From Gemmatimonadota bacterium (GTDB taxonomy: Bacteria; Gemmatimonadota; Gemmatimonadetes; Gemmatimonadales; Gemmatimonadaceae), in NCBI GenBank assembly GCA_031372565.1, contig JANMLN010000048.1:1-17942 (forward strand): a stretch of DNA of 17,942 bases, given 5' to 3'. The notes below the pieces were generated by a model. The model made no database searches. It was given only the letters and a program-made list of their open reading frames with translations, and had not been told where the DNA came from. The position numbers and the translations under genes are program-made. Positions 1 to 17,942 of this stretch are shown here, piece after piece (within the stretch, counting starts at the first letter, position 1; the number at the start of each line of letters is the position of its first letter).

Positions 1-20
1 AGCCATGGACCAGCTTGTGC

Positions 21-50
21 AGTTACTCCCAGCAACGCGAAGGACCAGCA
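21..50. repeat. Degenerate inverted copy of the REP-like repeat
   Basis: AGTTACTCCCAGCAACGCGAAGGACCAGCA matches the reverse complement of the 30-bp unit at 19/30 positions by manual alignment, including a contiguous GCGAAGGACC. Confidence 0.5.
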
Positions 51-100
51 TGTGCCCCAGGCCGCAACCAGGTCCATCAGGTCGTGCGCCAAGAACCAGA

Positions 101-162
101 AGCAGGTCCTTCGCTTCGCTCAGGACGACAGCAGCAGGTCCTTCGCTTCGCTCAGGACGACA
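101..162. repeat. Two identical tandem 30-bp REP-like repeats (AGCAGGTCCTTCGCTTCGCTCAGGACGACA) at 101-130 and 133-162
   Basis: Exact 30-nt direct repeat with a 2-nt spacer. Each unit has an internal inverted repeat (GTCCT...AGGAC). The reverse complement TGTCGTCCTGAGCGAAGCGAAGGAC resembles TGTC/CGTC-tagged palindromic intergenic repeats. Confidence 0.85.
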
Positions 163-354
163 TCAGACGGGCGGCCCTCCGGCCTTGTCGTCCCCGTTGA
201 CCGGTCGCTCCCGCAACTCGCCGCGCGATCGTTCGTACTCCGCGCGCGCGCTGTACCCGTAGCCTGCGCCGACTTCGCCACTGCGCATGTAGTCGTGGCC
301 GTAGCCGCGCCCCAGCGGGTAACCTTTCGCGCTCGCGCCCTCCGAATCACTCAT
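163..354 (-). CDS. Small hypothetical protein (63 aa, Gly/Tyr-rich N-half, charged C-half)
   Basis: Internal ATG (354) of ORF 163..615 has a strong SD (GGAGGT) about 7 nt upstream. Product is MSDSEGASAKGYPLGRGYGHDYMRSGEVGAGYGYSARAEYERSRGELRERPVNGDDKAGGPPV. The stop codon directly abuts the REP-like repeat. Confidence 0.55.
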   Translation of the reverse strand: MSDSEGASAKGYPLGRGYGHDYMRSGEVGAGYGYSARAEYERSRGELRERPVNGDDKAGGPPV

Positions 355-653
355 GGTGCTGACCTCCGAATCGTGAGGTGGTCTGCCACCGGCATGCCCC
401 TCCAAGCGCGTCAGGCCGTTGGGCCGCACGCCGCTGGCATCGCTACGATAGCCGTATCTGGCGAGAAGCGACAGGGCGGTGCTTCCCGCGCCGGCCCGGC
501 GTGGCGGGCCGTGCAGCCCAGCCGAGGCTGTCGTGGGCGCACCACACGACACCACGCGACCTGATCGGCCCTTGTTGTGTGCAGCGGGCTGAGCGTCCGC
601 CGCCGCCCCCCACACCGTGACGCTCCCGTGGCAGGACCCCGGCCAGGCAGCCG

Positions 654-682
654 TTGAAGAAATGGCGCTATCCCATTATCCT
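654..682 (+). promoter_or_regulatory. Sigma70-type promoter for typA
   Basis: TTGAAG (654-659), 17-nt spacer, TATCCT (677-682); the ATG lies 8 nt after the -10 element. Confidence 0.6.
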
Positions 683-690
683 TCAAGGCT

Positions 691-2532
691 ATGGCTATCA
701 GGAACATCGCGATTATCGCGCACGTCGATCACGGCAAGACCACCCTCGTGGACAAGATGCTCCGGCAGGCCGGCGCCTTCCGCGAGAATCAGGTGGTGGA
801 AGAGCGAGTCATGGACTCGAACCCGCTCGAAAAGGAACGCGGGATCACCATTCTCGCCAAGAACACGTCCATCCGGTGGAAGGACACGAAGATCAATGTC
901 GTGGACACCCCGGGGCACGCCGACTTCGGCGGCGAAGTCGAGCGCATCCTGCGCATGGTCGATGGCGTGTTGCTCGTCGTCGATGCGTTCGATGGACCGA
1001 TGCCGCAGACGCGCTTCGTGCTGCGCAAGGCGCTCGAGCTGAACCGCACGCCGATCATCGTGATCAACAAGATCGACCGCCCCGGCGCCGATCCGCTCCG
1101 CGTGCACGACGAGGTGCTGTCGCTGTTCATCGAACTCGAGGCCAACGAGGCGCAGCTCGAAGCGCCCGTCGTCTACGCCTCGGCGCGCGAAGGGGTCGCG
1201 ACCATGGACATGGACGTGACGCCGGTGGACCTGGCGCCCCTCTTCGACGCGATCGTGCAGCATGTGCCGGCCCCGCCGATGGACGCGGCTGGTTCGTTCC
1301 AGATGCTCGTGTCCACGATCGACTACTCGCCGTACCTGGGCCGTCTGGGCATCGGGCGCATCGATCGCGGCACGGTCAACGTGGGCGACACGATCACCGA
1401 CCTCGGCGCCGATCCGGCCAAGCCGGCGGTGCGCGGACGCGTCGTCAAGCTGTTCGCCTTCGAGGGGCTCGAGCGTATCGAGGTCCAGACCGCGACCGCC
1501 GGCGAGATCGTGTCGCTGGCCGGCTTCGAGAAGGTCGAGATCGGCACGACGCTCACCGATCCCGAGAACCAGGAACGGTTGGCCGGCATCGCGGTCGAAG
1601 AGCCCACGATTTCGGTGGACTTCCTCGTCAACAACTCGACCTTCGCCGGCAAGGAAGGGAAGTTCGTGACGTCGCGCCAGCTGCGCGAGCGGCTGTTCAA
1701 GGAGCTGGAGCGCAACGTCGCGCTGCGTGTCGAGGAGACCGACACCACCGATTCGTGGAGCGTGAGCGGACGCGGCGAACTGCATCTCTCCATTCTCATG
1801 GAGACGATGCGGCGTGAAGGGTTCGAGTTCCAGGTGTCGCGTCCGCGCGTGATCACGCGCACGGGCGAGAACGGCGTGCGCGAGGAGCCCTACGAAGAGT
1901 TGGCGATCGACGTCCCCGAGGACTATCTGGGCGTCGTGTTCGAGAAGCTCGGGCCCCGCAAGGCGGAGCTGATCGAGATGAAGAATCCGGGGCAGGGGCT
2001 CGTGCGGCTCCTGTACAAGATTCCGGCGCGCGGCCTGTTCGGCTATCGCTCGGAGTTCCTGACCGACACGCGCGGCACCGGACTGATCCATCACCGGTTC
2101 CTCGAATACGGTGCCTGGGCCGGGCCGCTCGAGGGACGCCTGCGCGGAACGCTCGTGAGCATGGAAACCGGCGTGATCGTCGGGTTCGCCCTCAACAACC
2201 TGCAGGACCGGAGCACGCTGTTCGTGGCGCCGGGCGACGCGGTGTACGAGGGGATGATCATCGGGGAGAACGCACGTCCGGGCGACATGGACGTGAATCC
2301 CTGCAAGGAAAAGAAGCTCTCGAACATGCGCTCCAAGTCGGCCGACGAGCACATCCAGCTCGAGCCGCCACGGATCATGACCCTCGAAGCCGCCCTCGAG
2401 TACATCGAGGAGGATGAGCTGATCGAGATCACCCCGCAGAGCATCCGGCTGCGGAAGCGCACCCTGCTGGCTGGCGACCGGAAGAAGACCAACCGCGAGT
2501 CGAAGCGCGAACGCGAGGCGGCTGGCCGTTAA
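691..2532 (+). CDS. typA: Translational GTPase TypA/BipA (613 aa)
   Basis: [18 protein letters not shown] (G1), EKERGITI (G2), [14 protein letters not shown] (G3), NKID (G4), [10 protein letters not shown], and the BipA C-terminal motifs YEGMIIGEN and [11 protein letters not shown]. Confidence 0.99.
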
Positions 2533-2583
2533 CCTTTCGGCTCGTTAGGCTGTCAGACATTCGTACCGCACGAGAGCCGGGCA

Positions 2584-2613
2584 TTGACGCTGCGCAGGTG
2601 TGGCGAGTATATC
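2584..2613 (+). promoter_or_regulatory. Possible sigma70 promoter for the acidic-protein gene
   Basis: TTGACG (2584-2589), 18-nt spacer, TATATC (2608-2613); the -10 is imperfect. Confidence 0.4.
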
Positions 2614-2658
2614 GAAGCCAGCCTGCGTGTAGACTGACCAACCTTGAGGACCCTGATC

Positions 2659-2994
2659 ATGAGCCCCGAGTTCGCGCTGAGTGCCCCCTTCGCTGATGGG
2701 GTCACCGCGAACCTTCCGTTCCGCGCCGCGCCACGCGGTGACGAGGACGATTTTGAGGATGAGGACGTCGACGACGACCTCGACGACGACCTGGATGAAG
2801 ACGGTGAGTTCGACGATCCGGTGAAATTGGTCGAAGCGGACGACGACGACGAAGATGCCGAGGACGACGACGAGGATGAGGACGACCTCGACGACGACGA
2901 GTTCGACGATCTGGACGACGACGGCGTGGATCTGGACGACGAGTACGACGACTTCGAGGACCAGAAGGGTCCGGGTGTGGCCGGCGACGAGTAG
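2659..2994 (+). CDS. Highly acidic low-complexity hypothetical protein (111 aa)
   Basis: ATG 2659 with GAGGA SD at 2646-2650. About 57 of 111 residues are Asp/Glu (manual count). Mixed GAC/GAT/GAG/GAA codons argue for a coding sequence rather than a microsatellite. A strong hairpin follows. Confidence 0.75.
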   Translation: MSPEFALSAPFADGVTANLPFRAAPRGDEDDFEDEDVDDDLDDDLDEDGEFDDPVKLVEADDDDEDAEDDDEDEDDLDDDEFDDLDDDGVDLDDEYDDFEDQKGPGVAGDE

Positions 2995-3018
2995 CCCCCC
3001 CACTTCGCCATGAACCAG

Positions 3019-3061
3019 CGCGGGGCAGGATCCCATCCGGATCCTGCCCCGCGTGTCGTTT
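3019..3061. terminator. Intrinsic terminator hairpin, probably bidirectional
   Basis: Perfect 15-bp stem CGCGGGGCAGGATCC (3019-3033) / GGATCCTGCCCCGCG (3039-3053), 5-nt loop, followed by TGTCGTTT. It lies between convergent genes. Confidence 0.85.
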
Positions 3062-3088
3062 CGCCCTCCGTGCGTGCGGCTGGCGGTC

Positions 3089-3844
3089 CTAGGGGAGCTC
3101 CGGCGTCTGCGTGCGCAGCTGCACCGGCTCGGACTTCTTGCGCACCCGCAGGTTGATCATCTCGACCCCCATCGAGAACGCCATCGCGAAATAGGTATAG
3201 CCCTTCGGGATGTGCACCCCGAACGACTCGGCCACCAGATTGGTCCCGATCATCACGAGGAAGCTGAGCGCGAGCACCTTAATCGTCGGGTGACGATCCA
3301 CGAAGGCCGCAATCGCGCCCGAGAAGCCGAGCATGAAGGCGAGGGCGACGACGTTGGCGGCGATCATGATCGAGACCTGCGACACCATCCCGACGGCCGT
3401 GATGACCGAGTCGAGGGAGAAGACGATGTCGATGAGCATGATCTGGATGATCACCGCGCTGAAGGCCGGGGCCTTCTTCCCCGTGCCGGCACCGATCCCG
3501 GTGGTCTCGGGTCCTTCGAGCTTGGCGTGGATCTCGTGCGTGGCCTTGAAGATCAGGAAGAGGCCGCCGATGAGGAGCACGAGGTCGCGTCCAGACAGCT
3601 TGACCGAGCCGGCGACGAGCAGCGGCGCGGTGAGCGACACGAGCCAGCCGATGGACAACAGGAGCAGCACGCGGGTGCAGAATGCCGCGGCGAGGCCGAG
3701 CTTGCGGGCGCGATCGCGCTGGCTCTCGGGGAGCGCGCCCGCGAGAATCGAGATGAAGATGATGTTGTCGATGCCAAGGACGATCTCGAGCGCCGAGAGC
3801 GTCAGGAGGCCGAGCCAGATGTTGGGGTCGGCGAGGTTGGGCAT
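3089..3844 (-). CDS. TerC-family integral membrane protein (YgdQ-like, 251 aa)
   Basis: LEIVLGIDNIIFISIL, RDLVLLIGGLFLIFKATHEIH, QIMLIDIVFSLDSVITAVGM and HIPKGYTYFAMAFS motifs; multiple hydrophobic helices. Confidence 0.95.
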   Translation of the reverse strand: MPNLADPNIWLGLLTLSALEIVLGIDNIIFISILAGALPESQRDRARKLGLAAAFCTRVLLLLSIGWLVSLTAPLLVAGSVKLSGRDLVLLIGGLFLIFKATHEIHAKLEGPETTGIGAGTGKKAPAFSAVIIQIMLIDIVFSLDSVITAVGMVSQVSIMIAANVVALAFMLGFSGAIAAFVDRHPTIKVLALSFLVMIGTNLVAESFGVHIPKGYTYFAMAFSMGVEMINLRVRKKSEPVQLRTQTPELP

Positions 3845-3889
3845 GGGCAGCAGGGAGGGAGGTGCGCACGGGCCGGTGCGCGCAGATTG

Positions 3890-5104
3890 TCAGTCGGCGC
3901 GCAGCGCTTCGATCGGGTCGAGTCGCGCCGCTCGGCGCGCGGGAAGCACGCCAAAGATAAGCCCGGTGGCGATGGCCACCGCGACCGCGAGGAGGATGGA
4001 CCCGGGCGCGACGTCGGCGCTCCAGCCGAAGTTCTCGCGGATCTGCCACGCGGCAACGACGCCAGCCAGCACCCCCAGGCCGGCGCCGACGATGCAGAGG
4101 ACGATGGCCTCGATCAGGAACTGCATGAGGATCTCACGCTTCGTGGCCCCGAGCGCCTTGCGGACGCCGATTTCGCGGGTGCGCTCGGTGACGGCCACGA
4201 GCATGATGTTCATGATGCCGATGCCGCCGACCAGAAGGCTGACGCCAGCCACGCCGGAGAGGAGCATGGAGAAGGCGGCGTTGGTCTCGCTCAAGGTGGA
4301 GAGCATGTCGGCCTGATTGCGCAGGCGGAAGTCGTCCGGCGCGCTCGGGCGCAGCCGGTGGGATCGCCTGATGGCGCCCTGCACCTCGGCCATGGCGGCA
4401 TTGAGGGAATCTTCGGAGGACGCGAGCGCCCAGATGTCGTTGATCCGGTCGGTACCAAAGACGCGGGAGCGGCCGGTCGCGAACGGGATGAGAATCTGCT
4501 CGTCGCCGTCACCGAAGCCCGTGGTCCCCTTGGCCTCGAGGGCGCCAATGACGGTGAAGGTGAGGCCGTTGATACGGATCCGCTCGCCGATGAGCATGGC
4601 GGGGTCGTCGACCCCCAAGAGGGGGCCCGTGGAGCCGCCCAGCACGGCAACATTGCGGCGGGCGGCTTCGTCGGCGCGGTCGAGCATGCGTCCTGCGGCC
4701 AGCCGGAAGCCGCGCACCTGGAGGAAGTTGGGGAGCGTGCCGGTGATCTGGATGTTGGCGTTCCTGGCGCGCCACTGGACCTGCAAGGAGCGGTCCTGCT
4801 GCGGGTTGACGGCGCGCACGTTGTGCGAGCGTTCGAGGATCGCGTCCACGTCCTTCATGGTGAGCTTGACGGTGGACTGCGTATTGACGCCGCCGAAGTT
4901 GACGCGAGCGGGGTTGATCTGGAGGAGAGTGGTGCCGAGCTTGGCGATGCGCTCCTTGATGGCGTTGGCGGCACCGTTGCCCAGAGCCACGACGGCAATG
5001 ACTGCCCCGACGCCGATGATCATGCCGAGCATGGTGAGCCCGGAGCGCAGCTTGTTGGCGCGGAGTGCGTCGAGGGCGATGGCGACGGAGCTGGCGAGGG
5101 CCAT
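3890..5104 (-). CDS. MacB/FtsX-type ABC transporter permease (404 aa)
   Basis: ALRANKLRSGLTMLGMIIGVGAVI N-terminal helix, a large periplasmic domain, and VGGIGIMNIMLVAVTERTREIGVRKALGA...PARRAARLDPIEALR. Start set at ATG 5104 because the longer ORF runs into the tRNA promoter and gene. Confidence 0.95.
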   Translation of the reverse strand: MALASSVAIALDALRANKLRSGLTMLGMIIGVGAVIAVVALGNGAANAIKERIAKLGTTLLQINPARVNFGGVNTQSTVKLTMKDVDAILERSHNVRAVNPQQDRSLQVQWRARNANIQITGTLPNFLQVRGFRLAAGRMLDRADEAARRNVAVLGGSTGPLLGVDDPAMLIGERIRINGLTFTVIGALEAKGTTGFGDGDEQILIPFATGRSRVFGTDRINDIWALASSEDSLNAAMAEVQGAIRRSHRLRPSAPDDFRLRNQADMLSTLSETNAAFSMLLSGVAGVSLLVGGIGIMNIMLVAVTERTREIGVRKALGATKREILMQFLIEAIVLCIVGAGLGVLAGVVAAWQIRENFGWSADVAPGSILLAVAVAIATGLIFGVLPARRAARLDPIEALRAD

Positions 5105-5206
5105 GGAGCGGGTTCGGGGGCGGTGTCCGGCGCGTTGCTGTAAGGGTACGGGGAGGTAAGGGGAACCGTTCGTTGGCGGCGGCATAAGGCAAGCCCGTGC
5201 ATTGGC

Positions 5207-5235
5207 TTGAACCGCCCTGCCGAGGTGGTTAGAAT
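5207..5235 (+). promoter_or_regulatory. Sigma70 promoter of tRNA-Ile
   Basis: TTGAAC (5207-5212), 17-nt spacer, TAGAAT (5230-5235), 33 nt upstream of the tRNA. Confidence 0.8.
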
Positions 5236-5268
5236 AGGAGGCTTCCCCCGGGTTTGTGGGGGAGCGCA

Positions 5269-5342
<74 letters not shown>

Positions 5343-5350
5343 CTTGGAGC

Positions 5351-5398
5351 ACGTGCACGCCCCGCAGAGGCTCTACGCTTCTGCGGGGCGCACGTTTT
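5351..5398 (+). terminator. Intrinsic terminator after tRNA-Ile
   Basis: 14-bp stem CGCCCCGCAGAGGC (5358-5371) / GCTTCTGCGGGGCG (5377-5390) with one G-U pair, extendable by ACGTG/CACGT, followed by a short T-tract. Confidence 0.85.
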
Positions 5399-5612
5399 GG
5401 AGGACGCGGGTCCCGCCCACGACGGAGCGCTTCCTCCCACTGTCGGACATCGCCCCATCGTGCGATCACGAACCTGACGGGGACGGGGTACAGTACATGA
5501 GGCGTCCCGGCGATCGCGGCCAGCGCCCACCCGCGTCCGCTTGGCGGCCGTTTCCATAGCTCGCCGCCGCGGTTTCAGGATAGCGGACGTTCGTGAATCA
5601 GGGGCAGTCATC

Positions 5613-8600
5613 ATGACGCGCACGAAGGCGACGGGAGCGGCAACGGTTGTCGATCGGCTCGAAGCCGAGCCGGCGCGCGTCGACGCTGCCGTCCCGGGCG
5701 CTGCCGGGGCCGCGCCCGCCACCTCCCCGGTCGCGACCCAGGCCCCGGCGGTGATCGTCGTCGAGGCCACGCGGGAGACGATCCTCTCGGTCGACGACGC
5801 AACCCTGCACCTGTTCGGCTACGGGCGCACGGAACTGATCGGACAGCCGCTCGCCCTGTTGCTGAGCGGCCCGAAGGCGCAACGCAAGGACGGCACGGCG
5901 TTCGCCGCGAAGTGGGCCCGGAGCGCGATCACGCTCGGCGACGCCCCCTTGATCGTCGTCACCGTCTGCGAGGACTCGCACCGGGAGATGAGCGAGGCGC
6001 TGTACCAACTGTTGTTCGAGTCCAATCCCCTGCCGGCGTGGGTCATGGACTCGGCGACCGGGGCGTTCCTGTTCGTCAACGATGCCGCCCTGCGGGAATA
6101 CGGCTACACGCGCGCGGAGTTCCTCGGGCTGTCGGTCAGCGCCCTCCGCCTGCCCGACGAGGCGGCCGACATCGGGGAGTACCTGGCCACGCAACCGCCC
6201 GGGCCGTTCATCACGACGAGGCCGTGGCACCATCGCCGCAAGGACGGGAGCATCCTCGAGGTCCAGGTGCGCGGCGAGCGGATCATGCTCGATGGCCGCG
6301 CGGCGGTCCTGACCCTGATGGTGGACGCCGCGCGCGAGCACGCCATCGCGGAACTCCGGGACCGCGAGCGGCAGCTCGAGGAGGCGCAGGCGCTCGCGCA
6401 CGTCGGGAGCTGGGAGCTGGACATTCCGTCGGACCGGGCCACGTGGTCATCGGAATTGCGCCGCATGTTCGGCGTGCCCGCGCAATTCCCGGTCGGCGTC
6501 GATGTCCTGATGGAGCATGTGCATCCGGAGGATCGTGAGCGGGTCCGTCACCTCTACGATGCGTACCTGGCCCGGCAGATCCCCGTGCTCGAGTTCGAGT
6601 GCCGGATCATCGGTGCGAACGGTGCGGTGCACGAGCTCCGCAACCGGCATACGCTGACCCTGGGGACGGACGGGCGGCCGGTCCGGATGGCCGGCATCGT
6701 GCTCGACATCACGGTGCAACGCGAGGCCGAGCAGGCGCTCGCCGACAGCGAACGCCTGCACCGGATGCTGGTCGAGAACTCGTCGGACGTGGTGGTCGCG
6801 ACGACCGCAGAGGGCATGGTGCGCTACGTGTCGAGCTCGGTGACGCGCGTGCTCGGCCTCGACCCGGCGCAGATGCTGGGCCACATGGCGAGCGAGTTCG
6901 TGCACCCGGACGACGTTCCCCGGCTGGCGGAAGCTTTCGCGCGCATGGTGGCGGCGCCGGGAGTGCCGTTGCGGAACGAATACCGCCTGCAGCACCGCGA
7001 CGGGAGCTGGCGCACCATCGAGTGCGTCGCCCAGTCGTACGACCTGAAGGGGAGCACGTTCAAAGTCGTCGTCAATGGGCGCGACGTCACCGAACGTGCC
7101 GCCGCCGAGGCGCAGCAGCGGCTGCTGATGCGCGACCTGACCGCCGCGCGCCAGACGGCCGAAAACGCGACGCGGGCGAAGAGCGAATTCCTGGCCAACA
7201 TGAGCCATGAGATTCGGACGCCCATGAACGCGGTGCTGGGCCTCACCGAGCTGGTGCTCGACAGCGAGCTGACGCCGGAGCAGGCCCGGCACCTCGAGAT
7301 GGTGCGTGAGGCCGGCGATACGCTGCTCTCGCTCCTGAACGACATCCTCGACCTGTCGAAGATCGAGGCGGAGCACGTGGAGCTCGAGGCGATCCCGTTC
7401 GACCTCGTCGGGCTGGCGCATGCGGTGGCGAACCTCTCGGCGGTCGCGGCGAACAAGCGCGGCGTGGAACTGATTGTCGACTGCGCCCCCGACGTGCCGC
7501 GCCACGTGCGCGGGGACCCCACCCGGCTGCGCCAGATCCTCTCGAACCTGCTCGCGAATGCCGTGAAGTTCACGCACGAGGGCGAGGTGGTCATCTCCCT
7601 GCGGGTGGACGGACTCCGCGACGGCGTGGCGGCCGTGCGGTTTGCGGTGCGCGACACCGGGCTTGGCATTCCCCCGGACAAGCTGGACAGCATCTTCAGC
7701 GAGTTCGGCCAGGTGGATGCCTCGACGACCCGCCGCTACGGAGGCACCGGGCTCGGCCTGTCGATCGCCCGACGCCTGACGCGGCTGATGGGGGGCGACC
7801 TGACGGTCACGAGCGAGCTAGGCCGCGGGAGCGAGTTCAGTCTCACCCTGTCGCTGCCGGTGGAAGCGGCGCCGAAGGAACTGCCCGGGCCGACGCCCGT
7901 CCAGTTCGCCGACGTGCGGACCCTGGTGGTGGACGACAACGCCACCAACCGGCAGATCGTGCGCGGCATCATGGCGCGGGTCGGCGCCAGCGTCAGCGAG
8001 GCATCGAACGCCACCGACGCGCTCGCCGCGATGGAGCGCGCCGAGGCCGAGGGGCTCCCGCACGCGATCGTGATCCTGGACTCGCAGATGCCCGACCGCG
8101 ACGGCTGGAGCCTCGCGGCGGAGATCCGGCGCCATCCGAAATTGCAGGGCACGCGACTGCTCATGCTCGCGTCGGCGGGCGAGCGCGGCGACGGCGAGCG
8201 GTGCCGCGCGCTGGGCATCGACGGGTACCTGATCAAGCCGGTGTCGCGGAGTGACTTGGTCGAGGCGACGGCGTCGATCGTCGTCGGCAAGCGCGCGGTG
8301 GGCACGGTGGTGACGAGCCACGCCCTCGCCGAGACGCGCGCCCGGCTGCGCGTCCTCCTGGCCGAGGACAACGCCGTGAACCAGGAAGTGGCGGCAGCGA
8401 TGCTGCGCCGACGCGGGCACGACGTCACGGTCGTCGACAATGGCGCCCTCGCCGTGGCGGCGGCGGCGAAAGGCACCTTCGACGTCATCCTGATGGACAT
8501 TCACATGCCGGAGATGGACGGGTTCGCCGCCACGGCAGCGATCCGCGCCCTGCCCGGCGGCGCCCGGGTGCCGATCATCGCCCTCACCGCCGACGCGCTG

Positions 8601-9176
8601 ACCGGCGAGCGGGAGCGCTGCCTCGACGCCGGGATGAACGGCTATCTCTCGAAGCCGTTCAAGCCGACCGAGCTGTTCGCGATCGTCGAGGGGTGGGGGG
8701 CGCGACCCACGCGTACGCCCTCGAGCGTCGCGGCGGTGCCGGTGCCGGTGCCGGCGCCGGTGCCGGTGCCCGCGTCGGCTGCCCCGCCGGTGCTCGTGCC
8801 GGTTCCCGCGGCGGTACCGCCCCCGGTGGACCTCGCGGCGTTCCGTTCGGAGATGCGGAGTGCCGGCGCCGAGGACGCGGTGGACTCCATTCTCAACACC
8901 TTCCTGACGAGCGTGCCCGTGCGGAGTGCCGCGATCTCGGCGGCGATCGCCGCCGGCCGCGCCGCCGACATCGCGGTGGCCGCGCATGCCTTCCGTGGAG
9001 CGGCCGGGTCGGTGGGTGCCCACGCACTGGCCACCCTTCTGCTGGCGACGGAGCTGGCCGGAAAGGAGGGACGCGTCGGCGATGCGGTTGCGCTGGGGGC
9101 AAGCGTCCAGCGGGAAGCGGACACGGTGGCCGCGTACCTGCACGACTGCGGCGTTGGAGTGCCAGCCCATGCTTGA
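5613..9176 (+). CDS. Cytoplasmic hybrid sensor histidine kinase: 4 PAS (first shortened)-HisKA-HATPase-REC-REC-Hpt (about 1187 aa)
   Basis: H-box FLANMSHEIRTPMN (His codon 7206), N-box QILSNLLANAVKFT, G boxes DTGLGI and GGTGLGL, REC1 (VVDDN...ILDSQMP...KP), REC2 (LAEDN...LMDIHMP...KP), Hpt AAHAFRGAA (His codon 8985). No obvious TM helix. ATG 5613 follows AGGGG. Confidence 0.95.
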   Translation: MTRTKATGAATVVDRLEAEPARVDAAVPGAAGAAPATSPVATQAPAVIVVEATRETILSVDDATLHLFGYGRTELIGQPLALLLSGPKAQRKDGTAFAAKWARSAITLGDAPLIVVTVCEDSHREMSEALYQLLFESNPLPAWVMDSATGAFLFVNDAALREYGYTRAEFLGLSVSALRLPDEAADIGEYLATQPPGPFITTRPWHHRRKDGSILEVQVRGERIMLDGRAAVLTLMVDAAREHAIAELRDRERQLEEAQALAHVGSWELDIPSDRATWSSELRRMFGVPAQFPVGVDVLMEHVHPEDRERVRHLYDAYLARQIPVLEFECRIIGANGAVHELRNRHTLTLGTDGRPVRMAGIVLDITVQREAEQALADSERLHRMLVENSSDVVVATTAEGMVRYVSSSVTRVLGLDPAQMLGHMASEFVHPDDVPRLAEAFARMVAAPGVPLRNEYRLQHRDGSWRTIECVAQSYDLKGSTFKVVVNGRDVTERAAAEAQQRLLMRDLTAARQTAENATRAKSEFLANMSHEIRTPMNAVLGLTELVLDSELTPEQARHLEMVREAGDTLLSLLNDILDLSKIEAEHVELEAIPFDLVGLAHAVANLSAVAANKRGVELIVDCAPDVPRHVRGDPTRLRQILSNLLANAVKFTHEGEVVISLRVDGLRDGVAAVRFAVRDTGLGIPPDKLDSIFSEFGQVDASTTRRYGGTGLGLSIARRLTRLMGGDLTVTSELGRGSEFSLTLSLPVEAAPKELPGPTPVQFADVRTLVVDDNATNRQIVRGIMARVGASVSEASNATDALAAMERAEAEGLPHAIVILDSQMPDRDGWSLAAEIRRHPKLQGTRLLMLASAGERGDGERCRALGIDGYLIKPVSRSDLVEATASIVVGKRAVGTVVTSHALAETRARLRVLLAEDNAVNQEVAAAMLRRRGHDVTVVDNGALAVAAAAKGTFDVILMDIHMPEMDGFAATAAIRALPGGARVPIIALTADALTGERERCLDAGMNGYLSKPFKPTELFAIVEGWGARPTRTPSSVAAVPVPVPAPVPVPASAAPPVLVPVPAAVPPPVDLAAFRSEMRSAGAEDAVDSILNTFLTSVPVRSAAISAAIAAGRAADIAVAAHAFRGAAGSVGAHALATLLLATELAGKEGRVGDAVALGASVQREADTVAAYLHDCGVGVPAHA
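8736..8771 (+). repeat. In-frame hexamer tandem repeat (GTGCCG)x6, imperfect, encoding VPVPVPAPVPVP
   Basis: Six 6-nt units, two with single substitutions, in the linker between REC2 and Hpt. Confidence 0.8.
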
Positions 9177-11259
9177 CGCGCCCCCCCGCGGCCACTGGCT
9201 GCTTGGCGTCCCCGGGACGGCCGGTGCCGGCGTGATCAACGCGGCGACGCCGATTGCCGACGCTTGGCGCCGCGCGGCGAGCGCCAGCAAGCTGAGCCAG
9301 GCAGAGCTCGCGGCCAAGGTCGCGGAGCACTACCACCTCAAGGTCGCGAACCTGGCGTCATCGCAGAAGCACGCGACCGACCTGATCCCCGAGCGCCTGG
9401 CGCGCGGCCGGCTGGCCTTCGCCCTGCGCGAGACGAACGATCAGATCGTGGTCGCCGTGGCCGACCCGACCGACATGGAGACCGAGCATCTGTTGGCGTT
9501 CGCGTCGGGGCGCGACGCGGTGTTCGAGATCGCCCCGCCCGACGCGATCAGCGACGCGCTCGACGGGCGCTACGCCCCCGACCGGGCCGTGGAGCGGCTC
9601 CTCAGCCGCGTGGGCGCCGAGATGGCCGATGCGGTGAGCATCGTGGAGGAGCACGAGCCCGAACCGGTCGACACGCACGAAGCGGAGTCGGCGCCGATCA
9701 TCAAGCTCACCAACGTCATCCTCGGCGACGCGGTGCGGGCGCGGGCGAGCGACATCCACGTGGAGCCCGCCGAGGGCAGCGGTCGCGTGCGCTTCCGCGT
9801 GGACGGCGTGATGACGCCGTACACGCGGGTGTCGATGGCGATCCTGAACCGGGTCGTGTCGTGCCTCAAGATCATGGGCAGGCTCGATATCGCTGACCGC
9901 CTCCGGCCGCAGGACGGCCGGGCGCGGATCTTCGTCGAGGGCCGGGCGATCGACCTCCGGCTCTCGACGGTGCCGACGCGCGACTCCGAGAAGGCGGTGG
10001 TGCGCCTGCTCGACCCGAACAATGCCCGGCGGCTGGAGGACATGTCGCTGACGACGGCGGAGCTCGTGCCCTTCCGGTCGCTCCTCGATCGCCGGGACGG
10101 CATCGTGCTGGTCACCGGCCCCACCGGCTCGGGAAAGACGACGCTGCTCTACGCCGCGCTGCGCGAGATGCCGACGGGCGAGCTGAACGTGATGACGGTG
10201 GAAGACCCGATCGAATACGAGCTCGCCGGGCTGACGCAGATCCAGGTCGCGCCCAAGCGCGACGTGACCTTCGCGACGGCGCTCCGGTCGATCCTGCGCC
10301 AGGACCCCGACGTGATCTTCATCGGCGAGATCCGCGACGCCGAGACGGCGAAGATCGCCGTGCAGGCGAGCCTGACCGGCCACCTGGTTCTGGCGTCGCT
10401 GCACACGAACGACGCGGTCGGCGTCGTGGGGCGGTTGGCGGATCTGGGCGTCGCGCGGGGGGAGATCGCGGCCACGTTGCGCGGCGCCACCGCGCAGCGC
10501 CTCGTGCGCAAGGTGTGCGCGGCGTGCGTACAGCCGATCACGGGACCGCTCCTGGAGATCGAGACGCTCCTCGCCGCGCGATACGGGGTGCAACCGGTGG
10601 TGCGGACGGTCGGGTGCGCGCGGTGTGCGCACACCGGCTTCTACGGTCGCGTGCCGCTACTCGAAGTGCTCATCTCGAGTCCCGCGTTCGAGCTGCGGGT
10701 GATCGAGGGGGGGACGACCTCGCAGCTGCAGGCGGCGGCCGTCGCCGCCGGGATGCGCCCGCTCCACGCGGCTGCGGTGGAGCGGGTCCGTAGTGGCGAG
10801 ACCACGCTCGAGGAGATCGACCGCGAGCTCGGCGAGGCGGATGCCGGGGGCGAGACGTCGGTGCGCGAGCCGACGGCGGCACTCCCGCACGTGCTGGTGG
10901 CGGATGACGATGCCGTGACGCGGGCGAAGGCCCGCGCGCTGCTCACGGCGAACGGCTACCGCGTCTCGGAGGCGGCCGACGGCGAGGAGGCGCTCGCCCT
11001 GATCGAGAAGGACCGTGACGTGGCCCTCGTGGTGCTCGACCTCTCGATGCCGAACGTCGGTGGTCTCGAGGTGCTGAAGCGGCTGCGGGGCGCCATCGCA
11101 ACGAGCGCGCTCCCCGTGGTGGTGCTCACGGGCGCCACCGACAGCCAGTCGGAGGTGGACGTGATGGATGCGGGTGCGGACGACTATGTGCGCAAACCGC
11201 TCGTCGCCGAACGGTTCCTCTCGCGCATCAAGGCCGTGCTCAGGCGCAGCGCGTCGTAA
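9169..11259 (+). CDS. PilB/GspE-family secretion/pilus assembly ATPase with C-terminal response-regulator receiver domain (696 aa)
   Basis: ASDIHVEP, RFRVDG, PQDGR, Walker A GPTGSGKT (10117-10140), TVEDPIEY, LRQDPDVIFIGEIRD, TGHLVLASLHTN, tetracysteine CAAC...CARC. REC domain from about 10888 (VADDD, VLDLSMP, VLTG, ADDYVRKP). ATG 9169 has a GGAG SD and overlaps the kinase by 8 nt. Confidence 0.93.
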   Translation: MLDAPPRGHWLLGVPGTAGAGVINAATPIADAWRRAASASKLSQAELAAKVAEHYHLKVANLASSQKHATDLIPERLARGRLAFALRETNDQIVVAVADPTDMETEHLLAFASGRDAVFEIAPPDAISDALDGRYAPDRAVERLLSRVGAEMADAVSIVEEHEPEPVDTHEAESAPIIKLTNVILGDAVRARASDIHVEPAEGSGRVRFRVDGVMTPYTRVSMAILNRVVSCLKIMGRLDIADRLRPQDGRARIFVEGRAIDLRLSTVPTRDSEKAVVRLLDPNNARRLEDMSLTTAELVPFRSLLDRRDGIVLVTGPTGSGKTTLLYAALREMPTGELNVMTVEDPIEYELAGLTQIQVAPKRDVTFATALRSILRQDPDVIFIGEIRDAETAKIAVQASLTGHLVLASLHTNDAVGVVGRLADLGVARGEIAATLRGATAQRLVRKVCAACVQPITGPLLEIETLLAARYGVQPVVRTVGCARCAHTGFYGRVPLLEVLISSPAFELRVIEGGTTSQLQAAAVAAGMRPLHAAAVERVRSGETTLEEIDRELGEADAGGETSVREPTAALPHVLVADDDAVTRAKARALLTANGYRVSEAADGEEALALIEKDRDVALVVLDLSMPNVGGLEVLKRLRGAIATSALPVVVLTGATDSQSEVDVMDAGADDYVRKPLVAERFLSRIKAVLRRSAS

Positions 11260-11401
11260 GGTGCGAGGGCCGCTGCGGGATGACTCGCCCGTCCCGCGAC
11301 CGCGACTGCCGGTCGTCGCGCGCTCAGCTGCACCACCATTGGGGTACGCCATCGTGGCGATAACGGCGGCGGTCGCCCCGCCATAACCTTCCGGAAACCA
11401 G

Positions 11402-12040
11402 ATGCATACCCTCGCCGATGCCACCTTCACCGCGCTGCTCGCGGACCGCTTCCCGGCGGGGATGCTGGACGCGCATCCCAGCAGCGTCTTCGGCATCTGG
11501 CCCGACGGACGCCTGGCGTACCTCAACCCGGGCTGGTACGAGTTCGCCATCGCCAACGGCGGCTACCCGGCGATCGAGAATCAGTGGGACATCGGCGCCA
11601 ACTACCTCGATGCCGTCACGCCGCCCCTGCGGCCGTTCTACCGCGCCCTGCTCGCGCGCGCGCCGGAGGTGGGAGCGGCGCAGCATCCGCTCTCGCACGA
11701 ATACGAGTGCTCGAGCGCCGACATGTTCCGGAAGTACAACATGCAGGTGTATGCGTTGCCGAGGCAGGCGGGCTGGCTGGTCGTCAATTCGCTGGTCGTC
11801 GAGCAGCCGCACGACCCGGAGGAGCGACCGGCCCACGCCACCAGCGACGCCGAGTACCGGGATGTGGCCGGGATCGTGCACCAGTGCGCGCATTGCCGAC
11901 GCGTGTTGCACCAAGGGCGCGAGCCGCGATGGGACTGGGTGCCCGCATGGGTGACGCATCCGGCGCGCGACACCAGCCACGACGTCTGTCCGGTGTGCTA
12001 CGCCTTCTACTATCCGCAGGTCGCCAGCTCGCTCCGCTGA
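11402..12040 (+). CDS. Hypothetical protein: PAS-like domain plus C-terminal CxxC...HxxCxxC zinc-ribbon-like motif (212 aa)
   Basis: N-part VFGIWPDGRLAYLNPGWYEFA...GANYLD...EYEC has a PAS-like pattern. C-part QCAHCRRV...WDWV...SHDVCPVC resembles the ICxxCKKIR...SHGICPxC tail of signalling proteins. Confidence 0.75.
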   Translation: MHTLADATFTALLADRFPAGMLDAHPSSVFGIWPDGRLAYLNPGWYEFAIANGGYPAIENQWDIGANYLDAVTPPLRPFYRALLARAPEVGAAQHPLSHEYECSSADMFRKYNMQVYALPRQAGWLVVNSLVVEQPHDPEERPAHATSDAEYRDVAGIVHQCAHCRRVLHQGREPRWDWVPAWVTHPARDTSHDVCPVCYAFYYPQVASSLR

Positions 12041-12225
12041 GCGCTCGCCGGTCGCCGCTCCCCCTCACGGCCGTGCCTCGCGACGGGGCTAGGCCCTTCG
12101 TGTCATGACGCGCGACGGCGGGAGACGGTAGCTATCGATCCTCGGCAAGATGGTCGTGCATTGCCTGACCGCTGCTTCCGCCGAGGGGCCGGCGGCCGGG
12201 CACCTGCTCCTTGGAGCCCCCGATC

Positions 12226-12753
12226 GTGGAGAAGGTCCGCGCCGCCCCGCCCCCACTCCTCGCCGCCGGTTGGCGCGCTTTGCGCAGGGCGCGCGCCGGC
12301 CGGGGGTTCTCGATGGTGGAGATGGTCGTCGTGCTGGTCATCGTCGGCATCATGATCGCGCTGGCGCTGCCGCGCGTACAACGCCAAACGAACCTCGCGC
12401 GCGTGAACAACGCCCAGTCCGTCGTCGCGGGCGACCTGCGGCGGGCGGCGACCTTGGCGGCGCAGCGGCGGCGGCCGATGGAGGTCCGGTGGGACGCGAC
12501 CAGCGCGCGCCTCGTCGTCCGGCAGCTCGGGACGACGACGGAGCTGGTGCACCGCGCCCTCGGCGCGCGGAGCGAATACCGGCTGCAGGTGTCGGTCGCC
12601 CCCGACTCGGCCATCATCCTCCCGAGCGGCCTCGCGAACGCCTTCTGTGTGCGCCTGCAGGGCGGTAACGCGCCGGATACCGTGGTGCGGCGCGTGCGCA
12701 TCACCACGAGCGGGCAGGCGCGGCTCCTGGCTCCCGGCGAGGCTTGCCCGTGA
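12226..12753 (+). CDS. Type IV minor pilin / pseudopilin, FimT/FimU/GspH-like
   Basis: Class III signal RRARAGRG|FSMVEMVVVLVIVGIMIALALP with Glu5 (Phe codon 12307), DLRRAATLAAQRRRP helix, C-terminal Cys pair. Start uncertain: GTG 12226 (GGAG 9 nt upstream) chosen over TTG 12211 or TTG 12280. Confidence 0.85.
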   Translation: MEKVRAAPPPLLAAGWRALRRARAGRGFSMVEMVVVLVIVGIMIALALPRVQRQTNLARVNNAQSVVAGDLRRAATLAAQRRRPMEVRWDATSARLVVRQLGTTTELVHRALGARSEYRLQVSVAPDSAIILPSGLANAFCVRLQGGNAPDTVVRRVRITTSGQARLLAPGEACP

Positions 12754-13199
12754 CGCGGCGGGCCGGGTTCTCGCTGGTCGAGATCATCGTCGGCATGGTC
12801 CTGTTCAGCGTCGTGCTGCTCGGGCTCGGCGGACTGCAGATCATCGAATCCCGGAAGGTGATGCGGGAGTCCGTACTCGTGCGCGCCACGGCGATGCTGA
12901 CGGCGCGCACCGGGGGATGGCAGGTGGCGGACTTCGGCTCGCTGCCGGCGCTGGGCATCACCGGCAGCTGCATGATCGACACCACCTCGGCGCCCGGCGG
13001 CTTCCGGTTCTTCCGCTGCGACACGGTCACCGTGGTCAATGCGGACGAACGGACGATCTCGGTGAACGTGCTCGCCCCGCTGTCACAGAAGCCGGGGGCG
13101 GTGACCAGGATACCGGAGGACTCGACCCTCGTCGCCGCGCAGTTCGTCCGGCTGAACGCCAGACTGCAACGATCGCGCCAGCCCGCGACGCCCTTCTGA
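12750..13199 (+). CDS. Type IV minor pilin, PilV/GspI-like (149 aa)
   Basis: MTRRAG|FSLVEIIVGMVLFSVVLLGLGGL prepilin motif; GTGA overlap with the upstream stop; two Cys. Confidence 0.85.
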   Translation: MTRRAGFSLVEIIVGMVLFSVVLLGLGGLQIIESRKVMRESVLVRATAMLTARTGGWQVADFGSLPALGITGSCMIDTTSAPGGFRFFRCDTVTVVNADERTISVNVLAPLSQKPGAVTRIPEDSTLVAAQFVRLNARLQRSRQPATPF

Positions 13200-14077
13200 T
13201 GCGACGCCGCGGCGTCACCCTCGTGGAGATCGTCATCTCCCTGCTCATCGGCGCCGTGTTCGGCGTCTCGATGATCAAGCTGCTCGCGAGCCAGAATCGG
13301 TTCATGGCGCGTGAGGCGATGGGTCGGGAAGCGCGCGCCACGGTCTCGAGCGGCCTCGGCGCGCTCGGGGCTGACCTCCGCATGGTGCAGTACGACCCGG
13401 GGAGTTCCTCCGGGCTGGTCGTGAGTGCCTCGGAGCCGAGCGACAGCGCGTTCACCGCGCGCCTTCCGGTGGCGTTTGCCATCGCCTGCGACGCGGCCAC
13501 GCTGGTGGTGCCGCCCTACGACTCCACACGGCTGACGTTCGGCGGCGTCGGCGCCACGAGTTTCGACGGGTACGCCGTGCGCACGGCCGCCGGCGGCTAC
13601 AGCTACCAGACGGCCAGCGCGGGGTGGCTCACGCTGCCATCGAGCGCGACCGCCTGTGCCTCGCCGTCGCCCGCGATCTCCGTGGTGGCGGGGGCCGGCC
13701 TGCGCGTGGCGAGGTCGTCGGTCGCGCTGGTGCCCGCCCCGGCGCGCGGCGGGGTGGTCATGCTCTGGGTGCGCGTGCGGTACCGGATCGGCGCCTCGAC
13801 CAGCTACACCTCGCCGCCGCGCCGCGCGTTGTTCGTCACCCTCGGGACGTCGGGAGTCGAGCGCGAGATGCTCGCGCCGCTCGACACCGGGGCGCGCTTC
13901 CGCTACTTCGACGCCACGGGCATGGACTCGGCGCGCACGAGTCCCCCGGCCGACGTGACCACGATTCGCGGCATCCAGGTCGTCCTGCCAGGGTTGAGTC
14001 CGGCGGTGGCGCAGGCCCGTTCGAGCCCTGAGTCGGCGCGCCTTGTGACGGCATTCTTCTTCCGGAACGCGCCATGA
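13199..14077 (+). CDS. Type IV minor pilin, PilW/GspJ-like (292 aa)
   Basis: MRRRG|VTLVEIVISLLIGAVFG prepilin motif, LGADLRM helix end, C-terminal FRYFD...IRGIQVVL...FFFRN pattern; TGATG overlap with the upstream gene. Confidence 0.85.
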   Translation: MRRRGVTLVEIVISLLIGAVFGVSMIKLLASQNRFMAREAMGREARATVSSGLGALGADLRMVQYDPGSSSGLVVSASEPSDSAFTARLPVAFAIACDAATLVVPPYDSTRLTFGGVGATSFDGYAVRTAAGGYSYQTASAGWLTLPSSATACASPSPAISVVAGAGLRVARSSVALVPAPARGGVVMLWVRVRYRIGASTSYTSPPRRALFVTLGTSGVEREMLAPLDTGARFRYFDATGMDSARTSPPADVTTIRGIQVVLPGLSPAVAQARSSPESARLVTAFFFRNAP

Positions 14078-15330
14078 TGACGGCGCGTCTCCGGCCGCAG
14101 GCACGGCGTCGGAACGGTGTCGTCTTTCCGATGGTGCTGATCCTCATGGCCGTGCTGTCGGCGGGCGCGGCGGGCGCCTTCACGTACCTGACGATGGAGA
14201 CGGCGTCCACCGGCAGTCGGCAAGCGGCGCAGGATGCCCGCCTGGTGGCCGAGGACGGGCTGGAGCGTTTTGTCCACGACATACCGACCGTCGCCCGCGA
14301 CTCGATGGTGCCGGCCAGCGGGCCGATCCTCGTCGCCGCCGACTCGAGCGTGACGACCGTCCTCCTGCTCTCGGTCTCCGACACGCGCCAGCGGCAACTC
14401 TCGAGCACCGCCCCCGTGCCCGACACGGCCGAGGTGAAGGCGTACCTCCTGCGCCGCGCGAGCTCGGCGAGCGACTCCTCGCTGTGGCTGTTCAAGGTGC
14501 GCGGGGTGGCCGCGCGCGCCCGGCCGGCCGGAGGGACCAAGGCCGAGCGCACCATCGCCGTGTACGCCTGGTTCGCTCCCGGCCGGATGAACGTGATTGG
14601 CGGATGGGTGAGCCTGACCGGCGCCGACCGCACGGGAAATGCCGGGAGCTTCAGCGGAGTGGACGCCTGTGCCAAGGACACCGCACGGTTCGGGATCGTG
14701 GTGCCCAACGACCCCGGTGCGGGGTTCACGGGCTCGCTGGCCGGCATCACGGGGAAGGGGATCGACGAGACGCGCAGCATTGCCACGCTGTCGGCGCAGT
14801 TGAACATCGACTGGGCTTCCCTCAGCACCGGCAGCGGCATCACGCCGGCGTTCGTGATCGATCCGTCGGCCGGCATCAGCTCGCTCCCCTCGGCGATGTG
14901 CGCCAGGTTCCACGTCGACACGGGCTACGCGCCCACGATCCTGGTCAAGAACGCCGGGGGCGCGGAGTACAACTACGCGAACCTCTGCAGCGGCGCGACC
15001 AAGAATGACGACAAACGCGGTCTGCTGATCGTGACCGGGGACCTCGGGATGTCGGGCTCGTCGGGCGGGAAGTGGACCGGCGTGCTCCTGATCGGCGAGC
15101 GGTTCAGTTCGAACGGCACGCAGGACGTGAGCGGCGTCGTGGTGAGCGGGTTGCGCGCGACGGTCGATGCGACGTTCCGCACCCCTTCGGTCCTCAACGC
15201 CGAAAGCTCCGTGCTGAAGGGCTCGAAGCAGTACACGTACGACAGCTGCGCGGTGGGCCGGGCGCTGCGAGGGTATGCCGGCCTGCGGCCCATGCAGAAC
15301 ACGTACACCGACCAATGGCCGACGTACTGA
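14074..15330 (+). CDS. Large PilX/GspK-like minor pilin (418 aa)
   Basis: RRRNG|VVFPMVLILMAVLS prepilin-like leader lacking Glu5 (as is typical of PilX/GspK), ARLVAEDGLE motif, Gly-rich beta-type C-terminal region (GLLIVTGDL...WTGVLLIG); ATGA overlap. Confidence 0.8.
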   Translation: MMTARLRPQARRRNGVVFPMVLILMAVLSAGAAGAFTYLTMETASTGSRQAAQDARLVAEDGLERFVHDIPTVARDSMVPASGPILVAADSSVTTVLLLSVSDTRQRQLSSTAPVPDTAEVKAYLLRRASSASDSSLWLFKVRGVAARARPAGGTKAERTIAVYAWFAPGRMNVIGGWVSLTGADRTGNAGSFSGVDACAKDTARFGIVVPNDPGAGFTGSLAGITGKGIDETRSIATLSAQLNIDWASLSTGSGITPAFVIDPSAGISSLPSAMCARFHVDTGYAPTILVKNAGGAEYNYANLCSGATKNDDKRGLLIVTGDLGMSGSSGGKWTGVLLIGERFSSNGTQDVSGVVVSGLRATVDATFRTPSVLNAESSVLKGSKQYTYDSCAVGRALRGYAGLRPMQNTYTDQWPTY

Positions 15331-15403
15331 TGCCGGATCCGCGATCGCACGTCGGCATGACGGGCGTTCATCGTGCATTCACCGGCGCGGGGTACGCTTC
15401 GGC

Positions 15404-15706
15404 ATGCCCACCACCGACGCGATGAAGACCAAGCCACCGCCCACGCGCCCCGTGGACATGTGCGCCCCGCTGCCTGCGGACGCCGAGCGGGTGCGGCTGC
15501 TGGCCCGTGGGATTGTCGTGGCCGAGCCGGGGCGCTGCGTCGAGTGCGGCATCTGTTCGTTCAACTGTCCGAGCGGGATCGATGTGCGTGCCGTCGCGCG
15601 GGAGGGACTCGCCGTGACCGACCGGCGCTGCGTGCTCTGTGGAAGTTGCGTGGCGCGCTGCCCGCGCGGCACGCTCCGCTTCGATGAGCTGGGTGAAGCG
15701 CCGTGA
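15404..15706 (+). CDS. 2x[4Fe-4S] dicluster ferredoxin-like protein (about 100 aa)
   Basis: CVECGICSFNCP and CVLCGSCVARCP motifs. Start is ATG 15404 or 15422. The stop overlaps the next gene (GTGA). Confidence 0.9.
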   Translation: MPTTDAMKTKPPPTRPVDMCAPLPADAERVRLLARGIVVAEPGRCVECGICSFNCPSGIDVRAVAREGLAVTDRRCVLCGSCVARCPRGTLRFDELGEAP

Positions 15707-17028
15707 CAAGCCACCACGTGATTGTCGGTACGGGGATCGCGGCGCTGAGCGCGGCCGAGGCGATCCGGCACGCCGATCCGCGCGCGGCGATCACGATGAT
15801 CGGGCCGGAGACGGGGCCGTTCTACTCGCGGCCCGGCCTCGCGTACTGGATGACCCGCGAGGTGCCGGAATCGCAGCTGGCGATCCGGTCGGCGGCGGAG
15901 GTGGCGGCGCTCAGGCTGGATCGCCGGACGGGGCGCGTGGTCGGGCTCGAGCCGGCGATGCACCGGATCACGCTCGAGGATGGGACGCAGCTGACGTATG
16001 GACGGCTGCTCCTCGCGACCGGCGCGGCGTCGATCGCGGCGGAGTTCCCCGGTGCGCAACTCGAGGGGGTCATTCACGTGGATGACCTCGAGGACGCGCG
16101 CGATCTCATGCGACGCGCGACCACGGCGCGCGCCGCCGTGGTGGTGGGCGGGGGCAGCACGGCGCTTGAACTCGTGGACGGCCTGCACGCGCACGGCGTG
16201 GAGACGCACTATTGCATGCGCGGGTCGCGGTACTGGTCGCGCGTGTTCGACGAGGTCGAGTCGGCGATCGTGGAGGCGGGACTGCTCGCCAACGGCATCC
16301 GGCTCCACCGTCTCTGCTCGGTGCGGGAGGCGGTGGGCGAAGGGGGCCGGGTGAGCGGCATGATCACGGAGCGGGGCGACCACATTCCCTGCGACCTTCT
16401 CGCGGTCGCCGTGGGCATCCGGCCGCGGCTGGAGCTCGCGCGAACGGGCGGGCTGCGCCTCGAGCGCGGCATTCTGGTGAGCGAGTTTCTCGAGACGAGT
16501 GAAGCGGACGTGTTCGCCGCCGGCGACGTGGCGCAGGTGCACGACCCCGTCACCGGCCGCGCCCAACTGGACACCCTCTGGGCGAGCGCGCGGACGCAGG
16601 GCCGCATCGCCGGGCTCAACATGGCCGGGATCCGCGTGGCGCATCGGGCGCGCCCGGCGCTCAATGTCACGCGCGTGGGTGGCATCACGGCCACGATCAT
16701 CGGCCAGGTGGGTGCTGGAAACGACCCCGACCTGCTGACGCTCACGCGCGGTCAGAGCGAGCGGTGGGCGCCGGACCCGGATGCGTGGACGATCGCCGGC
16801 GCCGTGCGCGGTGACCGGCTCCGCGTCCTGGTCAGCGGCCGGGTGATCGTGGGTGCGGTCGTGCTGGGCGACCAGCGCGTGTCACGCGCACTGGCGCACC
16901 TGATCGGGGAGGCCGTGGACATCTCGGCGCTGCGACCGGCGCTCGAGGCGCGTCCGGACGAAGCGATGGCGCTGCTGCTGGACTTCTGCGATCACCATGT
17001 CAGCGACCGCGCCGCGCCGCACCGCTGA
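15703..17028 (+). CDS. FAD-dependent NAD(P)H oxidoreductase (rubredoxin/ferredoxin-reductase or NirB N-terminal-like, 441 aa)
   Basis: FAD motif VIVGTGIAA, YSRPGL, LLLATGA, pyridine-nucleotide motif VVVGGGSTALE, AVGIRP, and TSEADVFAAGDVA. Confidence 0.92.
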   Translation: MTSHHVIVGTGIAALSAAEAIRHADPRAAITMIGPETGPFYSRPGLAYWMTREVPESQLAIRSAAEVAALRLDRRTGRVVGLEPAMHRITLEDGTQLTYGRLLLATGAASIAAEFPGAQLEGVIHVDDLEDARDLMRRATTARAAVVVGGGSTALELVDGLHAHGVETHYCMRGSRYWSRVFDEVESAIVEAGLLANGIRLHRLCSVREAVGEGGRVSGMITERGDHIPCDLLAVAVGIRPRLELARTGGLRLERGILVSEFLETSEADVFAAGDVAQVHDPVTGRAQLDTLWASARTQGRIAGLNMAGIRVAHRARPALNVTRVGGITATIIGQVGAGNDPDLLTLTRGQSERWAPDPDAWTIAGAVRGDRLRVLVSGRVIVGAVVLGDQRVSRALAHLIGEAVDISALRPALEARPDEAMALLLDFCDHHVSDRAAPHR

Positions 17029-17713
17029 GGCGACCACCGCCGTCGTGGCCATGGCCACCGCCGTGGCCGCCACCGCTGTGTTCCTGGTGTGGCGCGACGG
17101 GAGCACGTGGTGGCCCAGTGCGCTGCCGGGGCACGCGCTCGGTGGGCTGGGATTCGCGCTCATGCTCTGGGCGGGCTTCGGCTACAGCTGGCGCAAGCGC
17201 AGCGTCGCGCCGGGGGCGCCGCCGATGGCGAGGGCGATGCACGCGCACATGGTGGCCGGGCTGCTGGGTCCCTATCTCGTGATCCTGCACTCGGGGTTGG
17301 CGTTCCGCGGACTGGCGGGTGTGCTTTCGCTGCTCCTCGTGCTGGTGGTCGCGAGCGGCGTGCTGGGCCGCGCGGTGTTCGTCCGCCTGCCGAAGGCAGT
17401 GACGCTGGTGGATCCGATCCGGGTCGCCATGCTGGACGCGGAGATCGCCGGTGTCGAGGGGGAGGCGGCCGTCCTCGCACGCTCGGGGCGCGAGGACCCC
17501 GTCCAGCGCGCGGCCATTGATCACCGGTTCGTGGCGCTGCGGCACGAGCAGGAGCTGCTGCATTCGCAGCGGCGCCACGATGCCGGCACGGCCACGTCGC
17601 GGCGCGCGCTCAGCGTCTGGTGGTGGCTGCACGCCCCGGCGAGCATGGCGCTGTGGGTGCTGGCGGCCGCGCACGTGCTGGGCACGCTCTACTTCGGCGT
17701 CCTCTCCCGGTAA
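16997..17713 (+). CDS. Polytopic membrane protein with several intramembrane His residues (putative b-type heme / ferric-reductase-like TM subunit, 238 aa)
   Basis: About 5-6 hydrophobic segments; His in GHALG, HAHMVAG, ILHSG, WLHAP and AHVLG; VASGVLGR motif; central charged loop. Alternative start ATG 17051. Confidence 0.75.
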   Translation: MSATAPRRTAEATTAVVAMATAVAATAVFLVWRDGSTWWPSALPGHALGGLGFALMLWAGFGYSWRKRSVAPGAPPMARAMHAHMVAGLLGPYLVILHSGLAFRGLAGVLSLLLVLVVASGVLGRAVFVRLPKAVTLVDPIRVAMLDAEIAGVEGEAAVLARSGREDPVQRAAIDHRFVALRHEQELLHSQRRHDAGTATSRRALSVWWWLHAPASMALWVLAAAHVLGTLYFGVLSR

Positions 17714-17718
17714 CCGCG

Positions 17719-17942
17719 ATGCGACGGCTCCCCCTCTCGCCGGTCAGCCTGCTCGCCGCCCTCGCGGCGGGCGGCGGCGTGGTGCTCGCGATGCTGCTGG
17801 GCGGTGGCGCCATCTTTTCGCCGGGTGGGCTCCACGCGGGAGACCAATCCGTGGCGACGCTCGGCGGCGTCACGTCGCACGCTGCGCTCGGCCGACAGTG
17901 CAGCGCCTGCCACGCCCCGCCGGGGAGCGCCACGCCGATGGC
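17719..17942 (+). CDS. c-type cytochrome, probably multiheme (cytochrome c3-like); partial, runs off the window
   Basis: Absent from the ORF track because it has no stop in the window. Manual translation: MRRLPLSPVSLLAALAAGGGVVLAMLLGGGAIFSPGGLHAGDQSVATLGGVTSHAALGRQCSACHAPPGSATPM. It has a signal/anchor helix, an SPG..H..SH segment and CSACH at 17899-17913, and starts 5 nt after the upstream stop. Confidence 0.8.
   Translation, partial: MRRLPLSPVSLLAALAAGGGVVLAMLLGGGAIFSPGGLHAGDQSVATLGGVTSHAALGRQCSACHAPPGSATPM

Follow-up and report, generated by a model that had tools for sequence, protein, structure and literature searches.

PilG and PilH of the Pil-Chp pathway are stand-alone receiver proteins that act on pilus motors in trans, and in NtrC, NtrC1 and DctD the phosphorylation state of a receiver fused to the ring ATPase governs its assembly and firing. 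The logic proposed here, a ring ATPase under receiver control, is like that of NtrC, NtrC1 and DctD, although these are AAA+ sigma-54 activators with an N-terminal receiver and a transcriptional output, and Pfam finds no Sigma54_activat domain in the ATPase described below. DrdR, a REC-REC protein of Xanthomonas, is reported to bind both PilB and PilT and to stimulate the ATPase activity of each (PMC13507683), and PATAN-REC regulators of Synechocystis are reported to interact with the T4P motor (bioRxiv 10.1101/2021.06.11.447907). So described, DrdR and the PATAN-REC regulators, like PilG/PilH, resemble our proposal in that the direct target of the receiver is a PilB or PilT motor rather than transcription; they differ in that the present receiver is covalently fused to the ATPase and is predicted to take its phosphate from an Hpt relay instead of a CheA-type kinase.

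A receiver fused to a PilB/GspE-type ATPase, as here, has been catalogued before, viz., the REC-MshEN-T2SSE proteins (e.g., Gmet_3473 of Geobacter metallireducens) that Wang et al. 2016 (PMC5013675) list in their Supplementary Table 4, where no function is given. That form places the receiver at the N-terminus and comes from beta-, gamma- and delta-proteobacteria, whereas the receiver of the present ATPase (aa 575-687) follows the core; the C-terminal form is absent from that table. Full-text search found no papers on Gmet_3473, and our literature searches found no functional study of a receiver-fused ATPase.

Domain architecture of the kinase and ATPase genes

The window, i.e., the whole stretch of 17,942 nucleotides that was analysed, is an entire contig (C54) of a Gemmatimonadaceae-like MAG. 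The kinase and ATPase genes are composed as follows.

5613..9176, + strand: hybrid sensor histidine kinase, 1187 aa (Pfam, motifs, hydropathy, GC3 frame)
5790..7100, + strand: PAS sensor region of 3-4 PAS folds, edges approximate (Pfam)
7176..7856, + strand: kinase core, HisKA and HATPase_c (Pfam, motifs)
7920..8687, + strand: two kinase receivers, start of the first approximate (Pfam Response_reg, motifs)
8889..9128, + strand: kinase Hpt domain, aa 1093-1172 (Pfam, six-frame match)
9169..9176, + strand: overlap of kinase stop and ATPase start, 8 nt, ATGCTTGA (translational coupling)
9169..11259, + strand: PilB/GspE-family ATPase with C-terminal receiver, 696 aa (Pfam, NCBIfam, PDB sequence search, alignment)
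9367..9585, + strand: N1 / MshEN_C-type domain, aa 67-139 (Pfam)
9679..10824, + strand: T2SSE ATPase core, aa 171-552 (Pfam, motifs)
10891..11229, + strand: ATPase receiver, aa 575-687 (Pfam, motifs, alignment)

The kinase open reading frame spans 5541..9176 and yields the 1187-residue product if started at the ATG at 5613. Pfam gives the domain order PAS-HisKA-HATPase-REC-REC-Hpt, with PAS_9, PAS_3, PAS, PAS_4 and PAS_8 matches over residues ~130-496, HisKA at 522-587 (73.3 bits), HATPase_c at 634-748 (108.5 bits), two Response_reg stretches (155.9 bits, best 914-1025) and Hpt at 29.4 bits against a cut-off of 24.6. The residues of a hybrid histidine kinase with Hpt are present throughout: the H-box HEIRTP begins at residue 532 (nt 7206-7223, motif search), the receiver Asp residues lie within LDSQMP (aa 822-827, nt 8076-8093) and MDIHMP (aa 961-966, nt 8493-8510), and the predicted phosphorylatable His of the Hpt domain is residue 1125 in HAFRG (nt 8985-8987). 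No 19-residue window exceeds a Kyte-Doolittle value of 1.5, and the kinase therefore has no clear membrane segment. Among NCBIfam models it scores best against TorS, BarA and ArcB, with every score below the equivalog cut-off. These hybrid kinases have the HisKA-HATPase-REC-Hpt layout and the H1-D1-H2-D2 logic in common with it, but it carries two receivers, its multi-PAS input is soluble, and its presumed D2 lies on an ATPase and not on a transcription factor.

The ATPase is laid out as MshEN(N1)-T2SSE-REC. Its MshEN match (44.7 bits) covers the N1/MshEN_C part only, whereas T2SSE (PF00437) scores 391.5 bits against a gathering cut-off of 24.9 and spans profile positions 2-370 of 370. The motif set of extension-type PilB/GspE ATPases could be located in full, comprising a Walker A, GPTGSGKT (aa 317-324, nt 10117-10140), followed by GEIRD (386-390), HTND (412-415) and the pair CAAC (450-453, nt 10516-10527) and CARC (483-486, nt 10615-10626), which we take to be the Asp box/Walker B, the His box and the Cys4 metal site, respectively. 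A linker of ~20 residues tethers the receiver (PF00072, 88.8 bits) to the C-terminal side of the ATPase. The receiver retains the acidic pocket, Asp, Thr and Lys that phosphorylation requires, as ADDD (578-581, nt 10900-10911), Asp624 (GAC, 11038-11040), Thr654 in LTG (653-655) and Lys676-Pro677 in RKP (675-677).

The ATPase ATG (9169-9171) precedes the kinase TGA (9174-9176) and the two genes therefore overlap by 8 nt; a GGAG lies ~10 nt upstream of this ATG. Both genes are coding by GC3 periodicity, with the frame shifting over near 9170. Elsewhere in the window, a long plus-strand ORF (3053-5143) was rejected as spurious, the real genes there being on the minus strand. The initial annotation had described a complete PilB/GspE ATPase fused to a C-terminal receiver with its key residues intact, a kinase ending in Hpt, an 8-nt overlap between them and no other response regulator in the window; all of this is borne out, the overlap exactly, and Pfam finds no further Response_reg among the other window ORFs scanned.

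Relationship to PilB, GspE and MshE

The closest solved relatives of the ATPase in a PDB sequence search are PilB and GspE (E 1e-104 to 1e-98). PilB structures (3jc8 from Myxococcus, 5tsg and 5zfr from Geobacter, and PilF, 6f8l, from Thermus) match aa 42-557 with E 1e-104 to 1e-92 and share with it the N1, N2 and C-terminal ATPase domains, Walker A/B, Asp and His boxes and Cys4, but the window ATPase carries a C-terminal receiver and has neither the c-di-GMP motif nor an adjacent pilT or pilC. GspE/EpsE (1p9r, 4ksr, 4pht) likewise has the core ATPase and N1 domain in common with it, yet no GspF, GspL or secretin gene lies near the window ATPase. The best NCBIfam model is the GspE equivalog TIGR02533 (488 bits, below the cut-off of 630.25), and the PilB equivalog TIGR02538 reaches 443.7 bits, below its cut-off of 675.65.

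MshE-type ATPases (MshEN; Wang et al. 2016, PMC5013675) belong to the same family in the broad sense, and the window ATPase matches the Pfam MshEN model. However, the tandem 24-residue c-di-GMP motif of MshE, RLGxx(L/V/I)(L/V/I)xxG(L/V/I)(L/V/I)xxxxLxxxLxxQ (PMC10333796), gives no regular-expression match in the window ATPase, whose regulatory input appears to be the receiver, and the 66 residues upstream of N1 are without a c-di-GMP-binding MshEN_N motif. Among the 38 ATPases compared, the tandem motif occurs in one, the canonical PilB of the same genome (on contig C158), which keeps both copies, whereas the receiver-fused paralogues have no MshEN_N motif. The distinction from c-di-GMP-controlled motors that the initial annotation had drawn thus holds, and we propose that receiver input would here replace the c-di-GMP input still present in the canonical PilB.

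A predicted phosphorelay ending on the ATPase

Our preferred reading, to which we give a probability of about 0.6, is that the ATPase is the last station of a His-Asp-His-Asp relay that gates ATPase activity or assembly. The soluble multi-PAS kinase would autophosphorylate on the H-box His and transfer the phosphate to one of the two receivers it carries, then to its C-terminal Hpt His and finally to Asp624 of the ATPase-tethered receiver. The phosphorylated receiver would switch the PilB/GspE-family hexameric ATPase after translation, most likely through release of an autoinhibitory contact or through a change in ring assembly or platform docking. This switching is modelled on NtrC-type receivers and on the receivers that act on PilB in trans. 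All four predicted stations, together with the residues expected of an active ATPase, are complete in the anatomy.

In an alignment of 116 relatives of the ATPase (53-73% identity), Asp580, Asp624, Lys676 and Pro677 are invariant (116/116) and Thr654 is present in at least 90%. Walker A (G317-T325) is invariant in all 116 except at S321 (at least 90%), and all four Cys residues are invariant. By this alignment, ATPase and receiver residues alike are under purifying selection. The Hpt His is likewise kept in 11/11 aligned Hpt domains adjoining such ATPases. In group B relatives the receiver has decayed (Asp to Glu, with Thr and Lys lost) and the relay genes nearby are still kept, so that phosphorylation of the ATPase may not be the relay's only mode of action.

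The gene adjacent to the ATPase encodes an Hpt domain in 19 of 27 clade A/B loci, with the pairing recurring in several gene orders, and in 17 of the 27 a histidine kinase gene lies next to the ATPase gene or with one gene in between. By ORF coordinates, the kinase-ATPase junction falls within ~10 nt in L014, L045, L050, L056 and L071, and in one locus of a MAG labelled Acidobacteriota an Hpt gene lies immediately upstream of the ATPase-REC gene. Hpt and ATPase-REC genes are thus linked in a conserved neighbourhood. Within its own genome, three of the five PilB/GspE-type ATPases carry a C-terminal receiver; the MAG has an estimated contamination of 2%, and contigs C54, C185 and C162 are taken as one genome from binning and their similar G+C (0.69-0.70). 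On C185 a receiver-fused ATPase again stands beside a kinase-Hpt gene, and this pair and that of the window are paralogues that have diverged (ATPases 42%, kinases 40% identical). A six-frame search finds only five Hpt matches in the genome, two of which adjoin the clade-A ATPases, one on C54 and one on C185.

The adjacency might instead reflect co-expression only, with the Hpt domain serving a distant regulator and the ATPase receiver drawing its phosphate from another kinase or from acetyl phosphate. Hybrid kinases with Hpt of the ArcB and BarA type often have distant partners, and no Hpt adjoins the ATPase in 8 of the 27 loci (L046, L047, L048, L049, L051, L052, L054 and L078, of which L051 and L052 are near-identical and L046 stops ~70 nt past the ATPase). 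Given the 8-nt overlap, the repeated pairing across gene orders and two paralogous pairs in a genome with so few Hpt domains, we regard this as highly improbable. The same eight loci also count against the ATPase as relay end point, as does the fact that linkage carries no direction of transfer.

The ATPase receiver could also be an intermediate or branch station or a phosphate sink, with another receiver protein as the output and the ATPase at most modulated in passing. Such an order is suggested by a split version in which ATPase-REC, Hpt and a stand-alone REC are successive separate genes (L068, L069, L070, L073, L075). The split version retains the same parts and in that respect also speaks for the relay. 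The CHASE3 kinase of L068 lacks a receiver, so that only the ATPase receiver could supply the first Asp there. A stand-alone REC gene is likewise found downstream of the ATPase in L054, L055, L059 and L060. In the window, however, the kinase already has two receivers and an Hpt domain with no other receiver among the ORFs scanned, and the same holds for the scanned flanks of L042, L044, L045, L050, L056, L061 and L066; the kinase of L071 is alike, though there a stand-alone REC is encoded on the other strand, immediately downstream of the ATPase. An intermediate role is therefore rather unlikely for the window, and the relay ending on Asp624 remains our preferred reading.

Downstream genes and the filament served

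Further genes on the same strand follow the ATPase.

11402..12040, + strand: 212-aa protein with Cys/His-rich C-terminus (PAS-like by language-model look-alikes)
12211..15330, + strand: four overlapping pilin-like genes
12211-12753, + strand: pilin-like gene 1, GspH-like, GFSMVE
12744-13199, + strand: pilin-like gene 2, GFSLVE
~13181-14077, + strand: pilin-like gene 3, GVTLVE
14074-15330, + strand: pilin-like gene 4, PilX-like by our reading of its N-terminus

The 212-aa protein has no Pfam or NCBIfam match, and its gene is not kept beside the ATPase in other loci and is therefore a member of the unit by position only. The four pilin-like genes, the first weakly GspH-like (40.8 bits, cut-off 80), look like a minor-pilin or pseudopilin set.

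It is conceivable that the ATPase, still signal-controlled, has left pilus or secretion work for another target and that these pilins are chance neighbours. The scores below both equivalog cut-offs agree with this, as does the presence of three receiver-fused ATPases against only two platform genes and two secretins in the genome. In addition, pilin-like genes occur within the fetched flanks of only 3 of 29 ATPase loci, the other neighbours being unrelated housekeeping or transport genes. Nevertheless, the N1 domain, N2/CTD core, catalytic motifs and Cys4 are kept under strong selection, the nearest structures are those of PilB and GspE, and the pilin-like genes have the same orientation as the ATPase gene and begin within 1 kb of it, no significant hairpin intervening, so that we consider a departure from pilus or secretion work unlikely.

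If the ATPase has kept this work, it would do so without its own platform gene. No T2SSF match, and hence no PilC/GspF platform gene, occurs on C54; such matches are confined to C158, where the canonical PilB lies beside PilT and PilC, and to C189, which carries a separate GspE-GspF-secretin cluster. The ATPase probably serves one of these two PilC/GspF machines, and the downstream minor-pilin set possibly works together with it. The link to pilus extension is weaker than the reading of a relay to the ATPase.

Implications

Of the relay from kinase Hpt to ATPase receiver proposed in the initial annotation, the wiring is supported by the Hpt neighbours, by the share of the genome's Hpt domains found beside these ATPases and by the invariant Asp and His, whereas its output as a pilus motor driving extension goes further than the missing platform gene, the sparse pilin neighbours and the sub-cut-off scores allow. 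Nor is the architecture rare: besides the N-terminal form catalogued in 2016, the C-terminal ATPase-REC arrangement is the rule in large parts of the phylum. The pairing of a sensor kinase gene with an ATPase-REC gene is common but unstudied there, and suggests that such a motor may be controlled directly by phosphorylation.

Organization of the kinase and ATPase genes

The window is contig C54, complete at 17,942 bp, and belongs to a 4.44-Mb MAG (completeness 95.85%, contamination 2.01%), with a G+C content of ~70% in the window. The gene order was derived from GC3 periodicity together with Pfam matches.

Genes of the window, with the evidence for each where it is specific
691-2532, + strand: BipA/TypA (GC3, Pfam)
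2644-2994, + strand: Asp/Glu-rich ORF (GC3)
3089-3844, - strand: TerC (GC3, Pfam)
3890-5275, - strand: MacB/FtsX permease (GC3, Pfam)
5269-5343, + strand: tRNA-Ile, anticodon GAT (strong hairpin 3')
5613-9176, + strand: hybrid kinase (GC3, Pfam)
9169-11259, + strand: ATPase-receiver (GC3, Pfam)
11402-12040, + strand: 212-aa protein without family (GC3)
12211-15330, + strand: four overlapping pilin-like genes
After the pilin-like genes, closing the list: ferredoxin and pyridine-nucleotide-disulphide oxidoreductase

The initial annotation described a hybrid kinase next to a PilB/GspE-type ATPase that carries its own receiver, and Pfam matches, motifs and coordinates confirm this description. Counted from the ATG at 5613, the kinase has 1187 aa and comprises several PAS folds, a HisKA domain with the H-box HEIRTP, a HATPase_c domain and two receivers with their Asp in LDSQMP and MDIHMP, and it does end in an Hpt domain (aa 1093-1172, 29.4 bits against a cut-off of 24.6, His in HAFRG). 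No 19-residue window of the kinase exceeds 1.5 on the Kyte-Doolittle scale, which fits a cytoplasmic sensor. The reported 8-nt overlap of the two genes is borne out by the kinase TGA at 9174-9176 and the ATPase ATG at 9169-9171, the latter with a GGAG ~10 nt 5' of it. The ATPase (696 aa) consists of an MshEN/N1 domain (aa 67-139), a T2SSE core (aa 171-552, 391.5 bits) with Walker A, GEIRD and HTND boxes and both CxxC pairs, and a Response_reg domain (aa 575-687, 88.8 bits), joined to the core by what reads from the sequence as an acidic linker of ~20 residues (aa 553-574). As had been noted, the receiver keeps ADDD, the phospho-acceptor Asp624 (GAC 11038-11040), Thr654 and Lys676-Pro677, and no further response regulator was found in the other window ORFs scanned.

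A fusion of this kind could be an artefact of gene calling or of a frameshift. This explanation was rejected, as all 36 reconstructed related ATPase genes are open (678-1145 aa) and every row of their alignment shows ATPase and receiver, in that order, within one frame (one row after frame correction). When the ATPase body (aa 40-556) and its receiver (aa 568-696) were modelled as a complex from alignments, the score was 0.00, with no answer either way.

Other features of the window

The Asp/Glu-rich ORF at 2644-2994 (+) encodes 116 aa that are nearly all Asp and Glu runs, with the G+C content of codon position 2 falling to 0.08, and has no family match; the long opposite-strand ORFs at 2545-3036 and 2553-3011 are probably shadows of this stretch. 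The 696-aa ORF at 3053-5143 (+) is spurious, since GC3 phase and Pfam place TerC and a MacB/FtsX-type permease there on the minus strand. MacB/FtsX permeases adjoin related ATPases at many loci (L046, L053-L055, L068-L070, L073 and L075). As listed, to 5275, the MacB ORF overlaps the tRNA by a few bases, and its real start is therefore probably further in. The hairpin 3' of the tRNA-Ile (5351-5398; -41.8 kcal/mol, z -7.2) is followed by UUUU.

The only sigma-70-like site found in the scan (5207-5235) was considered as a kinase promoter and discarded, since it stands before the tRNA gene instead; the kinase operon must therefore start after ~5400. A simple scan of 5200-12400 found no intrinsic terminators, and folding of the two intergenic stretches 3' of the ATPase gave z-scores of -0.8 and -0.7. 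The stretch is present in four DNA sequencing runs of one freshwater-sediment study, with no RNA run listed. The 212-aa protein (11402-12040), which lies between the ATPase and the pilin genes and is without a Pfam or NCBIfam match, has a PAS-like front and a Cys/His-rich tail (CAHC ... CPVC). Its language-model look-alikes in the Atlas are unnamed PAS-like families, with clusters of ~200-aa hypothetical proteins from Acidobacteriota, Pseudomonadota and Myxococcota, 10-19% of which carry PAS_4.

The receiver fusion is a conserved family trait

The Response_reg (PF00072) and T2SSE (PF00437) domains occur together in 119 of the 120 best clusters of a large protein database, the lone exception being a 570-aa fragment, and the named sources among these 120 clusters are Gemmatimonadaceae, Gemmatimonadales or Gemmatimonadetes. 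In an alignment of 116 sequences (53-73% identity), Asp580, Asp624, Lys676, Pro677, the four Cys and the Walker A residues G317-T325 except S321 are invariant, and at least 90% of the sequences keep S321, Thr654 and the flanking acidic residues. Selection therefore maintains a receiver that can be phosphorylated and an ATPase that is catalytically active. The window's ATPase is an ordinary member of a large, conserved family. The architecture is visible in databases, as JGI automatic names already read 'PilB-like protein/ActR/RegA family'. Language-model look-alikes that combine T2SSE and Response_reg, counted by co-occurrence irrespective of receiver position, are also found in clusters in which Thermodesulfobacteriota and Elusimicrobiota are the commonest phyla.

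The clade containing the window's ATPase (clade A, including its offshoot, group B) is present in 15 of 151 sampled genomes of the phylum, and has an SH-aLRT support of 100 in a quick IQ-TREE search, the final topology being that of FastTree. A sister type, named after contig C162 of the window's own genome, is far more widespread: its receiver was found at identities of at least 63% (63-84%) in 83/151 genomes, a count that includes the unpublished G057 and becomes 82/149 without two unpublished genomes, and in 71/71 genomes of one family-level group. In this type a Pro-rich linker of ~130 residues joins the ATPase to its highly conserved receiver, which in most rows lies in open frames of ~740-810 aa adjoining ATPase matches. 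A receiver comes after the ATPase on the same strand at all 15 further loci that were inspected. The whole phylum seems to rely on receiver-fused ATPases. The FastTree of the ATPase core separates all receiver-fused types from the own genome's two ATPases that have no receiver, a separation that is weak with only these two outgroups.

C162-type ATPase of the own genome
652-3489 of locus L062 (G000:C162), - strand: C162-type ATPase; relatives at L031-L041; no kinase adjoins it

The ATPase gene is often adjacent to an Hpt-encoding gene

Co-occurrence of the two genes in relatives was examined at 27 loci of clade A and group B, 18 from a genome search and nine from a scan of genome contigs with query-specific peptide patterns (80 loci). 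This set leaves out 66 scan loci that match the ATPase core only (aa ~165-552; mostly ordinary GspE of other phyla), L067 and L074, whose contigs start within the ATPase, and L072, whose ATPase has no receiver; two loci in MAGs assigned by label to other phyla, L077 and L079, were kept apart.

The coupling read from the window recurs in the relatives, with an Hpt in an adjacent gene at 19 of the 27 loci. A hybrid kinase encoded immediately upstream carries it at its C-terminal end in the window and at L042, L014 (truncated at the contig end), L043, L044, L045, L050, L056, L061, L066 and L071. At L076, the gene directly upstream encodes REC-Hpt, and before it comes a kinase that has an Hpt as well. 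At L053, L055, L068, L069 (seen by translation only), L070, L073 and L075, a small stand-alone Hpt gene lies directly downstream, in most cases with a stand-alone receiver next. The Hpt His is invariant in 11/11 aligned domains, and 17/27 loci have a histidine kinase next to the ATPase or separated from it by one gene.

Eight loci have no adjacent Hpt (L046, L047, L048, L049, L051, L052, L054 and L078). Among these, L046 has MacB upstream and its contig ends after the ATPase, L047 has a hybrid kinase without Hpt directly downstream, L051 and L052 are near-identical to each other, and L078 has an MHYT kinase-REC upstream. At L049 (6934-7863, +; G116:C26) a REC-GGDEF diguanylate cyclase instead of a kinase lies directly upstream of the ATPase-REC, although clade-A ATPases are without the c-di-GMP motif. 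At one of the two loci kept apart, L079 (labelled Acidobacteriota), the gene immediately upstream of the ATPase-REC encodes an Hpt; a hybrid kinase and a pilin-like gene lie alongside on the opposite strand. L077 (labelled Burkholderiales) encodes a 1189-aa MshEN-T2SSE-REC-TPR protein (5800-9366, +) beside a cyclase-AAA_16 protein, with no kinase.

Variants with decayed or split parts also occur. Group B nests inside clade A (FastTree), and its receiver is decayed, with NPDP as the acidic pocket, Glu in place of the acceptor Asp, and the Thr and Lys lost. Around these ATPases are a CHASE3 hybrid kinase and, at two of three loci each, an Hpt gene, a stand-alone receiver (L054 and L055) and an RCC1-repeat gene.

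Group B ATPases
L053, 7976-10036, - strand
L054, 7934-10084, - strand
L055, 7844-9988, - strand

L063 (7826-10540, +) and L064 (7884-10607, +) encode ~905-aa MshEN-T2SSE-degenerate REC-GAF proteins adjoining a Crp-type regulator, and are a further sensor-fused form of the ATPase. L073 (3544-8848, +) carries tandem ATPases, the first with a partial and the second with a full receiver match, and genes for an Hpt and for a receiver come next. The decayed-receiver, GAF and tandem variants show that the relay-ATPase link persists longer than the fusion itself; a separate receiver protein may mediate the action of the relay in some lineages.

ATPases of the own genome

The own genome encodes five full-length PilB/GspE-type ATPases and only two platform (PilC/GspF) genes (C158 and C189), with two secretins (C106 and C189). 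The C158 ATPase is the canonical PilB, adjoining a PilT-like gene and PilC and bearing both copies of the c-di-GMP-binding MshEN_N motif, and the C189 ATPase is clustered with GspF, secretin and pilin-like genes. The remaining three, on C54, C185 and C162, all have a C-terminal receiver and no adjoining platform gene. C185 holds a second, diverged copy of the window's pair, with a PAS-HisKA-HATPase-REC-REC-Hpt kinase upstream of an MshEN-T2SSE-REC ATPase (42% identity between the ATPases, 40% between the kinases), and the kinases of C54 and C185 account for two of the only five Hpt matches in the genome. Kinase-Hpt and ATPase-REC of this second pair (L061:8475-15119, -) are ~750 nt apart, and all four metal-site Cys of its ATPase appear lost as read from sequence. 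Among 38 compared ATPases, the canonical PilB alone has the c-di-GMP motif; its retention there and its loss from the fused paralogues are consistent with a switch from one regulatory input to another.

Proposed mechanism

The best NCBIfam models for the kinase are TorS, ArcB and BarA, all scoring below their equivalog cut-offs. The likeness to these kinases lies in the classical H1-D1-H2-D2 layout; the difference is that here D2 would reside on the motor. We propose that the PAS kinase senses an intracellular cue and, as their linkage suggests, loads Asp624 through its Hpt; the phosphorylated receiver, on its ~20-residue acidic linker, would then change ATPase activity, ring assembly or docking. 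The last step finds support in two models, NtrC-type ring ATPases, which are receiver-controlled, and stand-alone receivers acting on PilB. DrdR is described as binding PilB and PilT and raising their ATPase activity (PMC13507683), and a preprint describes PATAN-REC regulators as interacting with the pilus motor (bioRxiv 10.1101/2021.06.11.447907). A His-Asp-His-Asp relay ending on the ATPase appears well supported by the comparative evidence, and to such a relay gating ATPase activity or assembly we assign a probability of roughly 0.6.

Pilus extension is a plausible but weakly supported output of this motor. In favour of a filament role are the intact N1 domain and, downstream of the ATPase, four overlapping pilin-like genes, one of them GspH-like (40.8 bits against a cut-off of 80), with three N-termini of class-III signal type among them. 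Against it, there is no adjoining platform gene, PilB and GspE scores are sub-threshold, and the pilin neighbours are poorly conserved: pilin-like N-termini were found within the fetched flanks of only 3/29 loci (window, L044 and L079), and when the proteins encoded downstream in the window were compared by tblastn with 20 related loci, synteny proved to be conserved for the kinase and ATPase only.

A wider and rather unlikely reading is that Gemmatimonadota possess interchangeable signal-gated motors, in which several receiver-fused PilB-like ATPases, each with its own insulated phosphorelay, compete for the same one or two platforms, phosphorylation picks the motor that docks, and a motor-linked minor-pilin set, such as that downstream here, picks the type of filament tip. 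The own genome has two relay-motor pairs relevant to such swapping. If true, this would amount to motor swapping under His-Asp signalling, alongside a canonical PilB still listening to c-di-GMP.

Relation to known motors and significance

Motors of type IV pili and type II secretion are regulated by adaptor proteins and stand-alone CheY-like proteins. Their control by c-di-GMP through MshEN, by PilZ-FimX and by chemosensory systems is also described (PMC10333796, PMC5013675, PMC7288161). MshEN is reported to associate with receivers (Wang et al. 2016, PMC5013675), and Supplementary Table 4 of that study has REC-MshEN-T2SSE (Gmet_3473) and MshEN-REC, and no MshEN-T2SSE-REC. A full-text literature search, judged by titles and abstracts and covering sources other than subscription journals, yielded no study of any PilB/GspE ATPase fused to a receiver.

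The receiver on the motor and the kinase next door form a minimal two-protein system, in which phosphotransfer, ATPase rate and ring assembly are directly measurable, and the decayed-receiver and split-gene relatives are natural controls. The window's genome is additionally useful in holding two paralogous relay-motor pairs, a canonical c-di-GMP-type PilB and a rare adjacent minor-pilin set.
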